In this document: positions 1 through 64,000 of the stretch, piece after piece
Numbering within the stretch: position 1 is the first letter of the stretch
Layout: every line of letters begins with the position of its first letter
Assembly (NCBI GenBank): GCA_951406725.2
Contig: OX597818.1
Location: 108,686,001 to 108,750,000, forward strand
Direction: 5' to 3'
DNA: 64,000 bases
Source of the DNA: Octopus vulgaris
Taxonomy: Eukaryota
The notes under the pieces: generated by a model
What the model was told of the DNA's origin: nothing
What the model saw: the letters and a program-made list of their open reading frames with translations, nothing else
Databases searched by the model: none
Program-made: the position numbers and the translations under genes

Positions 1-975
1 ACTTTTCTCTCAGGGCGCTTACACTCTGTCGTATATGCACACAAACATTACTCATCCAGCAGAGCATACTGGCTTCATTCCTTGCAAGCTTATACATGTC
101 CTCAGCAGTCATAGCCCATGTTTCACTGCCATGTTGCATGGCTGTTCGCACACATGCATCATACAGTCTGCCTTTTACTCTGAGCAAGAGGCCCTTTGTC
201 ACCAGCAGAGTTAAGAGCTCTCTGAACTTTGCTCAGGTTATTCTTATTCTAGCAGTTACATTTTCAGAGCATCCACCACTGCTACTGACTTGGTCTCCTA
301 GGTAACGGAAGATATCAACTATTTCTAGTTTTTCTCCCTAAAATGTGACAGAAGCTGTTCTCTGCACATTTTCTGTGTTTATAGCACCTGAGCATTTGTC
401 ACATACAAAATTTATCTTCCCCGTTAGCCTTCCTTTGACATTGATGCACCTCTTATGTGTCCATAGCTTACACTGGGTATAGCTTATGGAGTTTCTACTT
501 ATGCCTTTTCTACAGATCGAGCAGGGCCATCTACCTGATGCGATTTGTGGTTTGTCTGCCTTTCTACTTATTAAGACTTTGGTTTTAGCTAGGTTGACTC
601 TAAGGCCCTTCAATTCTAATCCTTGCTTCCACACCTGAAACTTCTCCTCTAGTTCTGATAGTGACTCAGCAATTAGAGCAAGGTCATCAGCATAGAGGAG
701 CTCCCAGGGGCATCCTGTCTTGAATTCCTCTGTTATTGCCTGGAGGACTACGATGAATAAGAGGGGGCTGAGGACTGATCCTTGGTGGACCCCTATCTCT
801 ACTCAGAATTCTTCACTGTACACATTGCCAACCCACACCTTATTGACAGCATCCCTGTACATGGCTTGCACAGCTCTCACTAACCATTCATCTATCCCTA
901 GTTTCCTCATTGACCACCAGATAAGGAGTCGGGGGACCCTGTCAAAGGCTTTCTTTCTGTCAACAAAAGCCAGCT
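1..975 (-). mobile_element. RTE-clade non-LTR retrotransposon fragment (RT core, Cys/His finger, thumb)
   Basis: Minus strand reads GVHQGSVLSPLLFI...TGCPWELLYADDLALI (YADD at ~683-694), continues into ORF 338-634, and later shows a HGSETWA thumb motif. Interrupted by stops. Confidence 0.88.
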
Positions 976-1130
976 AGAGAGGCTTATCATTATCAACAAA
1001 AGTCAAATAATGTACATAATTCTTCATCTCACAAATATAGAACTATACCTGAAATAAATTTGACTACTCTTACAAATGAGAATACTAAAAATGAACCTCA
1101 TCACTCTCAAAAATTAAGTTAAAAAAACGG

Positions 1131-1553
1131 AAAAATAATCCAGAATCCTTGTCCGGTACCTGATCAATCCCAGTGGTAGGTGGAATGTGAAGGTGGCTGT
1201 AGAAAATTTAGTAACAGTAATGAATAGTTTATCCTTATCTAATACAAGCCAAAGTTAACAAATTCACCATTCAAAATAGTTACAAGCTAAAGGGAGATAA
1301 TTGAGAAAGACTTGAAAGTCAACATAAGATCGTAATCATGTAATGTAAAGTAAATATAACAAAAAATAATCCAGAATCCTTGTCTGGTACTGACTTGATT
1401 CCAAAATCTAATCAGTTTGTGCCTGTCACGAGGCCAAATATCTCTGAAAGTTTCATCCAAATCCATTGAGCAGTTCTTGAGATATCTTATCCATGGACAA
1501 ACAAACAAACGCAACTGAAAACAATACCTCTGCTTTCACTAAGGCAGAGGTAA
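1131..1553 (-). mobile_element. Helentron/DINE-1-like non-autonomous element fragment
   Basis: Terminal hairpin ACCTCTGC-N10-GCAGAGGT (~1526-1551), then (GTTT)n and an ATCTCAAGAACTGCTCAATGGATTTGGATGAAACTTT block on minus. Internal duplication 1131-1170 / 1363-1400. Confidence 0.5.
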
Positions 1554-1570
1554 TAATAATAATAATAATA

Positions 1571-1778
1571 ATCTTACTACTGGCACAAGGCCTGAAATTT
1601 TGTGGGTGAAGGGGCTAGTTGATTGACCCCAGTGCTTGAATGGTACTTAGTTTATCAACCCAAAAGAATGAAAGCCAAAGTGGACCTTGGTAGAATTTGA
1701 ACTCAGAACATAAACGGTTGGAAGAAATATCACTAAGCATTTTGTCTGACAGGATAACAGTTCTGCCAGCTTACTACC

Positions 1779-1780
<2 letters not shown>
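1571..1780 (-). mobile_element. tRNA-derived SINE family B
   Basis: Matches copies at 8165, 8805, 15375 and 32455 (GCTGGCAGAA head, GAGTTCAAAT B box, CTTTGCCTTTCATCCTTTCGGGGTCGAT-like core). Sits within (TAA)n. Confidence 0.8.
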
Positions 1781-1813
<33 letters not shown>

Positions 1814-1982
1814 TGTAAGTCCATATGCTGTGTCAGTAGTTGAGAGGTGAATGGGTTTTGACACTTGTAGTCTCTTTAACACTTCATTGTTATTTTGTGG
1901 CAACTAGTAAAGACTTGCTAAAACGATAGGTATATACATATGCAGACATACACACACTCAATTACATCTATGTTCATGTGCC

Positions 1983-2004
1983 CACACACACACACACACG
2001 CACG

Positions 2005-2042
<38 letters not shown>
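1983..2042. repeat. (CA)n microsatellite
   Basis: Directly visible; one example of dozens of CA/TA/CT/TAA/GAT tracts. Confidence 0.95.
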
Positions 2043-2045
<3 letters not shown>

Positions 2046-2510
2046 GTTGTGCATATATATGACAAACTAAGCACCAAACATTTCAAGCCTCTGCCAAACA
2101 AGTTGGTCACAGTCAAGACTTTGGAAAGAAATCAAAAAATCCATTGCTGGCCACCAAATCAAGGACAAAAGGAAAAATAATGTCTTAAATTCAAGAATTG
2201 CTGTTTTAACGTGTCTGCTTTATTTTTTGTAAATTATCAAAATTTCAGAAATCAATATATTTAGAACACATAAATTATCAACTGTATATAGTCATTTTCC
2301 TGTTTCTTAGACAAATATATTGGAGATCAAATATATAGAGAGGACTGACAATCTCACCTTGCGTTTTGGGGCTGCATCTTTTGCTTTAAGGGCCATAACT
2401 TTATGCTTTTTTAATTGAAAGAACTTTTCCTACATCCTGGAAAATCTGTTGAATTCTTTGATATGAAGCAAGATTTTGTCTACTTCTATCTTTTGATAAG
2501 CAAAAGATGC

Positions 2511-2717
2511 TCTTTACTCTTTTATTTGTTTCAGTCATTTGACTGTGGCCATGCTGGAGCACCACCTTTAGGCGAGCAAATCAACCCAAGGACTTATTCT
2601 TTGTAAGCCTAGTATTTATTCTATCAGTCTCTTTTGCCAAACCGCTAAGTTACGGGGACATAAACACACCAATGTCAGTTGTCAAGCGATACTGGGGGGA
2701 CAAACACAGATACACAA

Positions 2718-2765
<48 letters not shown>

Positions 2766-2942
2766 GTATGTATGTACGACAGGCTTCTTTCAGTTTCCGT
2801 CTACCAAATCCACTCACAAGGGCTTTGGTTGGCCCAAGGCTATAATAGGAGGCACTTGCTCAAGGTACCATGCCGTGGAACTGAACCCAGAACCATATGG
2901 TTGGTAAGCAAGCTACTTACCACACAACCACTCCTACGCCTA
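2511..2942 (-). mobile_element. tRNA-derived SINE family A (CORE-like box, central TA/TG microsatellite)
   Basis: Reverse complement matches the family pattern GGCGTAGGAGTGG..TGTGGTAAG...GGTTCAGT.CC...CCTTG.GCAAGTG...CCAGCATGGCC.CAGTCAAATGACTGAAAC seen at 9035, 29538 and 59108. Confidence 0.85.
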
Positions 2943-3780
2943 TGATATATAATGTAGATATATAATTTTTTTGTTGTTGTTGTTCCCTCCTAGATTAGCT
3001 CCTGTGGCAAAGAAATGTGTCCAGCTTTACAAAATTCTCCTGCATTTTATTTTCTTTCTTGTAACAGTGGTGGATCTAAATATTCTGTTCAGATTGAGTC
3101 TGTGCACCTGTATCAAAGGACAGTTATTTTAACAGAAGCACTCTATATACAGACTATGATATTTGATTTGCTATTGGTGTTCTTGTTGTTGCCATTGTTA
3201 CTATATTCAAAACTACTTATTCAAGTGTTGAGGATATTTTTGTATCAAACATCGTTCAATAAGCTGTTCACTTCACCTTTTTGTTCATTTGGTTGAATGT
3301 TTCCATTTTAAAGAATTATATTTTTTAAAATTCAATTTTGTTATTGTTGTTCTCGCATTCAGTTTTGTGGTGTTTGGTAGCCATTCCAATGTGAAAATGT
3401 AATGTGCTAAATAAAATTTTAAACGATTGTCAAACAGATCGTTTTTCTCTCTACTCCTGGTTTTCCTTAGGTAATTATAATTCTTTTAACAAGAGCTACA
3501 AAGAAAATTTCATTTGTAATGCTTCTCCCAAAGAGAGAAGGAAAATGAATCTTTCACAGAATGAGATGATGATGATGATGATGACAATAAAAAAGGATTT
3601 CTAACTCTGAGAGGAGATTGCAGTCAGTTCAGTGAAACTCAAAACTTAACTGGCACAGATTTTGTAACCCCAGAATATGTAAGGTAAAATTAGTTCTGAC
3701 AAGATTTGAATAACCTATAATCACTTCTACAAGACCAACAAAACCTATATCACAATTTATTTCACAACAATGACATTTTT

Positions 3781-3895
3781 TATTCACAACAACCACATCT
3801 AGAATCCCTATATCTATGTTCACAACAACCACATCTATAATAACATGCATATCTATATCCACAACAACCACATCTACAATAACTGCATCTACTAC
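3781..3895. repeat. Degenerate 36-39 bp minisatellite (3 units, core CACAACAACCACATCTA)
   Basis: Core repeated three times; reads TTTTS-rich on the plus strand. Confidence 0.7.
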
Positions 3896-4589
3896 AGACA
3901 AGCTAGCAGAGAAGCTAGTCAGCCGACGACTGAGTGAGAACTTGTCTGATGTCGAATTTGGCAAATAATCAAAAATAAACAAGAAAGGAAAATGGAAGCA
4001 TAAAAATTAATAAGCAACCTTTGAATAGTGAAAGGGCAAGGGCTAGAAAATGACTTTGAAACGAAAAGATGAAACAGTGAGATGGCGGCATGATAGATAA
4101 ATGGACAAAACCAGGAAATCCTGCTTTTGTAAAAATGATGACCTCCAACAGAGAAAAAAATAAAATACACTACGGAACAAAGATATGTTGCATTATATAT
4201 AAAGTGGACAAGTCATAAAAACAAGGTTCATTAATATTTTATTTTTAATCACAAAATTCAAATTAGCCTTGATCAAACTGACCATAAAAGTAATGGAAAT
4301 TACCCAGACCAAAGCTACCTTCATTGTAGTACATCTACGGAGATGTATATTTTATGTATTTGCATTTAAATTTGGATATATTTTATTGTCCTAAGCAAGT
4401 ATGGTAAAGTAGTATTTGTAATATCTTTATATCTTTTCCCTTTTTTTTTTCTCTACTTTTGACAAGGGTCTTCAGTTATATGAGGACATCATGTAGCTTT
4501 TTGGTGTTTTAGTTTATTGCTGGTATCGGATTGTTGACAGGTATGGAGATCGAAACCAGTAACAGAACCATTGAACAAATTTGTATCCT

Positions 4590-4747
4590 ACATTATTTAC
4601 ATTTGACGGATATTTGTCCTCATCTTGTTTGTTGTTAACACAATGTTTCGGCTGATATATCCTCCAGCCTTCATCAGGTGTCTTGGGGAAATTTTGAACC
4701 TGGGTTCTCATTCCTAAGGTATTTTTCAATGTTATTATTATTATTAT
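4590..4747 (-). mobile_element. Hammerhead-containing SINE-like element, copy 1 (3' part)
   Basis: Homologous to 25250-25400, 53460-53610 and 55385-55535. The upstream arm TATTCAGGTCACTG reappears at ~5245-5258, beyond the Dong insertion. Confidence 0.85.
4637..4682 (-). ncRNA. Minimal type I hammerhead ribozyme motif
   Basis: GACAC-CTGATGA-A-GGCTG(GAGGATATAT)CAGCC-GAAA-C-ATT-GTGTT. Stems I and II are intact; ATT instead of the consensus GTT is a CpG-type change. Confidence 0.65.
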
Positions 4748-5215
4748 CTTATGTTTGACTTTTGCTTTACATTTGTACAAGCTGGTTCCAAGTCTCACCC
4801 AGAGACCTCAAGAGACAAGTTGGAAGTTCATGTTGGTATTATGCCTAGGGTGCCATATTTTTAGTTTTGTACATAGTGTTCTGGAGAATGTTTAAAAAAC
4901 CATTAGAAAATTATGTTTGTTTTAAAACTTGAGATTACATAGTAAGTATTTTGCGTAGGATATGGGCAGTTCCCATGAGTACTATCTTTTGAATTTCTGC
5001 CATTTTGGGGTTTCCTGGTATCTGAGCTATGTAGCAATCAGCCCCTTTTGCTCTCATTCCTAGGGCACCTGTGACAACAGGTATTGTTTTAGTCTTCTGG
5101 TTCCACATTTTGCTAATTTCTATTTCAAGATCTTTATATTTGCTCAGTTTTTGGTAGGTCTTGACAGATACGTTTATATCGATTGGGACAGTCATATCAA
5201 TGAGGAGGCATGATT
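4748..5215 (-). mobile_element. R4/Dong-clade LINE 3' fragment (restriction-like endonuclease C-terminus plus 3' UTR)
   Basis: LLIDMTVPIDINVSVKTYQKLSKYKDLEIEISKMW...IPVVTGALG...IQKIVLMGTAHILRK matches the R4/Dong RLE end. Flanked on both sides by (TAA)n, the known Dong target. Confidence 0.85.
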
Positions 5216-5554
5216 TTTATTATAATTATTATTATTATAATTATTATTCAGGTCACTGGTTATTTCTATGGACGAGGTTACCATTTCCTAAAGAGGAATT
5301 GTTATGAATTGTAAGCAGTAACAACACTGTGGAATGGATGAGTAGTTTTGTTGGTTTGCAGAGTTAAGTTCAATTCTTCTCTGCAAAAACAGCAAATCAG
5401 ATCAGTTGTCCTGTCTGGCAGAAGATATTAGCCTTGTCTGCTTCATGCCACAGAAACCAGAATTGAAGCACTTGGTCAAAGGAAACATGAACTTCCACAA
5501 GAGGAAACAGTAAGGAGAAATATATGAAGCTTTTGGATTTATACTCATGACTTA

Positions 5555-5755
5555 CTGGCCATAATCCAGTTCAAATATTCGACCTGTTTTTATGCTCAAA
5601 CCATCCTGATCCAGAGTCCTGCAGCTGTCCTACAATATAATTTAAAAAGTGAACAATCACATCATCAAAATCTCGATGCTACGAGATTATACAGGATTCA
5701 TTCAAAATGATGAGAATAAATAAGCAATAAGGAATCTGGATGCTAAAGGGTTAAA
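5555..5755. mobile_element. TTAA-ended MITE family (piggyBac-like), partial
   Basis: Ends ATGCTAAAGGGTTAA; body matches copies at 21347, 42225 and 52464. Confidence 0.6.
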
Positions 5756-7254
5756 TGAACAAGCATTGATGAAAAATTTTTTAATTAAAATATTGATTTT
5801 ACTCTTCATACTGAATCCATTTCGTAGAAAAGAAACTTTGTGGGGAAAATATGCAAGGAGAAAGAATTAATTTAAGACTTAACAGCAGAGTTTCAAAATA
5901 ATGGCTTTGTCTTGATTTGTAAATAATTCCCATGTAAAAGTATCTTTACATGCATTCTTACCGAAGATGAGAATGATGAGTGAATAGTTTACAAAGATAA
6001 GACTTGATGTCAGTCTTGGTAGACTTATGTGGATAAAGAATAAACAGGTTTCATGAAACTCTCAGCATGTATTTAAATGATTTCTACATCACAGTAAGAA
6101 TTTGCATATTATTTGTGTCTGGATTAAAACAGATGTGTATATAAGGAAGGAGTGGGGTAGCATTTGAAATTGTATATGAATTTGATAAACCTTGATATTG
6201 TTCAGTTCTATATTGTTTATTTCCTGGGTCAGCTGTAATCAGAGCCTGGGGTGCCATGTGCTAGGGGGAACCAAGGAGTGCATGACAAAGACAAGGAAAT
6301 TTCCATGACCATCAGTTTGTACACACTGAAGTTCAGCTTGCCTGGGGCACTCGACACCCTAGGGCTGGCCATGGGGGTCATCTATTAGATCTTGGATCAA
6401 ATGCATTCCAGCTATGACCATACTGCCTTTTATTCAAACGTGGAGTGTTTATCCAATTCTGTTATCCAATTTCTTCTTCCTTTGAAGAAGATTTGGTTGC
6501 TATCTCTAGCATGTTAAAACACCATATCAAGCCTGTTTATTGATGTTCTGTATAGTAATAGTTATTGTGTAGGTCCAGTCCAGCCCTGAAAAAGTGGACA
6601 TGTGGTCAAAGATTTCAATGGAAGTCAACCTTTTCTTTTTCTCAGGTGTTTTGAGAATTGCATTACCTAAGGTGTCCATTTTTTAAAGATTGTAAAGTGT
6701 GATTGAGGGAGATTTGGCTGCTATTCCTTGCAAGTTGAACATTGTGTGCAGAGTCTCCATTGTTGAATCACATTTTCATTGTTCCCTTGATTCATTTAAC
6801 TGGTGACAGTGACTTCGCAGTAATGTATGATTTCAAGAAATATGACTGTCATAATAATCTTTTTTAGTTTAAGTGACATGTTCTGATTTAAACATTTTGA
6901 AGAAAAAGCAAGTCTTCCCTTGAAGATGATAAAATTCCTTGTCACAATAGAACCATCAAGAAAGCAACACAATAAAAACCCAGTGGGACATGCAAGCACC
7001 TCATCAATTTTGCTTGAGTCAGGGTGTGATGTGACAGCTGAAAAACCAGAGATAAAACCAGAATCTCTCAAAAGACAAAATACTTCAAGAAATTTATTGA
7101 AGCTAGGACTTGTGTAGAATATGTATTATGCAAAGAGGAGGTTTCATTATATTAAATCTTATAATAAACAACATTTTATGATTTTCATTTAATAACAATA
7201 AATTTTGGTATCTAATGAGGCAGCACCATCAAAAGAATGGTTGAAGCCAGCCCC

Positions 7255-7535
7255 ATCCCTACCCCGGCTGGTTCCTGTGCCAGTGGCATGTAAAAAGCAC
7301 CATCCAATTGTGGCCTATGCCAGTGCTGCATGACTGGCTCCCATACCGGTGACACATAAAAAGCACCTGCTACACTCTTGGAGTGGTTGGCATTAGGACG
7401 GGTATCCAGCTGTAGAAACATTGCCAGATCAGATTGGAGCCTGGTGCAGTTTACTGGCTTGCCGTCCCTCAGTCAAACCATCCAACCCGTGCCAGTCTGG
7501 AAAATGGATGTTAGACGATGATGATGCTGATGATG
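7255..7535 (+). mobile_element. RTE 3' UTR fragment with (GAT)n tail
   Basis: GTGCC.GTGGCA..TAAAAAGCACC units, a GGAGTGGTTGGCATTAGGA.GGG.ATCCAGCTGTAGAAAC block and a GATGAT tail, as in 59700-60317. Confidence 0.8.
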
Positions 7536-8164
7536 ACATCGGCGTGTTTCGATTTTCATGTCTGCATTTGTGGCTGTGTGGAAGAAACCAAAATTGCTGC
7601 CTCATTAGATACCAAAAATGGAATTGACTTAGTATCGTTGGCCTTTGCTCTCCTTAAATGGTATGTTTGGAAACAAACAAACATCTCATTACACTCCAGA
7701 ATCCACATTTATCGATAATCCGTATCACTTATACTGGGCTGTGAGAGCAAATAATGGACATCACTTCTGAGCAATTTGGTTGTGTTGTAAGTTGTTCAAA
7801 TAGAACAGCCATGTAGAATCCTTGCTTCTTCCAAGATTAACCATCTGTGAAATGATCGGATTTTTTGAAGTTGCTGTTGACAGGCAGCCATTTCTGAATT
7901 CATTCAGAAACAGCAGTTGTATTCCGTATGATCAAGTGAATCAAACTGACCCTTCCATGTTGCTATAGCGACTACACAAACAAGTTTGCTGCCTTAAGAA
8001 TGTCAAATAAAAGAAGGCCAGCAATGATCAAAACGGAAATGTGTGGCACCAAAATTAATTTTACTCTCACGTGTTCTGGTTTCCATCTGACTGCAAAGCA
8101 TTTTGGATGTGAATGTCTTCTGTTGCAGCATTTAGTTGATCGAAATTGCAGAAATTGCAGAAAG

Positions 8165-8394
8165 GTGGCGAGCTGAGAGAAACGTTAGCACGCCGGGCGA
8201 TATGCTTAGTGGTATTTCATCTGCTGCTATGTTGTGAGTTCAAATTCTGCCATGGTCGACTTTGCCTTTCATCCTTTCGGGGTCGATTAAATAAGTACCA
8301 GTTACGCACTGGGGTCGATATAATCGACTTAATCCGTTTGTTTGTCCTTGTTTGTTCTCTCTGTGTTTAGCCCCTTGTGGGCAATAAAGAAATA
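8165..8394 (+). mobile_element. SINE family B with 15-bp target-site duplication
   Basis: TSD AGAAATTGCAGAAAG at 8150-8164 and 8395-8409. Confidence 0.9.
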
Positions 8395-8804
8395 AGAAAT
8401 TGCAGAAAGCCATCGTGTGTGTTTGTGTGTATGTCAGAGAGAGAGAGAGATGTCCATAATGCCCCATAACTTGGTTTGACAAACAGCAAATAGAGAAGAC
8501 ACAATAAGACCGCATGGTAATGAAGCATGGCCACAGTCCAATGACCGAAAGCAGTAAATAAACTTGTGGGTGGGGGTACTATTTCACATTGATAGTTTTT
8601 GAGGTCCTGGGGTGAGTTTTTACATTTGGTAGAGGAATTGGCTTTTATAGTTGTGTGTCTTACCTGTCACTAATCCCTAGCCAATTTTGTTACTTTTGTT
8701 CAGTTAAAATGAAGTGAGTTGCTTTTACCCAGGGACTCAAAACTGTTGCAGAAGTAGGGTCCTGATTTGCAGCCAACATCAGTTTGCTAATATCAAAACT
8801 TGTG

Positions 8805-9005
8805 GCAGGTGGCAAGCTGGGCAAAATGCTTAACAGTATTTCGTCTGTCTTTACGTTCTGAGTTCAAATTCCGCCAAGGTTGACTTTGTCCTTCATCCTT
8901 TCGGAGTTGATAAATTAAGTACCAGTTGCATACTGGGGCAAGTCTAATCAACTAGGACCCTCTCCAAAAATTTTGGGTCTTGTGCCTAGTGTAGAAAAAA
9001 AAAAA
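8805..9005 (+). mobile_element. SINE family B
   Basis: GAGTTCAAATTCCGCCAAGGTTGACTTTGTCCTTCATCCTTTCGGAGTTGAT core; A-rich tail. Confidence 0.8.
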
Positions 9006-9034
9006 TAAAAGAATATCAAAAGTTGTGGTGGTGC

Positions 9035-9420
9035 ATAGGCATAGCAGTGGTTGTGTGGTAAGTAGCTTGCTTACCAACCACATGGTTCCGGGTTCAGTCC
9101 CACTGTGTGGCACCTTGGGCAATTGTCTTCTACTATAGCCTCAGGCCAACCAAAGCCTTGTGAATGGATTTGGTAGACGGAAACTGAAAGAAGCCCGTCG
9201 TATATGTATATATATATATATGTATGTGCGTGTATATGTTTGTGTATGTGTTTGTCCCTCCCAACATCGCTTCACAACCGATGCTGTGTGTTTACGTCCC
9301 CGTCACTTATCGGTTCGGTAAAAGAGGCCGATTGATTAAGTACTAGGCTTACAAAGAATAAGTTCTGGGTTGATTTGCTCGACTAAAGGTGGCATTCCAG
9401 CATGGCCACAGAGTAAAGAG
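9035..9420 (+). mobile_element. SINE family A, full length
   Basis: TGTGGTAAG A-box region, GGTTCCGGGTTCAGTCCC B-box region, CCTTGGGCAA box, central microsatellite and 3' CCAGCATGGCC. Confidence 0.9.
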
Positions 9421-9624
9421 ATGTGTAGCTTTGGTAGTGAGAATACTTGATTCATGTCTGTAAGATTTTGTGGTTTCAGTTGCTGAACCGGTTGGTGCAT
9501 TGTGGTCTTGAGCAAGGCACTTTATTTCACATTGCTCCAGTCTGCTCAGCTATTAAAAATGAGTAATCCTCTGATGAACTGGCGTCCCATCCAGGGAGGA
9601 GAATATAAACATACACATGTGTAG

Positions 9625-10311
9625 GCTTGCAAGGAATGAAGCCAGTCTGCTCCACTGGATGTGTAACGTCAGTGTGCTGGTATGGTCATGTGTTGCGTAT
9701 GGATGAGGACAGCTGTGTGAAAATGTGTCACACCCTATCAGTAGAGGGAACCTGTGGAAGAGGTAGATCCAGGAATACCTGGGATGAAGTGGTGAAGCAC
9801 AACCTTCGAACATTTGGTCTCACAGAGGAGAAGACAAGTAACTGAAACTTTTGAAGATATGCTTAAGACCTGGCAAGCCAAGTGAGACCATAACCATGGC
9901 CTATGCCAGTGCAGCATAACCAGCCCATTTAAGAGTAGCCTTCAATCATTGGACAATAAACTGTGCTTGTGAAGACCAGTTGAGGCAAGTGAAATCATTG
10001 TTGTGGTCGATGAGAGTAAAAAACCACCATTGACTGGTTGATGCCCATGCTGCCTGACTGGTCCCATGCTGGTGACATCTAAAAACCACCAACTGATCGT
10101 GGCCATTGCCTGCCTCCCCTGGCATCTGTGCTGGTGGCACGTAAAAAGCACCCACTACACTCTCAGAGTGGTTGGCGTTAGGAAGGGCATCCAGCTGTAG
10201 AAACAGTGCTAGATGAGATTGGAGCCTGGTACAGCCTCCTGGCTTGCTAGCCCTCAGTCAAACCATCCAACCCATGCGAGCATGGAAAGCGAACATTAGA
10301 CGATGATGATG
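9625..10311 (+). mobile_element. RTE ORF C-terminus plus 3' UTR
   Basis: WYGHVLRMDEDSCVKMCHTLSVEGTCGRGRSRNTWDEVVKH; ends in (GAT)n. Confidence 0.88.
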
Positions 10312-10357
10312 TGTATTATCAATCAATTGTATATCTGAAATAGAAGCACATGGCCAT

Positions 10358-10421
10358 TAGAGTCTGATGAGTCATCTGTAAGGCTAAGTGCTTCATGGAT
10401 GTGAAACCATTGGTTAGTCTA
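10358..10421 (+). ncRNA. Degenerate type I hammerhead-like motif
   Basis: TAGAGT-CTGATGA-G.CATC...GATG.-GAAA-CC(ATT)GG-TT-AGTCTA; stem I pairs 5 of 6. Confidence 0.45.
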
Positions 10422-10606
10422 TAACTGCCTATAAATATATATATATAGGTCAGACAAGCCGGTTGTGTGTTCCTTACAGAGTTATGTAGACTGACCAGTG
10501 TGAAAACTTACAAGGCCATAACAGTTGTAATATGAGGACATTGAACCAATAACAATGATGATGTCAGAACTTAAGACTGGGTAAACAGTATTTCCATTTC
10601 CCACAG

Positions 10607-10703
10607 GAAAATTGATTTCTGACATCAGCACAGAACCCCAAATTTCAGGAAGGATTATTGGAGAGATATTAGAAGTGTGGGGTGTGAATTGTTTCGACAT
10701 ACC
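10607..10703 (+). CDS. Candidate exon of an unidentified host gene
   Basis: TTTCCATTTCCCACAG acceptor and GTAAGT donor; one open frame KLISDISTEPQISGRIIGEILEVWGVNCFDI. No homology recognised. Confidence 0.3.
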
Positions 10704-11405
10704 GTAAGTCTGGATGAATATTTTGAAAGATGTATTTATTTATGTATGTATATCGACAGGGGATGCAGGGGTGGGGAGAGGTGCTTGAAGATGCTTACCA
10801 ACACTCCAGGGCTATTTTTCTTGAAATTTCCAGTTTTGATCAATTTAGTCAAAGTTATTCATAATTTGGTTTGCTTGTTTCTGTCTTTAATCTAATAATC
10901 ATATGTGTAGTAACATTTGCTTTTAATTTTCTGTCCACTTGCAGACTTCTTTAACAAACTCATTACTACTATCTCTTTTTTTTTTTTTCTGTTTTCGACA
11001 TTTTCCTAAAAATATCAGAATACACAGATACACAAAACAGTTACAAATATACTCAGCCATTTTCAAGATAACCAAAAATAAGATGATTTTGAATGAAGAG
11101 AATTCAATAATCATTCTGTTCAAATGAAAAAAAACAAAACAAAAAAAAAGATACATTTGTTGTGTTTGCTGTTGTTGATTAACTTCAGTCAGATCTGCTC
11201 AAGCAGACCCACAACATGAGGAGGACGAGGAGGTGGGAGGAGTTGAGGAAATTCTTGGAAGTAAATTAGTTTCAAAATGCAGAAACTATTTCATATTTCA
11301 GTTTGTCTGAGGCCACATTCTATGATATAGCAGCAGACATAGTTAGCTTACAGTATTTGGGCCATAGAAGACTTCTTTATAGTACCAAAGATGTGGTACC
11401 AAAGC

Positions 11406-11534
11406 ATCTCTCTTTCTCTCTCTCTCTCTCTCTCACTCCATCTCTCTCTTTCTCTCTCTCTCTCTCTTTCTCTCTCTCACTTTCTCACTCTCTCTTTCTC
11501 ACACTCTTTCTCTTTCTCCCTCCCCCCCTCTCTC
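11406..11534. repeat. (CT)n-rich polypyrimidine tract
   Basis: Directly visible. Confidence 0.9.
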
Positions 11535-11942
11535 CACTGGATGAATGAAGGAAAGCACTGCATGAACTTTTGTATTATTGCCCTTGTTGTTCTTGCAGAT
11601 GTTTAGCCCCAGGTCAGACCTATATGCAGTTCATTCCAGCTCCACCTTGTAGTGGTTTGATCTGTTGATTCGTATCTCATAAGGCCCTCTATGAGAGAGA
11701 AAAAGAATGGGTTGCTTCTGTCTGGTAGTTTTTCTGTCTAATGTGATAGTCAGCACATCTGCTGTCGTCTGGTTTGTTTGGTGTTGAGAAGTTTAGGCAG
11801 GGAATCTGCAATGGAGACATGCAAAACAGCAACGGTTTGTGAGGGGAGAACATTTGAGCTTGAAGGGTTTGTAATAACAAGCTGATACTTAAGCACAGAT
11901 TTGTTGTGCATTGAAAAATATATTATTTATAATAATTAAACA

Positions 11943-12440
11943 TAGGCGCAGGAGTGGCTGTGTGGTAAGTAGCTTGCTAACCAACCACATTTTGCGGTGC
12001 AGTTTAACCAAATTCGGGTTTCTTATAGTCGTGATTCATATCGAGCCCGTCTGAGTATTAGCGCGTGTCTACGATGAGTCTACGATTTTAAAAATAATTT
12101 AACATAATTTTTTATTGCATTTTAATGCATAATTTTTCGTGTGTCGATGGCGGCGGAGTTGGCGTCCATGGTCACACCTGCACCTGTTTGCTTCTGCCCC
12201 TTCTTCCCTCCCTCGTGAAGCTGTGGGGAAGGGAGTGTAAGGAAATCAACGTCGTAAAGCATTGTCAAGGAGACCAACGTTCTTTTAGAACAACAACTTC
12301 ATGGCTTGAAGACACCAAAATTACCATAATTTTTTATTCCATTTTTAATGCATTTTTTTTTGTTATTTTTTTTGCTATAACTCACTAAAAATGCTTATAT
12401 AGTTATTTCCCTTACAAAGTCAAATGGGTGATACTGCTAG
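11943..12440 (+). mobile_element. SINE-A head fused to Helitron-like 3' sequence, flanked by a 20-bp direct repeat
   Basis: SINE head 11943-11990; CpG-rich body ending GATACTGCTAG; TTATTTATAATAATTAAACA at 11923-11942 and 12441-12460. Confidence 0.6.
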
Positions 12441-12726
12441 TTATTTATAATAATTAAACAGAGAAACACACAAACAGTTATTATTATTTCTTTATCTTCT
12501 TGTGAATATGAAAATGATGCCCGTTTACTATAGTTGTATGAAAATAACAAAAGATGAGAATTTGTTGCCCTCAAAACACACACACACACACTTTGCGTGT
12601 GTGTGTGTGTGTTTCATCAGAACTCTTAAATAGTTTCTGCCAAAAGATTTAAGATCAGGTTAGCAAGATTTCGTTTTTTGCCCCCTTATTGAATGCAACT
12701 GTTCCTGGATCACGTGACAATGAAAG

Positions 12727-12783
12727 AAACTACAAAAGGTTCTTTAAGAATCAAAATGATGAGAAAAAAGATGGATTTGGTGG
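12727..12783 (+). CDS. Candidate 57-nt symmetric (phase 2) exon
   Basis: First AG after an AG-free pyrimidine-rich zone; NYKRFFKNQNDEKKDGFG; donor GTAAAT. Confidence 0.25.
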
Positions 12784-13249
12784 GTAAATGCAGACTCTGG
12801 TGGGTCTCTAACCAAACTTTTGTGGTGTTTGATTCCATTTCTTTGCTTATTGAGTTCTACTGCTGCCCACATCTGCTATAACTTTCATCATCCCTTGATT
12901 GGTGAAAGAAGTATAATTAATTATAATTAGTACAGTTGATTAATTAGTGACTGAATAAACTCTTCAAGACTAAAACCAGTAAAAACAATACATAGATGTA
13001 ATTATTTGGAAGAGAGCAAATTGTTGTCATTTAATATCTGAGAGGTCCTTGAATTTGAGATTTTTGTTTGGGTTGTGCAGTTGGATATCTTCTCACCTGT
13101 ATTTCACTCTGTCTCTTGCCAAAGCAGTTTTCGACAGTTAAATCTTCTGGGACACTACCTTTTTGAGGGTTCAGTCAACTGGTTTGATCTCAGTCCATTT
13201 TTCACCCTGTTACTTCTTTTATTAATATCTCTTTGCCAAAACCTCGAAG

Positions 13250-13372
13250 AAGATCATTTTTGCTACCTGGGTGATCTAATTAGCAGCAGAGGAAGTCATA
13301 CAGAAAGTGTAGTTGCTAGATCAAGAATAGGATGGAGAAAGTTCAGAGTTATTACCTCTGTTGGCAACAAAA
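13250..13372 (+). mobile_element. Short RTE RT fragment
   Basis: FCYLGDLISSRGSHTESVVARSRIGWRKFR, typical of RTE RT motif 7 / thumb start. Confidence 0.75.
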
Positions 13373-13980
13373 GCTCTCTCTCTCTCTCTCTCTCTCTCCC
13401 TCTCTCTCCCCCATCTCTCTCCCTCTCTCTCTCTCTCATAACAGTCAGAAGCAACAACATTGCAATTGACAAACATTTAACTTGAAGTTTTGAAGTCAAT
13501 TTCTTGTCAGAGATTAAAGATTACAACTCTTAATGAAACCAAAGCTAATACTGAGTGTACCACTGGCCTTACACACTCCTGTTATTTGAGAATAATTTGC
13601 TTCAGGTTAATACTTCATTAAGGTGTGTGTGTGTGCACGTGCACTCATGCTGCTGTATGTGTATTTTATGAAAGGGGAAGCGTTATTTCTGATTGTTTAT
13701 GATTTGCTTTTGTTTGTGGTAAAAAGCTTTGACTGTTGAGACAATGGTTCATAAGAGGAACTAATCAAATAATTTCATAGCAAGATGATTTCCTTGACTC
13801 GGTTAAATATTACACCAGTGAGTTAGTGTTTTGATTATTAATATTTACAGTGTAATGTAAAGAGACTTAATAATGTGATAAATATTATAGAAATGACTCG
13901 TGACACACATTGCATCCAATAATGTCACTTCACTGACAACACATAAAACTGAAGTCATTAGCCAAATATAGAGCATAAAA

Positions 13981-14013
<33 letters not shown>

Positions 14014-14297
14014 CGTACATATATGTGCACACACACACACACATATATATATATAATTATTATTGGGTGACTTTATGTTAGTTGTTGCAAAGTAGTAAAT
14101 AAAGGAATTTTTGAATAATTTATGAATGTAATAAGTCTGACGAGACGGCTGACATTTTTTTTTTTTTTCACTTGTAATGTCTTATTCTTCATATTTCAAA
14201 CTAAAAAAATCTGTTTTTCTTTTCCCCTCCTGTTCCTTTTTTTCTTTTTTAATTTTTCATTTGTGTGTCTGGGTTTTGTGTTTTACTTGCAAACAAG

Positions 14298-14381
14298 AAA
14301 GACTATGGTTGTAGGGAATTTCAGACAACTACCAAAAGCAGGACTGGGGGTAGAAGCAAAACGCTACCCTCTCAGTCTTTG
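14298..14381 (+). CDS. Candidate 84-nt symmetric exon
   Basis: Long polypyrimidine tract ending AACAAG; two open frames (KTMVVGNFRQLPKAGLGVEAKRYPLSL or KDYGCREFQTTTKSRTGGRSKTLPSQSL); weak donor GTGAAG. Confidence 0.35.
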
Positions 14382-14694
14382 GTGAAGATGACGTTATTAA
14401 GAATGAACAATTATAAAATACTTACTCTTAATTTATTACTTTCTCTTAATTAGGATAATCACCATGACATAAACTGTTCCAGTGTTTCCTCTGACCATAG
14501 TCGCTGTCATCTCTGACAGAGTAATTTAAGACCAAAAGTATTCCTAGCATGACCGTTCCATCTTTTATTCAGAGAGAATATATCCAAAACTTCATCACCA
14601 ATAAGCCCTTCACTTTTTCAAATCAGTGAAATGAAATATGAGAAAGATATAGCTGTTATTTCCAGCTAGGCTGGCTCATTGTGCCTTGCTGCTG

Positions 14695-14725
<31 letters not shown>

Positions 14726-14764
14726 ACACACGTGCACACACACACACACACATGCACGCACACA

Positions 14765-15023
14765 TATAACCATACCTAATTAAACACCAAGAGGAAAACC
14801 ACCAAGCGGCTTCCTTGTTTGCTGAAAGAAGATGTCATATCTCCAAACCACAGAAAATATGTTCTCATACATAATAGCACAGTGGGTGTAAGCAGTCAAG
14901 ACTATAGGTAAAAGTTTAAAAGACTTGTTATTTTTCGTGGTTTGAAGGTCTGACATTTTCTTTCAGCAAGCATGGAAACCACTTGGTGGTTTTCCTCTTA
15001 ATGTATAATTACCCATGGTTATA
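14765..15023. repeat. Foldback inverted repeat, ~95-bp arms
   Basis: AAGAGGAAAACCACCAAG...GCTGAAAGAA..TGTCA pairs with TGACA..TTCTTTCAGC...CTTGGTGGTTTTCCTCTT. Confidence 0.85.
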
Positions 15024-15024
15024 C

Positions 15025-15063
<39 letters not shown>

Positions 15064-15115
15064 GTGAATGGAAGAAATGGAGTTGAACGAAGATTGTACA
15101 GAATTCCTTTTATTA

Positions 15116-15200
15116 CATTCTACACATGTTTCAAAGGCCACAATTTTCCAAATTCTGATTAAATAAGGATACCATATTGCAGCTTTCTCTTCAGGAAAAA
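15116..15200 (-). ncRNA. Hammerhead-like motif with long stem II (Penelope pseudo-LTR type)
   Basis: TTC-CTGAAGA-G-AAAGCTGCAAT...ATTGTGGCCTTT-GAAA-C(ATGT)G-TA-GAA. Confidence 0.45.
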
Positions 15201-15337
15201 CCAGGAATTACGTTGTCAGAACAAAACAAAACAGAACAAAACAAAACATATATATAAATAATTTACAGTCTACGGACAATTTTTTTACGCATGCTGGTCA
15301 CTTGTATAAATTATTATTTTTGATAATCTTTACCCTT

Positions 15338-15374
<37 letters not shown>

Positions 15375-15376
<2 letters not shown>

Positions 15377-15604
15377 CTTTACTGCCCACAAGGGGCTAAA
15401 CATAGAGGGGACATACAAGGACAGACAAAGGGATTAAGCCGATTACATCGACCCCAGTACGCAACTGGTACCTAATTTATCGACCCCGAAAGGATGAAAG
15501 GCAAAGTCGACCTCGGCGGAATTTGAACTCAGAAAGTAACGTCAGACAAAATGCCGATAAGCATTTCGCCTGGCGTGCTAACGATTCTGCCAGCTCCCCG
15601 CCTT
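15375..15604 (-). mobile_element. SINE family B, CpG-rich (young) copy in (TA)n
   Basis: GGCGGGGAGCTGGCAGAATCG head; AATTCCGCCGAGGTCGACTTTGCCTTTCATCCTTTCGGGGTCGAT core. Confidence 0.9.
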
Positions 15605-15796
15605 ATATATATATATCATATATATATCATTCGAGCTTGATTGTTGCCAGGGTCGCTGACTGGCTCCTGTGCCGATGGCACATAAAAAGCACCATTTGAG
15701 AAATTGATTGAAACTGTAACAATGTTTTTTTAATGTATGCCAACAGGGAGGGCAGTTGTTCAATGAGGAGGATGGTTCTTTGTGTATACACGAGAT

Positions 15797-15912
15797 TCAT
15801 TTTTTATTAGTTTCTCCTATAAGAGAGGAAAGGTCAGGCCCAAAGATATTGGCACTCTTCACTCTTCCGACTGGGAGATAATGTCCAGCTTGTGACACTT
15901 GCGCATCTACGT
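15797..15912 (-). CDS. Candidate terminal coding exon of an unidentified minus-strand gene
   Basis: Acceptor TCTTTTCTACAG; phase-1 frame VDAQVSQAGHYLPVGRVKSANIFGPDLSSLIGETNKK-stop (a phase-2 frame is also open to 15834). Locally GC-richer and non-repetitive. Confidence 0.4.
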
Positions 15913-16654
15913 CTGTAGAAAAGATGCAAGCAGGAAATGAACCAGAATTTTGGTCTGAATAATTGCAACAAAGTGAATTCCACTAAAAAAAATCCCCAAC
16001 AACTAAAAGTTATTGTTAAAACCGTGTATGATGCCTTCCATAGAATGTGTGTGTGTGTCTTTGAGAGAGCAATATGTTTTTCCACTCAGTTTCTCACAGA
16101 TTTCCATAATTTTCTTCTCTGTTAAGTTCATATATGTCATATAAGAATATGAAAAGAGAACAAAGAAAAAACCCCTCAAAGACAAAACATTTCTCCATGA
16201 GATGTCAATATTGTTGTTGTTTTCCTTTGTTGTTTGTGTCTGTTTGTCTTTTCTATGGTTTCATGATGCCATGGCTGATATAATCATTTCTCCAAATTCT
16301 TTCAGACACAAGACCAGAATTAGTATTCAGTAATGAAACTAGTTCTGATTCGGTAAATGTAATTATTACTCTTATATAATCACCGTTGTGTTCAAGGAAT
16401 GGTGCTGGGGTGGGGCTGGGGATACGTAACATTGTCTGGCACTGTCAAAACAATTATTACATGACTTAAACTAAGTAAGAAGTAATTCTAATTAGAGAAC
16501 AATGGATTATCATATAATCCATACAGATCCATATATAATAGATTCCTATAGATCTATAGATATGAAGATCCATCTTTGTGTTGTTGTAACAACTTCAGAC
16601 AGTGGCAGATAATGGGAAAGTATGACCAGGGATATTGTTTGGTTGAGTCACACC

Positions 16655-16920
16655 GATAGTTCTCAACTGGGTTCCACATGGCCCTTTGGGGTTCCACATC
16701 AGATTTCCTTTTATTAAAATGTGCTTTTTATTAAATTGCTTGTATTTCTTCAATACATCAAATATCTTAAAATTTTTTTGATGCAATTCCTAAAAATGGT
16801 TAATTCTAAAATTACAAGTGGTTAATTCCAAAATTATAAGCATTGAATGGCTGTGCAGGTCCATCGAGTGGAAGAGGAATTAAAGAGGGTCCATAGGTAA
16901 AAAACGGTCGAGAACCACTC
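16655..16920. mobile_element. hAT-type MITE (degenerate)
   Basis: Ends AGTTCTCAACTGG ... CGGTCGAGAACCACT resemble CAGTGGTTCTCAAC hAT TIRs. Confidence 0.5.
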
Positions 16921-17279
16921 AACTCCATGCATCTGTTACCTTATTGTTGAATATTACTAAACTATGGGGCAGAATGAAGACTTAAGGAAGCCAGGAAACA
17001 TTGAAATTACAAATATTACATCCTCCATGTATGATACTTTTTTAATGGTTGCTTAGTTAAATTCCATTCTATCTTAGAGCTGTCCATTTTTAGTAATTTG
17101 AAAAATTACCAAATTACACATCAACATAACCACCTTCATCATCATAGCTTTACCATTCGTTATGTCTCCAGTAAAGCATATTATTGTATTTCTTGATCTT
17201 GTACCATCTCATCCTGTTATGGATTTAAGCCCTTCCCAAGTCTTCTTTTGTCAAGGTTACCAAAGGTGTCATCCATTAG

Positions 17280-17868
17280 CATCACAATGGACGGTTTGAC
17301 TGGAGATTGGCAAGCCAGGAGGCTGCACCAGGCTCCAATCTCATCATGCAAGATTTCTACAGCTGGATGCTCTTCAGAATGCCAACCACTCTGAGAGTGT
17401 AGTGGGGGTGCTTTTTACATGTCACCGGCACAAGGGCCAGTCAGGCAGTACTGGTATTGACTATGCTCGACTAGTGCTTTTCATGTGCCACCAGCATGGG
17501 TGCCAATTAGATGGTACTGTCATCGACCATGACAATGACTTCACTTGACTCAACAGGTCTTCACAAGCGCAGTTTATTGCCCAATGATTGAAGGGTACTT
17601 CTTAAATGGGCTGGTTATGCTGCACTGGCATAGGCCATGGTTATGCTCTCACTTTAGTTGCCAGATCTTCTCAAGCACAGCATACCTCCAATGGTCTCAG
17701 ACAGTTGTTATCACCTCCACGAGGCCCAACATTCTAATGTGATGCTTCACCACCTCATCCCAAGTCTTCCTGAGTCTACCTTTTCCACAGGTTCCCTCTA
17801 CTGATTGGGTGTGACACTTTTTCACACAGCTCTTCTCATCCATACACAACACATGACCATACCCGTGC
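17280..17868 (-). mobile_element. RTE ORF end plus 3' UTR
   Basis: YGHVLCMDEKSCVKKCHTQSVEGTCGKGRLRKTWDEVVKH, followed by the UTR blocks. Confidence 0.85.
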
Positions 17869-17899
17869 AATACATACATACATACATACATACAACTCT

Positions 17900-18290
17900 G
17901 GCCAATAAGAAACCATAATTGCTTAAGAAATAGTTTTTTTTTCCCCCTTTTACTAAGAATTGAATCAAACTTGTCTCCTTCAAGATAATTCTTTCAACTG
18001 TTCAGTCATGTTCTCCAGTTTAACAATACCACCTGATAAGTGTTTTCAAGGGTTGGTACACTAACCCCATTGATTTTGTTCGGTCTCTTTGATTGTACAC
18101 AGAAGTAGCTCCAGTGGGGGCTTAAATCCCTAGAGCAGGGAGTGAGTGAGGGATGAATGTCACCACATGATTTGTCAAAAATCTCACAAATAAAAAAACT
18201 TGTGAGCAACTTCATTGTCCTTCTGTAACATTCAATACGTTCTTTGGGCCCCATTTCTTTTTTGTACTTTTATTCTGAGACACTTCAGGA
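17900..18290 (-). mobile_element. mariner transposase C-terminal relic
   Basis: TPCSRDLSP resembles PYSPDLAP; NYLEGD resembles the YFEGD end motif. Confidence 0.5.
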
Positions 18291-18324
18291 CATTCAAGTA
18301 AATATTCTATTGAACATAGACAGA

Positions 18325-18715
18325 GGTAAGGCTGTGTGCTAAAAGGTCTGCTTCCCAACCACGTGGTTCTGGGTTCAGTCCCACTGCATGGCAGCTGGGA
18401 GGTCTTCTGCTATAGCCTTGGGTCAACCAAAGACTTGTGAGTGGATTTGGCAGACAGAAACTGAAAGAAGCCCATCATGTATGTATGTGTGTGTGTAGCT
18501 CTGTGTTTGTCCCCCACCACTGTTTGACAACCGGTGTTGGTGTGTTTGCATCCATATAACTTAGCAGTTCAGCAAATAAGACTGATAGAATAAATATCAG
18601 GCTTTAAAAAATGAAAAATAAGTACTGGGGTTGATTCGTTTGAATAAAATGCTTCAAGGTGGTGCCCCAGCATGGTCGCAGCCTAATGACTGAAACAAGT
18701 AAAAAATAACAGAAA
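18325..18715 (+). mobile_element. SINE family A
   Basis: Family-A head, body and 3' blocks. Confidence 0.85.
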
Positions 18716-19523
18716 AGATGAACAATTTGCTACCAATCAGAAACAAGACTATCAACTCCACCTTCACATCTGAGTGGCAAATTCGTTTTGCTCCCAATAA
18801 TGACCATCCAATTGAATGTGATGCTTGCCTTTTGGTTTCACCATCACGTACACAATGCTTTCTCGTCTGTTATGACAGTTTTGAGAGAGTTTATTTGCTA
18901 TTCTCTTTTTATTCATCTCTCAACAGACACAACACAAATTATGTCACAAAATGATGCATCTTCAATTTTTCTTTTAAAATCATGAGACACAGCTGTTACA
19001 GATGTCTCCTTCTTACAAAACTTTTCTGGGGACAATTTTTAAGGATCCCAGTATGTCCCTTGCAATATGATCATTGCCTGTAACCATGGAAACCCACTCT
19101 AGAATAGTCTTATTAATAGAAGTTCTCAAATTGAAAAACTAGAACTTATGACATCACATATGGCCCGGACAATCCTTCTTACTGATCAGAACATCAGAAC
19201 ATTTCTCATAAAAGTTTTTCCCAATTGGAAGCAGATTTTCACCCAAACATGCTGTGCTTCCAAATTCTTTAGTGTTCAGCTTCAACAAATTATGAAGTGC
19301 ACGAAACAGATAAGTAGACCTAAAGCACAAAAGATTGATGACTAAGAACAATCAACGACTAAACAGATCAATGGCTATTATTAGACTGATCACCATTGGT
19401 TTTTATTACGTGAAACAATAAATTATTTCTATTAAATGACGCAATCAAAACATTGTTTGGGAGAATTATCAGTTGTGTAATTTTCTCTCTGAATCTTTGT
19501 TTCTAGTTTTGATAAGACATTAA

Positions 19524-19673
19524 TCATCATCATCATCATCATCGTTTAACGTCCGTTTTCCATGCTAGCATGGGTTGGACAATTCGACTGGGGTCTGGGA
19601 AGTCAGGAGTCTGCACCAGGCTCTAGTCTGATCTGGCAGTGTTTCTACAGCTGGATGCTCTTCCTAATGCCAA
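19524..19673 (-). mobile_element. RTE 3' tail fragment
   Basis: (CAT)n followed by the reverse complement of the terminal UTR block. Confidence 0.8.
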
Positions 19674-19695
19674 TATATATATACAATTATATAAA

Positions 19696-20156
19696 TACAG
19701 TGTACATTTAAACACATAAGAGGTATCCGTCATAGGATTCCTGGCATGCTAGAAGGAACAGCCAAAATCCAAACCACTATTAGGGATAAAACTTCAAAGG
19801 GAATGAAAAATAAAAACATTTACCATCTATCTCCTGAACCATGGTTTCTGACTTTTTTTTAGCAAATAAAATAATTTCCTAGGTGAAGTCTTCATCAGCA
19901 GGTACATCTAGATTAAACATATAAGTATGAGGCAATCCAGCATGTGTCCCGTGCTTATACATTATAATTTTTCAAATCCATTTATTTGCCTAAAAAAAAG
20001 TCAGAAACCATGGTCCAGGAGATAGATGGTAAATGTTTTTATTTTTCATTCCCTTCAAGGTTTTATCCCTAATAGTAGTTTGTACTTTGGCTGTTCCTTC
20101 TAAAGTGCAAGGAATCCTATGACATCTACCTCTTATGTGTTTAAATGTACACTGTA
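19696..20156. mobile_element. Foldback element / MITE, ~175-bp arms, TA-flanked CAGTG termini
   Basis: TA-CAGTGTACATTTAAACACATAAGAGGTA ... TACCTCTTATGTGTTTAAATGTACACTG-TA. Confidence 0.8.
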
Positions 20157-20236
20157 GTCTATTGACTAATTTTTCTACACGCTAGGCCACTGATAGTAAA
20201 AATTTCTAAAATCTTTATTACCCTGATATTATTAAT

Positions 20237-20277
<41 letters not shown>

Positions 20278-20340
20278 TACAGAATAATATAGCAAAATTC
20301 TATTTTGGCAGTAACTTCTCTAAGAGATTGGTTCCTTATA

Positions 20341-20655
20341 TTACAGCATTTCTTTCTGTGATGTCCAGATCTCAGGTCTGCTGAATTTAAGAGTTCCAAC
20401 CTCTGCTACAATATCTTCCCATCCCTGAATACTCCTGTCTCCCAGACCTTGCATTAAGTGATTTACAAAACATTCTTTCACAATTCTGTCATTTTCTGGG
20501 ATTCCCTCATGGCCCCTGTTTTGTTTTTCTGTTGATATTCCAACATCCAAGCTGAATAGTAACTGCATCCTCCCCACTCGTCCAGGAAAAGTTGCAAAAG
20601 AGGTGAGTCCATTCTCTTGGTTCTGGTCTAAATAATTCGAAAGAAGCCAAGTTGT
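20341..20655 (-). CDS. Candidate terminal exon (104 open codons)
   Basis: Acceptor TTTTCTACTTTGTAG, then phase-0 TTWLLSNYLDQNQENG...EIWTSQKEML-stop. No family recognised. Confidence 0.3.
   Translation of the reverse strand, partial: TTWLLSNYLDQNQENGLTSFATFPGRVGRMQLLFSLDVGISTEKQNRGHEGIPENDRIVKECFVNHLMQGLGDRSIQGWEDIVAEVGTLKFSRPEIWTSQKEML
20552..20602 (+). CDS. Candidate 51-nt exon (alternative reading of the same region)
   Basis: Pyrimidine tract plus CCAAG acceptor; LNSNCILPTRPGKVAKE; strong donor GAG|GTGAGT. Confidence 0.25.
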
Positions 20656-21346
20656 CTACAAAGTAGAAAACCACATTTCACCAAGAGTAGTAAAGCAAAA
20701 TAATGTAAGGTGAAAAACTGATGTAGAAGTGTGAGAGAAAGTTCCGGCACCAAACTTGTAAAATAACCATTTCATTGATGTGTTAATGTTTAGGTTGAGG
20801 AGAGGAGATGGTTGTTATCAGAATATTTAACAGAAAGACTATTATCAGGAATGGTGAAATATCAATGTCGCTATCTTTCCACATCACTTTTCATAATCGA
20901 TATGTAATTACATATACTTAGGATATATTCTACAGAGATTAGACAGCCAAAATAGGTATCAACCATTCAGATTTCATGGTTGACTGATTTAGCCAAGAAA
21001 AGCTACATAAATTTGAAAATAAGGGAAAAGGATATAATTTTTATTCTAATGATCATTCCTAAAGCATTATGAAAATATGCTAAAATTGAAAAAAGAAAAA
21101 AGGTAAAACAAAAGATTTATTGATAATTCTGAATAATGGTATGGCTTGAAGGATGGATTTGTAGCTTACGTGGACATACCTTGGAGCATATGATTAAGTA
21201 ATTAACACATGATTAATTAAGATACACCATTGGTTAATTAATACATACAATTGATTAGCAGGTATCAGGTGTCAGGGAGGAATAGTCATGTACACTGTTT
21301 GAAATCGCAGCCAAGTCAACTCTGCAATTTATCCTTTCAGGGTTGA

Positions 21347-21561
21347 TTAACCCTCCAAGCATTCAGATTGTCAAGCACAATGTTTTATTTATTCACACTC
21401 TTTTGAATTAATCATGTATTATCTTGTAGCTTTAAGACTTGAATGATGTGATTGTTTATTTTTAGAATGACATTGTAGGGTAGGTGTGAGAGGCAGGATC
21501 TAGTAGGTTCGAACATAAAATAGGTAAAATATTTTGGCCAGTTTAAATGCTAAAGGTTTAA
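21347..21561. mobile_element. TTAA-ended MITE (piggyBac-like)
   Basis: TTAACCCT..AGCATT ... AATGCTAAAGGTTTAA; shared core TAGAATGACATTGTAGGGTAGGTGTGAGA. Confidence 0.7.
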
Positions 21562-22010
21562 GAAATTGAGGGCAGAGGAATATGCACATGATAGTTTACA
21601 TTCTGTTTTGTGTGATCATAATAATTGATATTTGTTTGGCAGGCCTTCGCAGTAAATATATCATGCTTGGAATTCTATCAATAAACTGTCATTGATGTTA
21701 AGCTTCAGATACCTCAGCAAAATCTGTGACTGAGTGGGTAGAATAAAACTGAAACCCTTGTGTATCCACTGTATCACCAGTGCAAACATGGAAAAGTGGA
21801 TGTTAAAACAATGATGTATGTTATACATACACATATGCATACTGTATTTTATAATATACGTATATACACACACACATATATTTAATATACACTTATATAG
21901 CATATAAGCAGATGTGTGTGTGTATGTGTGTGCTTGTGTGTATACATATTCAAGAGCATCTGAATGGCTGTTAAATGATGATTTGTGTGTGTATATTTAT
22001 ATATATGTGT

Positions 22011-22058
<48 letters not shown>

Positions 22059-22505
22059 CACACACACACACACGCATATATTCTTTAATAGTATATGATC
22101 ATGATTTGGTTGATTAGCTAACTAATCAGAGATTGTGTTCTGCTATTAAAATTCCCTTCATGTCTTTTATTGAGGTGGTAAGATTTCAAGACATTTAACT
22201 GCACAAGTGATTGTACAAGAACTTACAACTGATTCCTTGAAAAGTCTGTGACACTTTGTCCAATGAACCATTGGCATACATGACAATTATCAGAACTCTT
22301 TTTTTAACCCAGAAAATAATAATAAAAATGTAAAAAGTCTGTCATTTATAGTAATACAATATATTTATCTCTTTTTTTTTTTATTTGGTTAATCACAAGA
22401 AATCTTTGTAAGTATTGACTAAAAAACAAAAAAAAAACCCCAAAAAACTTCATTATAAGAAATAGATTTCAAATAAATAAAATAAATAATTGAATAACTT
22501 AATAC

Positions 22506-22569
22506 TTCCTGTCTTAAATTCCATGAAGTCGTTGTTGCTGTTGGTTTTTAACTCCAAAATGTCTGCAGA
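22506..22569 (-). CDS. Candidate internal exon
   Basis: Very strong T-rich tract, then ACAAG (or CTGCAG 7 nt later); SADILELKTNSNNDFMEFKTG; donor GTATTA. The phase-1 end is compatible with the exon at 15912. Confidence 0.3.
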
Positions 22570-23219
22570 CTTGTAAATATAAAAATACAAAAAAAAAAAT
22601 TAAGAATAAAAAGAAGCAAATTAATATTTTCCATTTCTGTTGCCAATGAATCATACAAAAACACACGAGTCTGGTAGTGACTAACTACCAAGTTCTGCTC
22701 TTCCGATCTCTTTCCTTTTAAGACACACTAACTCCCTGTCATGATGGGAAATGCCAGTATGGCCAGACCAGGACTCCGTCTCCTAGCATCCAATAGTACT
22801 TTAATGGAGGATGCCCCTGTTTCAGGGATGTCCCTGTCTCTGTTACACTTCCCATCCGGCCTTACAAAAGGTATTTCAAATAACGAGTGGCCTCATTTGA
22901 AATCATCAACAGCCAGAGTCTGCACATAATCTTTGACATTCACTGAAGACCTTGATTTAGGCAAAGATCAGCATTGAAGCCATGCAGTTATGTGTGCTGT
23001 TACCTTGGGTGGAGGACATTTTCAGTCTGTCAAATCATCCCCTGCTCAAGATTGTGCTGTGTAACACTGGCCTCCATGACAGAGAGGTTCTAAAGACCAA
23101 GAAATACGAAGACTCTTAGAAGAAACCCTTTGATTCTTGTCACATATCTGTGTGTGTGTATGACCATCCAACCAATGCCAGCATGGGCAATGGAGGTTAA
23201 ATGATGATGATTAAGAGAC

Positions 23220-23602
23220 TTATTGAGTCAAGTACATCAACATCAAAATAAAAGTCAAATGGAGATTGTAGTTGTGATACCTGTGTTGGTGGCTTGTAAA
23301 AAGCACCATCCGAACGTGGCCGATGCCAGCGCTGCTTTGACTGGCTTCTGTGCCAGTGGCATGTAAAAAGCACCAACCAATCGTGGCCATTGACAGCCTC
23401 CTCTAGCCCTTGTGCCAGTGGCACGTAAAAAGCACCCACTACACTCATGGAGTGGTTGGCATTAGGAAGAGCATCGAGCTGTAGAAACACTGCCAGATGA
23501 GATTGGAGCCTGGTGCAGCCTCCTGGCTTCCCAGACCCCAGTCAAACCGTCCAACCCATGCCAGCGTGGAAAACGGACGTTTAACGATGATGATGATGAT
23601 GA
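23220..23602 (+). mobile_element. RTE 3' UTR with three repeat units and (GAT)n tail
   Basis: Same blocks as 59950-60317. Confidence 0.85.
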
Positions 23603-23879
23603 TATATATATAAGAGTGAGAGCAGCTGCAATAGCTTTGAAGTAGTTGAGTTTGCTTATGATTTTTTCTTTTGTGTGTGTGTGTGTGTGTATGTGTGCCT
23701 TTAATTAAGGAAAGGAGAAGTGAAATCCATGTTCTGTACTTTCCAGTGCACAAACACCTTTCATTTCATATCAAATAGAATTTCATGGCCTCAGAAATAG
23801 TTTAATTAGCAATCAACTTCTGAAATCAACTTACAACTGCAAATTTTACATCAGTTCATGATGCAACAACCAGGTTGTT

Positions 23880-24830
23880 TAGTTACCCTCTCGCTTCCCA
23901 ACAGACCATGTCACCAAATGAGGGACTTTGTTGAAGGCTTTCTACAGGTCAAAGAATGCCAAGGCCAATGGTTTACTTCTGCTGCAGTCGTCTTCTTACT
24001 AAGAAGAGGGCATCAGTGGCTCTTTTCCCAGCACAAAACCAAACTGCACTTCGTCTGGTCCAGCAATTTGACACACCTGTAATCACCTCACATTTATGCT
24101 TGTGACAGCTGACTTAATGCTGCTACACCACTTGTCAAGTATGACACCTGCTTGAACAACCTGATTAACTACACAGGTGACAAGACTGTATCCTACTCTG
24201 TCGGATATTTTAAGCATCTCAGCAGTAATTCCTGATGAACCAGGAGCTTTCCCTGTCTTCATATTCTTAATTACTTTATCTATGATGCTGCTGTGAACGC
24301 AGGTAGCCTTATCCCTCTGTAAGACCAACAGTGGGAAGACCATCTTCCTCCCTAATATTCTCCATGTTTTAACAGCCTTTCAGAATAGCATTTCTAAGCT
24401 TCTTTCTTTTCAGAATCAATGAGTGCAAGAGTACCATTATCCATTCCCACTAATTTCATACCCACAGCATCCAGATTTTTCTCTAAAGACTGCTTATAAT
24501 CCAGAACATGCCTCTGACCCCCATACTGTAGAATATTGGCAAATCTCCCCCTTTCTTTTACTCCCTTTGCTATGTAAACGTGTCACCAAAGGTCCCTTCT
24601 AGCCACCAGCTGTATTTCTCTGCAAACCTCATTCTGCCAGTCCTTCCAAGCTTCTCTCTATGCCTTAAATAACTCTCTCCCCCACCACCATGTGACACTC
24701 GCTTTGGCCATGACTTTACACCTGCCACAGATTTGCTCAGTAGCTCTTAGTAAGTTGCTCAACACGAGCTTCCAGGCGTCCTCTGTGCAGAACGTGTTTG
24801 AACTCTTCCTTATTTTCAGGAAAAGCCTCA
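23880..24830 (-). mobile_element. Degenerate RTE ORF (endonuclease-RT linker / RT start)
   Basis: IKNMKTGKAPGSSGITAEMLK and a DL.KAFNKVP-like motif. Confidence 0.75.
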
Positions 24831-25217
24831 TCTAAGAATGTCTCTAAGTTTCTGTCTGATGGGTTTTTCAGTTTCCTTCTTTTTCACACTGGTTTGTTTC
24901 TCTGAATCTCTTTGGTCTGAAGTCACTGATGGGAGTGTGGCTACACACACACACACACACATTGTAGGTAAGACTGTGTGGTTGCTTCCCAAGCACAGGA
25001 CAAGCTTCTTCCACCTGCCAAATTTACTCACAAGGCTTTGGTCAGCCTAGGGCTATAGCAAGAGACACTTGCGTTAGGTGCTCTTCACAGGGATTGAACA
25101 TAGAACCATCATGTGAATAGGAAGCAAGCTTTTCAATGATATAAACATGCTTGTGTGTGTGTGGCACTCATTTACATATGTATACTAGCTTAAAACTTGG
25201 TCAACTTGGAACTTATT

Positions 25218-25530
25218 CAGTTCTATATTTAAGAGATGAGGAATTATGAACATTATTTACATTTTACAGATATTTGTCCTCATCTTGTTTGTTGTTAACA
25301 CGTTTCAGCTGATATACCCTCCAGCCTTCATCAGGTGTCTTGGGGAAATTTTGAACCTGGATTCTCATTCCTAAGGTATTTTTCAATGTTGTTGTTATTA
25401 TTATTATTATTATTCAGGTCACTGCCATATACCCATGGACATATGGCATAGTGGTTAAGAGTACGGGCTACTAATCCCAAGATTCTGAGTTCGATTCAAG
25501 GCAGTGACCTGAATAATGATAATAATAAGA
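25218..25530. mobile_element. Hammerhead-containing element, copy 2; tRNA-like cassette points away from the ribozyme
   Basis: Hammerhead motif on minus 25297-25339; inverted repeats 25411-25426 / 25500-25515; A box TGGCATAGTGG and B box GAGTTCGATTC on plus. Confidence 0.85.
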
Positions 25531-25704
25531 ATGATATTAATAATTATATACCTACTGTTACTTTCACCCCATCATGAGGAATAGTGGGAGTGTCATTGAA
25601 TAGTGAGAGAGGGGCGGTCTAAGTGTGACACACTGACACACAGAAATTAGTTTCCGCATTTATCATATTAGATATGTGTGTATATAGTTGACATATATAT
25701 GAGA

Positions 25705-25737
<33 letters not shown>

Positions 25738-26172
25738 TTTGTGTCTCCTTGTCTTGGCATTGTGTGATAGTTGTAAACAATTGTCACTGTCATACAAGCA
25801 GTGAGAACCTGCCTGGCAGCCATGGGGGAAATCTTAACTTGCATGAGAACATGTAAGGGTTAGTGTCAGGGAAGGCACCCAGCCAAAGAAAAGTCTTCAA
25901 CAAATTATGCCTGATCCATGCAAGCATCGAAAAGTGGATGTTAAAATAATGATGATGATGATCTCTCATACACACATATACACACACAAAAACATGCACA
26001 CAGAGGCACGTGTGTGTGTGTGCGTGTGATGGTGGGGAAGTGTATCATGTGGTGGAGTGGCTGTGTACTGACAGGGAAGAGCCATACATTAAGCAGCTTC
26101 CTGATTTGCAATACGAACCAGTCATTGGTTGTGAGTTGGAAGAACATAACAAGCACTGCTGCACCAAATGTA

Positions 26173-26174
<2 letters not shown>

Positions 26175-26243
<69 letters not shown>

Positions 26244-26440
26244 CATATATATGTGTGTATGTATGTATAAATACATATATATTTATGTGTGTATGTATGT
26301 ATAAATACATATATATTTATGTATGTATAAATACATATATATTTAAGTATGTATGTATAAATATATATATATGTGTGTATATATATAAGTATAAATATAT
26401 GTATGTGTGTATATATATATATATCATCATCATCATCATA
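26175..26440. repeat. Compound (CT)n/(TA)n/TATG microsatellite
   Basis: Directly visible. Confidence 0.9.
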
Positions 26441-26772
26441 TATGATGGGTGATATGCACAGATACTCGTATGTATGTATTCTCTACCCCCATATACACAC
26501 ACACATTCACCCAGGCATTGCATTTAATAGTAAATATGAAACACTGCAACAATTAAGTGAGAGAGGAAATGTATTTTAAGGACAAAAACAAGAACAGATT
26601 TAATATTTTCCTTTTCCTTGCTTTTCTTTTTTGATTTAATTCTTTTTTTTTTTTTTCACTTTTTTGCCTTCCTGCTTGCAATGAAATGTTGAATAAATCA
26701 ATAGAATTGATTCTCGTCTGATAGAGGAGCAAACTGGCGAACGTTTCGTACAGTGTATGTCACACTAAGTAT

Positions 26773-26853
26773 TCACCTGAACTCTGATTCTCCGATCTGA
26801 TATACGAAGAAGTTTTCCGACTGCCACTTCACAAAGTTCATTTCAGCATTACT
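26773..26853 (-). CDS. Candidate exon SNAEMNFVKWQSENFFVYQIGESEFR-stop (or spliced at 26777)
   Basis: TTTAGCAG acceptor, open phase-0 frame, CAG|GTGAAT possible donor; CpG-retaining unique sequence. Confidence 0.3.
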   Translation of the reverse strand, partial: SNAEMNFVKWQSENFFVYQIGESEFR

Positions 26854-27307
26854 CTGCTAAACTAAACCAGAAGCCATGCGAGTGTGGTGTATGAAGTGGG
26901 GTGGGTGGGACTGCGAGCATGTAGTGAATTGCAGAGAGAGAGAGAGATAACGATGGATGCAGACAGGGAGGGAAGGATGACTTTACATAGTCCTCTGTTT
27001 TTACACACTCCAGTTGCTGGACTGTGGTCATACTGGATCACTGGGATAAAAGGTTTTTAGTGGATCAAATTGCACTCTTCTACAGTCAGAACGGATGAGG
27101 AGAGAACAAATGCATCTCAGTTAGATGGTCACCTCCTTCTGAAATGACTGGAAGTAGGAAGCAGTTGCTAGAGGGATGACAACTGTAAGGGATAACTTAA
27201 GGTATGGTAGTAAGGTATGGATATATACTTTAAAAACGGTTTGACTTGACCCCATCTGACTTGACATTTTGTGGGTGCATAGGGTGGATTTCTCTCATCT
27301 GATATAT

Positions 27308-29190
27308 ACATCATCATCATTTAATGTTTACCTTCCATGTTGGCATGAGTTGGATTGTTTGACAGGATCTGGCAAGCCAGAAGACTGCACTAAGCTTACT
27401 GCCTGCTTCGGTATGGTTCCTATGGCTGGATGCCTTTCCTAATGCCAACCACTCTACAGAATGTACTGGGTACTTTTTATCTGGCCCAACAGTTAGGCCA
27501 CCAAGTAAGTTTCAAGACAAAACTCTTCAACTGAGTGGTAAGTGGTTTTGGGATTGGTGGCTTTGTACCTGGTGATGACTGGTTAGAGTATGACAGAGGG
27601 CTAGAAAAAGGAGTCCTGTGGTAGAGGAGATACACAGCTACTTCAGCTGGAGAAGAAGATGTATTGGGGTGTATGTAAGTGAAGTAGCACAGAGGATTGG
27701 ATTGGGTGAGTGAACAAGTGTGACGGATGGGTTATTAAGAAGATATGTTGTGAAGGAGTTTTATCATGGACAGACTGTGTGCAGGAGCATAGACATAAGA
27801 CATGCCTTTAGGGTCTTAATTTTACTAGGATGGGTGGGTGTTTTCAAGCCCAGCAAATTATCAATTATCTCCTGTGAGGCCCAAAATCTGGAAGTGCTTT
27901 TTCACCATTTTGTCCCATGTTTTCCTGGGCCTTCTTCTAACATGGATTCCATCCATGTTTAGCAATCGGCAGTTCTTTATGCAACAGACCTCATCCATAC
28001 ACATCTCAAGATCTTACCAGCACAGACTTCTCTCTTGCACACTACATCTGATGCCTCTTCTCTCAACACATACATGCTTTGTTGCACATGCACACTGACA
28101 TTGTACATCCAGTGGAACATGCTAGCTTCATTGCTTTCTATCCTTTGAATGTCCTCTGCATTCACTGTCTGTTTCACAACTCTGCAGCACAGATTTCCAT
28201 ACACAACATCATACAATCTGTCCTTCATTCTGAGGGAGAGTCTCTTTGTTGCAAACAACATTTGAGCGAGGCCGTTGACAGTGCAGCCAGACTGGCTCCC
28301 ATGCTGGTGGCACATAAAAACACCTTTTGAGCATGGTCATTGCCAGAACCGCTTGATTGGCCCTTGTGCCGGTGGCATGTAGAAGCACCCACTGCACTCT
28401 CGGAGTGGTTGGCATTAGGAAGGGCATCCAGCTGTAGAAACTTTGCCAGATCAGATTGGAGCCTGGTGCAGCTTTCTGACTCACCAGTCCTCAGTCAAAC
28501 TGTCCAAACCATACCTGCATGGAAAGCAGACATTAAATGATGATGATGATGATTCTTGCAACTATGCTTTCAGAAGCTTCCTCTTTCACTGCTAATTTGG
28601 TCACCTAGGTAGCAGAAACTCTATCTAAGGATCCTAATCGGAATTGGTGGAAATCTATTTCCTGTGTATTCTGAATGTTTAATGCATCTGCACATTTGCC
28701 ACGTGTAAAGACCACTTTCTCTGGTAACCTTCCTATGTTACATCTGCACCATTCATGTGTCAATAGCTTACACTGGGAACACCACAGGATGTCTACCAAC
28801 ACCTTTTATACATATGGACCAAGACCGTTTCTCTGAAGGGAGTGGCAATTTGTCTTCTTTCCAGCTTACTAGTACTTTTCCCTTTGATTACAGACCTTGC
28901 TTGCATACCTGAAATTTCTTCTCTAATTCTACTATAGACTCAGCTTACAAGGACAAGGACGTCAGTGGTGAGGAGCTCCCAAGGGCAACCAGTTTTAAAT
29001 TACCCTGCTGTGGCTCGACACCTATAATAAACAAGAACGGGCTGAGAAGTAATAGTTGATGAACCCCTACCTGCACATTAAGATTTTGCTATATACACTG
29101 CTGACTTATACCTTACAGGCAGTACCCGGGTATGTGGCTTAAGCAGCTCTTGCCAGCCATTCATCTACCCCTAGCTTCCATAGCAATTAC
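27308..29190 (-). mobile_element. Old RTE copy (RT to tail) interrupted by a plus-strand RTE 3' UTR at ~28260-28552
   Basis: GCPWELLTTD (degenerate YADD) near 28960-28990; thumb ORF 27977-28255; (CAT)n tail at 27308. Confidence 0.7.
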
Positions 29191-29537
29191 TAGTGACTCT
29201 ACTGTTGAGCCACAGATGGTTGATTAGTCAATTAATTGACTAATTAATTTATTTATCTGATCATTAATTGTGAAACTCATGGGTATAGATTTAACTGAGA
29301 TTTCTTTTCATTCAAGTGTCTTGCTCGTTTATAAGCAATGTGCAATAAGTAAGAATGCTTTTTTCATAGTTTGGGTTTTGACTGCCCTCTCTAGCATGTA
29401 AGAAGTCCACATGGAGGTCTTCTTTCTGTGTATAAATTCTTATACACTCTTATGTTATAAAAATATTTAAGCCTCCTGACTTTTATTACGCATGCTAAAC
29501 ACTGGTATAAATGAATTTTTACCCTGTATATATATAT

Positions 29538-29917
29538 ATAGGCACAAGAGTGGGTGTGTAGTAAGTAGCTTGCTTACCAACCACATGGTTCCAGGTTCAG
29601 TTCCACTGCATGGCACCTTGAGCAAGTGTCTTCTACTATAGCCTCGGGACGACCAAAGCCTTGTGAGTGGATTTGGAAGATGGAAACTGAAAGAATCCCT
29701 TTGTATATATATATATGTGTGCGTGTTTGTGTGTTTGTCCCCCCAACATCGCTTGACAACTGATGCTGTGTTTGCATCCCCGTAACTTAGCAATTCAGCA
29801 AAAGAGACTGATAGAATAAGTACTATGCTTACAAAGAATGTCCTGAGTCAATTTGCTCGACTAAATGCGGTGCTCCAGCATGGCCACAGTCAAATGACAG
29901 AAACCAGTAAAAGAGTA
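29538..29917 (+). mobile_element. SINE family A, full length
   Basis: Family-A blocks, inserted in (TA)n. Confidence 0.9.
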
Positions 29918-29931
29918 AATATATATATATC

Positions 29932-30171
29932 AGATGGCACATAAAAGGCACCATCTGATCATGGTCGATGCCAGCTCCTCTGGCCCCTGTGCCGGTGACA
30001 CATAAACAGCACCCACTACACTCTCAGAGTGGTTGGCATTAGGAAGGGTATCCAGCTGTAGAAACACTACCAGATCAGATTGGGCCCTGATGCAGCCTCC
30101 TGTCTTCCCAGACCCCAGTTGAACCATCTAACCCATGCCAGCATGGAAAACAGACGTTAAATGATGATGAT
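29932..30171 (+). mobile_element. RTE 3' UTR fragment
   Basis: Repeat units, terminal block and GATGAT tail. Confidence 0.8.
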
Positions 30172-30189
30172 ATATAGAATGTATGTATG

Positions 30190-31300
30190 TATCATCCATT
30201 GTTGGTTCCATGTTTCTCGAACTGAAATGCAGAAAGCATATTTTTTAAAAATATTTTCTCATGATGTTTTCGAAAGCTTCCTTAATTTCTGCTATGTTTT
30301 CATGATGACAGCCCTTTAAGTTTCTTTTAAGCTGAGAAAAGAGATAAAAATGTATTCAAAGAATGGATTTGAGAAATCCTACTGCTATAGGCTGCTGCTT
30401 CATTGTCCTAAAACTCCATTTAATAATTTTCCTCGTTTGTTTCTGTCAAATGCCGTTTCTGGAATTGTTAATTGCTGCTCCATAGCACTGAACAGTCATA
30501 GTGTTGCCTGCATGGCAGCAATATTCCATGACACCTTTACGATGACACATAACGAAATTAACATCATCACCTTTGTTCCAACTGACTTTGTCATTATATT
30601 GGTTTGATGGAAGCTAGTGATACCTTAACTTGCCACATCATTGTCTGTTGTCGGCCGGTTGGATTCTATTCCCATACAGCCATATCTCATCACCAGTAAC
30701 AGTTTTTGTGACAAATCTTTGAGGATCATTGTTGAAAAATGCAAATGAAATCATTGCCCAACTCAACTCCTTTTCCATGATAAACACTTGTCAAAAATGT
30801 AGAATCTCATCTCATATTGTGACTGTTTAGATATCCATAAAATGATTGTTGTTGAGCAGAAGTTTTACTAACGTTCACCTAAAATGCAAAGTTTTGATGT
30901 TTGTTCTCATTGGGTCTGCTTCAAGTAGGTTCTTCTTCATCTCCTAGCTCTCCTCAGCTGTCAAAACTGAAGGATGTCGACTTTGCTCTTTATTCTCACA
31001 GAATTTCTAATCCTCTCTCATGTTTCTGGTATTTTCGACTGGTTTACACATCCATTCTCTCTACACATCATCAAACGTTTGACTCTGAAATCTTGATATT
31101 AAATTATCAAGTCTCCCTGCTGCCATATTACAATGTTTATTTCTGCATTAGTTGGCTTTCAACTTTTCATCGATGCATTTCTGTGGAAGTAAGCCAGATA
31201 TAAATGTAATTATATAACCTTTGAGTGAATTTTTTTAAGGCTTTTTAGGTTGCCCTCAATTATCAAAAGGTCCCAAGTAGATCTGGTTTCAAAAATGCTC
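30190..31300 (-). mobile_element. mariner transposase relic
   Basis: FVTKTVTGDEIWLYG (cf. ITGDETW) at ~30672-30720, then a KVM motif. Confidence 0.6.
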
Positions 31301-31577
31301 TGCAACTAGTTACTGTCAAAGAGGAAGAATGATTAACGACCAAATACACCCACTCACGCATGGCTGATAGACTTTGTTTGCCGCTTGGTTGTTACACCAC
31401 CAGTTTGTCTCTGAACATCTTTAACAGGGTTTTATCGATTGCAGGCATTTGGGTCGGGCATATGGCTTGAGTCTACCTTCCTAATCTCCTTTCTCTACAA
31501 GTCTTGCTGGATCAATAAAGCGTCTTGAGCACTTCCCTCTTACTAGGTGATACATAAGTATGTACATATGTATCCAT

Positions 31578-31995
31578 ACATGATGGCTGCCCCCTCGTTA
31601 TCGAGTATGGCCATTGCACGAAGCTTAACTGTTATTGGTGCTGTGATCGAACATGACTTTTTAGCCCAGCTAAAGATCTACAATGTCTTGTAAAGAATTG
31701 GCAACTAAAACCTTTACCGGTAATTGCCGGCTGTAGTTGTAACTGGGCTTCATGTACCTTTGCATGTCGTTTAAGTCCTCCTGCCCGAATGACACTCTCT
31801 TCCACATGCCCGACAGATATGATTAGTATGGTGTGTAACAACACCACCAGTGGCCAGGTTGTCACTCATCTGTCTCGCTTTATGACTACGAAGATGACTC
31901 TTGAGTCCAGCTTTAATGAGGCAGGGTCTTGCATAGACATTGCATGTCAGCATCATAGGAATATCACATCCAAAATGCATTCCTTCTTCAATCAA
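31578..31995 (-). mobile_element. RTE-like LINE 3' end with three C2H2-type zinc fingers
   Basis: TCNVYARPCLIKAGLKSHLRSH; ICRACGRECHS/AGGLKRHAKVH; SCQFFTRHCRSLAGLKSHVRSQH; short UTR, then (CATA)n-type repeat. Confidence 0.65.
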
Positions 31996-32329
31996 ATCAT
32001 TTCAAGATTATGAATTCGAAAGTACATTGTAATAATTTCAAAATGTCTTTATTAAACTCTTAAAAGTTCATAATTGCAAAAATACTTTCAAGTACATCAT
32101 TTCAAACAGTTTCACTTCCTACAGAAAATATTGCAATATATGTGTGTAGTGGCTTGCTGCCAGCCTTCATTTTCCATATATGGTGCATCTAAAAGGAAGT
32201 AGGAAGTAGATAACAAGGGAGGTAATACTGAATATGTTAGTGGACCCAAATGAAGTAGGGATGTAAGTTTTTGTACCTTGAATTATTCAAAAGTATAACA
32301 GGAAAAACATCTTATAAAAATTAGAAACA

Positions 32330-34320
32330 TGAATTTGAGATCGGTGTCAGTATTTCTTTAATGATTTAAAATTGCGAAATATTTTACAATAAAAAAAAAC
32401 AGGTTTCTTGATTTTTTGCTGTTCTGTTATATTTTCTGCCCATTGATATATATATTTCTTTATTGCCCACTGGGGACTAAACACAGAGGGGACAAACAAA
32501 GGGATTAAGTTGATTACATTGACCTCAGCACATAACTGGTACTTATTTAACTGACCCCAAAAAGTTGAAAGGCAAAGTTGACCTTGGCAGAATTTGAACT
32601 CAGAATGTAACGGCAGACGAAATACCGCTAAGCGTTTTGCCCAGCGTACTAACGATTCTGCCAGCTCACCGCCTTTTTCTGCCCATTGATATAATGGGAA
32701 AAGTTTAAAATTTGGAAGCAAAGTTCCTGTAGATATATCTAAATGCTCACCAAGCTGAATTTTTCTATTGTTCAGATCATGCATTTGCTATGGGTGAACT
32801 GTAATGTGTTTTTCAAGTGACATGACTGTTTGACCAACATAATTCTCACCACTCACAACATGCTGTAGCATAAATTAAGTTTCCTGAAAGGCATGCAATG
32901 TTATTTTTTATTTTAAGAATTTGGCCATGTTTGAAGCAAGACTTGGAGCGTTCAGATATTTTGATACAAATTCCATAATTTGATTTTCCGCATTTTTCAA
33001 CTGTCAGGTTCTGAGTGATGTTGATAGGTAGTTGTGGACTTGCTAAGCTTCTTCGATGGCTGTGAGTCTTTTTTATGATATATTTTTGCTTTTATAACAT
33101 TCTCCCCATTTCATGATCACATTTTAACAAGAATAAATTTTGCTTAATCATAATAAAGATATCGGTATTTTCAGGGCTGTGAATTGAGTTGTATGGTAAA
33201 ATGTTTGTTTCCATTTTGGCTTTTACTGCTCTTAAATCAATCACATCTCTTTCGTTTGCATTATTAATTAATGATTGTGAATAACATCTACTAATCAGAG
33301 TACCTTTTAGTCTTTTCTTTCTGGTGTTCGAATTTTATACAATGGTACATATTCGTTTTGCTTGATTGTACATGAGTGGCATGAACTAAAAAATAAACAT
33401 TGTCTCAAGCTTGTTGGTATATAGTAAACATCTGTCTCAGTTATGTTGTGTTTATCTTTTTATGAGTAATATATTTAAAATGGATAATTTAACCTTGCTG
33501 TATTCCATAGTAAACTGGTTATTTTGTTAATTCTATTTTTGAGAATCTTAAATTCAGTAAGTCTATCCAAACTTTCTTATAGTTATCTAAATATTTCATC
33601 CAATGACCCTTCAAGTACTTATAAAAATGTTTTCTATATTTCAACCCGGATTTTTCATATTTGAATTTCAAGGTATCCCATTTCTAAAATTGCTTATGTT
33701 GGGGCTATTTTGGTCTCCATTATCATTCCTCAATAATAAATTTTTATTTTATGTAATCTGGTAATTCATGAAGACATCAAGTCGAAAGCATATTGCTTCA
33801 ATTCCATATTTATGCAGTCTATTTGAATATAGAATAATCACATCAGAAGAAAGTATTAAAGTTTCTGCATCCATTGTACATGGAAAACAGCTTAACATAT
33901 CTGAGCTGTCTTTTATGTAGCTTTGTATATGGTTCAAGTATGGCTTTAGTTTTTTGTTCAAGAAATTGATTAGTCAGTAAGTTTCAGAAGAAATACCTTT
34001 CACTGTTGGTCATCCTTTAAAGTCATTTTGCCAGAGAACATTTCAGCAAGAAAATAAAGATTCTTTACAGGTAGCGTTTCTAACATTACTTTTGTCCAAA
34101 ATAACTGCTTGGCTCACAATTAAAATTGGTTAAGCTTAGGATGTTAATCTTTTGTATTATTATTTGCTGAATATAGTTGTTAATTTTCTTATAACTGCTG
34201 TTGTCTTCAAATATGTTCAGTTCAACCACATGGCTTTCTTTATCAGTTTCTTTTGTAACCAGTTTTCTATTGGGTTTCAATATTTTCCATTCTTTTAGCA
34301 TTGAAATAAAAACATACAGC
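32330..34320 (-). mobile_element. Penelope-like element: degenerate RT plus GIY-YIG endonuclease
   Basis: LKPYLNHIQSYIKDSSDML...SSDVIILYSN (cf. SFDV.SLYTN); GMIMETKIAP (cf. GTAMGT..AP); TDVYY.PT; CLSGNLIYA..C (GIY-YIG region). Confidence 0.8.
32455..32675 (-). mobile_element. SINE family B inserted in the Penelope endonuclease, 19-bp TSD
   Basis: TTTTCTGCCCATTGATATA at ~32432-32450 and ~32675-32693. Confidence 0.9.
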
Positions 34321-34399
34321 ATGGCTATGTGGTGAGAAGGTTGCTTCACAACCTTGAAACATGGAAACTGAAAGAAGCTTCTGTGTGTGTGTATATATA

Positions 34400-35130
34400 T
34401 ATATGAAGTAAAAGCATCTCTAGTGTTATAAATATTATTAATATATATATATACTTAATGTATAAGCTTTGTGTATTTTCTGGTGGCTGCAATGGCATGG
34501 CAGTTTGTACAAACTCTCAACTTGTCATGTGTTAAAAGACAGACAAGACGACACACCTTCAATCCCATTTCAGAGTAATCGACACTGGAATTTTGCCATT
34601 TTTGTGGCTTATCAACACCACCCAGCCAACAGGGTCGAAGGCAAGCCACTTAGCCAGTCCCAACAACTTATATGCTCATCGCTTGTAAAATCATGAGCTG
34701 GTATGCTCAGAAATTTAACACCCAGCGATTTAAGGGTTTATATTCTCTGCCACGCCATTGCAGCCACCTGAAAATCCACAAAGCACAGACATTAAGTTTA
34801 TGTGTTGTTAATATTTACTACTCTAGATCTGATTTTACTTCATATGTAAATTCTCCCTTAGCTATGCGACTTCCAGACCTACCAGCTCATGATTTTACAA
34901 GCCATGAGCCTATAAGTTGTTGGGACTGGCTAAGTGGCTTGCCTTCGACCCTGGTGGTTGGGTGGTGTTGATAAGCCACAAAAATGGCAAAACTCCAGTG
35001 TCCATTACTCCAGTACTTTACTGAGGTATCTTTTAAAACATGACAATTTGACCTCACTGCTATCCCATTGCAGCCACCAGAAAATACACAAAGCATATAC
35101 ATTAAGTATATGTGTTAATAATATATATAT
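34400..35130. repeat. Compound inverted repeat (A B / A' / B' A')
   Basis: 34450-34703 is inverted at 34880-35110; 34400-34495 is also inverted at 34755-34845. Confidence 0.85.
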
Positions 35131-35429
35131 ATGTGCAACTCTCTGACTTGCTAGCTCTGGTCAAGCTGTCCCACCGATGCCAGCATGGACAGCGAACATT
35201 AAGGGATGATGACAATGAAGTGCATGTGTGTGTATGTCTTTTCGTCCCCCATAATTGGGGTTGGTTTGTTTACATCCCTGTAACTAAGCAGTTCAACAAA
35301 AGGAATGGACAGGTTAAGAACCAGCCTTAAAAAAACAGTAAGTGCTGGTGTCAGTTCTTTTGATTAACATTAAAGGTGGTGCCCCAGCATGGCCATAGTT
35401 TAATGACTGAAACAAATAATCTATTATAT

Positions 35430-35805
35430 AAAATCCGTTGTGTGTGTGTGTGTTCTAGGATCTCGGGCATCCTCCATCTGATTGCACTCAAATTTGATAT
35501 GTTGATATCTACGATATCAGGGTGTGTATAAGCCTTGAAAAAATTACAAAAATCGATTCCAGGTGAGAATGCGATCGATAAAGCCGTGGGAACGTGTATT
35601 TGTACGCACAAGTACATCAGCTGTTGCGATCGATACTATGCATATGCAAGAAAAATGCACTTGCAGTTTGCGCAAAAAAAGCCAGCTGGCTTGAAATAAT
35701 GCCACAAAATGGCACGGTCGGACAAGTTGTTTTGAGAAAATTTGGTTTAAATGTTTGACAACTCAGCACCGTCCATTGGACGGTGGGGGGGCATTTTGCT
35801 TGTAA
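35430..35805 (+). mobile_element. Helentron/DINE-1-like element
   Basis: (TG)n, ATCTCGG...GATTGCACTCAAATTTGATATG block, terminal hairpin CACCGTCCA-T-TGGACGGTG, then GGGGGCATTTTGCTTGT. CpG-rich. Confidence 0.55.
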
Positions 35806-35834
35806 ATATAATATAAAGATGTTCACTTTTATTT

Positions 35835-36310
35835 CAAACTAGAAATTCTTGAAGGTTGTCTTCAACAGTTCTTCTCTAAATCTTAGTTTTTGGCAAAAGT
35901 CTGTAATTTTATTCTTGATTTCATTGAAATTTGAATTTTGTGAAGTTGGTGTGAATTGAAGTCCCTCTGCAAACATGCTTATTTGTTCTGTTGTTAATAT
36001 TGTACTGAATAAATTTAAAACTTTTGCTTGTTCCGTTTGGTGTCCACTTCCCTGCGCTGAGAATTCTAGAAAAATAGTTTTGAACATTTCAGTTTCGTAG
36101 ACTTATTTTATTTCTATATCCATTGTTGTAAACAACAGAATTATGTTGTCTGCCATAATTATTTACAAATTCATTTTCCCTCTTTCTATTTTCAACGTCT
36201 TTTCTCCCATAATTGTATTTTCCTTGTTCTGGGAACTTTTTAGACTTTGTGGAATATTCTTTTCTTCTGGACAATGGATAGCTTTCAATCATTGCTTTGA
36301 TGCCCTGCAT
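35835..36310 (-). mobile_element. Penelope-like element N-terminal region (same element as 32330-34320)
   Basis: VLNLFSTILTTEQISMFAEGLQFTPT...DFCQKLRFRE matches the PLE N-terminal NLS...LT..E...L.KGL.F.PT motif. Confidence 0.75.
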
Positions 36311-37248
36311 CTTGGTTGATTTCTGTTGAATTCATACCCCCACCCCCACCTGGCGGTTGTGATTCACTCTCTGTACAAACACACACACACACGTGTATAC
36401 ACATCATCAATAGATATGGTGACTTGAGATTTCTAATTATTGATTTGAAATTGGTAAAATGCTTCCAGAGACATGTGGAGGTGTATTGATGAGTAATGAA
36501 CGACAGGAAGGGTGATCAAAATAGGCAACGACGACACATTTAGAGCGATCGATTGTTCACAATTCTGGGATCAAATTCTCTTCTGAGCTGGAATTTATCC
36601 TTGATCTGATTGATTCCAAATGTTTCTTTCCTACAAGGCATATCTGGAGATACTCGACATTGTACAATAAGTGTCTGTGTGTCACGAATACCTAAAAGCT
36701 ATCACGTCTAAAGCAGAGTCTCCAATACATGTAACTTGTATAGCCCCGGGCTCTCTTTTCCAGGTCATTCCTTATTGTGTGTTGTAGCCCAGGCTCAGCA
36801 CTAATCAATTTCTTAATTGCAATTAAGGTCTGAGTCACTGAGGCAAGTTGATTAAGCTGCTGGAAATAGCAAGCAAGTCTTCATCAACTCAGGGTCTAAT
36901 AGTTAAAAAAAGAAAGACAAGTGGCTGCTGTAGTCCTAGATGCACAATGCCAGAATAAATAGAGGATCTATTTTGTAGTTCTACTTGTGCAATGCTGACC
37001 TGGGGTTGAACGGTAGAGAGGAAACTTTAATAGGCTATTAAAACCTTTGATGTTGTTGCTATCTAGGAATGCTTTATCTAAAGTATCCTTCCTTTTAAAG
37101 GTGGTAAGAAGTGACCAGAGAGTAACTTGGTTGCTATTTCTAGCTGGATAAGTGTCTCCTTTATTACTACTAATAATAATAATGATGTTGGAAATTTTTG
37201 ACAGAAGATTGAAATTATCAAAGTATTTATATAAATGCAATATTGTAA

Positions 37249-37283
<35 letters not shown>

Positions 37284-37685
37284 TAATTCAATACGAGTTG
37301 GTTCCAGTACTGTCCTGCATTAAGTAGATGTCTCATTATTTCTCTCAGCTACAACTTATTCAAATATTAACACTTTGATTTGTTTGTCTTGTAAGAAGCA
37401 AAGTCCTTCTGTCTGGCCTTTGTATCAGAGTGGGGAAACTGACAAACTGTTGTTAGTGTATTGAATTATTTTCTGCAATTGCTGACGAATAGCTGCAGCA
37501 AGCATTGTTCTGGCAGACCAACGGCCCATTGATAACACCTCTGAAAATGTCTAATTGAACCAACACGTCAAATGTCAAGCTTAGGAACCACACTGCACAT
37601 ACCTGCACAGTTTGGAAATGTATTTAAACGGACAGGCCAAGCATGTTACCTCTAGCTCAGTGTTTAATGTTTCTTTTCTGCTTTA

Positions 37686-39530
37686 TATGGTTGCATGGTA
37701 AGAATCTTGCTTCCCAACCACATGGTTCCAAGTTCAGTCCCACTGCATGGCACCCTGGACAAGTGTCTTCTACTATAACCTCAGACTGAGCAAAGCCTAG
37801 TGAGTGGATCAGGTAGATTGAAACTGTAAGAAACCCATTATATATTTGTGTGTCTGTGTATAGTTTTCTTGATAAATAATAGAATAAAAAGCCAACCACA
37901 TGGTTCCAAGTTCAGTCCCACTGCGTGGGACCCTGGACAAGTGTCTTCTACTATAACCTCAGACTGTGGATATAACCAGTGGATCTGGTAGATGGAAACT
38001 GAAAGAAGCCCATTATATGTTTGTGTATCTGTGTATAGTTTTCTTGATAAATAATAGAACTAAAAGCTAACCACATGGTTCCATGTTCAGTCCCACTGCG
38101 TAGCACCTTGGAAAAGTGTCTTCTAATATAACCTGAGACTGAGCAAAGCCTAGTGAGTGGATCTGGTAGATGGAAACTGAAAGAAGCCCATTATATGTGT
38201 GTGTGTGTCTGTGTATAGTTTTCTTGATAAATAATAGAATAAAAAGCCAACCACATGGTTCCAAGTTCAGTCCCACTGCGTAGCACCTTGGAAAAGTGTC
38301 TTCTAATATAACCTGAGACTGAGCAAAGCCTAGTGAGTGGATCTGGTAGATGGAAACTGAAAGAAGCCCATTATATGTTTGTGTGTCTGTGTATAGATTT
38401 CTTGATAAATAATAGAACTTAAAGCCAACCACATGGTTCCAAGTTCAGTCCCACTGCGTGGCACCTTGGACAAGTGTCTTCTAATATAACCTCAGACTGA
38501 GCAAAGCCTAGTGAGTGGATCTGGTAGATGGAAACTGAAAGAAGCCCATTATATGTTTGTGTATCTGTGTATAGATTTCTTGATAAATAATAGAACTTAA
38601 AGCCAACCACATGGTTCCCAGTTCAGTCCCACTGCATGGCACCTTGGACAAGTGTCTTCTACTATAACCTCAGACTGAGCAAAGCCTAGTGAGTGGATCT
38701 GGTAGATGGAAACTGAAAGAAGCCCATTATACGTGCGTGTATCTGTGTATAGTTTTCTTGATAAATAATAGAACTAAAAGCCAACCACATAGTTCCAAGT
38801 TCAGTACAACTGCGTGGCACCCTGGACAAGTGTCTTCTAATATAACCTCAGACTGAGCAAAGCCTAGTGAGTGGATCTGGTAGATGGAAACTGAAAGAAG
38901 CCCATTCTACGTGCGTGTGTGTGTTTGTATAGTTTTCTTGATAAATAATAGAACTAAAAGCTAACCACATGGTTCCATATTCAGTCCAACTCTGTGGCAC
39001 CATGGACAAGTGTTTTCTACTGTAACCTCAGACTGAGCAAAGCCTAGTGAGTGGAGATGGTAGATGGAAACTGAAAGAAGCCCATTATATGTGTGTGTGT
39101 GTCTGTGTATAGTTTTCTTGATAAATAATAGAACTAAAAGCCAACCACATAGTTCCAAGTTCAGTCCCACTGCATGGCACCTTGGACAAGTGTCTTCTAC
39201 TGTAACCTCAGACTGAGCAAAGCCTAGTGAGTGGATCTGGTAGATGGAAACTGAAAGAAGCCCATTATATGTGTGTGTCTGTGTATAGTTTTTTTATAAT
39301 GAACTAAAAGACGGGTGATCAAATAGGCAATGATGGCACATTTAGAGTGATCAATGCTTGACTACTAGCGTTGCTGTGTTTACATTCTCATATCTCAGCA
39401 GTTCGGCATAAGAGACCGATAGAATAAGTACCAAGCTTTAAAAAGATAAATGCTGGGATTGACTAAAAATTCAAGGCTGTGCCCCAGCATGGCCACAATC
39501 AAATGTCTAATACAAGTAAAATGGTTAAAG
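37686..39530 (+). repeat. Tandem array of 9 x ~178 bp units derived from the SINE-A 5' half, embedded in one SINE copy
   Basis: Unit starts ~37713, 37891, 38066, 38246, 38424, 38602, 38780, 38960, 39140. Degenerate SINE head only before unit 1; SINE 3' half resumes ~39355. Confidence 0.95.
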
Positions 39531-42224
39531 GTTACCTACGCTAATTGCAACGGCTGTGAGTAGAAATAGGAAATCAGGAGACATTGTTTGGAATTTGGTC
39601 TCAACAGGTGGAAATCCAGTTTACCTTGAAAGCAAGAAAAGTAATTGGTTTGCAGAAATATTTTCATCTTGTTTCTGCAATATTACAAGGTGGACGTTAT
39701 TTAGTTTCCATCCCTTTACATTCAGTTTAATTCCTTCCTCCTCTCCACTCCGACCAAAGTTAACTCTTTTGTCTTTGATCATTTTGTGATCAATAAAATA
39801 TCCCAGTTATTTACCGGGACTGAGAAACCGTGTGTGCCTTCCACCCAGCATATGTAGCTTGTGTGTGTGTGTGTCTGTGTGTCAAAAATCAATATTCTAT
39901 TCTTTTTGAAATCTCCAATTCTTCTCCCCCACCCCCACAGCTATATTTTTATAGCCACTTGGTTATTCACTAAACAACTCTAATATTAATACCCAAGAAG
40001 GTGCCATCAAATATACTTGTATAACACTCCGTATTTAAATTAGGTGCGAGATGTTTTTGTCTCTAGTTATACGGCAGAGGACATGCAGCTAACTTTTTCA
40101 TTAAATATTTATTATTACAATCTCTTTAAACACATTACATTGTTTCTGCTTGCGTGTTTTCTCTCTCAAGTGCTGTTCAGAGTAATACTTGATGTCTTCA
40201 CATTTACAAAACATCAACAACAAACTAATATTAGTGAAGCCATAACTCATTTAATAGTTCTGAAAGATTCGTATATTGGTAACGGCAGTTAATAGGTAGA
40301 GCGCCATCAACATTTTCTTCCTTTATTGAAGCAAAGTCAAAATAAAACAATAAAGTTAATAAATAAAAGATTACAAAAAAAAAAAAGGACAAATTTGATA
40401 TTCTCAAGGTTTTGATTTATTTATTTTTATTCATAGGCATTAACAATATAAAATTTAATAAATTATTATAATTTAAGCGATGACTAATAAATAGCTTCAA
40501 CAATTTTCAGTAGCTAATATATTAACAGCAGAAAAGACTTGAATAAGACAAGTGTTGCCAATGGAATATTGGTAAGACACAGTAGATATGTCAATATATG
40601 TGACAGACAAACAGACAGACATAGGAAACTTTTATAACTTTCAATTGTTACAAATATTCAATGATAATTTATTTCAAAACTTGGGAGGTCAAACAATGTT
40701 CAATGAAAATTTATTTCTAAGCGTCTAAGGTCAGAGAAACTCATTAAAAATAGTTTAATATTTGCAGTATATTAGTGAAAGCTGGCATGTATAAACATGT
40801 TAAATATATTTTATATCATATTACAAATTTTAATGAGCAATAAACTCCTCTCCTCTGCTTCTAGCACAGCAGAAGCTCATTCATTATCCGTTTCAGAATT
40901 AAAGAGTTGCAGCAAAGATAAAGTGAAGTATTTCCTCTTTATAAAGATCGACTTTGGTTTTAGTGAAAGCAGCAAAACATATAAGAGAAGGCCCAGGCTC
41001 TAAAACCAGTCACTGCACTCCTTTAATGATGAGGAGCTCAAGACAGTCCTGTTGTCAGAGTGGTGATGGGCAGATGGGTTAAATGTTACAGGTTCATAAT
41101 CAAATACCTTGTATGTGTATTTGAATAAAGCCATACAATGTCCAATCAACTAGACCTGTCACCAAAGACACTCTAACGGCAACAAGAGTCTTTCCAAACA
41201 CTTCATAATATACTATATTGTCTGGTATGTCCCTCCTAATTTTAAAGATGGCAGATTGTGATTTGGTTCCTATTTCTAGAAGGTCAGGTAAGCACTTAGC
41301 CCTCACACTGGCATACCACTATGTGGAATGGTTCAGTTTTCTGCTACAGCAACTTACACTGCAGAGTTCAAATTTTTCCCGAGAGAAACTCATGTATGTA
41401 TTAAAATGCTGAGCACTGTTGTGTTTTGTAACTGTAATTGTACAAGGGAGCAGTAGGACATGGCTTAGCAACTAACTGGACAGGGCAGATGTAAATAATC
41501 ATTTAGACAACTTCTCGATTAGCGGAAATTATATCTAATTACGTATTGAGAGTTTAAAACATGTAAGGGACTCTTTGACAATAGATTTAATCTACAGAAC
41601 AATTACAATCAGAAAAAGTTGCTTGGTGCATTAATAATTCATTGAACTAACTGCTGCCAATATACTATTTATGCAAATCAGGTTTTTGTGATTAGTGAAG
41701 TCCTTTAATCACTGTTCACATAAACAGACAACAGAAAGGTGCTTGGTTTCTGATATCTACAATATAACTGATCCCTTTCTGTGTCCACGGAAATATATAA
41801 AAGTACTTCTTTACAGGCTGTGTCTTTTAACCATTGCACTCCTACCATAATTAATATATAATACAATCACAGAATCAAAACCTATCATGATGTTCAATCC
41901 AAAGTAAATATATGTTAATATGAAAAGTGGTGGAAGTCCCAGTACACTCTAGTATTTTCTGTTAGTGATTTTTCATGTTAACTTTTATCAACTAACCCCA
42001 CTAACCTCTGAAATATAAAGTGTATGATGGTACAGGACTTCAAATGCACATAACATTAGTGATATTAAGATGTTAACTGAAAAGGTTACCTACAATCAAA
42101 TTAAAATCATGTTTCATAAATACTCGAGATCCCAAATTGTAGGATCTTGATTAAATTCTATGGAATATTCCAGCTTAGTAGTTAAAGTAAACATCTGACT
42201 CAATATTTTCTCATATTAAACATT

Positions 42225-42443
42225 TATTAAGCCATATCCGGCCCAAATATTCAATTTGTTTTATGTTCAAAGTGGCCAGACCCAGCCTCTCACACCTACC
42301 CTACAATATCATTCTAAAAGTGAAAAAAAAAAAAGAAACTGCTTCATCAAAATCTCAGTTATGAGATAATGCGTGGTTAATTGAAAACAATAATGAATAA
42401 AGCATTACATTTGACTGAATGATCTAAATGCTAAAGAGTTAAT
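42225..42443. mobile_element. TTAA-ended MITE
   Basis: TCACACCTACCCTACAAT core; ends AATGCTAAAGAGTTAA. Confidence 0.7.
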
Positions 42444-44448
42444 CATAATTGTGCTCAGCAAACATGACCAAGAAGTTATTTTTCTAGCTTGTAGAGTTTT
42501 TATTGTACTATGGAATATATATATAACATATTCTCAGTAGTTCTCTGTCATTTTAAGATTTCCTTGTTCTTTCGAGTGTGGAGGGATGGGGGGGGGGGGC
42601 GTCTTAATTCTAGCTCAACTGCAATGGATACTGCTGCAGAATTTCAATGTGATGTGACCACAGTTGAACCATGTATCCTTGTACATAGACACAAAGATTT
42701 GATTGGCAGAAATGAATAATAAAATCATTGACGAATATCAAAATACTAACCAGAAAGAAATAATAGCAGACCGAATGAAGCCATGCTACAGCAGACAAAC
42801 AATGGGTCGGGGGGGGGGGGCGTGCGAGCTGAAACTTAATAATACCAGAAGCAGACATGTTGGTCAGTTGAACTTTGACATTTGGGCCACTTGAGGCATG
42901 ACTACTTTAATCTGTCTCTAAGTTGACATCACCTGGAAACACGAGTGATATGTGAAGCATTAATCTTATTCAGGTTCATCACTTGGCTATTTGGAAGGTT
43001 ATCAAAAGTACTTGTGATCTTGCAGCCCTATGGGGGGGGGGGACACACACACAAGGAGCTTGTTATTGTCCTCATCATGTAATGAGAGAGAGAGGGGGAG
43101 GGTGGGGTGGGGGAAGGGAATGTTTTCTGTCAGGCCATGTTGTAAATAGACTTTACACTTCTATTGGATTATCATCCTTGTATCCTGTTCATGTCAAAAG
43201 TGAAGCCAGCTGCCATTTTAGCTTCTGTTAAGTCAAGTAGGATGTTTCTTAATGCATGTCAATTTGTGGTGAGCTTATAATTAGTGATCCCTGAACTGTA
43301 AAGATCCAATAATCATGAGAGGGGGGAAAAAAAAAAAACCTCTTTCAAATAAAAAATACCTTGTGTGGTTCTTGTTCTGCCAAGTCAAACAATCCTTTGT
43401 CACTCTCCACATTAGAAACAGGAATTTGGTGATTGACCCCAGTGTCAGTCAATTATGATTATAAATATTAAAGATCATTGAAAGACTATGGAATGGAGCA
43501 TTTCTTAAATTAAGGATATTTGCTCTAATAGTGATACAACATTTGTTTACAACTATGATAGAATAACAGCAGTTAAACAAATAATCTGGTGATAGAAAAT
43601 ATATTTGCTGAGTACAACACATAATTGCTTTAGCTAGGAAAATAAAAGCTCAAAACTGCTTTTATTTACTTAAAAATTCAATGACTATGTTTCTGAAACA
43701 CTCTAGAGTTTGTAGCATTAATATTTTACCTTAATTATTGTGGGTGTAAAGAAAATATAGACAAAAGCTTAATCCTATAAAAGATCTGAAAATGTAGCTT
43801 CAGAAAGAGTAAATCAAACAGCAAAACGTTTTCTGGGGATGAAAACATAAAGGACAACCACTTTCTATAATTATGTGTGATTTAACCATAAAACACATTC
43901 TGGAAGAGGAGGTAAGAAATCGAGAACAGAAAATAATTATTTGCAGTAACAGTCAAACCATTTATTTGAAATTGGTAAGAATTACATAATGAAAATGCTA
44001 GTCAAAACAAAATATCACCTGAGTTTGGATTAATAAGGAGACTGTTCTTGAAATGAAAACCATTGACCAGGTAGAGCCCTTTACACCACAAAGATCTAAA
44101 ATAAAATTTTAAAAACTCCCTGGTCACACAAACAAACAAAAATCAGAAATTTCCATTTTCTAACCAATAACTTTCACACTCACAGGAGAATGAAACTATT
44201 TCCATCAATACTAACCCCTCCCCACTATTTGTCCAGGAGCACAAATCATTCACTAAACATGGACATTTGAAAGATATTTGCATATTTGATGAAAATATTA
44301 TTATTATGTTATAGATATGTTGTGAACAAAATTATAAAGAGTAATTCTCCACCCTGCAAGATCTTATCAATTCATTTATAATAATATAATTTAGCTAATA
44401 AGAATGAGTTTTAAATCTTGTAGCATATCCACAAAGTGTTATCATGAA

Positions 44449-44880
44449 TACTTTGAGGATTGGAGCACAGATTGTTTGCCAATATAATATGACAGTCCTG
44501 GTTTAGGACAACTGTTGCTGTAATTTAGCCCCAGGAGACATCGTCTCCAACTAGCTATACGCCATGATTGGTGTCTTTATATTTTCGAACAAGAGAATCT
44601 AGCACCCCCACTCAGCTCAAAACAATATCTGTGAACTGTGATTTCTAGGTTATTCTAGGTCATCAGCACAGAACAATTATTCTGTGCTGATGAAGTGAAA
44701 TAACCTGAAAATCGCGATACACAGATATTGTTTTGAGCTGAGATGGGGTGCTAGATTCCCTTGTTCGAAAATATACGGGCAAAGACGTGTCATATAGCCA
44801 GCTGGGGCTAAATTACAGCAACATTCATCCTAAACCAGGACCACCATGTTATGTTGGCAAACAATCTGTACTCCAAAGTA
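44449..44880. repeat. ~430-bp palindrome with a hammerhead motif in each arm
   Basis: Arms pair to within a few nt of the centre (~44676); hammerhead-like motifs at 44681-44725 (+) and 44628-44672 (-). Confidence 0.9.
44681..44725 (+). ncRNA. Minimal hammerhead-like motif
   Basis: TCTGTG-CTGATGA-(13 nt)-GAAA-ATCGCGA-TA-CACAGA. Perfect 6-bp stem I and palindromic stem III region; stem II poorly paired. Confidence 0.55.
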
Positions 44881-45109
44881 CTGTTGCTGAATATCTCTCA
44901 TCGTGAGATTTTAAAAAATAGTCATTTTCTAATTTTGAGGAATGTTTGAAAAGAGATCAGTGTTCTAAGATGGATTATGTTCTCTGCTTAGTATTCTGGC
45001 TAAATGGACAATGTATGTCAGGAAGATGAAAATGGCAAATGGAATGGAAGTATGTAAAGTAGGCTTGAAAGGGAAAAAGAAAATCATTCCTTTTCTTAAT
45101 AAGTTCTTG

Positions 45110-45450
45110 TCTCTTTTACTTGTCTCAGTCATTAGACAGTGGCCTAGCTGGGGCACTAACTTGAAGAATTTTAGTTAAACTAATCAACCCCAATACTTTT
45201 ATTTTGGTTTTAAGGCCAGGTGCTTATTCTATCAGTCTCTTTTGCCAAACTCCTACATTATGAGTACAGATGCAAAGTCATAAACCCGTATACATACAAC
45301 AGGCTTCTTTCAGTTTCCATTTAATAAATCCACTCATAAAGCCTGAGGCTATAGTAGACAACATGCCAAAGGTGCCATGCAGTGGGACTGAACCCGGGAC
45401 CATGTGACTGGGAAGCAAACTTCTTGCCACACAAGCATGCTTGCACCTAT
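45110..45450 (-). mobile_element. SINE family A
   Basis: Reverse complement of family-A blocks. Confidence 0.8.
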
Positions 45451-45494
45451 AGCCACATGTCTACATGTGATTATATAACTTACCTATGTATATA

Positions 45495-45800
45495 GGAGCA
45501 CTCTGTCAGTTACGACAACAAGGGTCCCAGCTGATACGATCAACGGAACAGCTTGCTCGTGAAAGTAACATGCAAGTGGCTGAGAACTCCACAGACACAT
45601 GTACCCTTAACGTAGTTCTCGGGGTAAATTCAGCATGACACAGAGTGTGACAAGGCTGGTCCTTTTAATTGCAGGTACAACTCATGATGGAAGTACTGTG
45701 AAATAAAGTGTCTTGCTCGAGGACACAACGTGTCACTGGGAACTGAACTCACGACCTTACGATTGTGAGCCGAATGCCCTAACCACTAAGCCATGCACTT
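45495..45800 (-). mobile_element. tRNA-derived SINE family C
   Basis: A box TGGCTTAGTGG, B box GAGTTCAGTTCC, GTGTCCTCGAGCAAGACACTTTATTTCAC box; related pieces at ~9425-9600 and 63945-63990. Confidence 0.75.
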
Positions 45801-48559
45801 TCCCACACGCACATATATATGTATATATACATAACAACGTTAAGGCCAACCACCATCCTCATCATTGCCAACATCACAACTACTACCATCCACTGATACT
45901 ACATTTCAAATGCAACAATCTGTGCTGTGATGCTGCAGAAGGGTCATTTACTTTCTATTTAGAGAGTAGTAAATCAAAATAGGATCTTCCTCAGAGAGAG
46001 AGAGAGAGAAGCAGTAAAAGTTTCCTGACACCAGTGATCTGCAGTGAGTTGTTTAGATAGAGGGGGAAAAAAAAACGAAAAAGAGAGAGAGAAAAGAAAG
46101 CTGGCAGCAGTCGCAGAGAAGTAAATCTTTCAAAACAGCAAAGGAAGCAGGAGTGAGTTGATGCCGAACATGAAATTACAGAGAAGGCCGAAAATATTGC
46201 TGTCAAAGTTACAGGAACATAATCAAGTTAAAGCAATCGTTCAAGATTTATAGGACAAAGGAGACAAAATATAAACTAAAATACAATTAAGAGAGAGAGA
46301 GGTTAAACTGGAGTTTCTTTTTCATTTTTTTCCCTCCCTCCATTTTGCTCACTTGATCTTTTCTATCTTCAAACTAATTCTGCTGTTGTTGTACAACAGA
46401 AAATAAAAGTATCACCTATGCTATGTAGGTACAAATTCTCACTCTGCAATCAATCATCAACTTCTTTTTTGATTATTATTATTATTATTATTATGTGCTT
46501 CTGGGGAAGGAAAATGGGTAGATTTTGAGCTTCTGGTAAGTTAAAGTACAACATTCAGAAAATAGTGAGTTGCTTGTATTTAAAAGACATGAAACTGGGG
46601 AAAAAAAAAAACCCAAATACGTTAAATTTATGTGGGGAATTTGCTGGTTGGAGACCAGCAAATTCTTAGAGTTGCAGCCAATATGACCAGAAGGGAACAC
46701 TAAAATTGGTTGAAATATTTAATTTAATATGATGTTATTTTTCATTCTAATGATGACCATAAGATAACAACAAAGCTGTTATGTAATGAAATGGATAAAA
46801 GTGAACATTTGGTTGGTAGGCAGAGAAAACATTTTGGAAACTCATTAAAAGACAGATATCAACAAAGACAATAGGGAAAAATTGGCTAAAGAAAGACCAC
46901 GATAACATATTTTAATATACAGAAGTGGGTGGGAAAACTGTTGATATCACAGAAAAGAAAAAAAAAAGACACAGAACAAATTTATATTCACATGTAAATG
47001 AAGAGGAGAGACTGGATGTGATATCAGTAAAATTTGGAATTATAAATCACTTGTGAATGTTCAAGTAAAATGAAGTATACCACAAAAAAAAAAAAAAGGC
47101 AGTGTGGTCCTTACAACTTGTGAACACTACTTCTCATTTTGACAATGGTATTATGACAGTGAAAGGAGATAAGGTGGAGATTGGGGCCTGTGGTAGGATA
47201 TCAACTGATGTTGGTTTTCTTTCAAGAGAAAAAACAAGATGAGCTTGCAAGTACACTAATATTAGTGAAAAGTGACAAGAGTTGGGCCATAAATATTAAC
47301 AACAGAATCTACAAGTAACTGAGATTTGTTAATGTGGTTGAAAACAAGAAATAGATATTTTCACAGTGCAGGAAAGAGGTTTTTAAAATATTCTATGAGA
47401 GAGCTGCAAAGGAGATGAATGGAAGACAGAAACTAGAAGAATAATATATTTGTTAAAACAAAATGGGAAATGGAATTGCTTCTCAAAGAGGAAATTGGAA
47501 AATAACTTGGTAATATTTGAGTAGAAAACTGTAAAAAATGTTGCACTGAATCTATGTTCAAAGTATGGCATAGATTCACAATAATCGAGGTATTGGAATG
47601 TAAGAGATGACACAGATTTTGTAGTATGCAGGTTGGAGAAATATAACTACAAAGATGTGAGATAGGATGTGGGAAAGTTTGTGAAGTAACAGTCTATAGA
47701 AGAAGACAGGAAGGGATGCCACACCAGCCTTGGTGAGATTTAAAACGATAGAAATAGGGAATGATCATATTAGGTGCAATGGAAAGGGATTAGAAAAGTA
47801 CGATAATACCATAAGTGTTGCTGCAGAAGGTGGAATTCACCAATACAGTAAAGACTATAAGCAATTAGCAAGCTCCAGAAATTGACAAAAGTCTCTAATT
47901 TCAGGCTAAAATACTTAATCAGTTTTCATAACTCTGTGGTGACAACATTCAGTGGATTGGTGAATGGACCAGAATCAAAACCCAGCTGGTTACATGAAGG
48001 GAAAACAATCCTAGTTTCCCCAAATCACAAATCAATAATAAGTAGTATACAAAGTTCTAAAATATAGACATCTATGTTCATGTAGATAATAATAATGTCT
48101 TAGCAGAGAAAGAGACGAGACCACCACTACAACAGGAGGAAAAAAAAAAAAAAAGGCATAGATTATTACCCAAAAGAGTTTGACAGCGTATATGCTGACG
48201 ACTATTGAAAAGTCTACATAATACATAAAGCAGCCTTGATACTAAAACGGTTACAAAAGAAGCCTTTCCACTCCTTCTGAAGATAATAAAACGCATAGTT
48301 TTGGAAGATAGACATGCATCTGGTGGTGTTGTAAAAATTCACATGGAATTATTGAAAACACATAATGCTAAACAAGTCAGTGATTAATTGAGCCTTATTG
48401 ATTCAATTAACTGTCGCAGCTGTACAATATATAATGCAGAACCAACTGGACAAAAGTGGAACAAGAAATATTAAACTGGTTTATTAGGAATATTACAACA
48501 GAGTAAGACATCTTTTATCCATAATCCAATGCTTAAAGTATCTCTTTCCTAATTTTCTA

Positions 48560-48910
48560 TGCAGGCATGGCTGTGTACTAAGAAGATTGTTTCTCCAACC
48601 ACATGGTTCCAGGTTCAGTCCCTTAAAATGGCACCTTGGGCAACCTTGTGAGTGGATCTGGTAGACAGAAACTGAAAGAAGCCCATCCTATGGGTGTGTG
48701 TGTGTGTGTTTGTGTTTATCCCCCCCACCACTGACAACAGGTGTTAGTGTGTTTATGTTCTTGTAATTTAATGGCTTAGCAAAAGAGACCGATAGAATAA
48801 GTACTATGTTTAAAAAATAGAATACTGGGGTTGATTTATTCAAATGAAACTTCAAGGTAGTGCTGCAGCATGGTCGTAATCTATTGACTGAAACAAGAAG
48901 AAGATAAAAG
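48560..48910 (+). mobile_element. SINE family A inside the Dong element
   Basis: Family-A blocks. Confidence 0.85.
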
Positions 48911-48965
48911 AAATGCATATCTAGTAGTGAAACACACACACCCCCTTAGTAAATATTGAACAACT

Positions 48966-50045
48966 CATCATCATCACCACCATCATCATCTTCTTAACAT
49001 CCGTTTTCCATGCTGGCATGGGTTGGGCAGTTTGACCAGGGCTGGCAAGCTGAACAGTTGCTCAAGCTCCATCTCTGTTTTGGCATGGTTTCAACAGCTG
49101 GATGCTCTTCCTGATGCCAACCACTTTACAGAGTGTACTGCAGCACCAGTACAGGTGCTTCTTTACATAGCACCAGCCCCTACAAGTCTGCAAGATTAGG
49201 GACGCTCAGCTGGGGAGGGTTGCAAGGGACAAGCCTGGATGCAAGAGCAACCATGCTTTTCCTTAGCTTGGCGTGTCTTTTCAAGCACAGCAAACCACCC
49301 AGAATCCTGGTCCCCCTGTCCTCCCCTCCGTGAGTTCCAACGTTTGTAGATCCTTTCTCACCACTTCATCCTATGTCTTCCTGGGTCTATCCCTTCCACA
49401 TGTTCCCTCTACAATTAGAGATCGGCACCTCTTGATGCAACTGTCCTCATTCATATGCATTACATGGCCATACCAGCACAGTCTTCTCTCTTACACACAA
49501 CACCTGATGCCATGTATACCCTATTTTCCCCTCAAATCACTTATAATCTGTCGTATATGCACACTGACATTACCCACCCAGTGAAGCATACTGGCTTCAT
49601 TCCTTTGAAGTCTTCGCATATCCTCAGTATTCATAGCCCATGTCTCACTGCCATGCAGCATAGCTGTCCATACACAGGCATCATACAATCTGCCTTTCAC
49701 TCTGAAGGAGAACTCCTTCATTACTAACAGACATAGAAACTCTCTCAACTTTGCCCAGTCTATTCTTATTCTAGCATCTATGCTTTTGGAATAGCCACCC
49801 CAACTACTAACTCAGTCACCTGAGTAATAGAAGCTGTCTACTACTTCTAAGGATTCCTCCCCCATGACATTTGAGGGAGTCTACTTTTTTGTTCATTCTT
49901 AGAGTTTAATGAACCTGCACTTCAAACACATGTGAAGACTACTTTCACCGTTAGTTGTCCAGTGATACCGCTGGACCTCTTATGTGTCTATAGCTTGTAC
50001 TGAGTAGACCTTATGGAGTTTCTCCTGACACCGTTTGTCTGTTTT
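48966..50045 (-). mobile_element. RTE fragment (finger, thumb, 3' tail)
   Basis: KGRLYDACVWTAMLHGSETWA; (CAT)n tail at 48966. Confidence 0.85.
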
Positions 50046-51816
50046 CCTATTGCTACTTTTTTTGGCAAAACAGATTGCCAAAATATAAAAGAGGACTAAC
50101 GGGATAGCGATAATAGGCGAAACACAAGAACTGAGAGCTTTCCTTTGAGTCTTAGGCAACCACTGGCTCATGGGCCACATGCAGGACTTTCAGAATGGCA
50201 TGCCTCATTATCTTTAATTCCTTTTGCAGGAAGGTCCAGCTGATGATGGTGATGCATGCCTGATATGACCTGCTTCTCATAAAATCTTATCCTGTTTTAT
50301 TATACCAAAAACATCCACCAGTTCTTTATAAATTCTGCATTGGATGGAACTGTTAATATACCAAAGAAAGAACCTTGTCTAAAGTTCAAATTGGCAGCTA
50401 CAGTTTCTCTTCCCTGTCTTAAATATCCACACGGAATTCAAGAATGTCAAAGATTTTATGAGGATAACTCTTTAGATTGAAACTGAACAGGGAATTATAA
50501 AATGAAACTGACCCCTATTGGATGGTGAAATATTCCACAATGACACACACTCTCTCTCCACTCTGGTACCAACACCATTAATCAACATTCATTCTAAAAC
50601 AGATTAGACACAAGTATAGTTGTACAATGAAGTGATGATCAACCATCCCCACAATATATGAATGACTTCTGTTTGTTGAGAGAGTTAAACAATTTGAAGT
50701 ATGGATGACGACAAACAAAAAAGTTTTCAAAAAAACAAAAAAAAAAAGACAGAAAAATCTACTAATAAAATATAAAGACCTGAAGAAAAAGGAATTAGAC
50801 TAAACACAAATTTACAAATAATTAGGAATTAATGAACTAGGCTGAGTAGAACACTAACGAAACAAAAGGTTAGAAACTAATTCTATAAACACAAATGATT
50901 ATGATTTAAAGTATTAAGTCTGTTGATAATGAAGTTATGTTCTGGAAGTTATATATTCTATATGATAATATATTATAAAAGTTATTGCAGCTATATTTAA
51001 TTGAGTGTTAAGTGAATTATCAAGTCTAGAGAGGAAAATCAGAAAAATATTTACTGTAGTTAAAATATACAAACCCAAAAGTGATTCAAAGATAATATTT
51101 AACACCAAAAAACTAATTATAAAATATCTTTTGAAGGACTCGAAAAATATCCCCAAGTATCCTTATACAAATAGTTAGAACACATGAAAGAGAAAGGTTT
51201 CATTTTTCAGGTAAACCAACAGGGGTTAAGGTAACAGGAGGTAGTTGTACTGAAGATGAAGGTTTAGAACATCAGAAGCGTACACAGACCCAATTGAAGT
51301 GAAAAACTTCTGCAAAACTAAACAGCAAAAATATTCAGATGTGGGAAGAAAAACTCCAACCAATGCCTGTCCGACAGAATTTTGCAAACTGGAATTGGTT
51401 AAAGAAAAACATCAAAGATGAATCCAAAGAATTTTGGTTCCATTACCAGGAAGTACCACATACAATAATGATGTAGATTATATAAAAAAGGAGGAACTTC
51501 AGAATGTGTGGAGGCTGTGATAAAAAAGTAATCAATCCCATTGTTTCTGACTGTTTTGTCTTAGTGAAAATGGATTATTCAAACAGACATGACATTCACA
51601 TAGTGGAAACCTTGCCAATATTAATTATACGAAGAGAAAGGAGATGATATAAGCTTTTATGATAAAAGATTTGAGAAAATGTCAAAGCAATCATAGTCTA
51701 GGACATGCTGATTTACACAAATAGAAAGATTAAGGAATAAAGCTAGGATATTATATAGTCAGAGATCATAAAGGAGAAACAGATGTCTCATAACCAACAT
51801 ATCAATTGCAGAGGAT

Positions 51817-51819
<3 letters not shown>

Positions 51820-51862
<43 letters not shown>

Positions 51863-51882
51863 TATGTGTGTATATATGTATG

Positions 51883-51932
<50 letters not shown>

Positions 51933-51992
51933 ATATATATACATACACACACACACACATATATATACACACACACACACACATATACATAT

Positions 51993-52044
<52 letters not shown>
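51820..52044. repeat. (TA)n/(CA)n compound microsatellite
   Basis: Directly visible; splits the Dong RLE domain. Confidence 0.95.
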
Positions 52045-52047
<3 letters not shown>

Positions 52048-52463
52048 AATCATAATGAAATGGAGAATCTATCCAAAATATAAAAAGCTGAAAATAGAGA
52101 TATTCAGAATGTGTGGGTTGAAAATAGAAATGATCCCCCTAATACTGGGTGCCTTGGGAATGAGACAAGAAAATGCAGACAACTACGGAAGGAAAACAGA
52201 TTTATAAAGCATACACAACATAGAAAATGTATGTTGTGTATATGGCTACTGTGTATTTGAAATTTGAGAAAAAACACAAAAGCAAAATATCGCATGAAAG
52301 GCAAGGCTGATGGGGCTGCACTTGTTTGTACAGTGAAATCCCATGATATTACAAGTGAAAGAAGAAGAAGAAGAAATTCTGAAGACATCCCTATATCCAT
52401 AGATACCATTAACGTATTTCAACACTAAACATATATAGCAATATTAGGAACTCCTTTAAATAT

Positions 52464-52688
52464 TTAAGACTTTAGCATTTGAAACTAGCCACATCCAGCT
52501 CAAATATTCTGTTTTGTTCAAACCAGCCAGATCCAGCTTCTCACACCTACCCTACAATGTCATTCTAAAAATAAGCAACCACATCATTGAAATCTAAAAG
52601 CTGTGAGACAATGCATGATTCATTCTGGCAACAAGGTGAATAAACAAGCCCCACATTTGACAGAATGATCTCAATGCCAAAGGCTTCA
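52464..52688. mobile_element. TTAA-ended MITE
   Basis: TTAAGACTTTAGCATTT start; shared core. Confidence 0.7.
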
Positions 52689-53459
52689 GCTGATGGTGGT
52701 GTTAATGAAATAGTTTAATTACTCCACAGCTTCTGTTAGCAGTGGAAGGATCGATTGATCATAGATTAAAACTTACAGCTAAATCTAAGTGTAACAGGAA
52801 AAAGACAAAAATTAAATAGATATCTCAACTTAATTACATATGGAACTCATTCTGGTTAAGAAAAAAAATGCGAAAACATAAAAGAGTTGCAACTAAACGA
52901 ATGAATAATAGAGATGCTGACAAATGAAAAGATGGCTGTAGGGTGAATAAAGAAAGCTAAATGGAAACTAGAAAAATGGATATATATCGATAACTAAAAA
53001 GCCATTGATATTGTCCTTTATTCAATGATTCTGGAAACATTAACCTTGACTGTTTCTTGTGAATACGAAACTAGTGTAATGGTTTGATCCTAACTCTATT
53101 CTTGCTGCTAAATCACTTCCACGGTAACCAAATTCTTTCCATTATTGTCTCTATAAATTACAGACATTACTGCTTATGGCACACTTATGGTCTTTACACT
53201 TGCTCTACTTCTATTGGAAGTACCTTTTTGTTATAACTGGATGTTGTTATTCGAATAGGAAGGAAAAAAAAAAAGGCTTTGTCATAGCTTCCTTTCTAAA
53301 ACACTTTGATGTCTGTTGTAAGATCACTCACCACTCATAACTTGTATGATCATGTGGGAGGCCACCACTTGGTGGGGAATAAGAATAACTCAACTAAAAA
53401 CCATTTCCAGCAACTGGTTTGGCTCTAATTTACTGGATATCAACCAAATGTTTTTTTCA

Positions 53460-53735
53460 AATTATTTACATTTGATGGATATTTGTCCTCATCTTGTTTG
53501 TTGTTAACACAACATTTTGGCTGATAAACCTTCCAGCCTTCATCACATGTCTTGGGGAAATTTCGAACCTGGGTTCTCATTCCTAAGGTATTTTTAGATG
53601 CTATTATTATTATTCAGGTCACTGCCTGGAATCAAACTCGGAATCCTGGGGTTAGTAGCCCATGCTCTTAACCACTATGCCATATGCCGACGGGCATATG
53701 GCAGTGATGTGAATAATAATAATAATAATAATAAA
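53460..53735 (-). mobile_element. Hammerhead-containing element, copy 3; tRNA-like cassette points toward the ribozyme
   Basis: Degenerate hammerhead 53506-53551; inverted repeats 53611-53626 / 53700-53715; cassette 53627-53699 on minus. Confidence 0.85.
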
Positions 53736-53834
53736 TAGGTGGCTGGACATGCTCTTCACTGCTCTGAGCTGTCAGCAGCTGAAGACACAGAAACACTAAT
53801 ACAACCCAACAGGACAACTGAAAAAATAACTCTA

Positions 53835-55030
53835 AAAGACTGGAATATTTACAATTTCCTGTGAGTATTTTGAATTTCCTTCAAAATAAGTTAAGGAACT
53901 TACATATCTACAGTTTTCAAACACATAAACAATCAGCTTTAAAACCTTTAATATCTACACCTTCTGTGAATACCTATCATTTCCTTTCCCCCTGAGTATT
54001 TGAAAATGTAAACATCCCCTTTATTCCAAGAACACTACAGTTTTCTCTGTTCGGACAGGCAAAAGACTTGTTGTTCACTGTTCTGAAACTTTTATTGCAG
54101 CAACACGATTAAATTTTTAAAAAATTCATATCTACAATTTTCTGTGAAGAAATTTTAACTTCCTTTTCTTTCCGATCCTTTTTCCCTGGATATTCGAAAA
54201 TGTAAGCATCCTTTTTATTGTAAAAAAAAACACCACAGTTTTCTCTGAACAGACATACAAATGAACACCTCAAAACATTTAGAAACGTTAATATCTCCAA
54301 ATTTGTGTGAACATTTTGTCTTTCCTTCTTCCCTGATTAACAGAATATGTAAACATGCCTTTTATTGTAACAACACAATTAAATGCACGAAAAAAAAAAG
54401 AAATTAAGGAAGTAAGCACCCGCCGATATATACATACTGCACAACTACAAAAACTGTAAACCACAGAAAAACTTTTAAAAAGAATAGAAAAATTCCAAAA
54501 GAAAAAGAAATTAAAAAATCCAACAAGGTGAACATTTCTTCCTCCTACTATTCCCAAAGACTGAACTATCTACAATTTCCTGTGAATATTTTAAATCTCT
54601 CTCAAAATAAAATAAGTTAGGAAACTTACATACCTACAGCTTTCGAACACACAAATGATCAGCTTAAAAAAAACCGAAACAACTTTGAAATCTGCAACTG
54701 CTGTGTGAATATCGATTCTTTCCTTTCTCCCTGAGTATTCGAAAATGTAAACATCATCATCCTTTTTATCCTAAGAACACTACAATTTCTCTCTCTGCGG
54801 TCAAAGACCATATTTAGTAAATCTTAAAACTTTACTATCTACAACTTGTTTTCTTTTCATTTTGACTCTCCCTGAGTATTTGAAAATGTAAACATCCTTT
54901 TTATTGCAAAAGTCAAACTGTATTCTCCAATTGGACAGACAAACGAACATGTCAAGAAAACTTTAAAACTTTAATATATTACCCAAATACGTAAACACAC
55001 CTTTCATTGCAGCAACACAATTGAATTCAG
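53835..55030. repeat. Degenerate tandem repeat (core CCTGAGTATTTGAAAATGTAAACATCC), with ~720-bp higher-order duplication
   Basis: Core at ~53990, 54185, 54332, 54730 and 54871; 53835-54055 resembles 54556-54800. Confidence 0.7.
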
Positions 55031-55066
55031 AAATTCAACGATGTGAATATCAGTATATGTGTGTGC

Positions 55067-55108
<42 letters not shown>

Positions 55109-55204
55109 ATTATCATTATTGTTTTTTTCTATCAGTAATTACAAATAGAACAGGTTGAATTGCTTCTTTCCAAGGCAGCGCTCTCAGTGGCCACTGGTAG
55201 TAGT

Positions 55205-55384
55205 AAACAAAACATAATTTTCTTGTTTTCTTAAACATTCTCTAGAACAACACTATGTAAAAAACCCAAATATATGGCACCCTAGGCATAACACCAACAT
55301 GAACTTCCAACTTATTGTCTCTTGATGTCTCTGGGTGAGACTTGGAGCCAACTTGTACAAATACAAAGCAAAAGTCAAACATAA
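55205..55384 (+). mobile_element. R4/Dong 3' UTR, 5'-truncated
   Basis: Matches the reverse complement of 4748-4925. Confidence 0.8.
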
Positions 55385-55560
55385 AATAATAATAATATCT
55401 AAAAATACCTTAGAAATGAGAAACCAGGTTTGAAATTTCCCTAAGACACCTGATGAAGGGTGGAGGGTATATCAGACGAAACATTATGCTAACAACAAAC
55501 AAGATGAGGACAAATATCTGTCAAATGTAAATAATTCCTCGTCTCTTAAATATGGAACTG
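55385..55560 (+). mobile_element. Hammerhead-containing element, copy 4 (3' part)
   Basis: GACAC-CTGATGA-AGGGTGGAGGGTATATCAGAC-GAAA-CATTATGCT at 55445-55490. Confidence 0.85.
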
Positions 55561-56094
55561 TTTTTTTCAAATGTGAGCAATTAATGTGCAGATTCTGAAA
55601 CTAATCTTTTCTTACAAAAACAAACAAAATATCGAGTAAACTCTTAAGGCAGACAGCTGTCAGAATCATTAGCAGCATTCTGATTTCAAATTCCACTGAA
55701 GTCAATTTTGCCTCTCATCCTTTCGGAGTTGATTAAAATAAGTAACAGAATATCAAAGACTCACCAGAATCAGACGTCTTTCTGCCATTACTGAATTTCC
55801 AAACAAAAAACAAACAAATGAACAATTTACACTAATTTCTCAGAAAATCTATTTGTTCATATAATATTGACCCAGGCCGATGTTATTGATACTCCTTACA
55901 CAAACAAAATGACTCAGTGAAAGAAAATCAAGACTGCAAATGGAAAATATTCTATAACTAAGACTAAACAGATCTTCCTTTACAACTACAAAATACCCAA
56001 AAACATAATGTTCTTGGCTATGTCAGGTCATAATCTAAGCACACCTATGAGCAATGTTATCAGATCAGTAATATAAAGAATAAGGCTGAAGAAT

Positions 56095-56545
56095 GTAAGA
56101 AAACTGGTCTGTCTACGTTGTGTTGATGTATGGCAGTGAGACATGGTCTTTAACATCAGAAACGAGAAGGTGCTTGGAGAGCTGGGAAATCTGGTTCTTC
56201 AGGAGAATATTGAGGATAGCATGGACAAAGTGCATGATGAAGAGGTGATGAGCTGGGCTGTGGTAAATAGGAAACTGCTTCATGAGATAAGGGCCAAGCA
56301 ACTGAAATTTCTCCATCCTGTTGTGATGAAGAATTTGGCCTGGATAATTTAGGGATGACTGGAAAGATTGAAAGGAAAAGAAGCAGAGAAAGGAGAAGGA
56401 TGATGCAGATGTCAAGTCTGAGGAATTGGTTGGAAGAAGAGAGACATTGAATCATCAAGAAGTGGAACTGTTACAGCAAACAAGGAACAGAGAATTGTGG
56501 CAAGACATGATCACCTGTGTCCTACATTGTGGGCATGGCACCTAA
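56095..56545 (+). mobile_element. RTE-like LINE C-terminal fragment (second family)
   Basis: VLMYGSETWSLTSETRRCLESWEIWFFRRILRIAW. Confidence 0.8.
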
Positions 56546-57089
56546 AAAAGGAGAAGTAAAATATAAAACACCTAATTCCTCAGAACATACTTGTAAATCT
56601 ATTTCTATCTGAAATGAATTCTGACACTGACCCAGAATTACAATGATTAGAGAAAGTCTCTATAAAGAAGATTAATTCTTAACATCCTGCATGACATGAA
56701 TCTACCTGACAGCACATCTATTTGTCAGTCCTAGAACACCTAAAACAGATTCAGTTAAAACACACTTCTTGTTTCTATTTGTTTGAAAGTTGGTAACAAA
56801 CTCTTTAATCTTGGACTTGTTTCTTTCTCAAAATCTTCATACACAGCTGGGTTTGTTATTTCTGAAGGGAGTAAATTAGCTGATTGGAAAATTTCTTAAT
56901 GAATAAGCTGCAAAAAGATCAGGGAACATTTTGCTTTGTTGTGAGTTGTGGTGTTTGTACAAATATGTCTGTTACTAGTTGCATTTATTACTATCATCTC
57001 TTTTCACCTGTTTTTTTCTTCTAGTTATTACAATGCAATAAATTACCAAGCACACAAGCCTTACTTTCTTTTTGGCCCAAATGACAATT

Positions 57090-57470
57090 ACCTTTCACTT
57101 GTTTCAATCATTGGACAGTGGCCATGCTGGAGTACTGCTTTGGAGGGTTTTAGTTGAATGAATCAACCTCAGTACTTATGTATTTTTAAACCTGCCACAT
57201 ATTCTACCAGAGTATTTTGAAACACAAATTGTCAAGTAGTGATGGGGAACAAACACACAAACACACTCATATGTGTATGTCTCGCTGTCTATCTAGGTAC
57301 ACACACACACACACAAATGTGATGGCCTTCTTGTCAGTTTGCCAACCAAATCTCCTCACAAGACCTTGGGGGTATAGAAGAAGACATTTGCCCAAGGAAC
57401 CACACAATGGGACTGAACATGGTACCATGTGGTTGGAGTAGCAAACTTCTTACAAGAAAGCCATGCTTGA
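57090..57470 (-). mobile_element. SINE family A, degenerate
   Basis: Reverse complement of family-A blocks. Confidence 0.7.
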
Positions 57471-59107
57471 AAATTTCCAACAAGATTATAAGAATTAATA
57501 GATCTGTAAAATAGCAACATTCTTCAAATTTACAGTCCCAAAAATTCTTATTTATAAAGACAAAGGAAAGCTAGTAACTATCCTTGATACCAGTTGACAA
57601 TCTTCAGTGACAGCTCAGTCACTTGACAACATCACATCATATCCCATTCCCTTCATCAATATTATCCACATGAATACAGTAAATTACCCCAGATTTACTG
57701 GAACCCAGTCAATACAGTTAGAAAAACTTCCAAATATTATCCGTATAAAAAGCCAGTTTAATAAAGACATGCAAACAAGATATTTTCTGATGGTTTACTG
57801 TAGAATATCTTGTTCCTTTTCGACCTCAAATGTTATTTTGCCTATTTTTGAATGTTTTGTAGTGTTTATATTTTTTAAACCAGTTACATTTTAAATTCAC
57901 TGAGAAGTTAATTTATGTCATTGAACATTTGGATCCTCATCGTTGAAACCAACGGAAAACCAGATGTGTGTGTGTGTGTGTAATGTTTTACACTTAAATT
58001 TTATTCTTGTATAACCTGAATTTGGTACCCTTTCATGCACTCTTGTAAAGTAGTAGACTTTTACAAGCTTGATAGAAATGACCCTATCTCTTCCCTATAA
58101 AATCCTCATGTTACAAGCCAAGCAGTAATGTAAGAAATTAATGCTCAATACATTGAAACAAAAGACTATTGAAACTTATATTTTAAAAGATATTTTTTTC
58201 TATTTCAAACAGAATTCAGCTGAATTAATCATTTTTCTAGAGAGTTCTACATTTGTCACAAGTCAACAGAGCCGGAGCGTAACCCCATTTCCTTTCCATC
58301 AAAAGTGCAATATTCTTCCTTCTTTTGAATGGAACCGGTCTGACCCTAGTTGTTGCTGGGACTTATTTTCAGCCAAAGCAACATGAAATGAAGTATTTAA
58401 AAAAAAAAAGATTAAAAAAAGATAATAAAAAAGACAAAACAAAAGACTTCTTTGTTGAATAGTTGAGACGGTACTCTATAAGACGAGTGCTGACATTAGT
58501 TGAAATATTGAGTTTTAGTATGGCTACAGATGAATCAAAAACTATTTATCTTCTGTTCGTTGAGGTCAGTGAGGAATTTGATCAAGTGAATTACAAACAC
58601 TTGAGGAAACTACTTAAACATTATGTATATTCATCATGGTTAATAACGTTTATGAAGAATCTTCCCAATGCTCTGGTCTAACGGTCCACTTGTAGCAGCT
58701 GCTTCTGTAAGTTTTCCTGTTCTACATGCTGATCAATAAATTAAATTGGCTTCATTAATTGAAATATGAGATCCGTTCAAAAAGAAACCATACTTTTAAA
58801 ACAACATGTCAGCCAACCAATGCAGGGTGCTTGTGACTAGGATGCTGTGTGCAGCTGACCTTGATTTTTCAGTCAAATAATACGCCACATCAGGCAGTCA
58901 TTGATCTACATGTGCTGGAGTGAAGGTATGGCTAATGCATTTGGCTATTTGCTTCAAGTTGAACAATGAGCAAAAATGTCTCAAAAGAAGAAAAATCTCG
59001 TGATGCCTATTCTAATGACACACAAAACCAATGGAGATGATTATTTGAGCTGTGCACAAGGTTGCATATGATATCGACATTTCAAACTGAGAAGGACATC
59101 AGAACGA

Positions 59108-59294
59108 TAGGCACAGGAGTGGCTGTGTTGTAAGTAGCTTGCTTACCAACCACATGGTCCCAGGTTAAGTCCCACTGCATGGCACCTCGGGCAAGTGTCT
59201 TCTACTATAGACTTGGGCCGACCAAAGTCTTGTGAGTGGATTTGGTAGATGGAAATTGAAAGAAGCCCGTCATATATGTGTACATATATCTATA

Positions 59295-59342
<48 letters not shown>

Positions 59343-60522
59343 TATGCGTAAGCTCGCTAGAAATGAAGCCAGTATGCTCCGATGGATGTGTAATGCCGGT
59401 ACTCACACTCGGCAGAGTGTAAGTACCTTGAGAGAAAAGCTGGACCTAAGAAGCATCAGTTGTGGTGTGCAAGAGAGACGTTTGCGCTGGTATGGTCATG
59501 TGGCGAGAATGGATGAAGATAGTTGTGTGAAAAAGTGCCACACCCTAGCGGTTGAGGGAACCTGTGGAAGAGGCAGACCCAGGAAAACCTGGGACGAGGT
59601 GGTGAAGCACGACCTTCGAACTTTAGGTCTCACTGAGGAAATGACTAGAGACCGAGACCTCTGGAAGTGTGCTGTGCGCGAGGAGACCCGGCAGGACAAG
59701 TGAGTCCACAACCCGTGGCCTTCTACATGGGATGGAGTCAGCCTACGTATGCATACCTTCCCTTCTTGGGACACAAAACTCTACTTGTGAAGACGTGTTG
59801 AGGCAAGTGAGGATCAGAATCGAAATCGATCAATGGAAATTGCGGATGTGCTACCAGTGCCGGTGGCATGTCGAAACTCTGCTTGTGAAGACCCATTGAG
59901 GCAAGTGAGGATCAGAATCGAAATCGATCAATGGAAATCGATCAATGGAAATTGCAGATGTGTTACCAGTGCTGGTGGCATGTAAGAGAACTTTCCGTTT
60001 CGCGACCGTTGCCAGCACCGCCCCGTTTCGTGTCCGTTGCCAGCCTCGCCTGGCCCTCGTGCCGGTGGCACATAAAAAACACCATCCGTTCGTGGCCGTT
60101 TGCCAGCTCTGTCTGGCACCAGTGCGGGTGGCACGTAAAAAGCACCCACTACACTCACGGAGTGGTTGGCGTTAGGAAGGGCATCCAGCCGTAGAAACAC
60201 TGCCAGATTTGACTGGGCCTGATGAAGCCTTCTGGCTTCACAGACCCCAGTAGAACCGTCCAACCCATGCTAGCATGGAAAACGGACGCTAAATGATGAT
60301 GATGATGATGATGATGATATGTACATTTGTGTTTGTTCCCACAACATCACTCGGCAACTGATGCTGGTGTGTTTACGTCCCTGTAACTTAGCGGTTCGGC
60401 AAAAGAGACCAATAGAATAAGTACTAGGCTTACAAAGAATAAGTTCTGGGGGTTGATTTTCTCGACTAAAGGCAGTGCTCCAGCATGGCCGCAGTCAAAT
60501 GACTGAAACAAGTAAAAGAGTA
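59108..60522 (+). mobile_element. SINE family A split by an RTE insertion
   Basis: 5' half 59108-59340; 3' half 60318-60522. Confidence 0.85.
59345..60317 (+). mobile_element. Young 5'-truncated RTE (intact ORF C-terminus, repeat-rich 3' UTR, (GAT)n tail)
   Basis: RNEASMLRWMC...RLRWYGHVARMDEDSCVKKC...GRGRPRKTWDEVV...DRDLWK; CpGs retained; ~97-bp duplication at 59776-59983. Confidence 0.92.
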
Positions 60523-62419
60523 AATAGACAATTGCAAGTCTGGATGATATTCTATGATGACAATTCCATTGTGATTCATGAAAATCATCGCCTGACTGTT
60601 TATGAAGAAGCATAAAAGTTTGTATGACATGGTTTTAAAAAGGAAATTGAAAACACATCATGTCGTAAAATTTGTGAGCAAAAAGAGAATTGAGCCAGCA
60701 TCAATCAGGAATAGTTTGATTATTTACAAGAAGGCAGTCATCGCAATGGATTGAACCACCATTGCCATGACCAATAAACATAACATGTCAGAGTTGCTCA
60801 AATGTGAAGGGGATTTCAAGCATCATTTTTTGGCTGCAGGGGCACCATTCTTTATGGGTTTGTTGTGTAGAGTCAGCCAATCAGTACAGAGTTTTACTTG
60901 ATGTATTCAAGATAGGCAGTGTAAAGGAAGAGACCTGAGGCTTGGACAAACAAAAGCTAGATGTTACATCACAACAATGCATCTGCACAAGTATCATACC
61001 TTGATGATGATGATGATGACTTTTTAGAAACAAATGAGATATTTTCGTGCTTATAAAGTTGAAAGATAACTGATTTTAGATTACAGAAGAGACTGAACAA
61101 AATTCATAACAACTGCACACTCTTGTAAAAACATGTAGAAGGAGGTGCACAAAAAGTGGGGGAAAAAATGTTAAGAGCAGTGCACGACAGTGGACAGAAC
61201 TATTTTGAAGGCGACATGTCTAATTAAAGCGAAAGTAAAGAAATAAATTTATTTCTTTGAGAAGTCCTGTTTCTTTTTAGACCAACCTCATATACTCTTT
61301 GATGAAAGGCCATCTTTACTAAGTCTCACGACTCAATTCTTGTCTCTAGAAACTTTACCTAGCAAGAACTGAACCTATTTTCCTTATGGAGACTATTGAA
61401 CATTGAGAAGTCAAATAGCACCTGTATCTGTTTCTCTTATTAGTCTGGGATGTCTGCAAAAGTTATGGATGTCCCTCTAAGTTCTCTAACTCTGTGCATA
61501 TTAAATTGTGTGTGTGTGATTTTATGCAGTAAACAGATAATTTAATCTCACAAAGAGAAGATAACAAAGTGGTTAGAATTTTATCTTTTTTGTAGACAGA
61601 GAAAAGAATCAATGTAATTAGTTCCCAGTTTTGTTAAGCCTTCATCAGACAGTCTTTACTCATTACTTGCCCACAAAGAGAATAGTAGCTTAAAACTATT
61701 TATGGTGTATACAAGCTCAGACAGAATTAAAGGCCTGGATTGATAACTACATGTTTCAAGTTTCAATTTCACTACATGGAGCATTGGCTAAGTTCACTGT
61801 AACCTCAGATTGACCAATAACTGATAAGTAGAATCTGTTAAAAATAGGAATTGGAGAGAAGGTTGCCCCAAACACACTCACAGACATATCAATGTCTAGA
61901 TCTATATGTTGGACTAAAATAAAGTGTTGCTGTTATGTTGTGTCTGTTTACGCCCTACAACTTAGTGGTTCAAGAAACAGAGATGAAAAAAAAAAGAAAA
62001 CTAGCACCAGATTGAAATACTGGGACTGAGACGGTTGATTAAAACTCTTTTATGGTGGGACCCAGTGTGGTCGCAGTCAAAGGACTGAGATCAGTGACAA
62101 AATAAAACAATATAGATTCCCTTTTGTGGGATCTCCTTCAAGAATTTTAGTTGGACATATTGACTACAATGCTTATTTCTGTCTAATCCTTAATTTGTCA
62201 ATCTCTATTTGCCCCATTGCTAAGTTTACAAGCTATAAAGAGACACAACATAAACACAAATATATAAATACCAGGCAGCAGGATTAAACCCAATACCACA
62301 TGGTCATGAAGCCAATGTTTTGACCACTGAACTTGTGACCAGCATAGAAAAAATGTGATATTCAATGCCTATGATTTTTTATATGTGTGTGTGTGTGTAC
62401 ATCTCAATGTGACTTCAGG

Positions 62420-63810
62420 CTAGGGATATCAACCATAGATATGATCTTCACACAGTAACAGTTACAGGAAAAAGCAGTGGACCAACACTGACCTCTCTTC
62501 ATGATGATTTTGGACTTCTCTAAGGCATTTGACACGGTGGTCTGAGAATCTCTTTGGAAAGTGCTGGAGGCTTATGGATGTCCTGAAAAGCTTCTTAACA
62601 TCAATGAGCAGTTCCATATAGGAATGAAGAGAAGTTTAGTGAACCGTTTGCAGTCAACCACAATGTGGAGCCAGGGCATCCAGCAACAGGACCTCCGTAA
62701 TGCCATGATGGACCGTGAAGTCTGGCGTAGCATGGTAAATTCCATTGTCTCGACCACGGTCGAACAATGATGATGATGATGTGTGCTTGCTCTCATACTC
62801 TATTTACCTTGCAGCTGTGCTTGATGCCATGAGGGTCAGTCTGCACAAGGGGGTTTTAATCTACACTAAAACAGATGGGAAGCTCTTCAACTTAGCCTAT
62901 CTTGATGCCACCACTAGAGTCAGGGAAATGCGTGTCAGGGATTTACTCTATGCAGACAACTCAGCTCTTGTGGCCAGTAGTGTTGAGGACAAGTAACATG
63001 TTGTGGATCAGTTTTCTTATTCAGCAGGCATGTTTGGTCTTAATCAACACTTCAAAGACTAAACTGCTCCACCAGCTTCCACCAAGATGTCCTAGTAGAC
63101 TGAGAGAGCCCAAGTCAGTGACAGTACATGGAGAGGCCTCAATGTATACTGAAACCTTTACCTATCTGGGTAGCAGAGAGACTTGTACTCACTCTTCTGA
63201 CCTTGAAGCTGAGAGGCAAATACAGTCTGCCACTAAGGGCTCTGGTTCTCTTGCAAAGCATCTATGGAGCTCCCATGATGTTGCCTGCAACACAGTGCTC
63301 CCTTACTTCCTTTATGCCACAGAATGCATGGCCCTCTACTACAGCAACATCAAGGCCCTGATACAAATCCAACTTCATCATCTGCACTCCAGCTTCATAT
63401 CAGGTGGTGGGATCACATTTTTGATGTAAAGGTTCTGTGCCACACTAACTCTGTTAGTGTGGAAGTACTCATTACCTCATTGCAGCAGGGCAGGGCTTGT
63501 TTGCAAGATGGAGGGTGGTAGGTTACCAAAGGCAGTTTTCTATGTTGTGCTATTTTGGGGCAGGAATAACTATGGTGGCCAGAGGTTGTGATGCAGAGAT
63601 GTGCTGAAGAGACACATGAAGAACTCTGACATCTCCCCAGACTCTTGGGAAGAGAAGGCCCTGTGGCATGAGGATTGGCACCAACTGCTGAAGCTCGTGA
63701 TTCCATCCATTGAGGAGAAGCAACAGAGAAAATATGAAAGAGCACATGAAAGGGTCACTTCTCTGTTGCATCAAGTAGCTTCACCTGATGCAGATCAAGA
63801 GCAGGCCTTG
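62420..63810 (+). mobile_element. Degenerate RTE/BovB-like LINE with a short RTE 3' end inserted at ~62625-62781
   Basis: DMIFT..QEK; DFSKAFDTV; YGCPEK; DLLYADNSALVA; FTYLGS. The insert ends DREVWRSMVNSIVSTTVEQ-(TGA)n. Confidence 0.85.
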
Positions 63811-64000
63811 TAGCCCTCATGTGAGCCTGCCGCAGATAATTTCTGAACAAGAATAGCCAACATTGACCTACCAATGAGAGTATAAACAAAACACATACAG
63901 CAAATATGTGACATCAATAATGTTTATATATATATACACGAAGGCGTGTATCAGCTGGGACTCTTGTCGATGAAACTGACGGAGTTCTCCTCCTTTATAT

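What the first reader, a model, noticed from the sequence alone, without database searches (positions are those of the whole stretch)
4590..4747. SINE-like family carrying a minimal, probably dimer-dependent hammerhead ribozyme (4 copies)
Seen: copies at 4637(-), 25297(-), 53506(-) and 55445(+) give the consensus GACAC CTGATGA A GGCTG-GAGGGTATAT-CAGCC GAAA C GTT GTGTT. Stem I is GACAC/GTGTT, stem II GGCTG/CAGCC, the cleavage triplet GUU, and stem III is reduced to the loop-less palindrome AACGTT. Each copy is damaged differently. Established: minimal type I hammerheads with palindromic stem III occur in Penelope-like pseudo-LTRs and can cleave as dimers. Unusual here: in copies 2 and 3 the module is linked through (TAA)n to a tRNA-derived A/B-box head. 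Inference: a Pol III SINE-retrozyme hybrid mobilised by Penelope machinery. Four copies in 64 kb imply very high copy number.
Basis: partly seen in the sequence, partly recalled or inferred. Interest (0 to 1): 0.8.

Follow-up and report, generated by a model that had tools for sequence, protein, structure and literature searches.

The report
Octopus SINE-like parasite of Penelope retroelements
A roughly 290-base octopus repeat, likely present in about 100,000 copies, joins a tRNA-like promoter head to a hammerhead-ribozyme-bearing end and carries the insertion scars of Penelope-type retroelements, so it is likely a SINE-like element copied by Penelope enzymes rather than by the LINE enzymes that known SINEs use.

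Summary
The four copies and the minimal type I hammerhead are real. Reads and contigs from four public runs restore an intact core as the family majority. One correction: the A/B-box head is in sense only in copy 3. In copy 2 it points away, head-to-head. Copies 1 and 4 instead have the 3' end of a retrotransposon (LINE) in the TAA linker. Penelope-type mobilisation gains direct support: two 3' ends 32 nt apart (the Penelope 'tail'), no target-site duplications, and 10 of 15 listed joints show variably truncated inverted module pieces abutting a fixed head start. Best reading (0.62): one tRNA-headed, non-coding element copied by Penelope-like enzymes, with the hammerhead an inherited and probably mostly silent passenger. 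Not shown: Pol III transcription, cleavage (no read-end pile-up), dimer dependence, an autonomous partner, and the genome-wide forward head-to-module link (the tool masked the linker). Minimal hammerheads in Penelope ends, and a Pol III SINE-like element with a hammerhead (schistosome SMalpha), are known. A tRNA-headed family with Penelope insertion scars was not found in five literature searches; Repbase and Dfam were not searchable.

The parts
4590..4731 (-). Copy 1 module (Penelope-like end), stops at the short 3' end, no tail
4637..4682 (-). Copy 1 minimal type I hammerhead; one defect (CpG change in the stem III palindrome)
4732..4746 (-). Copy 1 (TAA)n linker, 3' side of the LINE insertion
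4747..5216 (-). 5'-truncated LINE piece: last 93 codons (4935-5216) of an RT-bearing ORF plus 3' UTR; probably Dong/R4 type (clade label inferred); sits between two TAA tracts
5217..5258 (-). Copy 1: last 12 nt of the head (5247-5258) plus (TAA)n, upstream of the LINE piece
25218..25390 (-). Copy 2 module with the full 32-nt tail (25218-25249)
25297..25339 (-). Copy 2 hammerhead; cleavage triplet deleted in this copy
25391..25434 (-). Copy 2 (TAA)n linker plus short arm (about 25413-25434), joined in sense to the module
25437..25513 (+). Copy 2 tRNA-like head, opposite strand to the module; A box 25444-25454, B box 25487-25498; followed by a degenerate TAA tract and no module
53461..53600 (-). 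Copy 3 module, short 3' end; hammerhead 53506-53551 with C3 and G12 changed
53602..53688 (-). Copy 3 (TAA)n linker (53602-53613) and tRNA-like head in sense (53613-53688); A box 53672-53682, B box 53628-53639
53692..53732 (+). Copy 3 inverted short arm plus TAA tract (53712-53732), head-to-head with the main head
55204..55384 (+). 3' UTR piece of the same LINE family (87% to the piece in copy 1); no TAA tract at its 5' junction
55385..55560 (+). Copy 4 (TAA)n plus module with tail; hammerhead 55445-55490, several defects
1005..1044 (+). Tail-only fragment of the same family (extreme 5' truncation)

Best explanation
[quoted passage not shown] Shown: the anatomy, the intact majority hammerhead, two 3' ends 32 nt apart, 5'-truncated copies, inverted truncated module pieces joined to the head start, and no target-site duplications. 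Inferred: (1) Pol III reads about 290 nt from the head through the module; (2) the Penelope enzyme binds the 3' module and starts reverse transcription at one of two sites, giving copies with or without the tail; (3) a second cDNA primed from the other target strand gives the inverted arm, and where it is primed on the internal UAA tract it gives a head-only arm, which would explain copies 2 and 3; (4) the hammerhead was inherited with the Penelope end and is probably inactive as a monomer, needing a second RNA or the protein; (5) a TAA-targeting LINE later inserted into the linker (copy 1), and copy 4 is either a read-through chimera copied from the module end or a later deletion.
For: Tail: loose ends pile at 25218 (1138 and 1052 reads; 214 and 228 contigs) and at 25250 (820 and 573 reads; 205 and 225 contigs). 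In the window, copies 1 and 3 stop at the short end; copies 2, 4 and the fragment reach the long end. A 30-40 bp optional tail is described as unique to Penelope-like elements and as the distance between two RT start sites. Inversion: 10 of 15 joints listed in table 5, plus 4 further ones among 12 rows of table 5c, join an inverted module piece of variable length to the head start (25435-25449; one rejoins further in, through diverged head letters). Five of the 10 occur in both organisms' contigs. None of the listed joints joins head and module in the other orientation. An adjacent inverted 5'-truncated copy is a Penelope hallmark. Link in the window: 3 of 4 modules have the head's 3' end plus TAA upstream in sense, and all 3 loci with a head end lie next to a module. 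Target: the letters after the long end lean to TATTAT in all four runs (agreement only 0.43-0.45); a purified Penelope-like enzyme cuts at ATT. No duplication longer than 6 nt was found at 5 of 5 element insertions. Promoter: A and B boxes fit the type 2 consensus quoted, with a 33-nt spacer. None of five sense-strand pieces holds TTTT, while only 16-17% of 290-nt windows lack it. Hammerhead: it matches the published minimal consensus, with the same core-to-triplet letters as two limpet examples. Penelope-like elements make up 6.83% of the O. vulgaris assembly, with 30 recently active Penelope families. A hammerhead was dispensable for insertion and needed protein in vitro.
Against: The read tool masked the TAA linker (25381-25421), so the forward head-to-module link was not counted genome-wide. 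164 joints of table 5 and 129 rows of 5c were hidden. The shorter sides of the contig joints are only 20-30 letters, a length the tool flags as unreliable. Summed contig depth over the head is only 8-10% of that over the module (about 45% in RNA reads), so most copies lack it. Copy 2's full head and copy 3's short arm have no module behind them, and copies 2 and 3 share an identical short-arm junction, which looks inherited rather than formed anew. TAA tracts attract other elements here too. RNA reads come equally from both orientations, so Pol III transcription is not shown. Neither ARAGORN nor Rfam calls the head a tRNA. No autonomous partner was found. The three long-ended pieces in the window are not followed by TATTAT.
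Confidence: 0.62

Rival explanations
1. The module is an ordinary Penelope-end remnant (solo pseudo-LTR or its non-autonomous derivative) that starts with a TAA tract. The head, with its short inverted arm, is a separate TAA-seeking element that lands there in either orientation, or is only a captured passenger that does not drive transcription.
For: The head unit is the same 133-bp structure in opposite orientations in copies 2 and 3. Head depth is about a tenth of module depth in contigs. A LINE and another SINE also sit in TAA tracts. Dispersed minimal hammerheads from truncated Penelope-like elements are common in animals.
Against: At least 10 listed joints put the head start directly on inverted module pieces with no TAA between, all in one orientation (sign test p 0.002 if independent, which they are not fully). 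The unit's two flanks are TTA and TAA, inverted rather than a split target, and no left-over target tract is seen. All 3 head-end loci in the window lie next to modules, and none at the 4 other TAA loci (1551/1780, 37171, 44296, 46472).
Confidence: 0.22
2. The module is the 3' end of the TAA-associated LINE, and the element is a classical SINE that shares its 3' tail with that LINE and is copied by it.
For: Both LINE 3' pieces in the window (2 of 2) run straight into TAA plus module, and copy 4 has no TAA at the LINE's 5' junction. Dong-R4 LINEs are recently active in O. vulgaris.
Against: In copy 1 the LINE piece lies between two TAA tracts, with the head's end upstream, as expected for an insertion into the linker. 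No target remnant follows the module. The optional tail and inverted arm are Penelope features. Dong and R4 carry a different, HDV-like ribozyme at the 5' end. With 4 of about 9 TAA loci being linkers, 2 of 2 is not surprising.
Confidence: 0.08
3. It is a non-LTR retrozyme: tandem copies give multimeric RNA that the hammerheads cut into monomers, which circularise and are reinserted.
For: Unit length about 290 nt and a type I hammerhead fit animal retrozymes. The majority core is intact. Retrozyme families can be mostly monomeric.
Against: No tandem copy in the window. No tail-to-head joint among the 15 listed; the only go-back inside the module there spans 46 nt in one contig. No pile-up of read ends. 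Retrozymes are reported to lack promoters and are defined by tandem units. Paired hammerheads in head-to-head insertions lie on opposite strands and could not pair in cis.
Confidence: 0.08

Closest known systems
Minimal hammerheads in pseudo-LTRs of metazoan Penelope-like elements (Cervera and de la Pena 2014, PMC4209133)
   Same: Type I core, unpaired base before a G-C-opened stem II, 4-5 bp stem I, no helix III beyond a palindrome, U-rich 5' and AU-rich 3' flanks; mostly dispersed single motifs, some as close pairs on opposite strands.
   Different: Here the motif sits behind a tRNA-like A/B-box head in one family of roughly 100,000 copies; no RT-endonuclease ORF is attached. Octopus is not mentioned in the supplement file searched.
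[quoted passage not shown] 2021, PMC8557442; Frangieh et al. 2024, PMC11167929)
   Same: Heavy 5' truncation, adjacent inverted truncated copy, optional 30-40 bp tail, AT-rich targets, no RNA-seq ends at the hammerhead site.
   Different: No partial tandem (pseudo-LTR) seen among listed joints; non-coding; the putative promoter is Pol III type. Non-autonomous relatives such as MRC1 are described without such a head in the passages read.
Schistosome SMalpha / Sj-alpha SINE-like elements (Ferbeyre et al. 1998; Laha et al. 2000; seen only through PMC6765202 and PMC8490949)
   Same: Pol III promoter followed by a type I hammerhead in a high-copy short repeat.
   Different: SMalpha is often tandem and its ribozyme is active in cis and trans. 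Here copies are dispersed and the ribozyme is the minimal form. The passages read do not name SMalpha's partner enzyme or Penelope-type junctions.
Animal non-LTR retrozymes (Cervera and de la Pena 2020, PMC7229834; Li et al. 2026 preprint 10.64898/2026.07.22.740005)
   Same: Short non-coding unit with a type I hammerhead; proposed Penelope origin and mobilisation.
   Different: Defined by tandem units and circular RNA, and said to lack promoters; here monomers with A/B boxes, and no circle-type joint listed.
tRNA-derived SINEs (SINEBase definition, PMC3531059); octopus OR1, OR2 and OK families (Ohshima and Okada 1994, title only)
   Same: Under 700 bp, head-body layout, A and B boxes, very high copy number.
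   Different: By definition SINEs use a LINE's enzyme and end in a simple-repeat tail with target duplications; here the simple repeat is internal, and the ends look Penelope-made. Whether this family is one of the 1994 octopus families could not be checked.

Membership tests
Minimal type I hammerhead (Penelope type) | CUGANGA and GAAA core, NUH triplet, stems I and II, palindrome in place of helix III | tested here: met
   Met by the family majority in four runs; no single window copy is intact; 36 of 40 cells paired, no covariation; fits the published consensus.
Minimal type I hammerhead (Penelope type) | Self-cleavage, as a dimer or with protein help | not testable with these tools
   No pile-up of RNA read ends in two runs, which is also the case for an active Penelope-like element. 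Copy 1's best monomer fold buries the core.
Penelope-mobilised element | Optional 30-40 bp 3' tail | tested here: met
   Ends at 25218 and 25250 in all four runs; 3 long and 2 short ends in the window. Copy 2's private changes at 25248-25249 may inflate the short-end count.
Penelope-mobilised element | Inverted 5'-truncated copy abutting the 5' end | tested here: met
   10 of 15 listed joints plus 4 in table 5c; head-to-head arrangement in copies 2 and 3. Most joints were hidden and the sides are short.
Penelope-mobilised element | Partial tandem forming a pseudo-LTR | tested here: inconclusive
   None in the window or among 15 listed joints; 164 not shown.
Penelope-mobilised element | 3' end shared with an autonomous RT plus GIY-YIG element | tested here: inconclusive
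   The 41-codon frame opening inside the hammerhead found no protein relative; no genome was available for a DNA search.
tRNA-derived SINE | Internal type 2 Pol III promoter (A and B boxes 30-35 nt apart), no internal TTTT | tested here: met
   Boxes with a 33-nt spacer in 2 of 2 heads; 0 of 5 sense pieces hold TTTT (consensus).
tRNA-derived SINE | Head homologous to a tRNA | tested here: inconclusive
   No ARAGORN or Rfam tRNA call; weak match (E 0.009) to another head at 45732-45795 that scores 23.9 bits, below threshold, with Rfam tRNA.
tRNA-derived SINE | Transcribed by Pol III | not testable with these tools
   RNA reads are plentiful (0.07% of records) but equal in both orientations.
tRNA-derived SINE | LINE-type ends: simple-repeat 3' tail and target-site duplication | tested here: not met
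   Two defined 3' ends, the simple repeat is internal, and no duplication over 6 nt at 5 of 5 insertions.
Non-LTR retrozyme | Tandem units each with a hammerhead; circular RNA | tested here: inconclusive
   No tandem in the window and no tail-to-head joint among those listed; hidden joints and library type limit the test.

The most novel reading that the evidence does not exclude
This is a tRNA-headed, Pol III-driven SINE-like family that parasitises Penelope-like reverse transcriptase and endonuclease instead of a LINE, has reached about 100,000 copies in several octopus species, and has not been described. It would add a new partner class to the SINE definition and supply an abundant natural template, with its own promoter, for testing what the Penelope hammerhead does.
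Probability: 0.42. Interest if true: 0.72.

Novelty: new variant of a known kind. Interest (0 to 1): 0.55.

Why it matters
SINEs are defined as Pol III transcripts copied by LINE enzymes, and Penelope-dependent retrozymes are said to lack promoters. A family that has a Pol III-type head and Penelope-made ends would bridge the two. The role of the minimal hammerhead in Penelope elements is still open. A short, defined, very abundant RNA makes it easy to test monomer, trans-dimer and protein-assisted cleavage, and to map the smallest RNA a Penelope enzyme needs. It would also mean that part of the large octopus SINE fraction (11.6% of the O. vulgaris assembly) may be filed under the wrong partner.

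Tried and rejected
Rfam: no hammerhead or tRNA hit at the copies; ARAGORN found 0 genes. No whole genome is held. Two 27-nt patterns found 0 matches in metagenome and prokaryote collections, and the first also 0 in viral contigs. No indexed holder was on record as RNA; the RNA runs came by species label. The idea that the ATG inside the core starts a Penelope ORF: a 41-codon frame with one stop exists in copy 4, is broken again in copies 2 and 3, and has no protein relative; the ATG is part of the core anyway, so this was dropped. A MITE reading of the head unit was rejected because its flanks are inverted TTA/TAA tracts, not a duplicated target. The LINE peptide had no Pfam or PDB match alone; it was identified through full-length relatives. 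Single-copy folds are not better than shuffles (z from -1.7 to 0.4), and copy 1's dimer fold is not the active form. One search used a mis-registered structure and is superseded. Microhomology at the inverted joints is only suggestive: GG within 4 nt at 7 of 13 against 26% background. Literature: searches found no paper describing a tRNA-headed, Penelope-mobilised family; Lunse et al. 2017 was not held. Earlier scan notes held nothing on this sequence or genome.

Full report
Source. No genome is held for this window. The LINE peptide in copy 1 has its best named match, 85% over the whole query, in Octopus bimaculoides. Twenty public runs from three coded organisms hold part of the repeat. I therefore treat the window as octopus; this is an inference from one named protein hit.

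Observation. Four copies of the module are present where stated, 87-96% alike, plus a 40-nt tail-only fragment at 1005-1044. No window copy has an intact hammerhead, and Rfam does not call any of them. Laying two RNA runs and two contig sets on copy 2 restored the core: stem II is repaired in 71-77% of RNA reads, the deleted triplet is put back in all four runs, and about 36% of RNA reads show CpG decay of the palindrome. This majority form fits the published minimal consensus for Penelope-type hammerheads (Cervera and de la Pena 2014, PMC4209133; parts 1-2 of 4 of the text and supplement passages read). Stems I and II pair in 36 of 40 cells, with no compensatory change in four sequences.

Correction on the head. 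A 133-bp unit is shared by copies 2 and 3 at 89% identity but in opposite orientation to the module. It consists of a TTA tract, a ~22-nt short arm, a small hairpin centre, the ~77-nt A/B-box head and a TAA tract. The short arm is an inverted piece that joins the head's first and last letters. In copy 3 the head is in sense with the module. In copy 2 the short arm is in sense and the head points away. The boxes fit the type 2 Pol III consensus quoted by Goubert et al. 2022 (PMC8969392, passages) with a 33-nt spacer, and none of five sense-strand pieces holds TTTT, against 16-17% of 290-nt windows. A tRNA origin is likely but not shown.

Upstream of the TAA tract in copies 1 and 4 lies the 3' end of a retrotransposon. 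Its last 93 codons match the C-termini of ~1200-residue reverse-transcriptase proteins (62 hits among 114 candidates). I read the C-terminus as a restriction-like endonuclease and the family as Dong/R4; both labels rest on recall, on the TAA flanks, on Dong's TAA junction (PMC3774820, passages) and on active Dong-R4 families in O. vulgaris (PMC13282606, passages; PMC8967140, passages). In copy 1 the piece sits between two TAA tracts with the head's last 12 nt upstream, so it most likely inserted into the linker. In copy 4 there is no TAA at its 5' junction, which is unexplained: a read-through chimera copied from the module end, or a deletion.

Evidence for Penelope-type copying. First, there are two 3' ends 32 nt apart. 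Loose ends pile at 25218 and 25250 in all four runs, and the window has three long and two short ends. Craig et al. 2021 (PMC8557442, section 6 and passages) describe an optional 30-40 bp tail. Frangieh et al. 2024 (PMC11167929, parts 1-2 of 4) show it equals the distance between two RT start sites. Second, 10 of the 15 joints listed in table 5, and 4 more among the 12 rows of table 5c, join an inverted module piece of variable length to a nearly fixed head start; 5 of the 10 occur in both organisms. No listed joint has the other orientation. This is the adjacent inverted 5'-truncated copy of Penelope insertions, and it ties head and module to one template without any TAA between them. Limits: 164 and 129 rows were hidden, contig sides are 20-30 letters, and the breakpoints cluster into about nine groups. 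Third, no target duplication over 6 nt was found at 5 of 5 insertions. Fourth, flanks after the long end lean to TATTAT in the reads (low agreement), though not in the three window examples; the purified enzyme prefers ATT.

Copy number and expression. Four copies in 64 kb is 62 per Mb. Summed contig depth divided by single-locus depth gives roughly 0.8-2.1 x 10^5; the tool warns that this is not a copy number, so take it as an order of magnitude. RNA reads are abundant (9714 of 12.9 million; 8257 of 12.0 million), equal in both orientations, and show no pile-up of ends. They probably come mostly from copies inside longer transcripts, and say nothing for or against Pol III or cleavage. Head depth is about 45% of module depth in RNA and 8-10% in contigs.

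Mechanism. Most likely (0.62), Pol III makes a ~290-nt RNA, and a Penelope-like protein recognises its 3' module, nicks AT-rich DNA and primes cDNA at one of two sites. A second cDNA from the other strand forms the inverted arm. The hammerhead came with the captured Penelope end. Copy 1's best monomer fold buries the core, single minimal motifs did not cleave in vitro, and in the lizard element the hammerhead needed protein and was dispensable for insertion. So I expect little cleavage in monomers; dimer dependence is an analogy, not a result. The identical short-arm junction in copies 2 and 3 is the main loose end. It could come from recurrent joining at a short microhomology, or mark a separate head unit, which is the leading rival (0.22). 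A LINE partner (0.08) and a circular retrozyme (0.08) fit worse.

Comparison with what is known. Minimal hammerheads in Penelope ends are known. So are Penelope-derived retrozymes (PMC7229834, passages; PMC7761336, passages; preprint 10.64898/2026.07.22.740005, parts 1-2 of 5) and a Pol III SINE-like element with a hammerhead in schistosomes (through PMC6765202 and PMC8490949, passages). SINEBase defines SINEs as LINE-dependent (PMC3531059, passages), and the LINE-type end test fails here, so I do not file it as a SINE proper; it works like one at the 5' end and like a Penelope element at the 3' end. Searches found no description of such a family, and the O. vulgaris repeat paper does not mention ribozymes in its text or held supplement. 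The library lacks most subscription papers. Repbase, Dfam, Ohshima and Okada 1994 and Lunse et al. 2017 were not seen (titles only). PMC10886601 and PMC4918200 (passages) added nothing. An earlier scan note on a one-off SINE-Penelope join in another genome is a caution; here the join recurs at many loci in two organisms.

Verdict. Real feature, partly misdescribed; new variant of a known kind; interest 0.55. The most novel reading, an undescribed Penelope-dependent SINE-like family, has probability about 0.42 and would deserve about 0.72.

Noticed in passing
window 44460-44880: Head-to-head inverted pair of ~200-nt arms (77-87% alike), each starting just before its own hammerhead-like core (44642-44666 on -, 44687-44710 on +). 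Looks like a second, unrelated Penelope-type minimal-hammerhead insertion; single locus in the window.
   Followed up: partly
window 19696-20156: Inverted pair (81% alike) with a hammerhead-like core at 19875-19898(-) near its centre; possibly a third Penelope-type insertion.
   Followed up: partly
window 34395-35129: Complex inverted and direct duplication; weak Rfam HH9 hammerhead match at 34950-35031 (21 bits, far below threshold).
   Followed up: no
window 55204-55560: LINE 3' UTR fused through TAA to a module with full tail and no TAA at the 5' junction: possible LINE-module chimera copied from the module end.
   Followed up: partly
window 37803-39351: Tandem array of ~178-nt units related to another abundant SINE-like family in the window (families D3, D4, D7).
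   Followed up: no
window 1551-1812: Another SINE-like repeat lying between two TAA tracts, showing that TAA tracts attract several elements here.
   Followed up: no
window 45732-45795 (-): A different tRNA-like head, weakly similar to this family's head (E 0.009) and to the Rfam tRNA model (23.9 bits).
   Followed up: partly
window 53565-53580 (-), and the same place in the other copies: A second B-box-like motif inside the module, just upstream of the hammerhead, without a matching A box; possibly a relic of an older head (seen by eye).
   Followed up: no
window 25218-25290 (-): A 9-bp stem pairs the middle of the module with the tail, and the short 3' end falls in its loop; a candidate recognition structure (z -1.45, not significant). 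A 9-nt unit at the short end is missing in copy 4.
   Followed up: partly

Follow-up and report, generated by a model that had tools for sequence, protein, structure and literature searches.

A tRNA-like head in two orientations beside a hammerhead-bearing body in an octopus repeat

Two copies of a short repeat of Octopus vulgaris bear the same 73-bp cassette, a tRNA-like head between inverted arms, in opposite orientations, while the hammerhead-bearing body lies on the minus strand and to the left of the cassette in both. The two copies are part of the window, i.e., the 64,000-nucleotide stretch of contig OX597818.1 (positions 108,686,001 to 108,750,000, forward strand) that was analyzed here. 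A sequence-only reading of this DNA had noticed the arrangement, and the flipped cassette is confirmed as a real observation. In our estimate, there is an even chance that the two orientations go back to a fold-back hairpin, in whose formation the head was skipped and which was opened on either strand.

Anatomy of the element and its copies

Read in the ribozyme sense, the element of ~290 bp consists of a tRNA-like head, a 16-bp arm, a (TAA)n tract, the hammerhead body, and a 3′ end. Four copies are present in the window (Table 1), all of them single and with no tandem units in the window. Their bodies span 140 to 180 bp, and the body of copy 2 is 83 to 94% identical to those of copies 1, 3, and 4. 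At the 3′ end, copies 2 and 4 reach the equivalent of position 25218, and copies 1 and 3 stop at the equivalent of 25250–25252. Copy 1 carries an arm at the same place without a head; hence, the arm belongs to the body. A check for target-site duplications in copies 1 to 3 gave matches of 5 to 6 nt, which is chance level; for insertions of Penelope-like elements (PLEs), such duplications are described as not always present (PMC3846280).

Table 1. Features of the four copies in the window
Feature	Position	Strand	Basis or remark
Copy 2, optional 3′ extension of 32 bp (PLE-type tail)	25218–25249	-	loose ends before 25218 and 25250 in reads
Copy 2, PLE pseudo-LTR-like body	25250–25391	-	similarity to copies 1, 3, and 4
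Copy 2, minimal type I hammerhead with a 3-nt deletion at the cleavage site	25297–25339	-	descriptor given in PMC4209133
Copy 2, long-side inverted arm: (TTA)n and 16-bp arm (25411–25426)	25392–25426	.	
Copy 2, 26-bp palindrome at the 5′ end of the head	25423–25448	.	self-complementarity, majority letters, joints at 25432–25440
Copy 2, tRNA-like head; A box 25444–25454, B box 25489–25498	25436–25499	+	
Copy 2, short arm: 16-bp arm and (TAA)n, then unrelated flank	25500–25548	.	
Copy 3, body without tail; hammerhead remnant 53506–53551, core mutated	53461–53601	-	
Copy 3, long-side arm: (TTA)n and 53611–53626	53602–53626	.	
Copy 3, tRNA-like head; A box 53682–53672, B box 53637–53628	53627–53690	-	
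Copy 3, 26-bp palindrome	53678–53703	.	
Copy 3, short arm and (TAA)n, then unrelated flank	53700–53734	.	
Copy 1, body without tail; best preserved hammerhead (4637–4682)	4590–4747	-	
5′-truncated non-LTR retrotransposon (C-terminus of a restriction-like endonuclease, and 3′ UTR) within the (TAA)n of copy 1	4748–5213	-	
Copy 1, (TAA)n and single arm remnant (5243–5258), without head or second arm	5214–5258	-	
Copy 4, body with tail; hammerhead 55445–55490, preceded by a LINE 3′ end	55381–55560	+	

The arms of copy 2 (25411–25426 and 25500–25515) are reverse complements without a mismatch, and those of copy 3 (53611–53626 and 53700–53715) show two mismatches adjacent to each other, as had been read from the sequence. 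The spacer between the arms measures 73 bp in either copy, and the two cassettes are reverse complements of each other with 62 of 73 positions identical and with identical junctions. The pairing of the arms runs on outward through (TTA)n/(TAA)n: in copy 2, 28 of 29 positions pair, compared with 24 of 26 positions in copy 3. Both short arms stop inside the TAA tract, beside unrelated flanks. The A box and B box claimed for the cassette are present at the spacing of a tRNA (45 nt), from which a role as Pol III promoter is predicted. This promoter-bearing head points away from the hammerhead in copy 2 and into it in copy 3. The A/B-box pattern occurs twice in the window—both times in these cassettes—compared with a mean of 0.04 in 100 shuffles, and a single further perfect inverted repeat of complex sequence (at least 16 nt, within 120 nt) exists in the window, near 44611–44742. 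Copy 2 is diverged from the majority sequence by ~5.7% (about 6%), and perfect 16-bp arms are expected at such an age with P = 0.16; hence, their perfection is not significant.

The inner hairpin that the sequence-only reading had placed within the cassette is real, but its proper form is a 26-bp palindrome, which overlaps the left arm by 4 nt. In each of the two copies, 22 of the 26 positions are self-complementary. The palindrome occupies the 5′ end of the head; in copy 2, its axis falls between positions 25435 and 25436. For copy 3, an 11-bp DNA hairpin is predicted (−12.9 kcal/mol for 53660–53703). The majority letters in sequencing reads—G at 25431 and at 25439—render the palindrome of copy 2 perfect. 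Together with the start of a protein-database entry described below (P0079), they suggest an originally perfect palindrome with two inferred central letters. The majority letter is carried by 75, 60, and 77 contigs in the three DNA runs, and the left half of the palindrome is common, with 435 RNA reads at 25431 vs 1091 at 25448.

Besides its core, the hammerhead has a helix I of 5 bp and a helix II of 6 bp, the latter preceded by an unpaired A; helix III is absent. This matches the descriptor of the minimal type I hammerhead of PLEs, for which a short helix I, a helix II of 6 to 8 bp, an unpaired base before helix II, and a palindromic 15.2–16.2 were reported (PMC4209133). Core and helix II are intact in copies 1 and 2, and the majority letters of the reads restore the G–C pair and the palindromic center. 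The ribozymes of both copies with a cassette are damaged: copy 2 has lost 3 nt at the cleavage site, and copy 3 bears core changes. An Rfam search of the window gave no match at the gathering score, with copies 3 and 1 reaching sub-threshold chance matches only. Minimum-energy folds did not recover the hammerhead either (z from −0.43 to 1.01), as is expected for such a minimal motif. Joints at 25300/25301 in the reads were considered as evidence of cleavage and set aside, as this position is the cleavage site but also the 3-nt deletion of copy 2.

At the cassette heads, no tRNA was called by ARAGORN, and the head of copy 3 had no tRNA match in Rfam. A run of four T is absent from the sense strand in three of the four copies; about half of the shuffles lack it as well and, hence, its absence is not significant. 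In an RNA run (X24), 11,204 of 12,895,792 records match the stretch 25200–25620. Both mates fall equally on both strands without piled starts or ends, so that neither a Pol III nor a cleavage signature was seen in this run. Across the same stretch, the RNA run displays 74 places with A>G or T>C changes, vs 21 to 23 in the DNA runs. One of these, T>C at 25442 inside the palindrome, amounts to about 50% in RNA and to less than 1% of the depth in DNA. Such RNA-only A>G and T>C changes may reflect A-to-I editing of the hairpin; the RNA-only changes C>A at 25477 and C>T at 25440 also suggest that one expressed locus dominates.

A restriction-like-endonuclease LINE family is found in the (TAA)n of two of the four copies (4748–5213 and about 55200–55385). 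The LINE in copy 1 has its best protein match, at 85%, with an Octopus bimaculoides protein, and the LINE end before copy 4 is 87.5% identical to the LINE end in copy 1 over 192 nt. Hence, the TAA tract of the element is a target for a second retrotransposon. We take the LINE inserted in copy 1 to be of the R4/Dong type. Dong-R4 is described as active in O. vulgaris (PMC13282606). The protein match of the LINE and the element-derived frames of O. bimaculoides described below both assign the window to Octopus.

Other repeats accompany the four copies. A tandem array of about eight units of 178 to 180 bp (37675–39450) is a SINE-derived satellite, whose units go back to a different family of dispersed repeats in the window (D3, D4, D7). 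Furthermore, three other fold-back elements—34573–35010 with arms of 131 nt (95%), 19696–20156 with arms of 177 nt (90%), and 44611–44742 with shorter ones—are probably MITEs.

Ends and junctions across the family

A sequence-word search of reads matched 24 runs, 14 of them with half or more of the words. Four of the 24—one RNA run and three DNA runs, from three organisms—were aligned to 25200–25620. The aligner masked 25381–25421 as repeat, and joints there were left out (70 in run X6), the rows of isomers and dimers among them; no contig spanned the whole stretch. The element is abundant, with 28,448 to 31,823 contigs in each of the three DNA runs, a figure that includes plain TAA matches and is not a copy number. 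Contig depth was set aside as a measure of copy number, and the high depth at 25512–25548 was recognized as plain (TAA)n.

Two 3′ ends, at 25250 and 25218 and thus 32 bp apart, are seen in all four runs, and the flanks beyond them are AT-rich and agree little with each other. These two ends correspond to the element with and without the optional PLE tail of 30 to 40 bp, which PMC11167929 connects with two start sites of reverse transcription. At the inner 3′ end (25243–25249), the copies carry one, two, or three 9-nt units.

At the opposite end of the element, 12 of the 15 best-supported joints out of 240 lead from scattered body positions (25258–25355) to 25432–25440. They represent an inverted, 5′-truncated body joined to the start of the head, at 12 different body positions, and their polarity is the one predicted by cDNA fold-back. 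Microhomology of 1 to 2 nt is found at 8 of the 12, near chance level. The 15 are the best supported of the 240 and not a random draw, and seven lie at 25440, right after a private change of copy 2; alternatively, the 12 could be deletions that end at the palindrome axis. Under a uniform null, the clustering of the joints has a probability of ~2e-12 after correction, which is descriptive only because the joint rows were selected. One joint, 25268 to 25440, reaches a depth of 1429 in run X2, vs 42 to 90 for the long pieces listed, and a depth of 612 was recorded for this joint as well. Hence, such junctions can be inherited and amplified and are not solely made anew. A strand-change joint at the palindrome is not among the best 15 of the 240, a set that excludes the rows adjoining the masked arm. 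A single joint going back in the sequence (25367 to 25266 in X6) may mark a partial tandem. Thirty RNA reads with C>A at 25422 were rejected as evidence of dimers, as each carries at least eight other differences. The sequence-only reading had named breakpoints that vary between copies as an observation that would speak against it, and in part they do vary, as the 12 body positions show. Therefore, the 73-bp loop represents one particular junction among many, with a microhomology of 4 nt, rather than a cassette that is fixed throughout the family.

Further copies were sought among spurious open reading frames in protein databases. A phmmer search with a 41-aa peptide of the body gave 69 protein matches, all of which were compared with the four copies and 33 of which were read. 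In eight of the 69, an antisense match precedes a sense match: in P0079, in P0096, and in six others. Seven of the 69 encode the body in antisense and then in sense, and of these, P0096 alone is assigned to the element family. It represents two bodies joined head to head, each with its tail and with a long arm. The six others belong, by reading, to a related hammerhead family that includes tandem units too. In P0064–P0131, this related family is observed in long contigs, with short tandem units and head-to-head junctions. P0079 starts in the frame of palindrome and A box and goes on in the hammerhead frame of copy 3; hence, it marks a third palindrome-bearing copy—known as a protein alone—with its head into the ribozyme. 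Among palindrome-bearing copies of known orientation, two are thus head-in and one is head-out. The entry itself is annotated as a dystrobrevin beta isoform of O. bimaculoides, whose first 33 residues are element-derived; exonisation or an annotation artefact is possible.

Searches for partners and for further isomers gave negative results. No RT or GIY-YIG domain was detected in the 13 of the 69 matches that were scanned, and a word search with the 41-aa peptide gave no candidate for an autonomous PLE sharing the body among the longer proteins; the supplement of PMC8557442 (Craig 2021) held no match either. An isomer-specific peptide search of spurious frames yielded 223 candidates, none of them at E up to 10. 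Pattern scans for copies gave one chance match in metagenomes, nine prokaryote records taken as chance, and none in three other scans. A search for sequence strings in main texts, and in the supplements of PMC8557442, PMC13282606, and PMC8967140, revealed no published copy.

How the head may have come to lie either way

The mechanism to which we give an even chance begins with a cDNA folding back on itself, and each of its enzymatic steps is what we infer. A Pol III RNA would start at about 25435–25437 and run through head, arm, (TAA)n, hammerhead, and tail. Judged from the PLE hallmarks of the element, a Penelope RT/GIY-YIG protein would then nick AT-rich DNA and reverse-transcribe from one of the two tail sites; the purified PLE protein of Anolis is reported to prefer and cut ATT on both strands and to start reverse transcription at two tail sites (PMC11167929). 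The 3′ end of the cDNA—the start of the head—would fold back on the cDNA and prime the second strand, often landing at scattered body positions. In copies 2 and 3, it would have snapped back on itself and copied about 13 nt, giving the palindrome. The folded head (61 nt) would then have been skipped via a 4-nt TGCC/GGCA match, with synthesis continuing into the arm. In the predicted structure of the cDNA end, the stem of the arm immediately adjoins the hairpin of the palindrome, with the head looped out. Finally, a nick within the (TTA)/(TAA) tract would open the hairpin. If it fell in the new strand, the head would point into the ribozyme, as in copy 3; if it fell in the cDNA strand, the head would point away, as in copy 2. 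Each copy would receive its orientation upon insertion and would not be a switch. The two isomers share the same fold-back junction and differ only in which arm reaches the tail—just as the opening of a hairpin on either strand gives.

Palindromes at the head-to-head junctions of PLEs have been read as self-priming (PMC3846280), and a PLE tail at either end has been attributed to resolution by the endonuclease (PMC8557442). The sequence-only reading had proposed a hairpin-primed or fold-back intermediate. This fits the data and the published biology of PLEs, except that the loop is not fixed family-wide. Several points stand against fold-back with opening on either strand: head-out is seen in only one of the three palindrome-bearing copies, amplified junctions exist in the family, the searches gave no autonomous PLE sharing the body, the RNA run lacks strand bias and piled ends, the default product of a snap-back would be a full dimer, and self-priming on an antisense template is favored over cDNA fold-back in PMC3846280.

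Suppose instead that the snapped-back end copied the whole head, producing a perfect head-to-head palindrome from which slippage between 4-nt TGCC repeats later deleted the left or the right head. The hairpin intermediate is common to this route and to the skipping of the head. Long perfect palindromes are unstable, the snapped-back 3′ end is locked in a hairpin of 11 to 13 bp whose default extension would copy the head, and a head-to-head copy of the body with both arms long does exist (P0096). We nevertheless consider this route unlikely: the same 61 nt would have been lost in both copies with only 4-nt microhomology, and—a weak point—the best 15 of 240 joints, with masked-arm rows dropped, hold no strand change at the palindrome. 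The flip might also have happened after insertion. Here the head-in form would be original, and the 73-bp loop would have been inverted by recombination between the arms of roughly 30 bp, or by template switching between them, once in a re-amplified founder or occasionally at individual loci. Hairpin micro-inversions occur elsewhere. An inversion of this kind would give identical junctions without a hotspot, the deep joint mentioned above shows that amplified junctions exist, and perfect 16-bp arms as in copy 2 would be left by template switching. Given the age of copy 2, however, this arm identity is ordinary, and the palindrome, the arms, and the variable junctions would go unexplained, so that a fold-back would still be needed; a later inversion is therefore improbable in our view.

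The two remaining explanations carry far less weight. The cassette could be a separate terminal-inverted-repeat element that inserted either way into the (TAA)n of a hammerhead element; it does have terminal inverted repeats, and the TAA tract also served as LINE target in copies 1 and 4. However, copy 1 bears a single arm at the same place without the head, no host element resumes past the short arm, the head start joins the inverted body directly at many points, and P0079 has head and hammerhead in the same sense. This very improbable reading is largely refuted. Even harder to credit is a regulated, recombinase-driven inversion of a Pol III promoter that turns the ribozyme RNA on and off, which the sequence-only reading had offered as an option. 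It finds no support beyond the geometry of a promoter between inverted repeats in two orientations: both ribozymes are damaged, the copies are dispersed and decayed, the junctions differ between members of the family, and a reading by eye of the open reading frames listed for the window revealed none that resembles a recombinase.

Going beyond the two copies, we tentatively entertain, as possible but on the doubtful side, a tRNA-headed SINE that runs on Penelope machinery in many thousands of octopus copies. Its terminal hairpin would be rebuilt at each insertion and resolved about equally often on the one strand and on the other. Of the two isomers, one would be a complete daughter, which the fold-back arm supplies with an AT-rich flank of its own upstream of the head for Pol III, and the other a promoter fired outward into host DNA. 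If so, the Pol III start would fix both the template polarity and the 5′ end, and, hence, a palindrome axis at this start would show cDNA fold-back on a sense and not an antisense template.

Meaning and comparison with known systems

The second-strand synthesis and the inverted 5′ ends of PLEs are stated to be unresolved (PMC8557442, PMC11167929), and PMC3846280 left the template polarity of PLEs open. A non-coding passenger of 290 bp with a defined 5′ start, a marked 73-bp loop, and numerous copies in the genome would make hairpin formation and the resolved strand countable, in the genome and in vitro. If the proposal holds, the element would be a short record from which a little-understood step of Penelope transposition can be read. 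Penelope would also join the autonomous partners of tRNA-headed SINEs, which bears on the large repeat fraction of octopus. For O. vulgaris, SINEs are reported to make up 11.6% of the genome—mostly unclassified among the active families—and PLEs 6.83% (PMC13282606). If the rival explanations hold, the structure is an ordinary variant of a repeat that has yet to be catalogued or recognized; the family may already be catalogued in Repbase, Dfam, or SINEBase.

The sequence-only reading knew no SINE of such an architecture and did not recognize the element as PLE-derived; the architecture is less surprising than it seemed there. PLEs are known to have head-to-head 5′ ends with palindromes and to carry their tail on either arm, so the flip and flop forms are a miniature of known behavior of the elements from which this one derives. 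Neither a tRNA-headed dependant of PLEs nor such a flip-flop was found in the literature searched, which covers few subscription papers.

Among tRNA-derived SINEs of octopus, the element shares the tRNA-like head, the short length, the high copy number, and the host genus. It differs from them in a 3′ part that is PLE-like and not LINE-like; hereby, the families were compared by citation alone. Ohshima and Okada reportedly described three tRNA-derived SINE families of octopus in 1994, and the element may be one of these. OR2 is classified as a CORE-SINE (PMC10886601, PMC4758252).

SM-alpha and Sj-alpha of Schistosoma are likewise SINE-like, apparently transcribed by Pol III, and equipped with a hammerhead (PMC6765202). 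They are tandem repeats with canonical hammerheads (PMC6765202, PMC4209133), whereas the present element is dispersed and its hammerhead minimal; tail, palindrome, and inverted arm are not mentioned for them in the available portions of these two papers. The non-LTR retrozymes of animals are also short, non-coding, and hammerhead-bearing, and they were proposed to be non-autonomous PLE derivatives (PMC7229834; bioRxiv 10.64898/2026.07.22.740005). Their monomers of 170 to 400 nt stand in tandem with a hammerhead per unit and give circular RNA, in contrast to the single copies in the window. In the accessible part of the preprint, the words “tRNA,” “promoter,” and “tail” are absent.

The termini of parvoviruses and poxviruses bear an asymmetric loop between inverted arms, which takes flip and flop forms when the hairpin is opened on alternate strands. 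This is an analogy only: the element is a chromosomal retroposed repeat without a viral gene, and its isomer would be set once per insertion.

The closest likeness is to PLEs of the Penelope/Poseidon type, such as Penelope of D. virilis, Pen2, Pen2a, and Pen3a of Adineta, and Poseidon of Anolis. With these, the element has in common the minimal type I hammerhead, the optional tail of 30 to 40 bp, and AT-rich targets. An inverted, 5′-truncated copy of variable size abutting the 5′ end is described for PLEs as well (PMC8557442, PMC3846280, PMC2377424). PLEs, too, bear palindromes where the inverted parts meet (18 and 38 bp long in Adineta), and their tail can stand on either of the two arms. Neither “flip” nor “hairpin” occurs in the available text of PMC3846280 on PLEs. 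Unlike PLEs, the element has no open reading frame and bears the tRNA-like head, a predicted Pol III promoter, in place of an upstream element. Its inverted arms are separated by a spacer of only 73 bp, which holds this promoter, and its isomers thus differ in promoter direction. On sequence grounds, the element would work like a non-autonomous PLE with the head of a SINE.

Follow-up and report, generated by a model that had tools for sequence, protein, structure and literature searches.

A decayed head-to-head palindrome with hammerhead-derived motifs in Octopus vulgaris, likely a protein-less Penelope-like insertion

The described systems closest to the locus reported here are Penelope-like retroelements. 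In Adineta vaga elements, as set out in the available text of PMC3846280, an inverted pseudo-LTR (pLTR) overlaps the direct one by 15 bp, palindromes of 18 to 38 bp lie at the pLTR 5′ end, a 31-bp tail is optional, duplications of 8 to 10 bp flank the insertions, and solo pLTRs occur. Self-priming on an antisense template was proposed in that work, and the accessible part of PMC8557442 presents the same scheme. For PAc, a Poseidon element of Anolis carolinensis, the available sections of PMC11167929 describe cutting and extension of both strands in vitro, with reverse transcription beginning at two internal sites that equal the two genomic ends defining the tail. Minimal hammerhead ribozymes with a palindromic helix III and low activity as dimers are found in pLTRs, and hammerhead pairs on opposite strands, 100 to 700 bp apart, are present in Schistosoma mansoni (PMC4209133, accessible portion). 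In Drosophila, siRNAs match inverted regions of Penelope copies (PMC3681739, accessible portion). Opposite-strand hammerhead pairs, siRNAs from Penelope inverted repeats and the inverted-pLTR layout are already published. The word hammerhead has no occurrence in the available text of PMC3846280, so this source does not tie the junction to the ribozyme.

We analyzed a 64-kb stretch of Octopus vulgaris DNA (the window), which is AT-rich and consists of ∼32% repeats by self-comparison. An initial annotation, made from the letters, had placed a palindrome at 44449-44880 with its axis a few nucleotides 5′ of stem I of two hammerhead motifs. The palindrome and its axis held up, the arms meeting at 44676/44677, 4 nt 5′ of stem I on each strand, but the limits did not: because a match out to 44449/44880 requires a 7-nt gap and the repeat family continues beyond 44880, we define the unit as 44460-44933. 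Its two arms, one inverted and one direct, and a 57-base tail that is present on just one side lie within an 8-base direct repeat (Table 1). Over 44460-44876, 167 of 200 aligned arm pairs are identical, the differences being 23 transitions and 10 transversions, with a 16-nt deletion in the right arm in addition; BLAST between the arms gave 77% over 434 columns, gaps included. The arm copies are decayed. The RNA fold of the palindrome has a free energy of −275 kcal/mol (z −28.5), and 0 of 100 shuffles was as stable. All six frames of the arms contain stops and none is open from the ribozyme to the end of the arm; as no reading frame is present in the insert, we do not class the unit as an autonomous Penelope element.

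Table 1. Features of the palindromic unit and its borders (window coordinates)
Feature	Position	Strand	Remarks
Left copy of the 8-bp direct repeat (TTTGAGGA), candidate target-site duplication	44452..44459	+	Exact match to 44934-44941
Inverted arm, inverted pseudo-LTR-like repeat, 217 nt	44460..44676	-	Tail-less; stops at the short 3′ end of the family
Decayed type I hammerhead motif, minus	44628..44672	-	Stem I and core boxes intact; stem III palindrome lost
Mirror axis, imperfect 12-nt palindrome GAACAATTATTC	44671..44682	.	Candidate site of joining or fold-back
Direct arm, pseudo-LTR-like repeat, 200 nt	44677..44876	+	Near 44801, a private deletion of 16 nt between CTGG repeats
Decayed type I hammerhead motif, plus	44681..44725	+	Intact stem I, CTGATGA and TA triplet; retains the ATCGCGAT palindrome; cleavage predicted after 44719
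One-sided tail, 57 nt	44877..44933	+	Extends to the long 3′ end of the family
Right copy of the 8-bp direct repeat	44934..44941	+	

Both hammerhead motifs are present as previously read. The plus arm has its core at 44687, followed by a 13-nt spacer, GAAA, ATCGCGA, TA and CACAGA; the minus arm has its core at 44666, followed by a 14-nt spacer, GAAA, TCACAG, TT and CACAGA. In a core-plus-stem-I scan of the 64-kb window, these were the only matches with a stem I of at least 5 bp. Block shuffles (n=400) gave 0 matches with a 6-bp stem I and 0.0025 per window with a 5-bp stem I. Since 0 of 400 shuffles produced it, the motif is not a product of chance, and the two matches count once because one mirrors the other. 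Stem I, paired over 6 bp in both arms, is longer than had been claimed. When the isolated motifs were folded with 7 nt from across the axis, stem I (mean pairing probability 0.91-0.96) was followed on both strands by a distal 8-bp helix behind a 3x1 loop. Because this distal helix recruits nucleotides from across the axis, the 12-nt palindrome is part of the ribozyme's own stem, and it provides the distal 5′ strand of stem I to each arm.

Stem II had been called weak, yet in its canonical form it is absent from both arms. The plus arm offers 2 pairs at best without a bulge, or a G-U pair, a mismatch and a G-C pair after a bulged A, a version that departs by two changes from the published consensus carrying G10.1-C11.1. 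In the minus arm, 3 pairs form, and only after a 2-nt bulge; G10.1-C11.1 is missing in both arms. The 5′ strand of stem II in the minus arm looks overwritten by a local duplication of TCTAGGT (44644 and 44654); contig depth at 44656-44657 is low in all four sequencing runs described below (90, 55-90, 0 and 47), which makes this variant of the minus arm near-private. The palindrome of the stem III region stands on the plus arm (self-duplex −12.1 kcal/mol) but not on the minus arm (+0.3 kcal/mol). On the plus arm, the ATCGCGAT palindrome sits one base out of register with GAAA. In a gap-free alignment of the arms, AAAA in the plus arm faces GAAA in the minus arm, so the plus-arm register has moved by one and put the palindrome out of step. 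A third family version, in one contig snippet of run X1, reads CCCA-GAAA-TAGTGA with G at the cut site. Inability of the family consensus to form stem II had been named beforehand as a point that would refute the initial reading; at this locus a canonical stem II indeed does not form, but three versions do not make a family consensus.

Mismatches between the arms are densest from stem II to the cut site (10/26 versus 22/157, p 0.005). Two different template RNAs were considered as a source of these differences and are not needed, as about 7 of the 10 are, by eye, CpG-type changes or local duplication. The motifs are hammerhead-derived and damaged, and the missing canonical stem II suggests that both ribozymes are probably dead at this locus. 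Rfam reported no hammerhead family in the window or in 44600-44760, a negative of little weight, as the minimal hammerhead of textbook form at 4677 was missed too. No viral contig matched the hammerhead pattern, and no metagenome contig matched a conserved 20-mer of the arms. Two metagenome contigs that matched the pattern were dropped, as they have only the 12-nt pattern in common with the element. The two contigs are nearly identical, and their hammerhead-like motif, unrelated to that of the element, combines a 7-bp stem I with a stem III region that is palindromic (L001 401-443, minus strand; L002 401-443, plus strand).

We then considered the repeat family in public contigs. Contigs of four of 24 runs (X1 and X8 from organism A, X5 from organism B, X18 from organism D) were aligned to 44050-45090 at 80% likeness, and 5879, 4191 and 3680 contigs fitted in the DNA runs X1, X5 and X18, respectively. 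Summed depth rose from tens in the flanks to 1e4-1e6 between ∼44470 and 44925, three to four orders over the flanks, and was 6.9e4 to 1.9e5 in the bin 44890-44924 of the three DNA runs. The family is very abundant, summed contig depth being no copy number. The contig counts below come from 24 of 902 loose-end entries, 15 of 129 joints, 40 of 95 variants and 32 of 14,442 pieces.

The contigs show that the family has two 3′ ends ∼57 nt apart, with and without the tail. Short 3′ ends behind 44872-44877, in at least 18 contigs of X5 and at least 51 of X18, lead into dissimilar AT-rich flanks, and loose ends before 44469, the mirror of this short end, were found in at least 28, 41 and 27 contigs of X1, X5 and X18. 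Loose ends behind 44911 and 44916 stay window-like to ∼44934 (at least 132, 146 and 128 contigs, same order). As the family ends at both the short and the long site, the right arm has a 57-nt tail that is missing from the left arm. The 5′ structure differs among copies: at least 23 contigs of X1 and at least 29 of X5 match back to 44671 and then continue into a shared, other upstream sequence. Four of the listed pieces come up to the axis from the right and have letters left over; all four end at 44671-44677, so the 5′ side is variable among copies. None of the 32 listed pieces (of 14,442) crosses the axis; contigs of this kind tend to collapse palindromes.

Among the listed joints, a few contigs link the post-ribozyme part of the left arm straight to the ribozyme (44620 to 44672, 44623 to 44671 and 44631 to 44677). 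Contigs of X1, X5 and X18 on 44620-44677 look like hairpin copies with a single hammerhead in the loop, in which long arms would lengthen stem I and not block the core. A post-ribozyme to ribozyme depth ratio of ∼2 to 2.7 in the DNA runs was left unused as a sign of many such one-ribozyme hairpins, since summed depth is not copy number. On visual inspection, the upstream sequence shared by the copies that match back to 44671 is imperfectly complementary to 44736-44766, with differences of the G-U type. A source element in which a long RNA stem closed the ribozyme would leave such a trace, and so would a diverged palindromic subfamily.

At the locus itself, single contigs from organisms A, B and D cross the left junction, with 1, 8 and 33 differing letters over 440-490 bases. 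Because this junction is common to all three, the insertion is older than their split. Both outer junctions are bridged by X1 contigs with 1 differing letter each, one of them also with a 7-letter gap in the flank. In line with a private 16-nt deletion, an X5 contig holds inserted letters at 44789-44801, where depth drops sharply. Of 10 arm sites checked, the family majority letter was that of the other arm at 6, gaps occurred at 3, and 1, in a poorly aligned patch, was unlike both; these letters fit independent decay of the arms.

Taken together, these data show 44460-44933 to be two mirror copies of a high-copy repeat, likely put in place by one insertion event of a Penelope-like reverse transcriptase and nuclease and likely joined at the small palindrome. 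The unit is likely a protein-less insertion of a Penelope-like retroelement whose layout has already been described. The link to Penelope-like elements with inverted 5′ segments, already proposed in the initial annotation, is supported by the one-sided tail, the two family 3′ ends, the 8-bp flanking repeat and the varied 5′ structure, and the inverted pLTR-like arm is joined head to head via a short palindrome as in Penelope derivatives. When the flanking repeat was taken at the family-defined ends, 0.4% of 20,000 random junction pairs matched equally well. Its length agrees with the 8 to 10 bp of Penelope-like duplications, an agreement weakened by organism D, in which 3 of 8 letters of the left copy are changed and the right flank is without contig cover.

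With Pen2a, Pen2 and Pen3a of A. vaga (PMC3846280, available text), the unit shares a head-to-head inverted pLTR of ∼200 nt, a junction palindrome, a one-sided tail and an 8-10 bp duplication, the 15-bp overlap being noted for Pen2a; it differs in having no frame, only one direct repeat and a tail of 57 rather than 31 nt, and in the far greater abundance of its family. The general scheme of PMC8557442, as far as accessible, also fits. With the type I hammerheads of metazoan Penelope elements (PMC4209133, accessible portion), the motifs share the CUGAUGA and GAAA boxes, the UH triplet, stem I and, on the plus arm and one base out of register, a palindromic stem III region, whereas the cores of the unit lie 20 nt apart, share the distal strand of stem I across the axis and have no G10.1-C11.1. 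PAc, in the available sections of PMC11167929, likewise has two 3′ ends after the pLTR hammerhead that define a tail, together with AT-rich flanks, and for PAc two start sites and two-strand extension were shown. Unlike the unit, PAc is autonomous: its frame opens within stem II, and reverse transcription starts 111-118 nt inside that frame; the ends of the unit lie ∼180 and 240 nt past stem II, with no open frame. Non-LTR retrozymes (PMC7229834; bioRxiv 10.64898/2026.07.22.740005; both as available) are also protein-less and hammerhead-bearing, with a proposed origin in Penelope pLTRs. They are head-to-tail tandems, whereas the unit is a single head-to-head pair with tail and flanking duplication, and we found no direct repeat of the unit, and hence no head-to-tail tandem, within the 64-kb window. 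Judged by its structure, the unit behaves like a non-autonomous Penelope-like insertion, apart from a tail longer than those published. In the literature covered, which left Repbase, Dfam, most subscription journals and preprint supplements outside, there was no description of the family or of an inversion point inside a hammerhead stem I, and the arm motifs were not present in one text supplement of PMC8557442.

Several points speak against this reading. No reverse transcriptase or GIY-YIG frame of the family was seen in a window scan of 142 of 1275 frames, so the link is one of anatomy. The tail exceeds the 30-40 nt published, and the arms are closed between ribozyme and arm end, whereas in PAc and Pen2a the frame begins within the pLTR. 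No pairing of stem II was demonstrable for the family, and the listed contig entries are few and may come from contigs with collapsed palindromes.

If the Penelope-like reading is right, insertion likely proceeded as follows. A Penelope-like RT-endonuclease would act in trans, and each nick in the target would prime a short cDNA of the terminal repeat, the two outer ends corresponding to the two reverse-transcription start sites that define the tail in Anolis PAc. That one outer end is the family's short end and the other its long end agrees with one cDNA being primed per nick. The 3′ ends of both cDNAs, nearly self-complementary over 12 nt, could anneal and be filled in at the palindrome 5′ of the ribozyme. 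In a close alternative, one cDNA would fold back at the same palindrome; we lean slightly towards two primings, as a single folded-back cDNA has to account for a copy that stops at the short end. After insertion, the arms would decay independently, and a transcript would present the antisense arm first, which would capture the core and leave a passive double-stranded RNA substrate with no working ribozyme. A more specific proposal, that the extended stem I of the ribozyme sets the place where Penelope cDNAs join in a very large protein-less family, is put forward tentatively and may well prove wrong.

The strongest competitor, of modest probability, is that direct-repeat recombination within the original duplication removed the frame from a full insertion (order: inverted pLTR, pLTR, frame, pLTR, tail). 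The product would share its ends with the observed unit, Pen2a has the full layout, and solo pLTRs have been put down to recombination or deletion (PMC3846280, available text). We find this harder to reconcile with the many short pieces of mixed 5′ structure, one-ribozyme hairpins included, which would be simpler to produce during insertion than through a separate recombination for every piece. We saw no longer allele, and no listed contig spans the whole element.

A DNA-transposon MITE with 200-bp terminal inverted repeats and a captured or chance hammerhead-like motif is improbable. High copy number, long inverted arms and the lack of a frame would all suit it, as would an outer match of TA-CTTTG...CAAAG-TA, provided that a 7-nt gap is accepted and setting aside that two letters of this match are altered in organism D. 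An 8-bp duplication is typical of hAT elements as well. The fixed symmetric ends of a MITE, which the initial annotation had listed as evidence against its own reading, are not what we found: the tail is one-sided, extending the family 57 nt beyond the palindrome on one side, there are two 3′ ends, and many copies have another upstream part. The shuffles argue against a chance motif. For contrast, the window holds a palindrome at 19696-20156 with symmetric TA-flanked ends. This 460-nt palindrome has 81% alike arms and ends of TA-CAGTG...CACTG-TA, which we take to resemble a Tc1/mariner MITE; its spacer contains CTGATGA...GAAA on the minus strand without a stem I.

The initial annotation had further proposed that a transcript from either strand, holding a ribozyme and its antisense copy, would form a self-silencing hairpin. 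The blocking hairpin is supported by prediction. In the full palindrome, the penalty for adopting the hammerhead fold is +34 kcal/mol on the plus strand and +43 kcal/mol on the minus strand, versus +1 and +9 kcal/mol in the isolated motifs, and by computation a transcript that stops at 44695 already has its core paired. Since transcription of a head-to-head pair passes through the antisense arm before the sense arm, the core would be captured once made, and any transcript is predicted to form a long double-stranded RNA that blocks the ribozyme. A self-silencing function did not find the same support. Both arms are without a canonical stem II, the arms differ at 33 of 200 pairs and by the 16-nt deletion, and transitions preserving a G-U pair number 10 versus 13 between the strands (p 0.68), which is no bias. 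A functional device, be it a live ribozyme turned off by its antisense copy or a source of small RNAs against the family, is thus quite unlikely, even though the core would be trapped as soon as it is made and Drosophila has siRNAs from Penelope inverted repeats (PMC3681739, accessible portion). The mismatch peak from stem II to the cut site also stands against it. Moreover, metazoan Penelope hammerheads require a same-strand partner or help from protein (PMC4209133, PMC11167929 and PMC6765202, accessible portions), which copies on opposite strands cannot provide in cis. In X8, a run guessed to be RNA, both unique flanks are covered at a depth of 3.6-5.2, and 15 A>G places compare with 10, 13 and 18 in the DNA runs, figures that speak neither for nor against expression or editing. 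Rfam gave only sub-threshold matches to microRNA hairpins in 44600-44760, and a Pfam scan of 142 of 1275 window frames (at least 30 aa) found no host gene and only a reverse transcriptase fragment above the cut-off. The hairpin is likely a by-product rather than a device, and the locus is probably a decayed transposon insertion of known layout that does nothing.

An assembly or library fold-back artefact can practically be dismissed: none of the listed contig pieces (32 of 14,442) spans the axis, but X1 contigs bridge both outer junctions, and 33 differences among 200 arm pairs, 23 of them transitions, are not what a newly made fold-back copy would show.

Other repeats of the window were recorded alongside the unit. 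A second hammerhead repeat family has four copies, at 4590-4924, 25218-25404 and 53460-53614 on the minus strand and 55204-55560 on the plus strand. The hammerhead at 4677 (minus strand) is a textbook minimal one with a bulged A and a 5-bp stem II with G10.1-C11.1, and the other three copies have core or stem changes. Joined to this family at the same place, in opposite orientations, is a flip-flop cassette (25392-25531 and 53602-53734), in which a head that is tRNA-like by eye and a 5′ hairpin lie between CAGGTCACTGCC-type inverted repeats and (AAT)n. ARAGORN found no tRNA in the cassette, possibly a SINE-like head that a Penelope 3′ end has mobilized. The parallel previously drawn between its hairpin axis and that of the palindrome was compared by eye and is one that we infer. 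A 260-nt palindrome at 14765-15023, 73% alike and with TATAACC...GGTTATA ends, lies between (CA)n and (TA)n runs. At 37700-39310 there are about nine tandem 178-nt units with ∼90% likeness, which stem from a portion of the dispersed repeat most common in the window, and 34395-35129 contains nested inverted and duplicated segments (34427-34703 versus 35129-34880, 80% alike). The reverse transcriptase fragment lies in a 154-aa frame at 341-802 (minus strand) with a Pfam RVT_1 piece (E 1e-12) followed by a PHD-like finger below the cut-off; this frame is a LINE-type repeat fragment with other pieces within the window.

The locus is useful as a pointer to how Penelope elements form head-to-head structures. 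In the accessible texts, self-priming has been proposed (PMC3846280) and two start sites with extension of two strands have been seen in vitro (PMC11167929), the later steps being unvalidated. With its short copies in the thousands, its pair of sharp 3′ ends and its joining point within the ribozyme stem, the family would make the mechanism testable by junction counts. The axis lies inside the ribozyme's own extension of stem I, and the small palindrome could be the site where cDNAs join. If stem I does set the joining point, its palindrome would lead to two-ribozyme palindromes and its distal helix to one-ribozyme hairpins. Such palindromes may be misfiled as MITEs or microRNA precursors. On the same tentative proposal about stem I, protein-less hairpins would have spread by the thousands as MITE look-alikes while moving through RNA, and the family would be a large natural read-out of Penelope second-strand synthesis in which each outer end marks a reverse-transcription start site.
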